Virus record (IMG/VR): IMGVR_UViG_2663762810_000005 | Span: 1-10,606 of that record | From: a virus | Lineage: Duplodnaviria; Heunggongvirae; Uroviricota; Caudoviricetes | Length of the DNA: 10,606 bases | Direction: 5' to 3' (one strand) | Part shown: positions 1-10,606 of the stretch, in pieces | How positions within the stretch are numbered: position 1 is the stretch's first letter | Layout of the letters: every line of letters starts with the position of its first letter | Notes under the pieces: model-generated | Database searches by the model: none | What the model saw: only the letters and a program-made list of their open reading frames with translations | What the model was told of the DNA's origin: nothing | Made by a program: the position numbers and the translations under genes

Positions 1-192
1 TCAGGAGCATTTCTGATTAACGCCACCGTTAAGAATCCACCCTTCAACAGCTTCACGAAGGTATGATTTGGGGTGGGTTCTGACTGGCTTCGGAAATCCG
101 TGCCGTTTGGTATAGTTCCAGATTGTCTGACGTGATGAAACACCGAGCTTGTTCATCACTTCTTTCTCAGGAATCAGGCTGGTATCGGTCAT
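1..192 (-). CDS. xis: Excisionase-like small HTH DNA-binding protein (Xis/AlpA-type)
   Basis: 63 aa; ATG at 192 with GGAG 7 nt upstream; stop at 1..3. Basic HTH-like segment (VSSRQTIWNYTKRHGFPKP); position at the far end of the leftward operon is where lambdoid xis lies. Confidence 0.5.
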   Translation of the reverse strand: MTDTSLIPEKEVMNKLGVSSRQTIWNYTKRHGFPKPVRTHPKSYLREAVEGWILNGGVNQKCS

Positions 193-206
193 CTTAATTC
201 TCCAGG

Positions 207-232
207 CAAAAATAAACCGCCATATAGCGGCT
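207..232 (-). terminator. Putative intrinsic terminator (weak hairpin plus T-run on minus strand)
   Basis: Minus-strand agccgctatatggcggtt hairpin (about 6 bp with wobbles) followed by tatttttg. Confidence 0.3.
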
Positions 233-292
233 CTATCAGATATGTACAGGCCTCATCGAGTGTGAGGCGGTGTGATTTCTTTATTTCCACTC

Positions 293-508
293 TTAATGTT
301 TGTCAGTGAATGGTTTCTCCATCTCCATTAATGCCTTATTCATCTCATTTCGTAACTCTATAGCCATCCTGACGGCTTCAACCTGTGCAGGATGTCGGTT
401 AATTGCTGGAGAATATCGTCGGGAGCGAAGGATTGAGAAAACAAAGATAATGCAAGCAACTATCTGAATTGCATTGCATATTATTGAGACAATGTGAATT
501 GCAGCCAT
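293..508 (-). CDS. Hypothetical small protein with N-terminal hydrophobic helix
   Basis: 71 aa ORF with ATG at 508; N-terminal IHIVSIICNAIQIVACIIFVFSIL then basic stretch. Weak SD; it starts immediately after an intrinsic terminator, so expression would need antiterminated read-through. Confidence 0.3.
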   Translation of the reverse strand: MAAIHIVSIICNAIQIVACIIFVFSILRSRRYSPAINRHPAQVEAVRMAIELRNEMNKALMEMEKPFTDKH

Positions 509-518
509 CTACTACCCC

Positions 519-540
519 AAAAAAAACCGCCATCAGGCGG
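519..540 (-). terminator. Intrinsic terminator, minus strand
   Basis: Minus-strand hairpin ccgcc-tgat-ggcgg followed by T8 (A-run 519..526 on + strand). The stop codon of the 533..700 ORF sits in the loop. Confidence 0.5.
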
Positions 541-700
541 CTTGGTGTTCTTTCAGTTCTTCAATTCGAATATTGGTTACGTCTGCATGCGCTATCTGCG
601 CCCATATCATCCAGTGGTCGTAGCAGTCGTTGATGTTCTCCGCTTCGATAACTCTGTTGAATGGCTCTCCATTCCATTCTCCTGTGACTCGGAAGTGCAT
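533..700 (-). CDS. Hypothetical small protein (55 aa), below the ORF-track length cutoff
   Basis: Hand-translated: MHFRVTGEWNGEPFNRVIEAENINDCYDHWMIWAQIAHADVTNIRIEELKEHQAA. ATG at 700 with GGAG 7 nt upstream; ends inside the terminator hairpin. Confidence 0.35.
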   Translation of the reverse strand: MHFRVTGEWNGEPFNRVIEAENINDCYDHWMIWAQIAHADVTNIRIEELKEHQAA

Positions 701-780
701 TTATCATCTCCATAAAACAAAACTCGCCGTAGCGAGTTCAGATAAAAGAAATCCATCAATTGGTTAGGGTTTTTGTAATT

Positions 781-972
781 TTACGAATTATGTTGTTTTT
801 TAGCTTCAGCTTTCCATTCATCAAAGGCAGTGTCTTTGTTCATGGTGCTGATATTGATCTTACGGTCAATATCATATACACGCCACTCACCGTTAGGCCT
901 CTCTTCGCATCTAACTAAGTATGAATTGCCATTAATATCTATGCGTCTGTCTATTTGCATGAACATTTTCAA
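781..972 (-). CDS. Hypothetical small protein (63 aa)
   Basis: ORF in an AT-rich stretch; the track start is a TTG at 972 (AGAGGA 8 nt upstream), with alternative ATGs at 966 and 960. No recognisable family. Confidence 0.4.
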   Translation of the reverse strand: MKMFMQIDRRIDINGNSYLVRCEERPNGEWRVYDIDRKINISTMNKDTAFDEWKAEAKKQHNS

Positions 973-1086
973 TTTTCTAATCCTCTTTAATATGCATTTT
1001 TTTTTGCTATTTCAGTAGTTTACTATTGATGAGGCATTATTATACACACTTCATTAATGCAAGCATCTTTATGCTATGCTACTAAT

Positions 1087-1368
1087 TTAGCAATTGATAT
1101 TCACCTTTATCGCGAATACCGTTACCGGTTTATCGCCGAAGTGCGGATGTGTGATTGTCTTGATTTCATATCCGTCATACGGGACGTCAATTCTGCGGCT
1201 GGAATCGTCGCGCTTCGGATATCCCTTTGTGATAATCAGGCGGTCATACTTACGATTAACGAGGCGTTTATTCCAGTAGTCATTGCACAGGCGATACTCT
1301 TCCGTTTTCTCCCCGCGAATCATGGCGTCGAAGTATTCACCTTTGACGGCAAGTTGCAGGTTAGCCAC
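1087..1368 (-). CDS. Hypothetical phage protein (93 aa); possible ASCH/PUA-like fold, unverified
   Basis: GTG start at 1368 preceded by AAGGAGG at 6 nt; overlaps the stop of the upstream gene. The fold guess rests only on the N-terminal pattern (KGEYFDAMIRGEKTEEYR). Confidence 0.5.
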   Translation of the reverse strand: MANLQLAVKGEYFDAMIRGEKTEEYRLCNDYWNKRLVNRKYDRLIITKGYPKRDDSSRRIDVPYDGYEIKTITHPHFGDKPVTVFAIKVNINC

Positions 1369-1645
1369 GACCTTCCTCCTTTGGCTTGTGAATTTGTATC
1401 GTCATGCCGCTTTGAGTGGTGACTACAATGACAGAACCAGGCTGAAGGCTGTTAAGATTGAATGCTTCGTAAAACGAATCCAAGGCCAGTGCTTTTTTAT
1501 TCTTTCGGTTCCACCAACGCCATCCCCTGCTACAGGCTACACTGACAATCCACTGTCCACTCCTGTAAGCCATATAAAACCAGATGAGCAAAACCTGAAG
1601 GAATGCTATCCAGTCAATAATCGTATATTTCGCGAAGGAGTCCAT
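1361..1645 (-). CDS. Hypothetical small membrane protein (94 aa)
   Basis: ATG at 1645 (the track's GTG at 1648 is one codon upstream) with GGAGGTGA SD; TGATG overlap with the lar-like stop. Hydrophobic helix IIDWIAFLQVLLIWFYMAY. Confidence 0.5.
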   Translation of the reverse strand: MDSFAKYTIIDWIAFLQVLLIWFYMAYRSGQWIVSVACSRGWRWWNRKNKKALALDSFYEAFNLNSLQPGSVIVVTTQSGMTIQIHKPKEEGRG

Positions 1646-1941
1646 CACTTCACCTCCTGCGGAGTAGCCTTTACAAGCACTGGTGTAAATCCATCTTCAT
1701 TAAGGTTATGAATATAGACTTCTGTTCTCCTGCGCTCTTCAACGTTTAATATTGTTTCTGGATCATAAACCCATACTTTCATTCGACTATTCCATGAAGA
1801 AATCGCTTCAGATCTAGTTCGTTTTTCTGGTCCTTGGGCACCACATTTGCATGACACATAGCGCATTTTCCCTCTGATACTGAATGAGTATCCGATGTTA
1901 AGCACAGTGGAACCACAGAATGGGCAGCGATATAGATTCAT
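1645..1941 (-). CDS. lar: Lar-family restriction alleviation protein
   Basis: 98 aa; N-terminal CPFCG, second Cys pair (CKCGAQGP) and EAISSWNSR match the recalled Lar-family pattern. ATGA overlap with the upstream gene stop. Confidence 0.65.
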   Translation of the reverse strand: MNLYRCPFCGSTVLNIGYSFSIRGKMRYVSCKCGAQGPEKRTRSEAISSWNSRMKVWVYDPETILNVEERRRTEVYIHNLNEDGFTPVLVKATPQEVK

Positions 1942-2471
1942 AAATCATCCACCTTAGGCGCAGCTGAGACAGCAACATTCCAGAACTCAGAAAACATATT
2001 GTATGCACCAGATAGATTGGAAGTGGCATACCCTCCAAGCTCACTTCTAATCTGAACGGCTCTCATCATTTCCGGTGTTAACTCCTTCGGCACTATAACC
2101 CAACCATCCGGAGTTACCGGAGAGTTGCCCGATGGCTCGTTCAACTTGCAAGTTTGGCTTACAGGTTCGGCTTCCAGTTCTGCTATGCGCTTTTTTGCTG
2201 CTTCCAGCTCGCCAAGCAGCGCCAAGACGGTAGCCGGATTGGCTGCGGCGATGAATTCAGCATTGGCCTGCTGTTCCATTTGGAAATCTTCATCGAAACC
2301 GCTTTCTGGATGCGCTCCCTCAATTCTGCAAATGGGAATATATCCAGCAACTTCACGATGAATTAGCGCATCATCACCATCAAATCGGTCCTCTCCATAT
2401 TCGAGCGACCACACACCACACGTTGCTTTCTCTGCCTTTTCACGCAGTGCCTGATAGTCAATCTTGCTCAT
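1938..2471 (-). CDS. Ea22-like prophage protein
   Basis: 177 aa; contains ANPATVLALLGELEAAKKRIAELEA, a coiled-coil motif recalled from Ea22-like proteins of enterobacterial prophages. Confidence 0.6.
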   Translation of the reverse strand: MSKIDYQALREKAEKATCGVWSLEYGEDRFDGDDALIHREVAGYIPICRIEGAHPESGFDEDFQMEQQANAEFIAAANPATVLALLGELEAAKKRIAELEAEPVSQTCKLNEPSGNSPVTPDGWVIVPKELTPEMMRAVQIRSELGGYATSNLSGAYNMFSEFWNVAVSAAPKVDDL

Positions 2472-2472
2472 G

Positions 2473-2772
2473 TCACATCACCCTGAATCCATTGCATTTA
2501 CGTAAAAAATCGCAGATATAGCCCTTCATTTTTTCATGCCAATCTCGATCATTCCCATTGCACCAACCATCAGGTGGAGTCCAGTTTTCTATCAGAGCAG
2601 CAATTTTCTTTGCTTTCGCCGGAGTAGCTGTTGCGGTATCGCAGTAATGACGAGTGTCAACAAACTTATCCATACCATCGATATCAAGTACGCAAAACCA
2701 TGTGTGATTCGGCATTTCAACAGATGGTATTTGTTGCCCACGTCGACGTTTATCAATAAGACATACAGTCAC
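2473..2772 (-). CDS. Hypothetical phage protein (about 99 aa)
   Basis: The track ORF 2473..2793 starts at a GTG; a better start is the GTG at 2772 preceded by AAGGAGG at 6 nt, with GTGA overlap to the upstream small ORF. Several Cys/His residues. Confidence 0.5.
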
Positions 2773-2936
2773 TGGTTGCCTCCTTTGCGCCACATCGCAT
2801 TCAGATATTTGTTGTCATTAACAGAACCGAAACTATTTCTCTTAAGCAATTCCTCTCTCGATGGCATTGGCTTTACGCGTTGGCGAATAATCATTTCTGC
2901 CGGAAGAATGCCGGGATTGTATGCAAGTCCTCTCAT
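2769..2936 (-). CDS. Hypothetical small protein (55 aa), translationally coupled
   Basis: Hand-translated: [59 protein letters not shown] overlap with the upstream stop; GGAGAG SD. Confidence 0.35.
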
Positions 2937-3223
2937 GATTTACTCTCCACGAACTGGTCAATAGCCATGCTAAGTGACATACCTAAAGTTTCGATATGTT
3001 GCTGAATATCCTGTAGCGTCTGCGCCTGAGATAACAGGATTTCACGGTTGCATAACTCTTTGACCAGATGCTCAAACTTGCTGTAATAACCGATACGGCT
3101 TAGTGTTTCTTTCCCTGCATTCTCACCTTCTTTGATAATTCCTCTTTCACTAAGAATCAGGTCGTGTTTGGTTCCGGTAATAACGTATTTTCCGAGGTCG
3201 ATGTTTAGCTTCATTGTTTTCAT
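2933..3223 (-). CDS. Hypothetical phage protein (96 aa)
   Basis: Track ORF 2933..3376 trimmed to the ATG at 3223 (GAGGAA SD 6 nt upstream), which lies just after the stop of the 3234..3530 gene. Confidence 0.5.
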
Positions 3224-3233
3224 TGTTAATTCC

Positions 3234-3530
3234 TCAGTCATTACTGATAGCGCCATAGCGTGAGCGGTAATTACGCAGGCGCGGGTCGATATATTCAGGG
3301 AAGTGGGTATATGTGGCTTTGCGGAATGGTCGGATTGATGTCTGGTAAATTCGCTCGCGTTCTTCTTTCTCTGCAAGCCATATACAGTGGCGAAATTCCT
3401 TTTCCTCTTTCGTTTCCTGCGGTAGAGACATTATTCGATCGTAGTTTTTTCTGAATTTATCCAGCACCTCCGATACGGAATTGCCGGAACAGCGGCGCGC
3501 GTCATCCGCACCATACAGAGGCGCTGGCAT
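3234..3530 (-). CDS. Hypothetical phage protein (98 aa)
   Basis: ATG at 3530 with GGAG SD; 13 nt downstream of the ssb stop. Confidence 0.5.
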   Translation of the reverse strand: MPAPLYGADDARRCSGNSVSEVLDKFRKNYDRIMSLPQETKEEKEFRHCIWLAEKEERERIYQTSIRPFRKATYTHFPEYIDPRLRNYRSRYGAISND

Positions 3531-3543
3531 GATTTTCTCCTGA

Positions 3544-4059
3544 TTAAATTGCGTGAATAGCGTGACGAGGGAAGGGGAGAGTTACTGGTGCAAAGGGTAT
3601 ATCGTCGTCAAAATCCATAGGTGGTTCGCTGTGATTCCCTTGCTGCTGAGGTTGCTGTCTTTGTTGCTGACCGTCATTTCGCTGAGGTGAAGACTGTTCA
3701 TTGCCTCCTTGCTTGCCACCAAGCATTTGCATGGTTCCACCAACGCCCACGATGACTTCGGTAGTGAACCGATCCTGTCCGCTTTGATCCTGCCATTTTC
3801 TTGTCCGCAATTTTCCTTCAAGATAAACCTCAGAGCCTTTTCGCAGATATTCGCTGGCAATTTCTGCCAGTTTTCCGCTCATTACCACGCGGTGCCACTC
3901 CGTCTGCTCCTTTTGCTCTCCAGTTTGCTTATCACGCCATTGTTCTGACGTAGCAACTGTAAGGTTTGCAAATGCCGTTCCTGATGGTGAATATCTGATT
4001 TCTGGATCATGCCCAAGGCGACCAATAATGATCACCTTATTTACGCCTCTGCTTGCCAT
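3544..4059 (-). CDS. ssb: Single-stranded DNA-binding protein (SSB) with a 15-aa extension beyond the acidic DDDIPF tip
   Basis: 171 aa; N-terminal [18 protein letters not shown]-fold start, Gly/Gln-rich linker, MDFDDDIPF motif, then [15 protein letters not shown] before the stop. Start abuts the upstream stop (TAAATG). Confidence 0.85.
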
Positions 4060-4767
4060 TTATGCCGCCTGTTTTAGTTCGTTAACTCTGATGTTCATTA
4101 CCTGAACGCATTTAGCCTGCGCATCCTCATTGCCAGCCATTAATTGCCAGTCATGCTGATAACGTTCGATGAGTTTTTTCTTGTCAGTTTCTGTCGACGC
4201 ATAATCGCTGAAGTCTTTCAGGATTTGTTCGCAGTCAACCGATGGAGATTTCTGGTTGGTATTTTCTGGTGATGGTTTGTTATCTGATACTGGCATTGCC
4301 CAGCCCGGCAGCGATGGAGGGAGCCAGTAAAATCCTGTTCCATCCTTCAGTTTTGCCCTGTGCCATCCCTGCTTTTTATCGAGAGATGTTTGTGCGAAAC
4401 CTTCCTCAAGGTTATACAGATACCGACCGATTCCCCACTGAACGGCAGCACGCTTCATTGCACCTGAACGACCACCTTTGACGGCTTCTACCTGCGTGTT
4501 TTCAGCAGCATCCCATTTGGTTACCCATTCGGAATCAATCCTGATTGATATGCCGCATTCAACGCCTCCGTTGTTGGGAATATCGCGGTATTCATTGCGC
4601 CATCCTGCTTTGCCGCAAACATCGTCCAGGCGTTTCATGATTGCCCTGTTCGTGACATAAGCCAGCACCATAGCCCACACCTTGCCATCGCGTGTTTTAC
4701 CGCTTTGCTGTATTCGCCATTCGATATCTTCAGGGCTGAATGGCTCATCGAATTTGTTCAAATCCAT
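4060..4767 (-). CDS. Rad52/Sak-type single-strand annealing protein (phage recombinase)
   Basis: 235 aa; EDIEWR and AAVQWGIGRYLYNLE motifs recalled from Rad52/22-family annealing proteins. Sits directly upstream of ssb, a typical annealing-protein plus SSB module. Confidence 0.65.
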   Translation of the reverse strand: MDLNKFDEPFSPEDIEWRIQQSGKTRDGKVWAMVLAYVTNRAIMKRLDDVCGKAGWRNEYRDIPNNGGVECGISIRIDSEWVTKWDAAENTQVEAVKGGRSGAMKRAAVQWGIGRYLYNLEEGFAQTSLDKKQGWHRAKLKDGTGFYWLPPSLPGWAMPVSDNKPSPENTNQKSPSVDCEQILKDFSDYASTETDKKKLIERYQHDWQLMAGNEDAQAKCVQVMNIRVNELKQAA

Positions 4768-4775
4768 AATTCACC

Positions 4776-4946
4776 TCAGAATGGACACGGCCCAAGGAAA
4801 TAACGCTGATTTAATACTTCGACTCGGGACAAATTAAGGCATACCCGCATTCCTTCGCGGTCGCCATTATGGCGATACCAGAGAGCTTTCTGCGTGTACA
4901 TGCGTCTCTGTAACTTGCTCTCCTTCACTGTGGTTGCAAGTGACAT
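4776..4946 (-). CDS. Hypothetical small basic protein (56 aa); alternative to the 4867..5025 ORF
   Basis: ATG at 4946 with AGGAG and 6-nt spacer; hand translation MSLATTVKESKLQRRMYTQKALWYRHNGDREGMRVCLNLSRVEVLNQRYFLGPCPF. Overlaps the other candidate in a different frame, so at most one is likely real. Confidence 0.3.
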   Translation of the reverse strand: MSLATTVKESKLQRRMYTQKALWYRHNGDREGMRVCLNLSRVEVLNQRYFLGPCPF

Positions 4947-5025
4947 GAATATCTCCTTCGTTACCGATTAATTCTTTCATCTGACGAATGAATTCTTCGT
5001 CTGACCAGTTATCTGTAAAACTCAT
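4867..5025 (-). CDS. Hypothetical small acidic protein (52 aa); alternative to the 4776..4946 ORF
   Basis: ATGA start/stop overlap with kil; hand translation MSFTDNWSDEEFIRQMKELIGNEGDIHVTCNHSEGEQVTETHVHAESSLVSP. Confidence 0.3.
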   Translation of the reverse strand: MSFTDNWSDEEFIRQMKELIGNEGDIHVTCNHSEGEQVTETHVHAESSLVSP

Positions 5026-5174
5026 TTCCTGCGATACCACGGAAGGTTGATAGCTGATTTCATCGCTTTATTTGCTTCAAGCCACATTTTTGAATCACCA
5101 ATAAATCGGGCTATTACTGCTTTGTTTTGTGCCGCACGAAGCATCTGGTGATTAATGGCTATTTCATTGCGCAT
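5022..5174 (-). CDS. kil: Kil-like protein (host cell-division inhibitor)
   Basis: 50 aa, hand-translated: MRNEIAINHQMLRAAQNKAVIARFIGDSKMWLEANKAMKSAINLPWYRRK. Core IARFIGDSKMW resembles the recalled lambda Kil IATFIGDEKMF; lies just after cIII as in lambda. GGAG SD. Confidence 0.5.
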   Translation of the reverse strand: MRNEIAINHQMLRAAQNKAVIARFIGDSKMWLEANKAMKSAINLPWYRRK

Positions 5175-5293
5175 AACGTCTCCAGTTGTTTCTTTGCTGC
5201 TCTGATTAATTGTTTAACTCGGCGTGATAATTCAGATTCGTGCGGGTAGAAAGCGGACATGACGCCGCTACCCGCGAGCTGAAAGTGCATCAT
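5159..5293 (-). CDS. cIII: cIII-like protein (FtsH/HflB inhibitor)
   Basis: 44 aa from the ATG at 5293 (AAGGAG 6 nt upstream), inside track ORF 5159..5398. MMHFQLAGSGVMSAFYPHESELSRRVKQLIRAAKKQLETL parallels the lambda cIII central helix (PSESLLERITRKLRDGWKRLIDIL). Confidence 0.55.
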   Translation of the reverse strand: MMHFQLAGSGVMSAFYPHESELSRRVKQLIRAAKKQLETLCAMK

Positions 5294-5357
5294 GGGTAAC
5301 TCCTTATATTTGATTGCATAACGAAAACGCCTCGAGTGAAGCGTTATTGGTATGCAT

Positions 5358-5383
5358 ATAAAAAAGCCCTCACACCGGAGGGC
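5358..5383 (-). terminator. Intrinsic terminator, minus strand (ends the AT-rich cassette)
   Basis: Perfect 6-bp stem gccctc/gagggc with a 6-nt loop, followed on the minus strand by TTTTTT (A-run 5360..5365 on +). Confidence 0.5.
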
Positions 5384-5487
5384 AAAGAAGATTTCCAATA
5401 ATCAGAACAAGTCGGCTCCTGTTTAGTTACGAGCGACATTGCTCCGTGTATTCACTCGTTGGAATGAATACACAGTGCTTATTCGTA

Positions 5488-5958
5488 CTAATAAAATACC
5501 CAATTTTCTGTTTCTTGGTTGTGTCCAAAGTTATATTCAATATCTGGTGTTGATGTATCAATATTTTTCATCCCATCAACAAGAGTTGATACAACAGCCA
5601 AATCTTGTTTTATTCTCATTAAATGGTATTTCTTCCGGCGCAATAAACTTTCAATAGCAAGTTTCTTCGTTGGGAATGCAAAAGATCTTTCTGCATTTTT
5701 TGCTACTTTCTTAATTGCATATCTATTTCTCCTTTGTTTCCATTCCTGTAACCACTGATTTGGTGCTGGTTTAAAATTAACAATCCAATGCGCAGGAACC
5801 AACCATGCATAATGCTCTGTCTGATGAAAAGCTATATATTGAAGTGCGAATATTTTTATCCCATCTTCTTCAACTGTCGCCTGGAATCTCCAGAAAACAG
5901 GCATTCCATCATGTTCAGTTTCTGATTCAGGAAAAGGTACGCTCCATGATTTTGTCAT
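5488..5958 (-). CDS. Hypothetical protein (156 aa) in a low-GC island; candidate moron, exclusion or defence function
   Basis: Long ORF in a clearly AT-rich segment; GAGGTGAG SD before the ATG; Trp/Lys-rich with no recognisable motif. Occupies the N-to-cIII interval where lambda carries ral/sieB-type genes. Confidence 0.55.
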   Translation of the reverse strand: MTKSWSVPFPESETEHDGMPVFWRFQATVEEDGIKIFALQYIAFHQTEHYAWLVPAHWIVNFKPAPNQWLQEWKQRRNRYAIKKVAKNAERSFAFPTKKLAIESLLRRKKYHLMRIKQDLAVVSTLVDGMKNIDTSTPDIEYNFGHNQETENWVFY

Positions 5959-6012
5959 ATCTCACCTCAAATAAGTGGTTTGCTGCGAAAGTAAATACGC
6001 TTAAGTTACCTG

Positions 6013-6150
6013 TTATTTATCCCACCAAGTTCCGTATCTATCTATCCAGTTACACCAATCATCGACACTCCATTTTGTTGTGTCGCATTTTGGCAATTGG
6101 CATGAATATCTACCTTCTTTGTAAAGTCGGCGTTTGACTTTCTTGAGCAT
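6013..6150 (-). CDS. Hypothetical small Cys/Trp-rich protein (45 aa)
   Basis: Hand-translated: MLKKVKRRLYKEGRYSCQLPKCDTTKWSVDDWCNWIDRYGTWWDK. GAGGTGG SD immediately after the N stop; AT-rich. Confidence 0.35.
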   Translation of the reverse strand: MLKKVKRRLYKEGRYSCQLPKCDTTKWSVDDWCNWIDRYGTWWDK

Positions 6151-6157
6151 GACCACC

Positions 6158-6490
6158 TCAATCGTAATAAGCCGGAATTGATTTTCCGCGTTGCTTCTGG
6201 CGGCCTGAACAAGTCACACCCATTTCACTGCGTGGCTTGCGGTACCATGTGCGCTGATTCTTGCGCTCAATACGTTGCAGGTTGCTTTCAATCTGTTCGT
6301 GGTATTCAGCCAGCACCGTAAGGTCTATCGGATTCAGTGCGCTTTCTACTCGTGATTTCGGTTTGCGATTCAGCGAGAGAATAGGGCGGTTAACTGGTTT
6401 AGCGCTTACCCCAACCAACAGGGGATTTGCTGCTTTCCATTGAGCCTGTTTCTCTGCGCGACGTTCGCGGCGGCGTGTTTGTGCATCCAT
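6158..6490 (-). CDS. N: Antitermination protein N (lambda-type)
   Basis: From the ATG at 6490 the product begins MDAQTRRRERRAEKQAQWKAANPLLVGVSAKPVNRPILSLNRKPKSRVESALNPIDLTVLAEY, matching the recalled lambda N arginine-rich N-terminus. The track ORF extends 30 codons further upstream to an alternative start. Confidence 0.9.
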   Translation of the reverse strand: MDAQTRRRERRAEKQAQWKAANPLLVGVSAKPVNRPILSLNRKPKSRVESALNPIDLTVLAEYHEQIESNLQRIERKNQRTWYRKPRSEMGVTCSGRQKQRGKSIPAYYD

Positions 6491-6600
6491 CTGGATTCTC
6501 CTGTCAGTTAGCTTTGAGTAACGCGCCGTGATGCTTATCTCCACGGTTGCTGTCTTGCAGCTGCATTTCGCGCTACTCAAAGCTTTCTGCTTTGAATGCT

Positions 6601-6631
6601 GCCCTTCTTCAGGGCTTAATTTTTAAGAGCG
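6601..6631 (-). promoter_or_regulatory. nutL site (boxA plus boxB)
   Basis: Minus strand reads CGCTCTTAA-AAATTAA-GCCCTGAAGAAGGGC: boxA at 6623..6631, boxB hairpin at 6601..6615. Matches recalled lambda nutL and sits between pL and N. Confidence 0.85.
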
Positions 6632-6671
6632 TCACCTTCATGGTGGTTAGTGCGTCCTGCTGATGGCCTAA

Positions 6672-6700
6672 AATATACCTGCAGGTAAAACAGCTGTCTA
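6672..6700 (-). promoter_or_regulatory. pL promoter (leftward)
   Basis: Minus strand -35 TAGACA (6695..6700), 17-bp spacer, -10 TATATT (6672..6677). Operator palindromes overlap the spacer and -35 flank. Confidence 0.5.
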
Positions 6701-6712
6701 TACCTGTAGGTA
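6676..6712. promoter_or_regulatory. OL operators: two 12-bp palindromes
   Basis: TACCTGCAGGTA (6676..6687) and TACCTGTAGGTA (6701..6712), centres 25 bp apart. Same motif family as the three sites flanking the other side of cI. Confidence 0.55.
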
Positions 6713-6774
6713 AATAAAATTGATGTAAGAGTTTACCTGCTTGAATTTTCAGGTAATTAATTTTTTGGATTGAT

Positions 6775-6797
6775 ATAAAAAAGCCCGCTTTGCGGGC
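6775..6797 (-). terminator. Intrinsic terminator, minus strand, ending the cI transcript
   Basis: Perfect stem gcccgc/gcgggc with a 3-nt loop, followed on the minus strand by TTTTTT. Confidence 0.6.
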
Positions 6798-6809
6798 TGA
6801 AAGGAGATG

Positions 6810-7106
6810 TCAGAAGCTATTTGGATTGCTTGGCCATTGCGGCAATTTTGATTCTACTGGGGTGTGTTTGGGTTTGAGTCCGTTTAAGTAGTCAAGGCGC
6901 TCAATGGCGCATTTATACATAGCAATCTGCTCTGATGACATGTCGTCGTATGACATGCCTTTGAACTTTTTAATTATCGATTCTGCCTCATGTATAAGAT
7001 GCTTCTTCCTCATGAGTTCAGCTGTATGCTTAGAGCTTACAGGAGATAACTTTGCCCATATGAAGCAGATGATTACAACAGCGACTACTATGCCGGGTAT
7101 AAACAT
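6810..7106 (-). CDS. Hypothetical small membrane protein immediately downstream of cI (98 aa from ATG 7106; track start is a TTG at 7124)
   Basis: N-terminal TM helix (IPGIVVAVVIICFIWAKL) then about 70 aa of soluble, charged sequence. Lies between the cI stop (7121) and the terminator at 6775..6797, so it would be co-transcribed with cI. Moderately AT-rich. Confidence 0.5.
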   Translation of the reverse strand: MFIPGIVVAVVIICFIWAKLSPVSSKHTAELMRKKHLIHEAESIIKKFKGMSYDDMSSEQIAMYKCAIERLDYLNGLKPKHTPVESKLPQWPSNPNSF

Positions 7107-7120
7107 TTGCTGCTTTATCC

Positions 7121-7807
7121 TCAAACTTTTGGCAGATCGTCCTGGTCTACGTACCTGGTGTGTTTCACAATAGCTGAAACAAAATGCATTTTATCAACTT
7201 CTTCAACAGGAAGAGTGATTGGGCGGTGATCACTGTTTATGCTACTAAACTGATAATCACCGTCTCTTGTTTTGTTCATGATCTTTATCATGTTGTGACC
7301 GTCTTTGGTCCTTACAAAGACTTCATCACCTGGATGTACTGGCGTATTTGGTTCAATAACAACATATTCTCCTGACTGAATCCTTGGCCACATGCTGTCA
7401 CCCTTAACCTTCAGACCGTAAGCATCTTTATCGCCGCTGTAGATGCTTAACCAACCGGATCTGAATTCAATCATATCCACTGAGCCATCAACTCCCAAAA
7501 CGGCTTCACCAATTACCGGAACAAAACCCGCACGAACGTTACCCGCAAACTCAAGATGGTCCGTAGCTCCAGCTTTACCATCTGCAAGCATGTCCATCCA
7601 TCCGCGTGGGAGATTAAAAGATTTTTCAATTAGCTCCATCATATCGTCAGCAATGCGTTTTTTTCCGCTTTTTCCTTCCGGATACAGCATTCTGGAAACG
7701 TATGATGGTTCCCTTTCTATTCGACGAGCCAACTCTGAGGCCTTTCCATTACAGAATCGGTCTCTTATCTCTATCAGCCTTAGTCGTCTTTGTTCGTATT
7801 TATCCAT
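7121..7807 (-). CDS. cI: CI-type prophage repressor (N-terminal HTH plus C-terminal S24 LexA-like autopeptidase domain)
   Basis: 228 aa; HTH-like ASELARRIEREPSYVSRML; C-terminal GDSMWP with a downstream Lys, typical of S24 self-cleaving repressors. Flanked by operator palindromes on both sides. Confidence 0.85.
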   Translation of the reverse strand: MDKYEQRRLRLIEIRDRFCNGKASELARRIEREPSYVSRMLYPEGKSGKKRIADDMMELIEKSFNLPRGWMDMLADGKAGATDHLEFAGNVRAGFVPVIGEAVLGVDGSVDMIEFRSGWLSIYSGDKDAYGLKVKGDSMWPRIQSGEYVVIEPNTPVHPGDEVFVRTKDGHNMIKIMNKTRDGDYQFSSINSDHRPITLPVEEVDKMHFVSAIVKHTRYVDQDDLPKV

Positions 7808-7813
7808 GATTTA

Positions 7814-7842
7814 ATTCTATCTTTGATTACCTGCCGGTAAAT
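7814..7842 (-). promoter_or_regulatory. pRM-like promoter giving a near-leaderless cI mRNA
   Basis: Minus strand -10 TAGAAT (7814..7819) ends 6 nt before the cI ATG; -35 is poor (ATTTAC), consistent with an activator-dependent pRM. Confidence 0.4.
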
Positions 7843-7879
7843 AACCTATGGGTATTGATTTGCTTTTTACCTACAGGTA
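7828..7879. promoter_or_regulatory. OR operators: three 12-bp sites
   Basis: TACCTGCCGGTA (7828..7839), AACCTATGGGTA (7843..7854), TACCTACAGGTA (7868..7879); centre spacings 15 and 25 bp. Arrangement relative to pRM and pR mirrors lambda OR3/OR2/OR1. Confidence 0.55.
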
Positions 7880-7883
7880 AACT
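7855..7883 (+). promoter_or_regulatory. pR promoter (rightward)
   Basis: -35 TTGATT (7855..7860), 17-bp spacer containing an operator, -10 TAAACT (7878..7883); cro ATG follows at 7916 with an AAGGAG SD. Confidence 0.5.
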
Positions 7884-7915
7884 CATCTTATTCAACAACG
7901 GGAAGGAGATAGCAA

Positions 7916-8146
7916 ATGGAAGAACTCCGCTTGTATCTGAACTCCCTTTCACTGGAAGAGCAGAGAGAATTTGCCACCAAGTGCGGAACTTCTATCGGCT
8001 ATTTGAGGAAAGCACTTAGCCGTAATCATGAATTGGGCGCAGCACTTTGTGTTCTGATTGAGAAGTTCAGCAATGGTGAAGTGACTCGCAAAGACCTTCA
8101 TCCGGTTGATTGGGAAAGCATCTGGCCTGAATTAATGGCCGCTTAA
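7916..8146 (+). CDS. cro: Cro-like HTH regulator
   Basis: 76 aa first gene of the pR operon; HTH-like REFATKCGTSIGYLRKAL; strong AAGGAG SD. Called by position and HTH only. Confidence 0.65.
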   Translation: MEELRLYLNSLSLEEQREFATKCGTSIGYLRKALSRNHELGAALCVLIEKFSNGEVTRKDLHPVDWESIWPELMAA

Positions 8147-8153
8147 GTTATTA

Positions 8154-8188
8154 ACGCTCTTACACATCCCCGCCCTGAAAAAGGGCAT
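8154..8188 (+). promoter_or_regulatory. nutR site (boxA plus boxB)
   Basis: CGCTCTTAC (8154..8162), 11 nt, then GCCCTGAAAAAGGGC (8174..8188); near-identical to recalled lambda nutR. Confidence 0.85.
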
Positions 8189-8244
8189 TACCAGAAACAA
8201 ATCTCTATGGTTTTGCGTTTCTTTGCGAAGCCAACTCTATCTAA

Positions 8245-8288
8245 TAATTAAGGAAATTATCTATGGGTACTATTGCAACTAAAAGCAA
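8245..8288 (-). promoter_or_regulatory. pRE-like CII-dependent promoter (leftward) overlapping the cII 5' end
   Basis: GCAA-N6-GCAA on the + strand at 8275..8288 (TTGC-N6-TTGC on minus) within cII codons 4 to 9, the same geometry as lambda pRE; -10-like CATAGATAA downstream on the minus strand. Confidence 0.45.
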
Positions 8289-8544
8289 GAAAGCGGCTCG
8301 CATCGAGTCAGCCTTGCTGAACAAACTGGCACTGATGGGGCAGAAGACATTCGCTCGAGCAATGGGGGTTCCTGAATATCAGGTAAGCCGATGGAAGAAT
8401 GGTTTCTTCTCGCAGGTAAGCATGATGCTGGCTGTTCTGGAATACGGAATCGAAGACGATGAAATGGCTGAGCTGACTAAGCGGCTTGCCAATTACCTGA
8501 CAAAAGAAAAAGCCCCGAAGAACGGCGAATTCTTCGAGGCCTGA
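8263..8544 (+). CDS. cII: CII transcriptional activator
   Basis: 93 aa; ARIESALLNKLALMG...VSRWKNGFFSQVSMMLAVLEYGIEDDEMAEL closely parallels recalled lambda CII (ALRIESALLNKIAMLG...ISRWKRDWIPKFSMLLAVLEWGVVDDDMARL). Confidence 0.85.
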   Translation: MGTIATKSKKAARIESALLNKLALMGQKTFARAMGVPEYQVSRWKNGFFSQVSMMLAVLEYGIEDDEMAELTKRLANYLTKEKAPKNGEFFEA

Positions 8545-8578
8545 TGTAGAAAGACTGGATCAATCCACAGGAGTCATT

Positions 8579-8740
8579 ATGACAAAACGTCGTAAGAAAT
8601 ACCAGGAAAAAGAAGAGATTCGACACCCTGATTCACCTGAGGGATTAGTGGTAGCCGCAGCAAATAACAGGGCGTTCGCAGAGCGCCTTGTTGGTGTTTA
8701 CAGACTAGCCAAAGCAGGAGTGAAGCATGGGCGTCGTTAA
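8579..8740 (+). CDS. Hypothetical small basic protein (53 aa)
   Basis: ATG at 8579 with AGGAG 7 nt upstream; hand translation MTKRRKKYQEKEEIRHPDSPEGLVVAAANNRAFAERLVGVYRLAKAGVKHGRR; 3' end overlaps the start of the replication initiator. Confidence 0.35.
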   Translation: MTKRRKKYQEKEEIRHPDSPEGLVVAAANNRAFAERLVGVYRLAKAGVKHGRR

Positions 8741-9617
8741 GTTAGCTGATTACAGGCATAACCCTGTACAACATCAGGAGGCATCCAGTATGGGGTATGT
8801 CTCTATACACCGCCAGTTTATGGACAGCAGGCTCTATAAGGACTCTCAGGCAGTACATCTTTGGCTTCACTTAATCCTCAAGGCTAATCACGAATCTACT
8901 GTCGTCAATACGGATATCGGTCCGATAACTGTTGATCGCGGTCAGATGATAACTGGACGCCCGTCGCTGGTCAGAGAAACATTCATCCCAGACAACAAAG
9001 TTCGGAGCTTATTACGGACTTTTGAGTCGAAAGGTATGCTTAATATTTGCTCGATGGGGAAGAAATTTAGCCTGTTTACAATCGTTAAATATGACGATTT
9101 TCAGGCAAAAAATTGTCCAACGGTTGTCCAACGGTTGTCCAACGCAAACACCAGTAATGGCGCGGCTCTCAGCGGAGATTGTCCAACGGTTGTCCAACGG
9201 TTGTCCATAAACAATAATATAAATAATATCTCTAATACTGACGTATTAGAGAGTGCCACAGCAGACAAAAAGTCTGACAAGAAAAAACCTTCCGTTAGCT
9301 GTCAGGATGTTGTCGATGCTTACCACGAAATCCTTCCTGAAGCGCCAAGAATCCGCGCACTGAATGACAAGCGTAAAAACCAGATCCGAACGTTCTGGCG
9401 CAAAGCCGGAGTGATAACCCGACAGCTTGACGGGCATGGTTTCACGATGCAGGACTGGAGAAATTATTTGAGCTACGTAGGCGAAAATTGCCGATGGATG
9501 TTCGAAGAGCGCCCAAACCATCAGCGCGGAACCGTCTGGCACAAAAAGGGATTTGATTTCCTGCTTAACGATAATACCTACCTGAAAGTTCGTGAGGGTG
9601 AACACGATGACCGATAA
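8727..9617 (+). CDS. Replication initiator (lambda O / P22 gene 18 analogue) with the origin inside its coding sequence
   Basis: 296 aa; AGGAG SD; position after cII; contains two arrays of 11-bp iterons encoding repeated CPTVVQRLS, then an AT-rich segment, as in lambda ori within O. Confidence 0.7.
   Translation: MGVVKLADYRHNPVQHQEASSMGYVSIHRQFMDSRLYKDSQAVHLWLHLILKANHESTVVNTDIGPITVDRGQMITGRPSLVRETFIPDNKVRSLLRTFESKGMLNICSMGKKFSLFTIVKYDDFQAKNCPTVVQRLSNANTSNGAALSGDCPTVVQRLSINNNINNISNTDVLESATADKKSDKKKPSVSCQDVVDAYHEILPEAPRIRALNDKRKNQIRTFWRKAGVITRQLDGHGFTMQDWRNYLSYVGENCRWMFEERPNHQRGTVWHKKGFDFLLNDNTYLKVREGEHDDR
9113..9209 (+). repeat. Origin iterons: 2 x 3 tandem copies of TTGTCCAACGG (9113..9144 and 9179..9209), separated by 34 bp
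   Basis: Direct tandem 11-bp repeats read in the sequence; followed by an AT-rich stretch and a 10-bp inverted repeat tctctaatac/gtattagaga (9229..9252). Confidence 0.8.
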
Positions 9618-10170
9618 TTTTTATGCGCCGCCCCATAGCATCGAGGCAGAGCAGGCGGTGATTGGTGGATTGCTTCTGGATGATGACAGCAGTGAGCGCG
9701 TCCAGAAGGTTCTGGCGATGCTGAAGCCTGACTCATTTTACAGCCGACCACACAAAATCCTTTTCGAAGAAATAACCAGAATGCACCGGGAGCAAAAGCC
9801 AGTAGATGGCCTGACGCTTTTCGATGAACTGGAGCGTAAATCGTTAACGGCGTCTGTTGGCGGTTTTGCTTATATCGCTGAGATCGCAAAGAACACGCCA
9901 AGCGCAGCAAACATCGTTGCCTATGCAATGCAGGTTCGTGAAACCGCAATGGAACGCTACGCCATCAACCGCATGACTGAAGCGACGGAATTGCTCTATT
10001 CCCGCAACGGAATGACTGCAACGCAGAAGTACGAAGCTATTCAGGCGATTTTCACGCAACTGACAGACCATGCAAAAACCGGATCGCGTCGCGGCCTTCG
10101 CTCATTTGGTGAGGTCATGGAAGACTGGGTTACCAGTCTTCATCGCTGTCACGGTTCAGGGTGTAGTTAA
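9607..10170 (+). pseudogene. DnaB-family replicative helicase gene (P22 gene 12-like), truncated: N-terminal domain only
   Basis: From ATG 9607 (GAGGGTG SD, overlapping the initiator stop): PPHSIEAEQAVIGGLLLD...SVGGFAYIAEIAKNTPSAANIVAYAMQVRE closely matches the recalled E. coli DnaB N-terminal domain. ORF stops after about 188 aa with no Walker-type ATPase domain; homology is lost near 10127. Confidence 0.7.
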
Positions 10171-10606
10171 AGGCGCCGGCCTGAAGCGGGCGACTCAGGG
10201 CAAATGCACCTTCTTCTGTGGTGGCACCATTCTGTGCATCCACAACCCGGATACCCTGTCCGGAGGTTGCCACCCCGAGGTTACTGTTTCCGACATTTGT
10301 AAACGCAAGCCAGGTTTTGCCGGTTGCCTGACCACCATTAATCACCAGCTGGTCAGAGGCATTACTGCCATCAAGGCTAACACGCATATTGATGGTGCCA
10401 CCCTGACCGGTGAGGTTACTGGTTGTCAGTTTATGGAACGTTACCGGGGCGTTGCCTTTTACAACAGCACGGCTCAGTACGGCATCCGGTGTTGTCTGAT
10501 TGTCAAAGTAAATCTCCCCTGCGTTAACAATATCGCCGGTACTGACCACATCACCATTCAGTACCATGCTGGCGCCTTTACTGAGCTGTGTTCTGCCACT
10601 CAGACT
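10130..10606 (-). pseudogene. Autotransporter-type (AIDA-I/Ag43-like) passenger-domain fragment, 3'-truncated; open to the window edge
   Basis: Minus-strand frame is open from 10606 to a stop at 10130; Gly/Thr/Asn-rich beta-helix-like repeats (LVINGGQATGKTWLAFTNVGNS, GIRVVDAQNGATTEEGAFALSRPLQAGAFNYTL) recalled from autotransporter passenger/autochaperone regions; no beta-barrel domain follows. Confidence 0.5.

Follow-up and report, generated by a model that had tools for sequence, protein, structure and literature searches.

The window, meaning the whole stretch of 10,606 nucleotides that was analysed, carries on its minus strand an ssb gene set within a phage recombination module. The stop codon of a gene for a Rad52/Rad22-family single-strand annealing protein, directly upstream, abuts the ssb start, and abc2, which encodes a phage anti-RecBCD protein, lies directly downstream. 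This order of annealing protein, ssb and anti-RecBCD gene, all on the minus strand, is the SSB-1 arrangement of the lambdoid Rec module in the early-left operon, and it agrees with the HK75-type recombination module of lambdoid phages in those passages of PMC12315714 that describe it. The features of the locus are as follows.

3234..3530, minus strand: abc2, phage anti-RecBCD protein, 98 aa (PF11043, E=4e-61; the identical gene is so annotated in RefSeq)
3531..3543, minus strand: 13-nt spacer TCAGGAGAAAATC, in which a Shine-Dalgarno-like AGGAG precedes abc2 (from the sequence)
3544..4059, minus strand: ssb, 171 codons plus stop (open reading frame list and raw sequence)
3544..3546, minus strand: TAA stop of the extended ssb (from the sequence)
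3547..3591, minus strand: post-tip extension, 15 codons, aa 157-171 (from the sequence)
3591..3592, minus strand: F156-A157 codon boundary, the position of the HNH cassette in Sf6-type alleles (junction comparison)
3594-3592, minus strand: codon of Phe156
3592..3624, minus strand: acidic SSB tip, aa 146-156, internal instead of C-terminal (from the sequence)
aa 113-145 of the window SSB: disordered linker
aa 1-112 of the window SSB: OB fold
4060..4767, minus strand: Rad52/Rad22-family single-strand annealing protein (PF04098, E=7e-26, and annotation)

Further to the right the prophage is shortened, ssb itself being intact. Homology of the window to E. coli prophages ends at about position 10132, and a DnaB-like helicase open reading frame (9592-10170) comprises the N-terminal domain only, with an autotransporter fragment then lying on the other strand.

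An SSB with an internal tip

The first-pass annotation described a prophage SSB with 15 residues past DDDIPF, marking positions 3544-3600, which hold the I-P-F codons, the extension and the stop. The open reading frame of 171 aa at 4059..3544 on the minus strand bears this description out. PF00436 matches residues 6-105 of the protein (E=1.3e-38) and TIGR00621 scores 184 bits against a cut-off of 54. Aligned from residues 1 and 4, the profiles TIGR00621 and NF006533 reach their own last position at residue 156, and the final 15 residues thus lie outside the SSB family model. The acidic tip motif D-F-D-D-D-I-P-F is present after a disordered linker (residues 146-156), but it does not stand at the extreme C-terminus with a free Phe alpha-carboxyl, as 15 residues come after Phe156.

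An AlphaFold2 model (monomer, 50 homologues) shows the OB fold and predicts disorder from residue 105 on, where pLDDT stays below 50 and is about 30 for residues 105-171. The monomer model gives no signal of the tail folding back, residues 105-171 having no confident structure. The chance that 15 codons stay open after a lost stop is (61/64)^15, or about 0.49, and the open 15-codon frame is unremarkable by itself; what goes beyond chance is its conservation.

Spread of the extension among phages and prophages

The extension is very probably a real, conserved and selected feature. Positions 3400-4100 of the window are 100% identical to a complete E. coli chromosome, and the junction of tip and extension is found in 299 of 5426 complete E. 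coli genomes (91-nt probe spanning the junction, at least 80% coverage). Full-length matches that include the tail occur in the viable isolated phages HZ41, ECP1, epsilon34, g341c, HK75, mEp235 and mEpX2, and in the CP-1639 record. In a search of 5.8 billion proteins, the pattern [AS]P[VI]TLPFPRH[AT][IV][HY][AV][IL] ends about 115 of the best 120 protein clusters, which are 74-97% identical to the window SSB and include Klebsiella, Citrobacter, Salmonella and E. coli proteins; only three of these 120 clusters have an SSB that ends at IPF. The comparison with SSB genes of related prophages that the first-pass annotation had proposed therefore finds the extension conserved and, in these ~115 clusters, near-invariant.

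Two of the cautions attached to the original observation were that a sequencing error had created the read-through, or that the extension reflected decay of a cryptic prophage gene. The first is excluded by the identity to the E. coli chromosome, the 299 genomes and the ~115 clusters. The second finds no support, the extension being present in viable phages, in hundreds of prophages and on an IncN plasmid, with a dN/dS of about 0.14. The window prophage is itself truncated at ~10132, as might be expected of a decaying element, but its intact ssb is identical to copies in other genomes, and the same frame and stop recur in hundreds of genomes and in viable phages. Taken together, error or decay is scarcely credible as an explanation.

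Related tails on plasmids, ICEs and distant phages

The tail is typical of Enterobacterales mobile-element SSBs, being found in lambdoid recombination modules, on an IncN plasmid, on a likely phage-plasmid and in ICEs. The SSB of the IncN conjugative plasmid pKPC-SMH has nearly the same extension as the window. An 86-kb non-mobilizable Salmonella plasmid, possibly a phage-plasmid, encodes an SSB with the extension APIGLPYPRHTVYCL, and a lysozyme gene adjoins this ssb. Among distant phages, the SSB of Hafnia phage Pocitis76 has a diverged homologous post-tip extension and that of Salmonella phage MS2 LVA reads DPIPF-APIGLPYPHHAIYVI. Two further SSBs, encoded next to DUF3577 genes in an ICE-like context, have the extensions IGFGYDCSRVAIHAL and LGHGYGICRKAIYAIS, and one of the two genes also adjoins a topoisomerase III gene. 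With the SSB bearing LGHGYGICRKAIYAIS as query, 103 of the best 119 clusters had a post-IPF extension of 15-16 residues, and some variants, such as LGFGYGIAKSAIYAL, bridge the phage and ICE types.

A profile built from 80 unique extensions in 219 proteins gives, for the diverged but alignable tails, a rough consensus of [AL][GP]xG[YL]x[VFI]x[RK]xA[IL][YH]A[IL], 15-16 residues long after DDDIPF. Its positions are 1 A/L, 2 G/P, 4 G/T, 5 Y/L, 9 R/K(N), 11 A(T), 12 I/L, 13 Y/H, 14 A and 15 I/L, with an optional 16 S; the window extension matches at positions 1, 2, 4, 5, 7, 9 and 11-15. As a control, 75 of 80 ssb genes from diverse Gammaproteobacteria, mostly chromosomal, end at PF; this set came from a contig scan with the SSB body, the same scan that exposed the ICE-type extensions. 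In a library of 50%-identity cluster representatives, where many top matches are frameshifted or truncated, 18 of the best 150 SSB matches have clear post-PF extensions, several of which start with AP.

The neighbours of extension-bearing ssb genes vary. The annealase upstream is Rad52-like, Sak4/AAA_24 or ERF; downstream come genes for Abc2 or a distant Abc2-like protein, for a DnaQ-like exonuclease or for unrelated proteins. DUF3577 and topoisomerase III genes take these places in ICE contexts. No element-encoded partner that co-varies with the tail was found among the neighbours compared across phage and ICE contexts.

The plasmid and ICE copies raise the idea that the extension is a type IV secretion signal for translocating the SSB into recipients. 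An F-like plasmid SSB is translocated by its own type IV secretion system, according to passages of PMC8406263. Those passages map no C-terminal signal in SSB, however, and nearly the same motif is present in lambdoid and P22-like phages without such a system, so that we regard a translocation signal as highly improbable.

Conservation and selection

By mean pairwise identity within the 115 clusters that carry the extension, the tip is the most uniform region (0.95), the extension (0.85) is about as conserved as the OB fold (0.87), and the linker varies most (0.54); P158, L161, F163, R165 and H166 are invariant within the extension in ~115 clusters. The selection estimate draws on loci that were picked for their SSB body: those of the window, epsilon34, HK75 and CP-1639, two from Klebsiella contexts, and one each from Salmonella and a metagenome. 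For the extension, an estimate from 15 codons and 5-10 sequences, pS is 0.32-0.44, pN 0.06-0.09 and dN/dS ~0.14; at the same loci dN/dS is ~0.02 for the tip and ~0.05 for the OB fold. An earlier estimate on loci retrieved with a back-translated tail pattern was set aside as ascertainment-biased, because such a pattern fixes the amino acids. The extension thus evolves under purifying selection, and the acidic tip is even more constrained. It had been foreseen that the extension might prove common and neutral in related functional phages. Common it is, viable phages included, but its dN/dS speaks against neutrality.

Part of this conservation is a product of recombination or gene conversion at a mosaic boundary and not of selection on the peptide. 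The extension is identical at 48 of 48 nucleotides between E. coli and Salmonella phages that agree at only ~71% over the SSB body, and its synonymous divergence (pS 0.32-0.44) is lower than that of the body (~0.7), both of which point to such exchange. The shared extension DNA stays identical exactly up to the stop codon, where the next gene differs.

An HNH endonuclease gene at the tip/tail boundary

The F156-A157 boundary is the site of an HNH endonuclease gene of the Sf6 gp26 family (phrog_2340). The window runs contiguously across it and is the uninterrupted, endonuclease-free allele. In Sf6, Huey and IMG/VR loci, an insert of 438-444 nt lies exactly between the F and the A/E codons. The Sf6 SSB, 97% (96.8%) identical to the window SSB over residues 1-156, ends NFDDSDIPF and stop. 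The gp26 gene (HNH-type, 159 residues) starts nine nt past the end of ssb, and the last 14 residues of its product are those of the window extension, encoded by identical DNA. The spacer and abc2 then come as in the window. The match to an SSB had not escaped the Sf6 GenBank entry, whose note on gp26 speaks of '14 contiguous amino acids identical to E. coli SSB'. On the upstream flank of the cassette the last ~nine tip codons are recoded (AAC TTC GAC GAT TCG GAT ATT CCG TTC TAG), while the sequence before them and the extension DNA downstream of the cassette are identical to the window. With the cassette come the recoded tip and a stop codon, and the reading frame of the HNH gene continues into 14-15 codons of the tail. 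The outcome in Sf6-type phages is an SSB with a canonical tip alongside an HNH protein that carries the SSB tail.

Three HNH subtypes occupy the boundary. The Sf6 and Huey types are 48% identical overall with their last ~40 residues almost fully shared, and the third retains the Ala codon (...PDE-APVTL...). Extended SSBs outnumber the interrupted alleles, with ~90 against 24 HNH-with-tail alleles in a pattern scan of IMG/VR and ~299 junctions against ~98 such alleles in E. coli genomes. Other extension-bearing SSBs are 71-84% identical to the window SSB, as against 97% for the canonical-tip Sf6 SSB. Since the Sf6-type canonical-tip SSBs are in this way nested within extension-bearing relatives, they look derived, and would be the product of invasion by the endonuclease gene. 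From the structure of these alleles, we infer that the gp26-family protein is an active homing endonuclease that would target the empty junction.

The reverse history, in which the tail is native to the HNH protein and the SSB extension is a deletion scar, was discarded as the main account. The HNH relatives that Pectobacterium and Vibrio phages encode terminate near WHxxNxPxY or shortly beyond it, without the SSB tail; the phrog_2340 profile ends at gp26 residue 143, and database alignments of gp26 stop at residues 137-151. Distant SSBs with no HNH gene after ssb also retain homologous tails. P22 Abc1 was considered as a source of the tail as well, and its C-terminus (...SRLSRLRKK) is unrelated.

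Several other arrangements were noted around these genes. The Sf6-type HNH open reading frame in E. coli ACN001 is unannotated by RefSeq. Further HNH genes lie beside ssb in ES18, Pocitis76 and yong1. The ssb gene of Vibrio phage 252E42.2, whose tip reads DFDDDRS-stop-DIPF-stop, likewise has an HNH relative after it. In E. coli EC931 a rearrangement has fused the final codons of the tip, together with the extension and abc2, to a holin gene that is truncated.

In Sf6, IME10, N7, Huey and CurroJimenez the tail is no longer part of the SSB, yet these phages are viable, so that laboratory growth does not depend on the tail. This viability would be expected if the extension were a neutral hitch-hiker, a functionless leftover of a lost stop or of imprecise HNH loss that was spread by recombination or endonuclease-driven gene conversion. 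The complete nucleotide identity between otherwise diverged phages and the reduced synonymous divergence fit such a history too, as does the linker-like position of the tail between ssb and variable genes (abc2, a DnaQ-like exonuclease, others). A scar is harder to reconcile with a dN/dS of ~0.14 in the face of abundant synonymous change among copies from Klebsiella, Salmonella and metagenomes, or with five positions invariant over ~115 clusters. The same length and terminal pattern also recur in ~60% identical SSBs of plasmids, ICEs and distant phages with unrelated neighbours, and HNH relatives elsewhere do without the tail. We consider neutrality quite unlikely.

Selection could instead act on the DNA, the 45 nt being kept as a homing recognition site or homology arm, a recombination linker or a translation-coupling signal, with the peptide incidental. 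The endonuclease cassette sits exactly at the 5' edge of the extension, in epsilon34 the DNA identity ends exactly at the stop codon and, upstream, at the F codon, and synonymous divergence in the extension is again low, all of which such an element would explain. It would not explain why the amino-acid pattern is preserved through different codons and in variants with little nucleotide similarity. The downstream genes differ, moreover, and a scan of 3200-4100 found no promoter-like or terminator-like site. A purely DNA-level role accordingly appears distinctly improbable.

Proposed function of the tail

Our preferred reading is that the 15-residue extension is a genuine, translated and selectively maintained C-terminal module, a "post-tip motif", that would interfere with canonical docking and present a new terminal motif; to this reading as a whole, as distinct from the conservation of the tail, we assign a probability of about one half. 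The first-pass annotation had suggested that the extension may retarget or block the binding of host partners, and this is the best-supported functional interpretation. The pockets that receive the SSB C-terminus (SSB-Ct) bury the Phe side chain while a basic lip anchors its alpha-carboxyl group, and removal of the terminal Phe abolishes binding (PMC10164576). Because host partners anchor the free alpha-carboxyl of the terminal Phe, proteins such as ExoI, RecQ, RecO, PriA and chi would be expected to dock in the canonical way on an extended SSB poorly or not at all. That the tail both masks the canonical tip and re-addresses the SSB we rate at slightly under an even chance.

If so, the extended SSB could coat the element's ssDNA without recruiting host nucleases and mediators (ExoI, RecJ, RecQ, RecO). 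Coating without recruitment fits a module that encodes an annealase and an anti-RecBCD protein. It would also match what passages of PMC8406263 and PMC11541004 propose for plasmid SSBs, namely protection and an anti-SOS role.

A mere cap needs no specific sequence, yet the pattern is conserved, which suggests that the new C-terminus may itself be a short linear motif for another partner. Since the flanking genes differ between phage, plasmid and ICE contexts, an element-encoded partner is unlikely, and a host factor, or else the SSB itself, is the more probable candidate. The strong constraint on the now-internal tip is odd, in that simple inactivation does not explain it, and it keeps alive models in which the extension is a pro-peptide whose removal would unmask the tip, or in which tip and tail form a composite motif.

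The first of these models can be widened to a removable cap or degron: the extension would be cleaved to expose the tip, or would act as a degradation signal limiting the SSB level. ClpX C-motif 2 consists of basic residues and then a terminal A-I-type dipeptide, as in RRKKAI of MuA. The terminus of the extension follows the form basic-x-A-I-[HY]-A-[IL], the whole tail is predicted to be disordered and so would be accessible, and strong constraint on both tip and extension would suit a tip that is used after unmasking. The likeness of the R-H-A-I-H-A-I terminus, and of the family pattern [RK]xA[IL][YH]A[IL], to the ClpX motif is loose, and we find a removable cap or degron unlikely.

Beyond the single locus, the post-tip motif may define a large unrecognised class of mobile-element SSBs that bury the tip under a conserved motif of 15-16 residues and coat ssDNA stealthily or in re-addressed form, with an HNH homing endonuclease parasitising the boundary. 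We offer this broader proposal tentatively and hold it more doubtful than even. In such a class the tip would be buried against host nucleases, RecFOR and tip-sensing defence systems, possibly with docking of a host factor or unmasking on cue.

Significance

The view of SSB as an interaction hub rests on the free C-terminal Phe, and a conserved capped-tip class would show mobile elements tuning or evading that hub. Capped-tip SSBs bear on how phages protect recombination intermediates and on how incoming plasmid or ICE ssDNA escapes SOS induction and nucleases. They are also relevant to defence systems that SSB-like phage proteins with the tip motif are reported to set off (bioRxiv 10.64898/2026.04.29.721553). 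In recombineering an annealase is paired with an SSB tail, so that a tail variant matters there. Annotation pipelines label the extended proteins simply 'SSB'. The tip/tail boundary, finally, is a clean natural setting in which to study how a free-standing homing endonuclease remakes the 3' end of the gene that it targets.

Comparison with known systems

The lambdoid SSB-1 proteins (Sf6 gp27, ES18 gp48 and the HK75 type; passages of PMC12315714) have the same gene position as the window SSB, between annealing protein and Abc2. The window SSB is 90% (89.7%) identical to ES18 gp48 over residues 1-156. In Sf6 and ES18 the HNH gene behind ssb makes the protein end at IPF, whereas the extension is present in the SSBs of HK75, mEp235, epsilon34 and the window. 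Sf6 gp26, a free-standing homing-endonuclease-like gene, shares its tail with the window SSB but is itself absent from the window. The passages concerned in PMC12315714, a 2025 survey of lambdoid Rec modules, place these SSBs in a single sequence type and consider HNH genes potential members of the Rec module; the extension is unmentioned in them. Among the titles and passages retrieved from the literature, in a search of incomplete coverage, there was no description of a post-tip extension.

A phage annealase can depend on the tail of its cognate SSB, as Sak4 does on the HK620 SSB (HkaK; PMC5928155). HK620 SSB is likewise a recombination-module protein whose C-terminal residues mediate a partner interaction (PMC5928155), and it shows that the tail of an SSB from a phage can be specific for one partner. 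Unlike the window protein, it is a distant homologue with a free NDYPPF end and no post-tip extension, and its partner is the phage annealase, whereas upstream of window-type SSBs the annealase family varies (Rad52-like, Sak4-like, ERF). The leading-region SSBs of plasmids (F-like pED208) are also mobile-element copies of bacterial SSB, and passages of PMC8406263 and PMC11541004 propose that they protect incoming ssDNA and damp SOS induction. The passages on F-like SSBs in these two papers mention no extension, whereas the IncN plasmid SSB carries nearly the same one as the window.

With the E. coli-type SSB (PF00436, TIGR00621) the window protein has in common the OB fold, with 67-70% core identity to solved SSBs, the disordered Gln/Pro-rich linker and the same acidic tip. 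It differs in that this tip is not C-terminal: 15 conserved residues come after the Phe, which has no free alpha-carboxyl to offer the pockets. Among solved SSB chains none was found that covers such a tail. The window protein is thus a bacterial-type SSB in fold, linker and tip that departs from the family in the one respect, a C-terminal tip, on which the interaction-hub model depends.

Mosaic boundary at the end of ssb

The 15-residue extension of the prophage SSB (window 3547-3591, minus strand) was compared with the corresponding DNA at loci L003 (phage epsilon34), L221, L222, L224 and L225. The 45-nt extension and its stop codon are identical at 48 of 48 nucleotides between phages whose SSB bodies, the portion preceding the extension, share about 71% protein identity. 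The same comparison placed a sharp mosaic boundary at the F|A junction, the codon boundary (F156|A157) between the acidic tip and the extension. Selection on the peptide does not fully account for this boundary.

At the other edge, a gene for a DnaQ/Rv2179c-like 3'-5' exonuclease sits as an insertion between the stop codon of the extended ssb and abc2 in epsilon34 (3008-3580) and at locus L212 (3017-3592). The identity of the extension DNA to the window stops precisely at the stop codon. In E. coli EC931 (L004 2396-2575), a prophage rearrangement has fused a truncated lambda-family holin gene directly to the final codons of the tip (I-P-F), with the extension and abc2 following. Its breakpoint is only a few bases away from the site where the endonuclease gene is inserted.

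Endonuclease genes around ssb

In E. coli ACN001 (L229 936-1437), ssb and abc2 are separated by a 159-codon Sf6-type HNH endonuclease ORF that is wholly unannotated in the RefSeq (PGAP) record; the allele is present in about 98 complete E. coli genomes. In Vibrio phage 252E42.2 (L227 1080-1626), an ssb gene is likewise followed immediately by the gene for an Sf6 gp26 HNH homologue. The tip encoded by this ssb is DFDDD-RS-stop, with DIPF-stop continuing in the same frame, as though an insertion of 9 nt that includes a stop codon had split the tip-coding sequence. Unrelated HNH endonuclease genes occur downstream of ssb in ES18 (T7 gp7.7-like; L008 2472-3031) and between the annealase gene and ssb in the Hafnia phages Pocitis76 (L006 1484-2008) and yong1 (L007 1484-2011). 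Such genes seem to land repeatedly at the ends of ssb.

Right end of the prophage

Window 9592-10606 contains the following features:

9592-10170, DnaB-like helicase ORF, N-terminal domain only
10133-10567, minus strand, autotransporter fragment with autochaperone/pertactin domains, following the helicase ORF

Because the match to E. coli prophages stops at about 10132, the helicase retains only its N-terminal domain and an autotransporter fragment lies beyond, the prophage is judged to be truncated at its right side. The whole window was not found in any one genome of the collection of complete E. coli genomes.

Extension on an IncN plasmid

The KPC-carrying IncN conjugative plasmid pKPC-SMH (L230 1801-2334) encodes an SSB, and full-length matches of the same kind occur in dozens of Enterobacteriaceae plasmids of 35-60 kb. 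The body of the pKPC-SMH protein is only 61% identical, yet its terminus, [23 protein letters not shown], is almost the same as the extension of the window prophage.

Follow-up and report, generated by a model that had tools for sequence, protein, structure and literature searches.

Gene order, base composition and transcription signals

The window analysed here is a stretch of 10,606 nt from a Caudoviricetes virus, and the segment under study (5358-6150) lies in it between the early genes N and cIII, all features described below being on the minus strand. The upstream flank encodes a lambda-type antiterminator N (6158..6490; 110 aa, starting MDAQTRRRERR; Pfam N36, E 2.5e-26; also phrog_271). 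The ATG of a small ORF of 45 aa (6013-6150) follows 7 nt past the N stop codon, and an in-frame GTG at 6156 would extend it to 47 aa. Next comes a large ORF of 156 aa (5488-5958); large and small ORFs alike are preceded by a strong GAGGTG Shine-Dalgarno sequence 4-5 nt 5' of the ATG. An intrinsic terminator (5358..5383) closes the segment, and downstream of the terminators lies cIII (5159..5293; 44 aa, HK97/HK022 type; Pfam cIII, E 7.9e-30, and HK97 annotation). Both ORFs and the terminator exist where a preliminary description of this DNA had placed them, and its choice of N and cIII as flanks stands. Across 5300-5986 the nucleotide identity to HK97 is 99.0%. Low GC had also been claimed for the segment, and the computed dip bears this out: GC is 35.2% in the 156-aa ORF, 39.1% in the small ORF and 37.5% over 5358-6150, against 45.1% in the window, 51.3% in N and 44.1% in cIII-kil, with the 156-aa ORF among the lowest 1.1% of all 471-bp stretches. 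A second island, just as AT-rich, occurs at about 650-1250. Neither tRNAs, tandem repeats or flanking direct repeats nor, in an Rfam scan, any RNA family were found in the region, and ORFs on its opposite strand gave no family matches.

The best promoter-like site between 4900 and 7000 is a candidate pL (6672..6700; TAGACA-17-TATATT, 10/12 matches) set amid repeated operator-like motifs, TACCTNNAGGTA. It is followed by a putative nutL (6601..6631), located by sequence and a hairpin scan, with boxA CGCTCTTAA at 6631-6623 and a boxB hairpin GCCCTGAAGAAGGGC at 6615-6601, a pair which we take to match nutL of lambda. From 5958 to 6660 no sigma-70-like site with at least 9/12 matches was found on the minus strand, and upstream of the two genes only pL qualifies; the scan covered the sigma-70 consensus only, and weak, non-consensus, activator-dependent or internal promoters would escape it, lambda sieB being a precedent for such a promoter within the N-cIII interval. 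The terminator at 5358..5383 is the first detectable one downstream of pL, with no other minus-strand site in 6672-5383; Rho-dependent termination between N and the two genes, for which lambda tL1 is a precedent, is invisible to the tools used. Lying between pL, nutL and N on one side and this first terminator on the other, both genes are probably co-transcribed with N from pL.

The terminator, identified in a consensus scan, is of the tL2a type (stem GCCCTC/GAGGGC at 5383-5366, 6-nt loop CGGTGT, T6). Its stem is the last element of a conserved lambdoid linker (5366..5478), preceded there by a 12-bp hairpin (5441-5478) and a second, imperfect hairpin; the RNA fold of 5320-5480 reaches -56.2 kcal/mol (z = -5.1). 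A 115-bp linker block that includes the terminator is nearly identical in lambda, Sf6, mEpX1 and HK97, whichever gene precedes it, and the linker is annotated in Sf6 ('tL2A', 'bsq4 boundary sequence'), mEpX1 and HK97 ('putative terminator'), the Sf6 record adding for the terminator 'homology to phage lambda; tL2A'. Being common to these four phages, the block is backbone and not part of the gene pair, and the idea that the pair brings its own terminator fails on this point. A second terminator-like hairpin, AACGCTTCACTCGAGGCGTT followed by TTCGTT (5319..5345), matches the lambda ea10-cIII intergenic region and is conserved 5' of cIII.

Two separate modules in a mosaic slot

The pair had been described as a two-gene cassette, and the genes mostly occur apart. 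Among 5426 complete E. coli genomes the 156-aa gene, a homologue of HK97 gp45, is present in 598 (~11%) and the small gene, a member of the DUF5484 family, in 145, the two being contiguous in only 44. DUF5484 adjoins an identical 156-aa gene in only 2-3 of 80 IMG/VR loci, and Sf6, SfI and mEpX1 carry the small ORF without gp45. Aligned with hhalign, the 156-aa and 45-aa proteins show no profile similarity. An obligate two-gene system was rejected, as adjacency is not kept, and with contiguity in 44 genomes only the notion of a small zinc-binding protein partnering an effector loses its footing as well. Judged by these sequence distributions, each gene is a module independent of the other.

The slot in which they sit is mosaic. 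The 80 IMG/VR loci with an identical 156-aa gene display at least 20 different flank arrangements, their cargo comprising Ea10, a P22 gene-17 homologue, Sf6 gp33-like and gp34-like genes, DUF5484 and two N types; Ral, DUF2528 and Nun appear in further records, and the lambda N-cIII interval itself contains ral, sieB, ea10 and orf28. The preliminary description was right to place ral and sieB in the lambda interval, and right to see an accessory slot here, the cargo of which does vary. The gp45 module is inserted between ...AATAAACAC and GCACTGTG..., the linker following other genes in lambda, Sf6 and mEpX1. In an alignment of six loci with differing upstream neighbours, the sole upstream DNA moving with the module is GCAGCAAACCACTTATTTGAGGTGAGAT (5959..5987), with the RBS inside; module-specific DNA 5' of the gp45 ATG measures 16-29 bp in these loci and, as it also holds the RBS, leaves no room for a promoter. 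Similarly to the gene in the window, gp45 homologues of other Enterobacterales and of Bas81-type phages have a GC content 3-8 points under that of their own flanks.

These data bear on the proposal that the segment is a moron-type cassette expressed in the repressed prophage, where it would provide superinfection exclusion or abortive infection through a 156-aa effector and its small zinc-binding partner. In the sense of Hendrix and Juhala, a moron is an autonomous promoter-gene-terminator unit between genes adjacent in relatives. Insertion between sequences adjacent in relatives and a deviant base composition were both found, and an AT-rich segment with a sporadic, mobile distribution, a terminator downstream and a slot that houses sieB in lambda would suit such a cassette. 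What fails is autonomy: no promoter-like site appears in the consensus scan, within the limits given above, and the module-specific upstream DNA is too short to hold one; the terminator is shared backbone; and the two genes mostly travel apart. Together with the protein features and homologue distribution presented below, this makes a prophage-expressed exclusion cassette quite unlikely.

Families of the two proteins

The 45-aa sequence is identical to 'gene 36 protein [Shigella phage Sf6]', which the Sf6 record calls 'similar to phage T4 gene Orf55.4'. In agreement, it matches Pfam DUF5484, the T4 55.4 family (46.5 bits against a gathering threshold of 27, E 2.9e-12; profile positions 3-41 of 43), and phrog_1871 (E 1.7e-22). 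Roughly 1000 phage records, T-even phages among them, contain homologues 40-55% identical, those of T-even phages lying within the small-ORF cluster between gene 55 and nrdG; relatives in T-even phages also tell against a function confined to repressed prophages. The protein is basic and soluble. Its earlier characterization as Cys/Trp-rich holds for Trp (5 W, three invariant in the family) and not for a Cys-rich, zinc-binding protein: there are 3 Cys and no His, no Cys is conserved among DUF5484 homologues, and the T-even ones lack all three. The invariant residues of the family are K, R, K, G, Y, P, T, W, W, I, D, G and W. A zinc ribbon or other small zinc-binding protein was rejected, since the four conserved Cys/His ligands are missing. 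An AlphaFold2 (AF2) model of the protein alone has a pLDDT of 61.9 and serves for coarse secondary structure only, and the literature on DUF5484 and T4 55.4 yielded no function.

HK97 gp45 (NP_037731), 933W L0079 and Phi24B vb_24B_11c share 99-100% identity with the 156-aa protein, which also matches phrog_1636 over its full length (E 2.7e-112, residues 1-156/156). With this match and that of the small protein to DUF5484, the statement that neither belongs to a known family no longer holds; the literature on HK97 gp45, 933W L0079, vb_24B_11c, NP_037731 and phrog_1636 reports no function, and the supplements of an accessory-gene screen (PMC12373910) contain neither the 156-aa nor the 45-aa protein. 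The gene is conserved at 100% in the majority of Stx1 and Stx2 phages. It is a real coding gene under purifying selection, pN being 0.18-0.30 and pS, which is saturated, 0.69-1.0. Word-indexed homologue searches reached Enterobacterales relatives only; a full HMMER scan delineated a gp45 superfamily of 87 representatives (clusters at 50% identity), confined to phages and without a characterised member. All 69 members tested match phrog_1636, and 59 of them also phrog_13631. Only G33, E/Q46, T47, K87 and A101 are near-invariant across the 87 clusters, and hence there is no catalytic signature. No informative domain fusion occurs among the 87 representatives; one of them, a repetitive 940-aa protein, is probably spurious.

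The protein is basic (pI 9.07). Its N-terminal part is acidic and rich in beta structure, its centre strongly basic (net +12 over residues 71-120) and leading into a long amphipathic helix, and it ends in a conserved acidic-aromatic tail, FGHNxETExWxF. Pfam gave no domain for it and NCBIfam no match for either protein, Pfam scans with the whole-family gp45 alignment were likewise empty, and the PDB, queried by sequence with single proteins and with profiles built from 20 and 69 sequences, returned nothing below E 0.1. No fold match was obtained for either protein, the AF2 model of the 156-aa protein (20-sequence alignment, pLDDT 60.4) being usable for coarse secondary structure only. An AP2/integrase-arm-like or bZIP-like reading of the segment RSFAFPTKKLAIESLLRRKKYHL is a resemblance alone, found by no tool, and is not claimed here.

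Several of these results concern exclusion or defence directly. Neither the 156-aa nor the 45-aa protein has a transmembrane segment (maximum Kyte-Doolittle 19-residue hydropathy 0.56 and -0.74), unlike SieB-type exclusion proteins, and the only match in PADLOC-DB, to Cas1_II (E 0.018, 12.4 bits), is noise; a SieB-like exclusion function, as suggested earlier, thus finds no backing. Homology to SieB was rejected, with no Pfam or PHROG SieB match and an empty tblastn of lambda SieB over the 80 related loci, as was homology to Ral or Lar, neither protein having a family match. The unconserved Cys of the small protein removes the proposed zinc-binding partner.

Settings in other phages and possible roles

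The position of gp45 homologues is informative. They lie directly 3' of N, with the small ORF absent, in HK97, 933W and Phi24B, 3 nt past N in two metagenomic lambdoids (66-71% identity), and about 750 nt past N, within the N-cIII interval, in a Cronobacter locus. Such a post-N position, which recurs beside two or more unrelated types of N, could suggest that the 156-aa protein acts together with N, for instance by stabilising it against Lon or by modulating antitermination. We regard this as highly improbable: Bas81-type, Pantoea, Klebsiella and Vibrio phages carry the homologue without any N gene, in Pectobacterium and Brenneria a gp45-like gene adjoins xis-int, far from N, and pairing with unrelated N types itself speaks against a specific partnership. 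What is kept across divergent homologues is a promoter-proximal, early placement. In Bas81-type siphoviruses the homologue, 62-63% identical, is the first gene of a divergent operon, and the Bas81 record has no integrase or repressor annotated. Thus, gp45 homologues occur in an apparently virulent phage also, and defence expressed from a prophage is hard to reconcile with so close a relative in phages without annotated lysogeny genes.

The neighbours of these homologues suggest a different possibility, namely that the 156-aa protein has no connection with host defences and binds DNA or RNA in an accessory capacity, for instance to aid recombination, replication or partition or to act as a regulator early on. 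ParB-like and RusA genes adjoin the homologue in Bas81-type phages, RecE in a Vibrio phage and a DNA methyltransferase in Pantoea LIET2, with recT/yqaJ/ssb as further neighbours; the net charge of +12 over residues 71-120, followed by the long amphipathic helix, would also be in keeping with nucleic-acid binding. The xis-int neighbours in Pectobacterium and Brenneria and the ParB-like neighbour in Bas81 fit a role in DNA transactions equally well. However, no DNA-binding family matches in Pfam or PDB, even with the 69-sequence profile, the neighbours differ per lineage with no conserved functional partner, and the gene is missing from most lambdoid phages and is therefore dispensable for core DNA metabolism. 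Such a role seems to us rather unlikely.

Overall, we consider it probable that 5358-6150 is an ordinary mosaic of the lambdoid early-left (pL) operon and not an autonomous unit, and that it carries lytic-phase accessory genes, with counter-defence or host modulation as their likeliest role. Two unrelated single-gene modules would have been inserted in separate events between N and the tL2a linker preceding cIII, each amounting to little beyond an RBS and an ORF and having no promoter or terminator of its own. Both genes would be read from pL with N, earliest after infection or induction, and would be repressed by CI in the lysogen. Given that the proteins are small, soluble, basic and without conserved catalytic-type residues, we infer that both may act by binding a target instead of by catalysis. 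An accessory role in the lytic phase, most likely in counter-defence or host modulation, might resemble that of other occupants of the slot, namely Ral, the P22 gene-17 homologue and Abc2/Gam. The slot lends context to this reading, two neighbours having known counter-defence roles: the Ral gene adjoins gp45 in strain GF66.2, and a P22 gene-17 homologue adjoins the gp45 homologue in H-19B. On the other side, Pfam, NCBIfam, PADLOC and PDB assign no function by homology or fold. An anti-restriction role, already raised in the preliminary description, or a counter-defence role is possible. DefenseFinder anti-defence models applied to EHEC phages carrying the 156-aa gene recovered only a methyltransferase, Ral and Gam (PMC12502783); therefore the 156-aa protein, if involved in counter-defence, belongs to no known family.

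A bolder version is conceivable, and we put it forward tentatively and with some doubt: the gp45 superfamily may represent a previously unrecognised class of immediate-early proteins for counter-defence or host takeover, made with N before antitermination and binding an immunity function of the host or of a resident prophage. More speculatively, binding might proceed through the C-terminal tail ETExWxF-COOH, which loosely recalls the C-terminal tip of SSB. If a counter-defence or host-takeover role is true, it would help account for the set of E. coli strains open to infection and conversion by Stx phages, and would matter for how Shiga-toxin phages spread and which hosts they use. The 156-aa gene is among the most widely and perfectly conserved genes annotated without function in these phages, and the most promoter-proximal after N. 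The DUF5484 protein, common to lambdoid and T-even phages, is a cheap candidate for similar tests.

The sequence feature itself changes little, as both genes, the terminator and the mosaicism of the slot were already known from the annotation of HK97, 933W, Sf6 and lambda. The closest parallels are HK97 gp45, 933W L0079 and Phi24B vb_24B_11c, which share the post-N position, the downstream linker, the terminator and cIII; unlike in the window, HK97 and the Stx phages have no 45-aa ORF between N and gp45, and most Stx phages have ea10/ssb inserted past the terminator. Sf6 gene 36 likewise starts 7-8 nt past the N stop codon, but what comes after it is ral, gene 34, tL2A and gene 33, with no gp45. 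In lambda the 115-bp block recurs, its terminator differing in one loop base (CGGTGT here, CAGTGT in lambda); there it follows ral, with ea10 before cIII, whereas in the window the gp45-like gene precedes it and the cIII leader comes directly after. SieB of lambda and P22 also lies in the N-cIII interval; it is a membrane protein transcribed from a promoter of its own, whereas the two ORFs here have neither a transmembrane segment nor a detected promoter. Lambda Ral, Rac Lar and P22 gene 17, the last of which allows escape from exclusion by a resident prophage, resemble the two genes in their slot, in encoding small soluble proteins, in their sporadic occurrence and in being driven by pL; the likeness is an analogy of how they may work, there being no sequence similarity to either protein. 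Ral, beside gp45 in GF66.2 and a separate gene also in Sf6, is not an alternative to gp45.

Organization of the early region

ORF calls, family scans and sequence reading identify the window as the immunity and early region of a lambdoid prophage. On the minus strand, a LexA-type cI repressor (7121-7807) and a 104-aa ORF (6810-7124) are followed by a pL-like promoter (6700-6672) with repeated operator-like motifs around it, nutL (6631-6601; boxA CGCTCTTAA, boxB GCCCTGAAGAAGGGC), N (6158-6490), a 45-aa ORF (6013-6150), a 156-aa ORF (5488-5958), a structured linker with an intrinsic terminator (stem 5383-5366, T-run to 5358), a second hairpin (5345-5326) and cIII (5159-5293), beyond which lie kil, a Rad52/Erf-type annealing protein and SSB. 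The coordinates of the preliminary description are all correct, and so is the GC dip that it claimed: the 156-aa ORF, at 35.2% GC, is well below both N (51.3%) and the window as a whole (45.1%), and among windows of its size it ranks in the lowest 1.1%. An equally AT-rich second island lies at about 650-1250. The phage SSB (3544-4059, minus strand) extends 14 residues beyond the canonical DDDIPF motif, normally the C-terminal tip of SSB; the extension could alter SSB-partner interactions or represent a frameshifted end. The right end of the prophage appears truncated or rearranged, since E. coli genome matches all stop at 10132 (10133-10606 lying outside them) and a DnaB-like replication gene (9592-10170) is cut short against an opposite-strand autotransporter fragment (ORF 10130-10567, minus strand; Pfam AC_1, E 3e-20, also Pertactin). 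In the collection, no complete E. coli genome reaches 80% coverage of the window.

Two independent genes in a mosaic slot

Both ORFs between N and cIII are real genes, each with a strong Shine-Dalgarno site. HK97 Gp45, 933W L0079, Phi24B vb_24B_11c and Min27 ORF20 share 99-100% identity with the 156-aa protein, as does the equivalent ORF in dozens of Stx1 and Stx2 phages; the 156-aa protein matches phrog_1636 end to end, and its exact sequence occurs on at least 1000 contigs. Among its homologues in Pectobacterium, Cronobacter, Brenneria, Rosenbergiella and Bas81, pN is 0.18-0.30 versus a pS of 0.69-1.0, with synonymous sites saturated. The 45-aa sequence is the deposited 'gene 36 protein' of Shigella phage Sf6, annotated there as 'similar to phage T4 gene Orf55.4'. 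Its score clears the Pfam DUF5484 threshold, and about 1000 records of T-even and other phages have homologues of 40-55% identity, located among the small ORFs of the gene 55-nrdG cluster. Thus, the two proteins, in which no motif of a known family had at first been recognised, fall into named families, albeit without assigned function (for phrog_1636, in PHROG itself).

The segment had also been read as a two-gene cassette, yet the genes mostly occur apart. Of 5426 complete E. coli genomes, 598 carry the 156-aa gene (maximally four copies each), 145 the small ORF and 44 the contiguous pair, counted where at least 80% of 5300-6200 was covered. HK97, 933W and Phi24B carry gp45 immediately after N, without the small ORF; Sf6, SfI and mEpX1 have the small ORF and lack gp45. 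DUF5484 adjoins gp45 in 2-3 of 80 IMG/VR loci with an identical gp45 gene, and profile-profile comparison detected no relation between the two proteins. The same 80 loci display at least 20 flank arrangements, bearing out the expectation of a slot with varying cargo. In a Cronobacter malonaticus prophage (L006, 3252-3518), another, unlike small ORF occupies the site just after N; it has a C2H2-like motif (CPLCGKKF...HINDYH) and again illustrates small-protein cargo next to N.

As a feature, the segment is already known: annotations of HK97, 933W, Sf6 and lambda cover both ORFs, the terminator and the mosaic slot, and published accounts describe lambdoid early operons as highly mosaic and as containing many genes without a known function (PMC2629481; bioRxiv 10.1101/2020.10.05.325894). 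Our literature search found no published function for either gene. The residual interest lies in a promoter-proximal, perfectly conserved Stx-phage gene from a phage-only superfamily without a characterised member.

A backbone terminator and probable transcription from pL

The terminator, initially taken as the cassette's own, belongs to the phage backbone, because the block that contains it is shared across phages whatever the gene upstream. A 115-bp stretch, from GCACTGTGTATTC... to GCCCTCC(A/G)GTGTGAGGGC-T-run, is nearly identical in four other phages (lambda, Sf6, mEpX1 and HK97); the lambda copy lies between ral and ea10, and that of Sf6, annotated as 'terminator, homology to phage lambda; tL2A', overlaps a 'bsq4 boundary sequence'. 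Both the hairpin that follows and the cIII leader correspond to the lambda ea10-cIII intergenic sequence, and a 198-bp query over the linker matched 325 phage records regardless of the upstream gene. The terminator doubles as one of the conserved linkers where lambdoid modules are exchanged. The predicted fold of the linker RNA (5320-5480, minus strand) comprises four hairpins (-56.2 kcal/mol; z = -5.1 versus shuffles). One hairpin upstream of the terminator (5441-5478), a perfect 12-bp stem conserved from lambda to Sf6, is a candidate processing site or recombination linker, a role beyond termination.

No promoter sequence travels with the module. Across six aligned loci with differing upstream neighbours, the DNA that moves with gp45 comprises 16-29 bp before the ATG, the RBS alone (TTATTTGAGGTGAGAT); in two metagenomic relatives (66-71% identity) this GAGGTGA RBS lies inside the 3' end of N. 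Between pL and the two genes, a consensus scan, blind to weak promoters, found no sigma-70-like site on the coding strand, and a relaxed scan added a single 8/12 match, within the small ORF. Nor did a scan blind to Rho-dependent termination, as exemplified by lambda tL1, detect a terminator-like hairpin between pL and 5383. From this arrangement, we infer that both genes are co-transcribed with N from pL, upstream of the first intrinsic terminator, and would be repressed in the lysogen. Of the readings considered, the prophage-defence moron of the preliminary description has the least support. For a lysogen-expressed exclusion gene, the 104-aa ORF (6810-7124, minus strand) is a better candidate than the segment 5358-6150: located immediately 3' of the cI-like repressor, in the rexAB position, it is probably on the pRM transcript. 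It encodes an N-terminal hydrophobic helix, matches phrog_10450 (function not assigned in PHROG) and no Pfam family, and ends at a strong terminator (6798-6782, minus strand).

Protein properties and proposed role

Both proteins are soluble and basic, without a transmembrane segment. The 156-aa protein (pI 9.07, no cysteine) has an acidic N-terminal part with predicted beta hairpins. Its centre (residues 71-120; net charge +12) leads into a long amphipathic helix (98-130), and its acidic-aromatic C-terminus is conserved (FGHNxETExWxF). HMMER, run over the full set of 1.84 billion representatives, retrieved 87 related clusters, nearly all stand-alone proteins of 130-155 aa matching positions ~20-140. 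All 69 superfamily members tested fall into PHROGs without assigned function and lack a Pfam domain, and the 69-sequence profile found no PDB relative. Given that only G33, E/Q46, T47, K87 and A101 are nearly invariant, the protein looks like a binding protein rather than an enzyme. The tail YNFGHNQETENWVFY (residues 142-156; 5488-5532, minus strand) is kept even at 25-30% identity (e.g. ...EDLNWNEY, ...YSWVEI); it loosely resembles the acidic-hydrophobic C-terminal tip of SSB and may be a docking motif. The 45-aa protein (pI 9.4) has five Trp and three Cys, with 13 residues invariant from lambdoid through T-even phages; the suggested zinc-binding role is unsupported, since homologues replace the three Cys by I/T, G and I. 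Structure predictions were poor (pLDDT 60 and 62 for the 156-aa and 45-aa proteins) and fold searches stayed at noise level.

In the lineages compared, the gp45-like gene always has the orientation of an early operon and is usually promoter-proximal. In E. coli it follows N immediately; in two divergent metagenomic lambdoids it lies 3 nt beyond N, and in Cronobacter ~750 nt beyond N, within the interval that ends at cIII. The Rosenbergiella copy precedes recT/yqaJ/ssb, those of Pectobacterium and Brenneria stand right in front of xis-int, and Bas81-type siphoviruses have the gene first in a divergent operon, ahead of a ParB-like gene. In Escherichia phage Bas81 (L104, 19698-20174) and three further loci (L105-L107), this homologue is 62-63% identical and precedes ParB-like (HTH_ParB) and RusA genes. 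The neighbours in these other lineages suggest that the basic 156-aa protein acts in DNA transactions or regulation, the main rival to the counter-defence role proposed below. Neither an integrase nor a repressor is annotated in the Bas81 record, and the relatives of this phage are Salmonella siphoviruses; more distant homologues (25-30% identity) come from phages of Pantoea, Klebsiella and Vibrio. Homologues in phages without lysogeny genes, together with DUF5484 in T-evens, argue that both proteins serve the infecting phage, not the lysogen.

Overall, we propose two independent pL-driven accessory proteins that would be made at the very start of lytic development and would act by binding a host, prophage or nucleic-acid target, with counter-defence or host modulation as their most plausible role. 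In EHEC phages with the 156-aa gene, a published run of the DefenseFinder anti-defence models reported only methyltransferase, Ral and Gam (PMC12502783), which counts against a known counter-defence family for its product. Counter-defence or host modulation would fit the characterised occupants of this region: Ral and, in H-19B, a P22 gene-17 homologue within the slot itself, and Abc2/Gam further along the operon.

Follow-up and report, generated by a model that had tools for sequence, protein, structure and literature searches.

Architecture of the immunity region

The window, that is, the whole stretch of 10,606 nucleotides analysed here, carries a lambdoid immunity module at about 6665-8150, flanked by lambda-type N and nutL on one side and by nutR on the other. 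The N antiterminator gene (6158..6490, minus strand; Pfam N36, E 1.5e-26) is of the lambda type, its product matching lambda N at 98 of 106 residues (92%). In alignments, nutL (6601..6631, minus strand; boxB GCCCTGAAGAAGGGC at 6601-6615 and boxA CGCTCTTAA at 6623-6631) is identical to lambda nutL, and nutR (8155..8186, plus strand; boxA CGCTCTTAC at 8155-8163 and boxB GCCCTGAAAAAGGGC at 8172-8186) has both boxes identical to those of lambda and differs at two bases of the spacer between them. The sequence matches lambda through N and nutL as far as the PL start (about 6664); from OL through orf104, cI, OR and cro the match disappears, and it resumes at nutR. A preliminary description of this DNA had proposed a mosaic immunity region with lambda-like N and nut sites. 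The comparison bears this out, with lambda-like flanks around a non-lambda OL-cro interior and a module resembling that of mEp043.

The leftward promoter PL (6664..6700, minus strand) combines a -35 TAGACA (6700-6695) with a -10 TATATT (6677-6672) across a 17-nt spacer and has 10/12 matches in a promoter scan; its putative start, about 6664, corresponds by colinearity to where the lambda PL transcript begins. PRM (7814..7841, minus strand), returned by the same scan, has its -35 TTTACC (7841-7836) within OR3, a 16-nt spacer and a -10 TAGAAT (7819-7814). As the cI ATG lies 6 nt past this -10, the layout suggests that the PRM-cI mRNA is leaderless, like that of lambda. PR (7855..7883, plus strand; -35 TTGATT at 7855-7860, 17-nt spacer, -10 TAAACT at 7878-7883) falls under the threshold of the scan and was read from the sequence; its layout is the same as that of PL. 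Downstream of cI, in the rexAB position, the open reading frame list places orf104 (6810..7124, minus strand), which encodes a small protein of unknown function (phrog_10450) with a hydrophobic N-terminal stretch, as read by eye. This gene is outside the conserved module, and relatives have other DNA at its position. An intrinsic terminator found by the terminator scan (6776..6798, minus strand) ends the PRM-cI-orf104 transcript. Rightward, cro (7916..8146, plus strand) encodes a 76-aa YdaS-like helix-turn-helix protein (Pfam YdaS_toxin, E 8e-6, under the curated cut-off; phrog_35, transcriptional repressor), a homologue of which is found beside the same repressor domain in Paraburkholderia. 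Past nutR lies cII (8263..8544, plus strand; Pfam Phage_CII, E 7.6e-30).

The cI gene (7121..7807, minus strand; Pfam PF00717, E 1.4e-17) encodes a repressor of 228 aa, which consists of a four-helix N-terminal DNA-binding domain (1-72), a disordered linker (73-95) and an S24 self-cleaving C-terminal domain. In an AlphaFold2 model the four-helix domain is predicted with confidence, and pLDDT falls below 50 at linker residues 76-92. The C-terminal fold matches the C-domains of LexA and lambda cI. The N-terminal domain showed no detectable sequence similarity to the N-domains of lambda, 933W or H-19B, and none of the solved structures is related to it in sequence. A fold match of the size of this domain to SPC32H Rep (5d50) is a lead only.

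The locus thus has a self-cleaving S24 repressor divergent from a small Cro-type helix-turn-helix gene, repeated palindromic operators over PL, PR and PRM, and an N antiterminator with boxA and boxB at both nut sites. Judged by its sequence, the region is a lambda-style on/off genetic switch of the mEp043 immunity type. Phage mEp043 (JQ182734 / NC_019706 / PV340537) has the same repressor (cI is 100% identical) and operators at the same positions, its module DNA being 98.7% identical. The split element discussed below is identical in the two, and OR3 and OR1 are the same, whereas the central bases of OL1 and OL2 differ (G to A) and mEp043 has about 160 bp of net extra DNA between the N start and nutL. 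The mEp043 record annotates a putative PL and a cII site only, leaving the operators and the split element unannotated. At least 80% of the module is present in 52 of 5,426 complete E. coli genomes; the operators defined here belong to an immunity type that about 1% of them carry.

Canonical operators

A search of the window with the operator consensus returned four exact sites and a fifth with one mismatch. The exact matches to TACCNNNNGGTA (4 against 0.04 expected; at least four in 0/200 shuffles) are OL1 (TACCTGCAGGTA, 6676..6687), within the PL spacer and -10; OL2 (TACCTGTAGGTA, 6701..6712), which abuts the PL -35, 25 bp from OL1; OR3 (TACCTGCCGGTA, 7828..7839), which overlaps the PRM -35; and OR1 (TACCTACAGGTA, 7868..7879). 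The fifth site, OR2 (AACCTATGGGTA, 7843..7854), is centred 41.5 bp from the inferred starts of both PR and PRM, and its imperfect half is also present in relatives. Of the five 12-bp palindromes in the earlier account, four are exact TACC-N4-GGTA sites and OR2 has one mismatch. The length needs amending: with the bases on either side, the operators come to about 16 bp (TTTACC-N4-GGTAAA). The OR spacing, which had been described as lambda-like, is not: OR1-OR2 and OR2-OR3 are 25 and 15 bp apart, centre to centre, compared with 24 and 23 bp in lambda.

Prophages of Paraburkholderia and Stenotrophomonas carry the same N-terminal domain and Cro together with TACC-N4-GGTA operators, arranged in the same geometry (OR 25 + 15 bp, OL 25 bp). 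The suggestion that repressor and operator specificity differ from those of lambda is supported, because the cI N-terminal domain is dissimilar to those of lambda, 933W and H-19B and because this same domain travels with its own TACC-N4-GGTA operator family. The operator sequences were not found in any paper searched, and the regulation of mEp043 is likewise undiscussed there.

A split palindrome beyond OL2

Beyond the two proper OL sites, the preliminary description had noted a pair of half-sites, and these are real: in the window, TACCTG-N{0,20}-CAGGTA matches just OL1 and 6734-6755 (2 matches against 0.01 expected). The gap between them had been given as 9 bp. With TACCTG at 6734-6739 and CAGGTA at 6750-6755, the spacer (6740-6749) is 10 bp, and the element, TACCTG-CTTGAATTTT-CAGGTA (6734..6755), consists of two half-sites that match the operator consensus, set 10 bp further apart. 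This is the layout of a regular operator opened in the middle by exactly one turn of the helix. Relative to the PL start the element occupies -70 to -91, at an offset of 43 bp from OL2, its centre being 38 bp from OL2. The A/T-rich spacer contains an invariant TTCA (TGAA on the plus strand). Next to the element, at the outer edge of the OL module, is a conserved A/T block (AAAAAATTAATT on the PL-sense strand; 6756..6768), colinear with the A-rich block upstream of lambda OL3. Promoters within the split site were considered and rejected, as the candidates on either strand, read by eye, have at most 3/6 matches in one hexamer and the scan returned none.

Conservation was assessed in 16 non-redundant relatives drawn from genomes of Escherichia, Cronobacter and Pantoea as well as viral and metagenome contigs. 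The two half-sites have mean pairwise identities of 98% and 89% in these lineages, the same degree of conservation as OL1 and OL2, compared with 63% for the linker between the split element and OL2 and 33% for the DNA past the element. Homology among the lineages ends about 12 bp past it. The spacer has 75% mean pairwise identity, with positions 2-4 mostly A or T; neither its length of 10 bp nor the 43-bp offset from OL2 varies among relatives. OL1 is conserved in its outer bases and varies in the central four (41%). The half-sites are thus neither absent nor variable in these related immunity regions, and the idea of a decayed OL3, raised at the outset, is disfavoured by the conservation of half-sites, spacing and position. 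The other two suggestions made then, a looping site with altered spacing and a site for another factor, are both possible. Because it is conserved over many related phages, the split element is probably functional rather than decayed.

The element occurs with three unrelated types of repressor C-terminal region, namely a 933W-like S24 domain, a lambda-like S24 domain and a short 137-aa protein without S24, which argues that whatever recognizes the element is linked to what these systems share: the N-terminal domain, Cro and the operators. A scan of 2.9 million IMG/VR viral contigs with the pattern TTACCTG-N4-TTCA-N2-CRGGTAA matched 46 contigs, 43 of which have OL2 and OL1 at the fixed distance; of the others, one is truncated where the locus ends and two are unrelated chance matches. 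The element is found almost only beside OL2 and OL1 of this N-domain and operator family. Within the family, one sister clade has two OL sites and no split element; its repressors, of 222 aa, share the N-terminal domain, and its OL spacing is 26 bp. Phage CharmingMan likewise combines this N-domain with a 26-bp OL spacing and no split site. Distant relatives, too, have two OL sites and no split element. These absences imply that the element is dispensable for a working switch. Some sister-clade members retain just the distal half (ATTACCTTAAAAATCAAATCGATAA) at the same position.

Possible roles of the split element

Most likely the split element serves the immunity repressor or Cro as a weak auxiliary site. 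From its anatomy, its conservation and its association with one repressor and operator family we infer the binding and regulatory steps set out here. Repressor dimers would recognize the 16-bp palindromes TTTACC-N4-GGTAAA, blocking PL from OL1 and OL2 and PR from OR1 and OR2, with OR2 placed where activation of PRM may be possible. The overlap of the operators with PL, PR and PRM, which follows the lambda pattern, was counted in favour of this scheme. In the split element, two half-sites of perfect operator sequence would face the same side of the helix, set one turn wider than normal around an A/T-rich spacer, and cI, possibly also Cro, could occupy the element as a low-affinity third site. 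This could happen in several ways: the two N-terminal domains of one dimer may splay on their flexible linkers of roughly 20 residues; two dimers may contribute one domain each, in a higher-order or looped OL-OR complex; or a dimer may sit on one good half-site and the degenerate central TTCA. Once filled, the site might add to the repression of PL, or stabilize or sense the OL-OR complex, in the manner of lambda OL3. We put the probability of a mEp043-type switch in which the split element is a conserved auxiliary OL site, acting as a low-affinity third site, at roughly 55%.

Some observations count against this proposal. The spacer is itself constrained (TTCA invariant, positions 2-4 mostly A/T), and as repressor half-sites alone leave this unexplained, a second factor or a requirement for DNA shape is possible. 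The sister clade and distant relatives that do without the element also weigh against it. According to published reports, the repressor of 933W, which has a homologous C-terminal domain, does not bind neighbouring sites cooperatively (PMC3317979, PMC5977221). Finally, the stretch upstream of lambda OL3 is colinear with the split region, and since the proximal half CAGGTAA is one base off lambda CAGATAA, part of the match may be inherited and not selected.

This last similarity bears on a different reading, which is unlikely but has the most to be said for it among the competing explanations: the region may be an element for polymerase or a host factor, a distal UP element and/or an IHF-type bending site stimulating PL (or PRM in a loop), with the resemblance to operators secondary or coincidental. 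IHF reportedly binds or has a role upstream of lambda OL3, to judge by the title of Giladi's 1998 paper. An OL-proximal UP element upstream of OL3 is described for lambda (PMC3708714, citing Giladi 1998 and later work). The region in the window shares position relative to PL and sequence ancestry with that of lambda, aligning to lambda -72 to -108 without gaps (25/37 bases identical) and remaining ungapped from the shared A-rich block to the -35. The conserved A-block and the A/T-rich spacer with its invariant TTCA would fit such an element, as would a match with one mismatch to the IHF core (WATCAR-N4-TTR) at 6747-6759. However, IHF-like matches in the window are not above chance (31 found, 23 expected), and the IHF consensus is not convincingly present there. 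The invariant TACC and GGTA, which define the operators, coincide with positions that the IHF core leaves unspecified. Further, the pattern is found almost only with the mEp043-type repressor family, and the homologous lambda stretch has no TACC or operator half-sites. A dual role, with repressor half-sites placed around a UP or bending element, is possible.

A neutral relic, in which an ancestral OL3 was split by a 10-bp insertion and fell out of use, would accord with the two-site OL regions of the distant relatives and of the sister clade, and with the lone distal half in some members of the latter. It is improbable given that the half-sites are conserved to the same degree as OL1 and OL2, in surroundings that have diverged to 33-63% identity, and that spacing and position are invariant over genera and three repressor architectures. 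Still less credible is a nucleic-acid hairpin or cruciform in place of a protein-binding palindrome. Folding predicts a 7-bp stem (-4.7 kcal/mol as DNA; z = -3.2 relative to shuffled sequence), but it is short with a 10-nt loop, the variants observed (CGGGTA; TACCTT with TAGGTG) are not compensatory, and an Rfam search of the window gave no family match. Moreover, no known transcript covers the element, which lies between the terminator of the cI operon and the PL -35.

Beyond an auxiliary site for the repressor, the element may, more tentatively, represent a second operator grammar in one lambdoid lineage, in which half-sites one extra turn apart around an invariant TTCA replace the canonical OL3. 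If so, occupation would require splayed domains, or domains supplied by different dimers within higher-order or looped OL-OR complexes, and the site would read out repressor oligomerization or looping instead of simple occupancy. No description of the split element was found in the papers searched, and a literature search for lambdoid operators with half-sites one helical turn apart yielded only direct repeats of the P2 type.

Third sites in related switches

Lambdoid switches are the textbook model of cooperative and long-range gene control. The tuning of repressor levels by third sites (OL3, OR3) varies sharply between phages, lambda using OL3 and 933W none, and a conserved site with half-sites one turn wider would be a different build of a weak, context-dependent operator. 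Sister clades that share the DNA-binding domain, with and without the element, and that carry three different oligomerization domains form a natural experiment. The split site is also easily testable, as mEp043 is cultured and grows on E. coli K-12. AraC and CytR carry their DNA-binding domains on flexible linkers and tolerate variable half-site spacing. By analogy only, as there is no homology, domains borne on the predicted disordered linker of cI could reach half-sites one extra turn apart.

As in lambda, the window has three OR sites, with OR3 over PRM, and on the PL side a third element of the repressor type lies upstream of OL2. Lambda OL3, however, is an ordinary operator of 17 bp that lies 20 bp from OL2 and covers -53 to -69. 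That position holds no operator here, and the element at -70 to -91, 10 bp wider and centred 38 bp away, departs from a canonical OL3, which would have the internal spacing of OL1 and OL2 and lie 20-25 bp from OL2.

A canonical OL3 is also lacking in 933W (PMC5977221). The repressors of 933W and H-19B have a homologous C-terminal S24 cleavage and oligomerization domain (full-length identity to cI 46-49%; for 933W, about 72% over the aligned C-domain, estimated as mean column identity in a three-way alignment), whereas the N-terminal 85 residues are unalignable and DNA-binding domain and operators differ. 933W-type operators were considered for the window and rejected, the 933W consensus being different, its N-terminal domain unrelated and its sites 15 bp long (PMC3317979). 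A search for H-19B operators through inverted repeats gave no clear answer; H-19B-type relatives have TTTATC-N5-GATAAA, unlike TACC-N4-GGTA. In SfV, the cI N-domain is 39% identical, the operators are TGTACC-N5-GGTACA and no third site lies upstream. Among groups sharing the C-domain, those with TTTATC-N5-GATAAA or TTTAGC-N5-GCTAAA operators had no +10 split sites built from their own half-sites. Suggestively, the TTATC group has TTATn-N9-nATAA, which is 4 bp wider, and in the TTAGC group a degenerate 17-mer occupies the same scaffold position, 32 bp from OL2.

A proposed variant auxiliary operator beside PL

The split site, a stretched palindrome at 6734-6755 beside PL, is best read as a variant form of auxiliary operator; the comparative evidence for its function is good, and its mechanism is a proposal only. 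Record annotations and the searchable literature yielded no account of either the operators or a stretched third element. The mosaic immunity region is itself ordinary and belongs to an already sequenced phage.

Organisation of the immunity region

A lambdoid early-control region lies within 6100-8600 of the window. On the minus strand lie N (6158-6490; Pfam N36; 98 of 106 residues identical to lambda N), orf104 (6810-7124; 104 aa; phrog_10450; its N-terminal stretch hydrophobic by eye) and cI (7121-7807; 228 aa; Pfam Peptidase_S24), and on the plus strand cro (7916-8146; YdaS-like HTH) and cII (8263-8544; Pfam). The top database match is phage mEp043 (98.7% DNA identity across 93% of the query), whose cI is 100% identical and in whose records a putative PL and a cII site, but no operators, are annotated. 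Lambda identity covers nutL and continues into the start of the PL transcript as far as ~6664; it is absent over the operators and over orf104, cI and cro, and resumes at nutR (8155-8186). The mosaic immunity region proposed in the preliminary description is thereby confirmed, its loss and return of lambda identity having, by sequence, the form of a classic immunity cassette. In the interval from the N start codon to nutL (window 6491-6600 against L001 1797-2050), an indel or replacement separates the window from mEp043, which has ~160 bp of net extra DNA; lambda carries a third version.

The C-terminal domain of cI is homologous to its H-19B and 933W counterparts (46-49% full-length identity). 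Its first 85 residues align with neither repressor, and the 15-bp operators of 933W are unlike those of the window (PMC3317979), in agreement with the suggested difference in repressor/operator specificity. The N-terminal DNA-binding domain (N-domain) has no Pfam family and no sequence relative in solved structures. The AlphaFold2 model of cI confidently predicts a four-helix domain at residues 3-63, followed by a linker that is disordered (pLDDT below 50 for 76-92) and by an S24 beta domain that matches LexA and lambda cI. In Foldseek, a stretch of this model (m44e27227a057) matched Rep of Salmonella phage SPC32H (5d50) over 71-81 columns at 26-27% identity (rmsd 1.2-3.2 Å); from its size, the stretch should be the N-domain, residues 1-72. 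For Rep, binding of one operator by two DNA-binding domains from different dimers of a tetramer has been proposed (PMC9638917).

Operators and promoters

A search of the window with the 12-bp operator consensus recovered all five sites. TACCNNNNGGTA has four exact matches (6676, 6701, 7828 and 7868; 0.04 expected), only at OL and OR, and a fifth operator with one mismatch, AACCTATGGGTA at 7843, completes OR. In PL (6700-6672, minus; TAGACA-17-TATATT), OL1 falls within the spacer and -10, with OL2 directly against the -35; in PR (7855-7883, plus; TTGATT-17-TAAACT), OR1 occupies the spacer and -10; and the -35 of PRM (7841-7814, minus; TTTACC-16-TAGAAT) lies inside OR3. The centre of OR2 is 41.5 bp from the inferred starts of both PR and PRM. 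These positions fit a lambda-type switch. Centre-to-centre distances are 25 bp for OL1-OL2, 25 bp for OR1-OR2 and 15 bp for OR2-OR3, compared with 24, 24 and 23 bp in lambda, so that the supposed lambda-like spacing of OR is borne out only in part. Lambda cI mRNA is leaderless; because 6 nt separate the end of the PRM -10 (TAGAAT) from the cI ATG (7807-7819, minus), as in lambda, the layout suggests by analogy that the cI mRNA of the window is leaderless too.

Independent support for the operator assignment comes from distant prophages of Paraburkholderia xenovorans LB400 and a Stenotrophomonas strain, which encode homologues of the N-domain and of Cro; the LB400 repressor has 136 aa and no S24 domain. 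Both prophages carry TACC-N4-GGTA sites arranged as in the window: OR has three, with spacings of 25 and 15 bp, and OL has two, 25 bp apart with a promoter in between. N-domain, Cro and operators therefore travel together across proteobacterial classes.

Anatomy, conservation and distribution of the split site

The split site reads TACCTG-CTTGAATTTT-CAGGTA, an operator whose dyad carries an insertion of exactly 10 bp, which keeps both halves on one helix face. The half-sites noted in the preliminary description thus stand, and the spacer is 10 bp rather than 9. On the PL-sense strand the element spans -70 to -91; it starts 43 bp before OL2, with 38 bp from centre to centre. Many relatives came from scanning viral contigs as well as genomes and assemblies, and OL geometry was tabulated for part of the loci found. 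Apart from the two distant prophages, all tabulated loci whose OL sites are 25 bp apart contain the split site, as do the other such loci examined (Cronobacter, Pantoea allii, viral and metagenome contigs), and the spacer length and 43-bp offset are constant in all split-site loci examined.

Mean pairwise identity among 16 non-redundant sequences is 33% in the DNA past the element, 72% in the adjoining A-rich block, 98% in the distal half ATTACCTG (7 of 8 positions invariant), 75% in the spacer (with an invariant TTCA and mainly A or T at positions 2-4), 89% in the proximal half CAGGTAAA and 63% in the linker to OL2; the OL1 halves reach 92-100%, and the four bases at the centre of OL1 41%. 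Homology between lineages therefore stops ~12 bp past the split site, which lies inside the conserved module and is constrained as strongly as the true operators. Among near-identical E. coli copies, the central bases of OL1 and OL2 and the last one or two spacer bases vary, and the half-sites are invariant.

In the reverse direction, TTACCTG-N4-TTCA-N2-CRGGTAA was searched in 2.9 million viral contigs. OL2 and OL1 lay at the fixed distance in 43 of the 46 matching contigs; of the others, one was cut by the locus end and two were unrelated chance matches. Upstream, 38 of the 46 carry an MDKYE-type repressor gene; the remaining eight comprise six with <1.1 kb of upstream DNA and the two chance matches. 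The split site occurs with three repressor architectures whose only common part is the N-domain: proteins of 228-240 aa with a 933W-like S24 domain, a 224-aa form with a lambda-like one, and a 137-aa protein with no S24 domain. The sister clade (222-aa repressors, 26-bp OL spacing, including cultured phage CharmingMan) lacks it, some members having the distal half alone at the same position. Absent there and from the distant prophages, the element is lineage-specific and non-essential for a switch.

Proposed mechanism and alternatives

On the most economical interpretation, the proteins recognising TACC-N4-GGTA would also read the split site, weakly. A single dimer could bind with its N-domains splayed apart, which the predicted disordered linker of ~20 residues makes plausible; two dimers, in a tetramer or looped complex, could contribute one N-domain each; or a dimer could occupy a degenerate 12-mer, TTCA-N4-GGTA, whose centre lies 33 bp (~three turns) from OL2, much as the degenerate third elements of sister immunity groups lie at 32-33 bp. 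The invariant TTCA falls in the middle major groove common to two alternative binding registers. By analogy with lambda OL3, binding might add PL repression, stabilise a loop or tune PRM. The 933W repressor system, with a related C-terminal domain, has no OL3 (PMC5977221) and no pairwise cooperativity (PMC3317979), so cooperativity should not be assumed here.

The initial suggestion of a decayed OL3, that is, neutral decay, is contradicted by half-site conservation (98% and 89%, against 33% past the element) in the 16 sequences. A hairpin is a weak explanation, since it would have only -4.7 kcal/mol, shows no compensatory changes and has no known transcript across it. A host factor is a possible reader. 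Over the stretch bounded by the A-rich block and the PL -35, the window is colinear with lambda and the alignment has no gap; the split region shares 25 of 37 bases with lambda (CAAAAAATAAATTCATATAAAAAACATACAGATAAC in lambda, CAAAAAATTAATTACCTGAAAATTCAAGCAGGTAAAC in the window). The lambda stretch sits directly upstream of OL3, and PMC3708714 reports an OL-proximal UP element there, citing Giladi 1998, which also names IHF in its title. The window has no operator at the lambda OL3 position (-53 to -69). This colinearity keeps a UP- or IHF-type role alive; part of the proximal half (CAGGTAA, lambda CAGATAA) may be inherited. However, the 31 IHF-core matches in the window do not exceed chance (23 expected), and it is the operators that the invariant TACC and GGTA define. 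Such a role could coexist with repressor binding.

Additional observations

The N-domain is fused to three C-terminal parts (loci L022 2501-2911 and L157 4001-4414; L152 and related loci), which at the sequence level amounts to domain shuffling within one immunity specificity; our guess is that the short form is inactivated without self-cleavage, e.g. by an antirepressor. Three immunity groups with a common C-terminal domain (the window against L007, L100, H-19B and L069-L093) have half-sites with a single-base difference, TTTACC (N4 spacing), TTTATC (N5) and TTTAGC (N5). Their N-domains look remotely homologous by eye, making a tidy case for how specificity diverges.

An operator-like site with one mismatch, TATCTATGGGTA (8258-8269), overlaps the cII start codon (8263), as does a one-mismatch site in a Cronobacter relative (L193 2519-2530); several other relatives lack it, and ~1.65 such sites per window are expected by chance. 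In the clade without the split site (L141 4443, L146 4443, L196 2943), an exact TACCCGAAGGTA lies within cI, ~440 nt from its start; it coincides with a conserved IPEG motif and may be a by-product of coding.

The orf104 gene occupies the rexAB position, its start overlaps the cI stop, and it is probably co-transcribed with cI; relatives carry unrelated genes there. It is a candidate for an exclusion or conversion gene that lysogens express.

Finally, homology to a DnaB-like phage helicase breaks off at ~10132 (window 10130-10606). The minus-strand fragment beyond has an Ag43/AidA-type autotransporter look by eye, which family search did not confirm, the fragment's sole family match being a weak PHROGs tail-fibre hit. 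No complete E. coli genome has both sides of the junction in one place; it therefore marks either a prophage that was truncated or rearranged, or a join made in assembly.

Follow-up and report, generated by a model that had tools for sequence, protein, structure and literature searches.

The window, by which we mean the whole 10,606-nucleotide stretch of DNA (positions 1 to 10,606 of the Caudoviricetes record IMGVR_UViG_2663762810_000005), contains an immunity region that is 98.8% identical to the corresponding module of its carrier phage mEp043, a lambda-like siphovirus. On the minus strand, cI (7807-7121) is followed by a small open reading frame, hereafter X (7106-6810), a hairpin (6798-6782), operators together with pL (6756-6672), and N (6490-6158). 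Gene N is the far boundary of the cI-N cargo slot. The following features were identified in this region:

6158..6490, minus strand: antiterminator N, 110 aa, with a lambda-N-like arginine-rich motif (Pfam N36, E 2.5e-26; translation)
6672..6756, minus strand: OL/pL region with a pL-like promoter, TAGACA-17 nt-TATATT (6700-6672), and operators at 6676-6687 and 6701-6712
6775..6798, minus strand: intrinsic, tIMM-like terminator (7-bp GC-rich stem, 3-nt loop, T-run), predicted to end the cI-X operon
6810..7106, minus strand: ORF X, 98 aa, 11.2 kDa, pI 9.2, member of phrog_10450
7118..7122, minus strand: Shine-Dalgarno sequence GAGGA for X, overlapping the cI stop codon 11 nt upstream of the ATG (read from the sequence)
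7121..7807, minus strand: cI repressor, 228 aa, with a C-terminal S24 (LexA-like) autopeptidase domain (Pfam Peptidase_S24, E 1.4e-17; phrog_4)
7814..7841, minus strand: putative pRM-like promoter, TTTACC-16 nt-TAGAAT (consensus scan and sequence)
7828..7879, no strand assigned: OR operators, 12-bp palindromes TACCGGCAGGTA (7828-7839) and TACCTACAGGTA (7868-7879), with a degenerate copy at about 7843-7854
7916..8146, plus strand: cro-like repressor, divergent from cI (phrog_35, E 7.5e-16; mEp043 annotation)

Organization of the cI-X operon

The cI protein is identical to that of mEp043 and shares 49-50% identity with the cI proteins of 933W (49%) and H-19B, as determined by tblastn. The pRM-like promoter overlaps the operator at 7828-7839 and its -10 hexamer ends 7 nt before the cI ATG; therefore, like its lambda counterpart, the cI mRNA probably lacks a leader. 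The promoter consensus scan of the region returned four sites versus 3.0 expected, a count not above chance. The operator motif TACCTGCAGGTA was matched 12 times with up to three mismatches versus 3.0 matches expected, and 12 matches were reached in none of 200 shuffles. The OL/pL region also contains an inverted repeat of the operator half-sites with wider spacing (6733-6756), and its pL hexamers are identical to those in two relatives, L007 and L009.

The stop codon of cI (TGA, 7123-7121) is separated from the ATG of X by 14 nt, with no promoter-like site in this gap. The only promoter consensus match inside cI (7498-7470, 9/12) is no more than chance gives. No terminator-like sites were found by a sequence scan between the pRM-like promoter (7841-7814) and X, while one is present downstream of X. 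The latter is composed of AGCCCGC-AAA-GCGGGCT (6798-6782) and TTTTTTAT, with a dG of -12.6 kcal/mol and a z-score of -3.4; the diverged relative L007 has an analogous hairpin and T-run of different sequence in the same place. Because of the short gap after cI, the lack of an intervening terminator and the terminator behind X, we assign X to the cI operon: judged by this layout, it is the most promoter-distal gene of the cI maintenance operon in an mEp043-type lambdoid prophage of E. coli, and it resembles an addition to that operon more than a self-contained moron. In the lysogen, a transcript initiated at pRM would run through cI and X and end at the hairpin 6798-6782. A sequence-only reading of this DNA had placed X directly behind cI and before a terminator, in the position of lambda rexAB. 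Both placements were confirmed, by the hairpin with its T-run (6798-6775) after X and by the order of cI, X, terminator, OL/pL, and N.

The GC profile displays no compositional break at X and thus gives no evidence of recent foreign origin. The Rfam scan of the whole window revealed no RNA families.

Coding capacity, conservation and divergence of X

The reading frame of X encodes 98 aa if started from ATG (6810..7106) and 104 aa if started from TTG (6810..7124). Both starts had been considered in the sequence-only reading, and only the former stood: all homologues open with M/V-(F/Y/W)-I-(P/S) at the position of the ATG, while TTG 7124 was ruled out by the homologue alignment, the six codons upstream of the ATG being unconserved. 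In most E. coli copies, the first base of the start codon appears to differ from that of ATG; two such copies were read and have GTG, which is still a start codon. Ribosomes would thus begin at ATG/GTG 7106 via the GAGGA sequence that overlaps the cI stop codon. In L009, GAGGA is located 8 nt before the GTG start of the homologue. An antisense ORF on the plus strand (6904-7173) was set aside, since family-wide conservation and dN/dS support the frame of X.

No family had been recognized for X from the sequence alone. One does exist, namely PHROG 10450, which has no assigned function. The match to phrog_10450 is full-length (E 9.8e-55), with residues 7-104 of the TTG-started ORF aligned to profile positions 1-98 of 98. 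The homologue from the P22-like phage N7 also belongs here (E 3.2e-52). An exhaustive HMMER scan revealed distant homologues with E values of 8e-18 to 1e-5, and a family alignment of 14 members was built. The relatives are 31-43% identical to X, have the same length and architecture, occur in two unrelated genomic contexts, and share 11 invariant residues: H27, K34, I38, E40, A41, M56, C66, A67, L71, W91, and P92.

Among 5,426 complete E. coli genomes, the mEp043-type copy was present in 52 and the N7-type copy in 57. X is present in each of the 52 complete E. coli genomes that carry this cI, and it has been kept behind cI in two lineages with saturated synonymous sites. Its frame was intact in every copy read, and dN/dS relative to the two most diverged close copies was 0.10-0.17. 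Eight of the 14 polymorphic sites fall at third codon positions, which is weak if taken alone (binomial P = 0.058). The automated PGAP annotation of X is missing in 38 of the 40 E. coli genomes listed, and X has no Pfam or NCBIfam family; both facts could be taken to indicate a spurious or decaying ORF without function. This is extremely improbable given the intact frame and the low dN/dS, a start that stays ATG or GTG, and the length, architecture and invariant residues held by relatives at 31-43% identity in two unrelated contexts. The conservation data effectively refute the spurious-ORF explanation already, and X is, by these comparisons, a genuine protein-coding gene. Since the cI-linked form is omitted from RefSeq in most of the genomes listed, it is invisible to surveys for defence systems.

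X proteins share only 42-48% identity where the corresponding cI and cro proteins share 83-87% and 88-92%, respectively. The dN values are 0.48-0.62 for X versus 0.07-0.10 for cI and cro, that is, X diverges 5-6 times faster than its neighbours. Such fast divergence would be anticipated if the protein were in conflict with phage targets. It could also stem from relaxed constraint, from which positive selection on X is not separable because dS is saturated.

Membrane topology and the search for known relatives

The X protein has a single hydrophobic segment at residues 2-20 (Kyte-Doolittle mean of 2.5, as compared to 0.05 for the next best 19-residue window). It is continuous with a basic helix (residues 21-47), after which a second helix (58-76) and the WP motif (W91, P92) follow. 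The 78-residue remainder contains 12 K/R and 9 D/E, in agreement with the earlier description of one N-terminal transmembrane helix and a charged soluble tail. In all eight members examined, no K/R precede the hydrophobic segment, while 2-6 K/R occur in the 15 residues after it. By the positive-inside rule, the only basis of this topology, the N-terminus of X is probably periplasmic and the helical hairpin with the WP motif cytoplasmic. Accordingly worded, the soluble tail is most likely located in the cytoplasm rather than in the periplasm. The predicted product would be an 11-kDa single-pass inner-membrane protein, whose extreme N-terminus crosses to the periplasm and whose basic juxtamembrane helix, helical hairpin and C-terminal WP motif lie on the cytoplasmic side. 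A lipoprotein-type exclusion protein (Cor, Llp, Ltp) was rejected: X possesses no basic n-region, and C14, the only cysteine within the hydrophobic segment (context V-I-I-C), has no G/A/S at -1 and is not conserved in homologues.

Scans of X against Pfam, NCBIfam and PADLOC assigned no family, with nothing but noise in NCBIfam (E about 0.09) and no match to any PADLOC-DB 2.0 model of known or candidate defence proteins at E values up to 10. Beyond phrog_10450, the PHROG scan gave no match better than E 0.058. For all 14 family members, Pfam yielded only scattered matches at E 0.01 or worse, and the profile search of PDB sequences with the X family gave nothing better than E 0.98. AF2 models of X were obtained with a pLDDT of 74 (single sequence) and 79.6 (with alignment); Foldseek searches with the AF2 model revealed no known match in PDB (best E 2.5) or BFVD (best E 0.76). 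No literature on the function of X was found for the gene, its accession numbers, phrog_10450, or via mEp043.

Several named candidates were also rejected. Comparison of the family alignment with P22 SieA by hhalign gave a probability of 0.4%, and the SieA motif FxRYPxEAxxFNK is missing from all 14 aligned members. Homology tests likewise rejected L0083 and L0084 of 933W, which follow the related cI of that phage. Only one ORF is present between cI and the terminator, and scans of X against PHROG, Pfam and PADLOC gave no match to Rex proteins. Neither the sequence nor the architecture of X is Rex-like.

Genomic contexts and the possible role in phage exclusion

The cI-N slot is a described mosaic hotspot, which harbours bstA in BTP1; the authors presumed that BstA shares the promoter of the repressor (PMC8585504). 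In lambda, rexAB is found in the slot behind cI. Among relatives of the cI examined here, the slot is occupied by the 933W kinase gene stk (PD-T4-6-like), HipA_2 with DUF3037 (PDC-M66A/B), RhuM (PDC-S05), an IrrE/M78 protein with DUF4411, or HigBA. Related prophages therefore differ in what they carry beside cI, a point raised in the sequence-only reading, and known or candidate defence genes occupy the slot. Other cI relatives at 47-72% identity have no X at all.

A second context emerged from exact-protein look-ups of homologues. In six loci, namely the P22-like phage N7, two metagenomic contigs and three prophages of E. coli, the homologue directly adjoins the ejection gene 16 in convergent orientation. 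In four of these loci (N7, L018, L019, and L020), it is the last gene co-directional with a repressor of the Mnt/Arc or HTH type; L012 is interrupted by reverse-strand genes, and L008 shows no such repressor gene. The slot beside gene 16, located between genes 16 and 9 in the immI region, is where P22 carries sieA. N7-type homologues share this location, while the gene in the window follows cI instead. No match to the PHROG of SieA (phrog_7745) was detected among the flanking proteins scanned in N7, L008 and L012. The placement of homologues in the sieA slot and the defence cargo in the cI slot favour a defence role for X. This positional argument is statistical; toxin-antitoxin pairs and genes without a known role are found in hotspot slots too.

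The two contexts bear on the idea that X regulates the phage's own lysis-lysogeny decision, for instance as a membrane-anchored modulator of cII/cIII turnover, RecA-mediated induction, or lytic timing. X is strictly tied to one cI type and has been retained with it over a long divergence; by analogy with lambda, the establishment promoter would drive X as well while lysogeny is being set up. However, the homologues in the immI/sieA slot of P22-like phages sit in a very different regulatory setting with unrelated repressors, X is missing next to cI relatives at 47-72% identity, and a 5-6-fold faster divergence than that of cI and cro is unexpected for a core regulator. We regard this role as very unlikely.

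Our best explanation, to which we assign a probability of about 0.5, is that X represents a lysogen-expressed inner-membrane exclusion factor. Residing in the inner membrane of the lysogen, it would guard the host from other phages, most likely by disturbing the membrane step of genome delivery in the manner of P22 SieA, HK97 gp15 and T4 Imm. Its probable partner would be the membrane-inserting ejection or tape-measure proteins of the incoming phage, or a host inner-membrane protein used by them, and X would act without a partner gene of its own. An exclusion or abortive-infection activity is proposed from position and architecture, and X appears to be a good candidate for a new family of phage-exclusion proteins.

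The likeness to P22 SieA extends to several traits. SieA is a prophage-expressed inner-membrane protein acting alone, as predicted for X, and X homologues hold the exact slot of sieA in the immI region, convergent with and abutting gene 16. SieA blocks the injection of DNA; its most conserved motif has been predicted to lie in the cytoplasm (PMC10883804), which is also the predicted location of the conserved motif of X. SieA has 164 aa, several membrane helices and the FxRYPxEAxxFNK motif, and members of the SieA family (types A-C) are multi-pass proteins of about 160-200 aa, whereas X has 98 aa, one hydrophobic segment and no such motif. The two proteins belong to distinct groups (phrog_7745 and phrog_10450) with no sequence relationship, and the copy in the window is part of the cI operon of a lambda-type siphovirus module, not of immI. 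Since mEp043 is a lambda-like siphovirus, the cI-linked copies give no specific link to P22-type ejection proteins. The block of DNA injection is demonstrated for SieA, which acts on P22-like phages and is escaped by mutations in gp16 and gp20, and proposed for X.

HK97 gp15 and T4 Imm are small inner-membrane blockers of DNA entry, each acting alone. They resemble X in being small, phage- or prophage-encoded and membrane-anchored, and theirs is the mechanism we judge most likely for X. They showed no homology to X in the PHROG scan, and the conserved domain of X, in contrast, is predicted to be cytoplasmic. HK97 gp15 is a moron that lies among the tail genes and is driven by a promoter of its own; X, by contrast, seems to extend the cI operon.

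The other anti-phage mechanism to be considered is abortive infection, with an inert X triggered by a product of the infecting phage, oligomerizing, and depolarizing or permeabilizing the inner membrane, so that the cell is killed before progeny are made. The outcome would be Rex-like, from a one-gene system. The slot of X is shared with lambda rexAB, BTP1 bstA and 933W stk, all of which are abortive-infection systems; the membrane helix and the long helix that continues it as far as residue 47 could assemble into a pore-forming bundle, and the conserved cytoplasmic domain could serve as a sensor. However, neither RexB nor holins nor any of the PADLOC models for abortive infection resemble X, a lone hydrophobic helix of 19 residues that lacks a polar face is ill-suited to forming pores, and the sieA slot beside ejection genes points to entry, not to post-entry suicide. 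Abortive infection by X therefore seems to us distinctly unlikely. The systems themselves also differ from X. Lambda RexAB has the same order of cI, cargo, terminator (tIMM), OL/pL and N, expression from pRM in the lysogen (as predicted for X) and a membrane component, but it is a two-gene sensor/effector abortive-infection system in which RexB has four membrane helices, while X is single, small and single-pass. BstA of BTP1 and Stk of 933W are likewise encoded directly downstream of a lambdoid cI repressor, but they are large proteins of the cytoplasm that act by abortive infection, and neither is related to X by sequence or architecture. BstA binds DNA and has a cognate aba element, and Stk is a protein kinase.

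X might instead act on the host, as a lysogenic-conversion factor directed at an inner-membrane machine such as an enzyme of O-antigen or envelope biogenesis, a transporter, or a protease (FtsH, for example). Altered phage adsorption may then be only a side effect of the changed physiology or surface of the host, or the benefit may concern host fitness unrelated to phages. D3 Iap and the epsilon15 peptide are small inner-membrane phage peptides that inhibit the O-antigen polymerase, and Tip of JBD26 is a cytoplasmic inhibitor of pilus assembly. These precedents fit a small, membrane-anchored protein with a predicted cytoplasmic domain of the binding type, which all 52 prophages of this immunity type have kept and presumably express with the repressor. 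However, the X family occurs only in slots of phages and prophages that otherwise hold anti-phage genes, and its very fast divergence is easier to reconcile with a changing phage target than with a conserved host enzyme. We consider lysogenic conversion unlikely.

A more specific version of the exclusion-factor explanation can be formulated. X may found an unrecognized family of one-gene, single-pass anti-phage proteins of the inner membrane that have moved between the two classical sites of lysogen expression in temperate phages of enterobacteria, namely the lambdoid cI operon and the P22-like immI/sieA slot, functionally substitute for SieA, and block genome translocation from the cytoplasmic face by binding ejection or tape-measure proteins, the divergence being the trace of an arms race. 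As a whole, this version is tentative and somewhat doubtful.

The membrane step of phage genome delivery is poorly understood, SieA included. If X excludes phages, it would be a very small, one-gene addition to the few proteins acting at this step. It would also offer an allelic series ready for specificity mapping, with 42-48% identity behind nearly identical repressors and in two contexts. If it does not, X is still a conserved gene missed by standard annotation. The locus also confirms the cI-N slot as a cargo hotspot, a concept which is already known.

Immunity region and reading frame of X

The window belongs to a lambdoid prophage of E. coli, and positions 6700-7200 share 98.8% identity with the mEp043 coliphage immunity region. 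The gene order is the lambda layout, with X, the 98-aa ORF behind cI, in the position of rexA-rexB-tIMM.

Features of the immunity region and adjacent genes
7841-7814, minus strand: pRM-like promoter (-10 end to cI ATG, 7 nt)
7807-7121, minus strand: cI repressor, 228 aa, S24 peptidase domain
7106-6810, minus strand: X
6798-6775, minus strand: GC hairpin and T-run
6756-6672, minus strand: OL operators and pL-like promoter
6490-6158, minus strand: antiterminator N
7916-8146, plus strand, divergent from cI: cro
8263-8544, plus strand: cII
8727-9617, plus strand: O-like replication gene
9592-10170, plus strand: DnaB-like helicase ORF

The operator palindrome TACCTGCAGGTA is over-represented (12 matches versus 3.0 expected), and the pRM-like -35 element overlaps an operator at 7828-7839. 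The promoter position implies that the cI mRNA would be leaderless, as in lambda, since the -10 element ends so close to the cI ATG.

The sequence-only reading had placed an ORF directly behind cI and ahead of a terminator, and this arrangement was confirmed: X occupies 6810-7106 from its ATG and is followed by the hairpin (folding energy -12.6 kcal/mol, z -3.4). No terminator-like site was found between pRM and X, and the layout places X, by prediction, at the distal end of the cI transcription unit. The gap from the cI stop codon to the X ATG is 14 nt; GAGGA lies at 7122-7118, 11 nt upstream of this ATG. The alternative start TTG 7124, which overlaps the cI stop codon, was ruled out in favour of ATG 7106, because all X homologues begin with M/V-(F/Y/W)-I-(P/S) at the latter place, copies with GTG there still have a start, and the six codons upstream are not conserved. 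Of 40 E. coli copies listed, 26 have an alignment that ends one base short of the first base of the start codon; PA45B and mEp043, the two of these that were read, have GTG.

Conservation and divergence of X

X is a conserved coding gene. Contrary to the sequence-only reading, which recognised no family, it matches PHROG 10450 over its full length (E 9.8e-55); this family has no recorded function. Among 5.8 billion proteins, a word-indexed search retrieved near-identical copies only; scanning 1.84 billion representatives exhaustively with HMMER revealed relatives of similar length with 31-43% identity (E 8e-18 to 1e-5), and a profile search enlarged the family to 22 clusters. All members with a named source are from Escherichia or Salmonella, and all are labelled 'hypothetical'. 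Eleven residues are invariant in a 14-member alignment: H27, K34, I38, E40, A41, M56, C66, A67, L71, W91, and P92.

X is present once in each of the 52 genomes with this cI among 5,426 complete E. coli genomes. RefSeq (PGAP) annotates it in two of the 40 listed E. coli genomes and misses it in 38; besides these two, it is called in the mEp043 GenBank records. The dN/dS values of X against the two most diverged close copies are 0.10 and 0.17, similar to that of cI (0.09). Third codon positions account for 8 of 14 polymorphic sites (P = 0.058), which is weak alone and consistent with coding. Patchy annotation might suggest an ORF without function; set beside these values, such a reading is hardly credible. 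No paper on X was found in the literature on mEp043, the X protein accessions, and phrog_10450.

Two metagenomic relatives (P0006 and P0007), 42% identical to X, lie directly behind a cI of 83-85% identity (range by alignment method). Their loci have the same operators and pL hexamers as here, and N comes next in one of them. At the place of the terminator, one of the diverged loci (L007) has a T-run and a hairpin of different sequence; in the other (L009), the sole terminator-like candidate is an operator-like inverted repeat.

Divergence among three lineages, X here and the two metagenomic relatives (synonymous sites saturated)
cro: identity 88-92%, dN 0.07-0.10
cI: identity 83-87%, dN 0.09-0.10
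X: identity 42-48%, dN 0.48-0.62

DNA similarity to L009 ends at the cI stop codon and restarts at OL. Given this break and the values listed, X has long been held in the cI-adjacent slot, diverging 5-6 times faster than its neighbours.

Two slots, predicted architecture and possible role

A second branch of the family occurs in P22-like podoviruses. Six loci with context were available (phage N7, three E. coli prophages, and two metagenomic contigs); phage HZ41 also carries a homologue, in an unannotated record. The N7-type X is present in 57 of 5,426 E. coli genomes. In all six loci the homologue directly adjoins the gene for the gene-16 ejection protein and converges with it, which is exactly the position of sieA in P22. 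Among the genes that share the direction of an immI repressor (Mnt/Arc or HTH type), it is the last one in N7 and in the three E. coli prophages; one metagenomic locus (L012) has reverse-strand genes between the Arc-family genes and the homologue. X belongs to a small enterobacterial phage family confined to two slots, both of them known to carry exclusion or defence genes expressed in the lysogen.

In P22-like phages, mutations that escape SieA lie in gp16 and gp20; just 22 of 66 such phages carry sieA (PMC10883804). X itself is not a SieA homologue, as comparison revealed no homology, and no SieA match was found among the flanking proteins scanned in N7 and two other P22-like loci (L008 and L012). 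In N7 (L013 4098-4938, ORF16 and ORF15) and in one E. coli prophage (L018 3580-4420), mnt and the X homologue are separated by two uncharacterised genes of the same orientation (phrog_4293 and phrog_24865), which may be additional lysogen-expressed cargo.

X is a protein of 11.2 kDa (pI 9.2). The single N-terminal TM helix proposed earlier corresponds to the lone hydrophobic segment (residues 2-20); there is no second candidate membrane segment, and both a lipobox and a signal-peptide n-region are absent. All eight members examined lack K/R ahead of this segment and carry 2-6 K/R within the next 15 residues, a pattern that by the positive-inside rule predicts an outside N-terminus and a cytoplasmic location of the conserved C-terminal part. 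In the AlphaFold2 model built with the family alignment (pLDDT 79.6), residues 5-47 form a helix that runs on unbroken from the membrane segment; a loop and then a second helix (58-76) fold back against it, and the extended tail that comes next bears the WP motif.

We give a probability of about 0.5 to a broadly defined role of X in anti-phage exclusion. The lysogen would make X, and the protein, placed in the inner membrane with the conserved domain facing the cytoplasm, would protect the cell against other phages. An entry block specifically is a tentative proposal by analogy, in which X would disturb genome delivery at the inner membrane like SieA, HK97 gp15 or T4 Imm; this mechanism is favoured because of the sieA-slot replacement, the adjacency to an ejection gene, the lack of a partner gene, and the minimal architecture. 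At best guess X would act as SieA does, but it differs on every testable SieA criterion except the slot, occupied by its P22-branch relatives. With RexAB, BstA, and Stk it has position alone in common, and a Rex-like abortive depolariser, for which that position and a membrane segment would speak, is unlikely. Slightly less doubtful is a conversion factor with a host membrane machine as its target; the predicted topology would suit it, whereas the two slots, with their exclusion or defence cargo, speak against it. The carrier mEp043, a siphovirus of the lambda type, encodes a Cor exclusion protein of its own; X is therefore not bound to a single kind of virion. Cargo genes expressed in the lysogen behind the repressor are a familiar kind, as are small exclusion proteins of the membrane; the family to which X belongs is uncharacterised. 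X is a well-supported, cheap-to-test candidate for exclusion and no surprise.

Cargo behind other cI relatives and the prophage right end

As a check proposed earlier, cargo adjacent to cI was compared among related prophages and does vary: X is replaced by other genes or by nothing. The cI relatives with 47-72% identity in species-representative genomes are without X.

Cargo in the slot behind cI relatives
HipA_2 kinase and DUF3037: PADLOC candidate PDC-M66A/B
RhuM-family protein: PDC-S05
IrrE/M78 (RmrA-like) and DUF4411
HigB/HigA

Other slots contain small proteins of no known family or are empty. In phage 933W (cI 49% identical) the slot holds L0084-L0083-stk, and stk matches PD-T4-6 kinases. 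The varied cargo (L027/L029 3769-5399; L030/L033 about 3500-5250; L037 3641-4717; L032 3345-4168; L017 2691-4594) is from prophages of Proteus, Providencia, Pectobacterium, and Morganella and from 933W. A regulator of the phage's own lysogeny, encoded behind the repressor and replaceable in this way, would be a quite improbable role for X. The cI-N interval is already known as a mosaic hotspot with rexAB and bstA (PMC8585504), and the slot behind cI relatives could be mined as a defence hotspot. Two Photorhabdus loci (L024 3672-4302; L026 3664-4297) have a pair of small uncharacterised ORFs there, the first encoding 112 aa and the second 99-105 aa; the latter includes a hydrophobic segment (Kyte-Doolittle 1.92), and neither has Pfam or PADLOC matches.

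Inside the O-like gene, an 11-bp direct repeat, TTGTCCAACGG, occurs as two triplets (9112-9144 and 9178-9210; spacing 11 bp), very likely the iterons of the prophage replication origin. Only the N-terminal domain remains of the DnaB-like helicase ORF, which at ~10132 abuts a minus-strand autotransporter fragment (AC_1/Pertactin domains) running off the window. The 5,426 complete E. coli genomes each cover at most 64% of 9300-10606 and thus all lack the junction, which is either a prophage-truncating deletion or rearrangement, or an assembly chimera.

Follow-up and report, generated by a model that had tools for sequence, protein, structure and literature searches.

The cryptic prophages of Escherichia coli K-12 include Rac, DLP12, e14, and Qin. 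Deletions associated with palindromes or quasipalindromes, with which the nearly precise excision of Tn10 may be compared, are reportedly accounted for by a model that Glickman and Ripley put forward in 1984. RecA-independent aberrant joints between prophage and chromosome underlie the lambda Spi- assay, and RecA-independent end joining follows replication-associated breaks, usually at direct microhomologies of about 9 bp, of which a single copy is left (PMC11372144). Here, we analyze a joint between a prophage replication gene and a host adhesin gene, and we propose, at a probability of roughly 0.77, that it is the scar of a real, local, and collinear deletion of about 37 kb that would have run from the prophage into the neighboring CP4-44 island in one E. 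coli strain.

The window, by which we mean the whole stretch of 10,606 nucleotides analyzed, is made up of the last 10,606 bases of the chromosomal draft contig JXWI01000003.1 (411,815 bp; E. coli assembly GCA_000948905.1), and the junction lies 476 bp from the contig end. The genes of the locus are int, a 63-aa xis-like gene, Ead/Ea22, the anti-RecBCD gene Abc2, SSB, a Rad52-like annealing protein, and Kil, continuing with CIII, N, an S24 repressor, a Cro-like protein, CII, a 296-aa protein in the O position, and a helicase stump. Judged by these genes, the locus is a P22-like/lambdoid early region belonging to a prophage family that resides between sbcB and dacD. The 3' end of int is 98.5-99.8% identical to the integrase genes of 12 other loci, with sbcB adjoining in 12 of 12, and the xis-like protein and its integrase adjoin sbcB in all 10 contigs returned. 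A 156-aa ORF between CIII and N (5488-5958, - strand) has no Pfam match; it stands at the equivalent position in many P22-like early-left operons (L005, L007, L009, L022, L023, and L028).

The features around the junction are as follows:
8727-9617, + strand: intact 296-aa replication-initiator-like gene in the O/gp18 position, taken from the ORF list, directly upstream of the helicase
9607-10132, + strand: native 5' portion (codons 1-175 of 478) of the gene for a DnaB-like phage replicative helicase, 100% identical to L001 4208-4733
10120-10128, + strand: left inverted-repeat arm, GAAGACTGG, native helicase sequence encoding E-D-W of the helicase
10129-10132, no strand: spacer GTTA with the joint inside it, TA (10131-10132) being common to both parents
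10130-10132, - strand: TAA stop made by the joint, Ag43 Tyr602 codon TAC changed to TAA
10131-10606, - strand: Ag43/Cah-family autotransporter fragment, residues ~444-601 of a 942-aa allele, running off the contig end
10133-10141, - strand: right inverted-repeat arm, CCAGTCTTC on the + strand and GAAGACTGG on the Ag43 coding strand, native Ag43 sequence encoding E-D-W, residues 599-601
10133-10170, + strand: non-native tail of the chimeric helicase ORF, TSLHRCHGSGCS plus stop, antisense of Ag43

On the + strand, the joint in its context reads ...GGTCATG GAAGACTGG GTTA CCAGTCTTC ATCGCTG..., and positions 10105-10156 are TTTGGTGAGGTCATG GAAGACTGG GTTA CCAGTCTTC ATCGCTGTCACGGTT. A sequence-only reading of this DNA had pointed to a perfect 9-bp inverted repeat at this site, and the two arms, GAAGACTGG at 10120-10128 and CCAGTCTTC at 10133-10141, separated by the 4-nt spacer GTTA, are indeed exact reverse complements. 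That each arm encodes E-D-W in its own gene agrees with the translations of both frames: the + frame around the left arm gives ...GEVMEDWV..., and the - frame ends ...NRDSDEDW and stop. The - frame that runs off the window end translates as ...AFNYTLNRDSDEDW followed by the stop.

In megablast alignments, intact helicase genes match the window up to 10132, and intact Ag43 genes match it from 10131 onward. The breakpoint named in the sequence-only reading is therefore retained with its end points shifted: the helicase ends at 10132 rather than near 10127, Ag43 begins at 10131, and the stop codon lies over 10130-10132. The helicase gene of strain PM06121 (1,437 nt, 478 aa) is intact and reads GAAGACTGGGTTA up to the break and GCGACCTTGAG past it, the first bases past the break being GCGACC. 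In window orientation, the intact Ag43 gene of strain EC15 reads CACTGCGCAGG before the break and TACCAGTCTTCATCG after it; the Ag43 side at the break in the intact gene is GCGCAGG and then TACCAGTCTTC. Read directly from the intact parents, the 4-mers at the spacer are GTTA on the helicase side and GGTA on the Ag43 side. From these parental reads and the two homology end points, the parents overlap at the joint by 2 bp (TA), and each 9-mer belongs to the native sequence of its own parent. At the stop site, the intact Ag43 gene has GAAGACTGGTACCTG and the - strand of the window has GAAGACTGGTAA; Tyr602 is lost to a stop codon because the third base of its codon is now helicase-derived. Both genes had been described as incomplete, and they are truncated at the true breakpoint, with aligned intact relatives running on for another 303 codons (helicase) and 341 codons (Ag43).

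We searched positions 9400-10606 against 5,426 complete E. coli genomes by megablast. The search matched 3,176 records, the best of which extend over 9400-10132 with identities as high as 100% and carry full-length DnaB-like helicase annotations. In the window helicase, Pfam detects the DnaB N domain (PF00772) at residues 8-112 (E = 5e-32), and the N-terminal domain and linker are all that is retained. The RecA-like ATPase domain DnaB_C (PF03796), which bears the Walker motifs and lies at 190-445 in the intact 478-aa relative, was not found by Pfam in the 187-aa window ORF. This chimeric + ORF (9607-10170) reads MTDNFYAPP...SFGEVMEDWVTSLHRCHGSGCS and stop, and its 12 terminal residues are antisense Ag43. 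By its domain content, the window copy is a gene fragment of a helicase of the P22 gp12 type and no helicase. The 296-aa protein in the O position has no Pfam match; in 8 of 10 other contigs, the same protein is followed by an intact 478-aa helicase. The 3' end of its gene (8727-9617) overlaps the helicase start by 11 nt. As it is present in 4,542 blocks of the assembly collection, we regard it as a widespread, uncharacterised initiator type.

On the other side of the joint, positions 10131 to 10606 matched genes annotated as 'Ag43/Cah family autotransporter adhesin' at up to 100% identity in 2,923 genomes (megablast, query 10100-10606). The sequence-only reading had allowed for an intact phage tail-fibre-like gene whose natural stop falls here, and this possibility fails, since the DNA of the - ORF is 100% identical to Ag43. 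In Pfam, the intact 942-aa Ag43 contains AIDA repeats, an autochaperone at 492-593, and a beta-domain at 670-918. The fragment covers the autochaperone/pertactin-like end of the passenger, and its last native residue is W601. Its 158 visible residues match AC_1 (E = 6e-20) and Pertactin and no other Pfam domains; the autotransporter beta-domain, or translocator (PF03797), is missing from the window copy in this search.

We also compared the fragment with individual Ag43 alleles. It matches the Ag43 genes of L002 and L015 at all 476 positions (10131-10606), whereas the CP4-44 allele of 23CRST014 (L021) matches at 475 of 476 and that of ANT differs at 9. The only alleles with 476/476 identity whose surroundings were examined lie near setC/selC (setC/yicL) in EC15 (L002 and L020) and beside a methyltransferase/SNF2 island in PRO_A-2576 (L015). 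The flu allele of K-12 is too diverged to match the window fragment, and K-12 was for this reason used for gene order only. Because 100% identical alleles exist in other islands, the fragment is not assignable to the CP4-44 copy by sequence alone. Over the 476-bp stretch, identical or nearly identical Ag43 alleles occur in at least three islands of different strains, a distribution from which the Ag43 passenger segment appears to be exchanged between island copies.

The arrangement of the two parents relative to each other can be read from NCTC9104, which in window orientation carries four blocks:
Block 1: sbcB (-)
Block 2: int (+) ... O-like gene, helicase (+), nin, Q, lysis genes, P22-type head genes, tailspike, acyltransferase
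Block 3: dacD (+), sbmC (+), yeeA (+), tmaR (+)
Block 4: yeeW (-), cbtA (-), cbeA (-), yeeT (-), yeeS (-), antirestriction gene (-), DUF932 (-)

In strains ANT and 23CRST014, a block of the NCTC9104 type goes on with DUF932, DUF905 (-), and Ag43 (-). K-12 has a matching gene order around flu, and in many complete genomes a composite query recovered yeeA to Ag43 as a single collinear block. In this dacD-sbmC-yeeA-tmaR/CP4-44 arrangement, which is read from other genomes and presumed for the ancestor of the source strain, the helicase (+) and Ag43 (-) face each other convergently.

The sbcB-site prophage of NCTC9104 (L014) has its att regions at 1841-2050 (attL) and 40690-41020 (attR). On the attR side, upstream of dacD, lies a near-copy of the original sbcB 5' end (CCGTCATTtATCATTAGG...), and the sbcB gene beside int begins with a different, phage-supplied sequence. 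Judged by these two ends, the phage family seems to insert itself at the beginning of sbcB and to replace the 5' end of the gene. Prophage remnants occupy the sbcB/dacD site in several complete genomes (L018 38500-46300, which is ANT; L004, L006 5900-10200); the ANT remnant is IS1-flanked, and that of CP142677 consists of a tail-fibre-assembly gene and a few early genes. The sbcB/dacD locus is a recurrent graveyard of the sbcB-site phage family.

A deletion is the simplest reading of the junction, because sequence to the left of the helicase break joined to sequence to the right of the Ag43 break is the product that a deletion yields. An inversion or a tandem duplication gives other fusions than the one observed. 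Before the proposed event, a P22-like/lambdoid prophage would have stood between sbcB and dacD. The deletion would have started at codon 175 of the DnaB-like helicase, taking the rest of the replication module, nin, Q, and the lysis genes, and would have gone on through the head and tail genes and then attR. The genes dacD, sbmC, yeeA, and tmaR would have been removed next, followed by the right end of an island of the CP4-44 type as far as codon 602 of flu, the convergent Ag43 gene. The ends would have been joined over the 2-bp overlap (TA) in an illegitimate, essentially homology-independent reaction. With the prophage part taken from NCTC9104 and the host part from ANT, the lost interval is estimated at 36.6 kb.

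The joint passes from parent to parent without an IS element. A comparison of the att core region of the sbcB site with the junction gave no resemblance, and the phage integrase was rejected as the maker of the joint, since the att region of this site has nothing in common with the junction. The window contains no Chi sites that might have set resection end points. Three further independent deletion junctions were found in the replication module of relatives with the 296-aa O-like protein. In L023 (~11552), the helicase breaks off near residue 224, next to a 246-aa fragment of an integrase and the host genes focA/mlaA/fadL; in L030 (~11217), it is cut at residue 112 and joined to a Q-region; in L029 (12327), the nin region is deleted directly after an intact helicase. 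The event is ordinary, strain-specific prophage decay.

The 187-aa chimeric protein is on record for the single contig JXWI01000003.1, the junction is spanned by 0 of the 5,426 complete E. coli genomes (megablast), and the 47-nt junction sequence has no match in GTDB species representatives, IMG/VR viral contigs, or JGI metagenome contigs. Given that a single draft assembly has this joint, 476 bp before a contig ends and within a gene family of several copies, at which assemblies tend to break, it might stem from a sequencing-library or assembly chimera, in which case the last 476 bp would come from a chimeric read or fragment and no such junction would exist in the cell. This origin is unlikely, given that synteny places the very partner gene some 37 kb downstream and orients it as a deletion predicts; by our rough estimate, a random partner would meet such a target with a chance well under 1%. 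Moreover, artefacts within a single library fragment do not bridge 37 kb, and an anneal-and-extend artefact at the 9-mer would use up one copy, whereas both are kept here. An assembly misjoin at a shared repeat needs common sequence of k-mer length; since just the 2 bp TA are common across the joint, a k-mer misjoin is not the cause, and the k-mer graph needs real spanning reads.

The junction might also be real and involve the Ag43 copy of a distant island (e.g., of the selC or pheV type) through an inversion or translocation. E. coli genomes hold up to 5 places that match the fragment, and the only 476/476 alleles with examined surroundings lie in non-CP4-44 islands. However, a 475/476 allele is present at CP4-44 in the required orientation, and Ag43 alleles are shared between islands, so identity assigns no locus. 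A deletion reaching a distant copy would remove essential genes, and losing 37 kb of dispensable genes is a more parsimonious event than an inversion of strong asymmetry; the latter argument rests on the organisation of the E. coli chromosome. We regard a distant partner as even less probable than a chimera. As for a locus in which nothing was rearranged and a natural, short N-domain helicase-like gene sits beside an intact phage gene that stops here, the annotation 'DnaB-like helicase N-terminal domain-containing protein' in some relatives could be taken as evidence for it, but these entries are halves of insertion-split pseudogenes rather than naturally short forms that end at this residue. 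In addition, more than 3,000 genomes extend the helicase past 10132, 2,923 extend Ag43 past 10131, and the stop codon is assembled from bases of both parents; the alignments refute this last explanation.

The local deletion into CP4-44 bears on what the prophage and its host can still do. The sequence-only reading had concluded that the prophage is cryptic, which fits, since the prophage retains nothing at this locus to the right of helicase codon 175. Between the helicase stump and the host-island DNA of this contig there are no nin, Q, lysis, or morphogenesis genes, which intact relatives carry. The prophage retains, by gene content, an integrase at a known att site (sbcB). Lacking attR, it should be unable to excise. 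We infer a locked-in cryptic element that keeps the int/xis, recombination, immunity, and O-like genes and would be incapable of replication, excision, lysis, or particle formation. The helicase ORF would amount to a 187-aa N-domain stump, and the Ag43 passenger fragment, having no translocator, would be unable to reach the cell surface. If the deletion is local, the strain probably has no dacD, sbmC, yeeA, tmaR, or CbtA/CbeA module, all of which are dispensable in K-12. Annotations would better label both the 187-aa 'DnaB N-terminal domain protein' and the fragment of Ag43 as pseudogene fragments and the prophage as defective. The locus adds another case of lysogens disarming prophages by a deletion through their replication and late regions, the price here being an adhesin gene.

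We evaluated the inverted repeat against a null model in which break points are drawn at random in the real prophage sequence and the real dacD-to-flu (Ag43) sequence. A perfect inverted repeat of at least 9 bp with a loop of at most 10 arose across 78 of 300,000 random joints (2.6e-4), and the frequency with a loop of at most 4 was 7.2e-5. A direct overlap of at least 2 bp is unremarkable, at 0.157 (p = 0.16). By these frequencies, nothing about the joint but the inverted repeat is statistically unusual. Between them, the two regions hold about 2,400 inverted 9-mer pairs; what is rare is that break points land on such a pair, not the pair as such. The other decay junctions have inverted repeats of 5 bp (L023), 2 bp (L030), and 3 bp (L029), none above background, and the inverted repeat is thus no recurrent or general signature. 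As single-stranded DNA, the hairpin is moderately stable (-10.1 kcal/mol, z = -4). A terminator function was rejected, since no T-run follows the hairpin on either strand.

The suggestion of a short-homology or hairpin-mediated event survives in part. The homology amounts to only 2 bp, and the statistics of the repeat suggest that a hairpin may have played a role. That two break points lie 2-4 nt inside native, mirror-oriented GAAGACTGG words is unlikely to be chance, and the words probably reflect how the sites were brought together or cut, whether the complementary 9-mers paired transiently or, for instance, a staggered cleavage of two-fold symmetry took place. To our knowledge, no textbook pathway makes the observed product from same-strand 9-nt complementarity 37 kb apart. 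On paper, microhomology annealing with extension, single-strand annealing of two resected 3' tails, and inversion or recombination between the repeats each predict a single repeat copy or another gene fusion, so that none of the three routes accounts for the product.

It is conceivable, though we hold it to be doubtful, that the mirror GAAGACTGG words are the footprint of the agent or pairing that made the deletion, and hence of a distinct mechanism. Each parental site would then consist of an identical half-site and a 4-nt core (GTTA or GGTA, 3/4 pairable), and a two-fold-symmetric or motif-directed activity would cut both sites equally far from the word, after which the ends would be rejoined. 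The activity might come from two type II topoisomerases that exchange subunits, from a type IIS-like nuclease with GAAGAC as its recognition word, or from an as yet unknown dimeric protein that cleaves DNA. Two geometries fit the product. A 3' single-stranded end with GAAGACTGG might pair with CCAGTCTTC at the other site and tether the two sites, whereupon the unpaired tip would prime through TA on the displaced strand in a long-range template switch. Alternatively, a staggered cut might fall equally far from the identical word at both sites, with 4-nt 5' staggers at the arm edges allowing the cores GTTA and GGTA to pair at 3 of 4 positions.

GAAGAC occurs in both arms, each copy pointing at the joint. 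This hexamer is the word of BbsI/BpiI-type IIS enzymes, which make 2/6 cuts, and BbsI-type cuts from both arms are predicted to fall 1-2 nt from the joint. We know of no GAAGAC-specific enzyme in E. coli. The window has no depletion of GAAGAC that would signal a cognate restriction system (5 occurrences vs 5.0 expected). With respect to the topoisomerase candidate, both sites presumably fit the old pBR322 gyrase consensus poorly. Gyrase cuts leave 4-nt 5' overhangs (PMC6379681). The deletion itself opens no new question, and wider interest is confined to the inverted 9-mer pair at its end points. If the footprint proposal were true, the locus would record a natural, inverted-word-guided illegitimate deletion in a bacterial chromosome; if inverted pairs were enriched across many natural deletion scars, they would indicate a specific, undescribed route of illegitimate recombination.

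Finally, we compared the locus with the closest known systems. The 4-nt spacer and the parental cores pairable at 3 of 4 positions resemble gyrase subunit-exchange recombination, for which the two sites here would be candidates, and GAAGAC in both arms, aimed at the joint, resembles the cutting geometry of a type IIS-like nuclease, itself a candidate. As in the model attributed to Glickman and Ripley, the end points lie at the base of a potential inverted-repeat stem that may have juxtaposed the ends. In the classical form of that model, however, a hairpin is deleted between flanking direct repeats, whereas here both arms are kept and the interval is lost; the stem-loop of the model fits an Okazaki-sized single-stranded gap, whereas here the 'loop' would be about 37 kb and the stem 9 bp.

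The prophage resembles the cryptic prophages of K-12 in keeping its integrase, immunity, and early genes and losing its replication, lysis, and structural genes, and relatives at the sbcB site have also decayed by IS1 or by other deletions. Unlike those of K-12, the deletion in the window appears to have removed the host genes dacD-tmaR and part of a second island and to have truncated a host adhesin, and it is strain-specific rather than lineage-fixed. Compared with the lambda Spi- class, the direct overlap here measures 2 bp, and the two 9-mers, being inverted copies, have both survived; the scar is chromosomal, whereas the assay scores a packaged phage. In other respects, the likeness to lambda bio/gal formation (Ikeda-type, alternative end joining) is close: a lambdoid prophage holds one end point and the adjoining host DNA the other, and, as in Spi- events, the joint involves no IS or att site and little or no homology and would represent the residual chromosome that carries the deletion.
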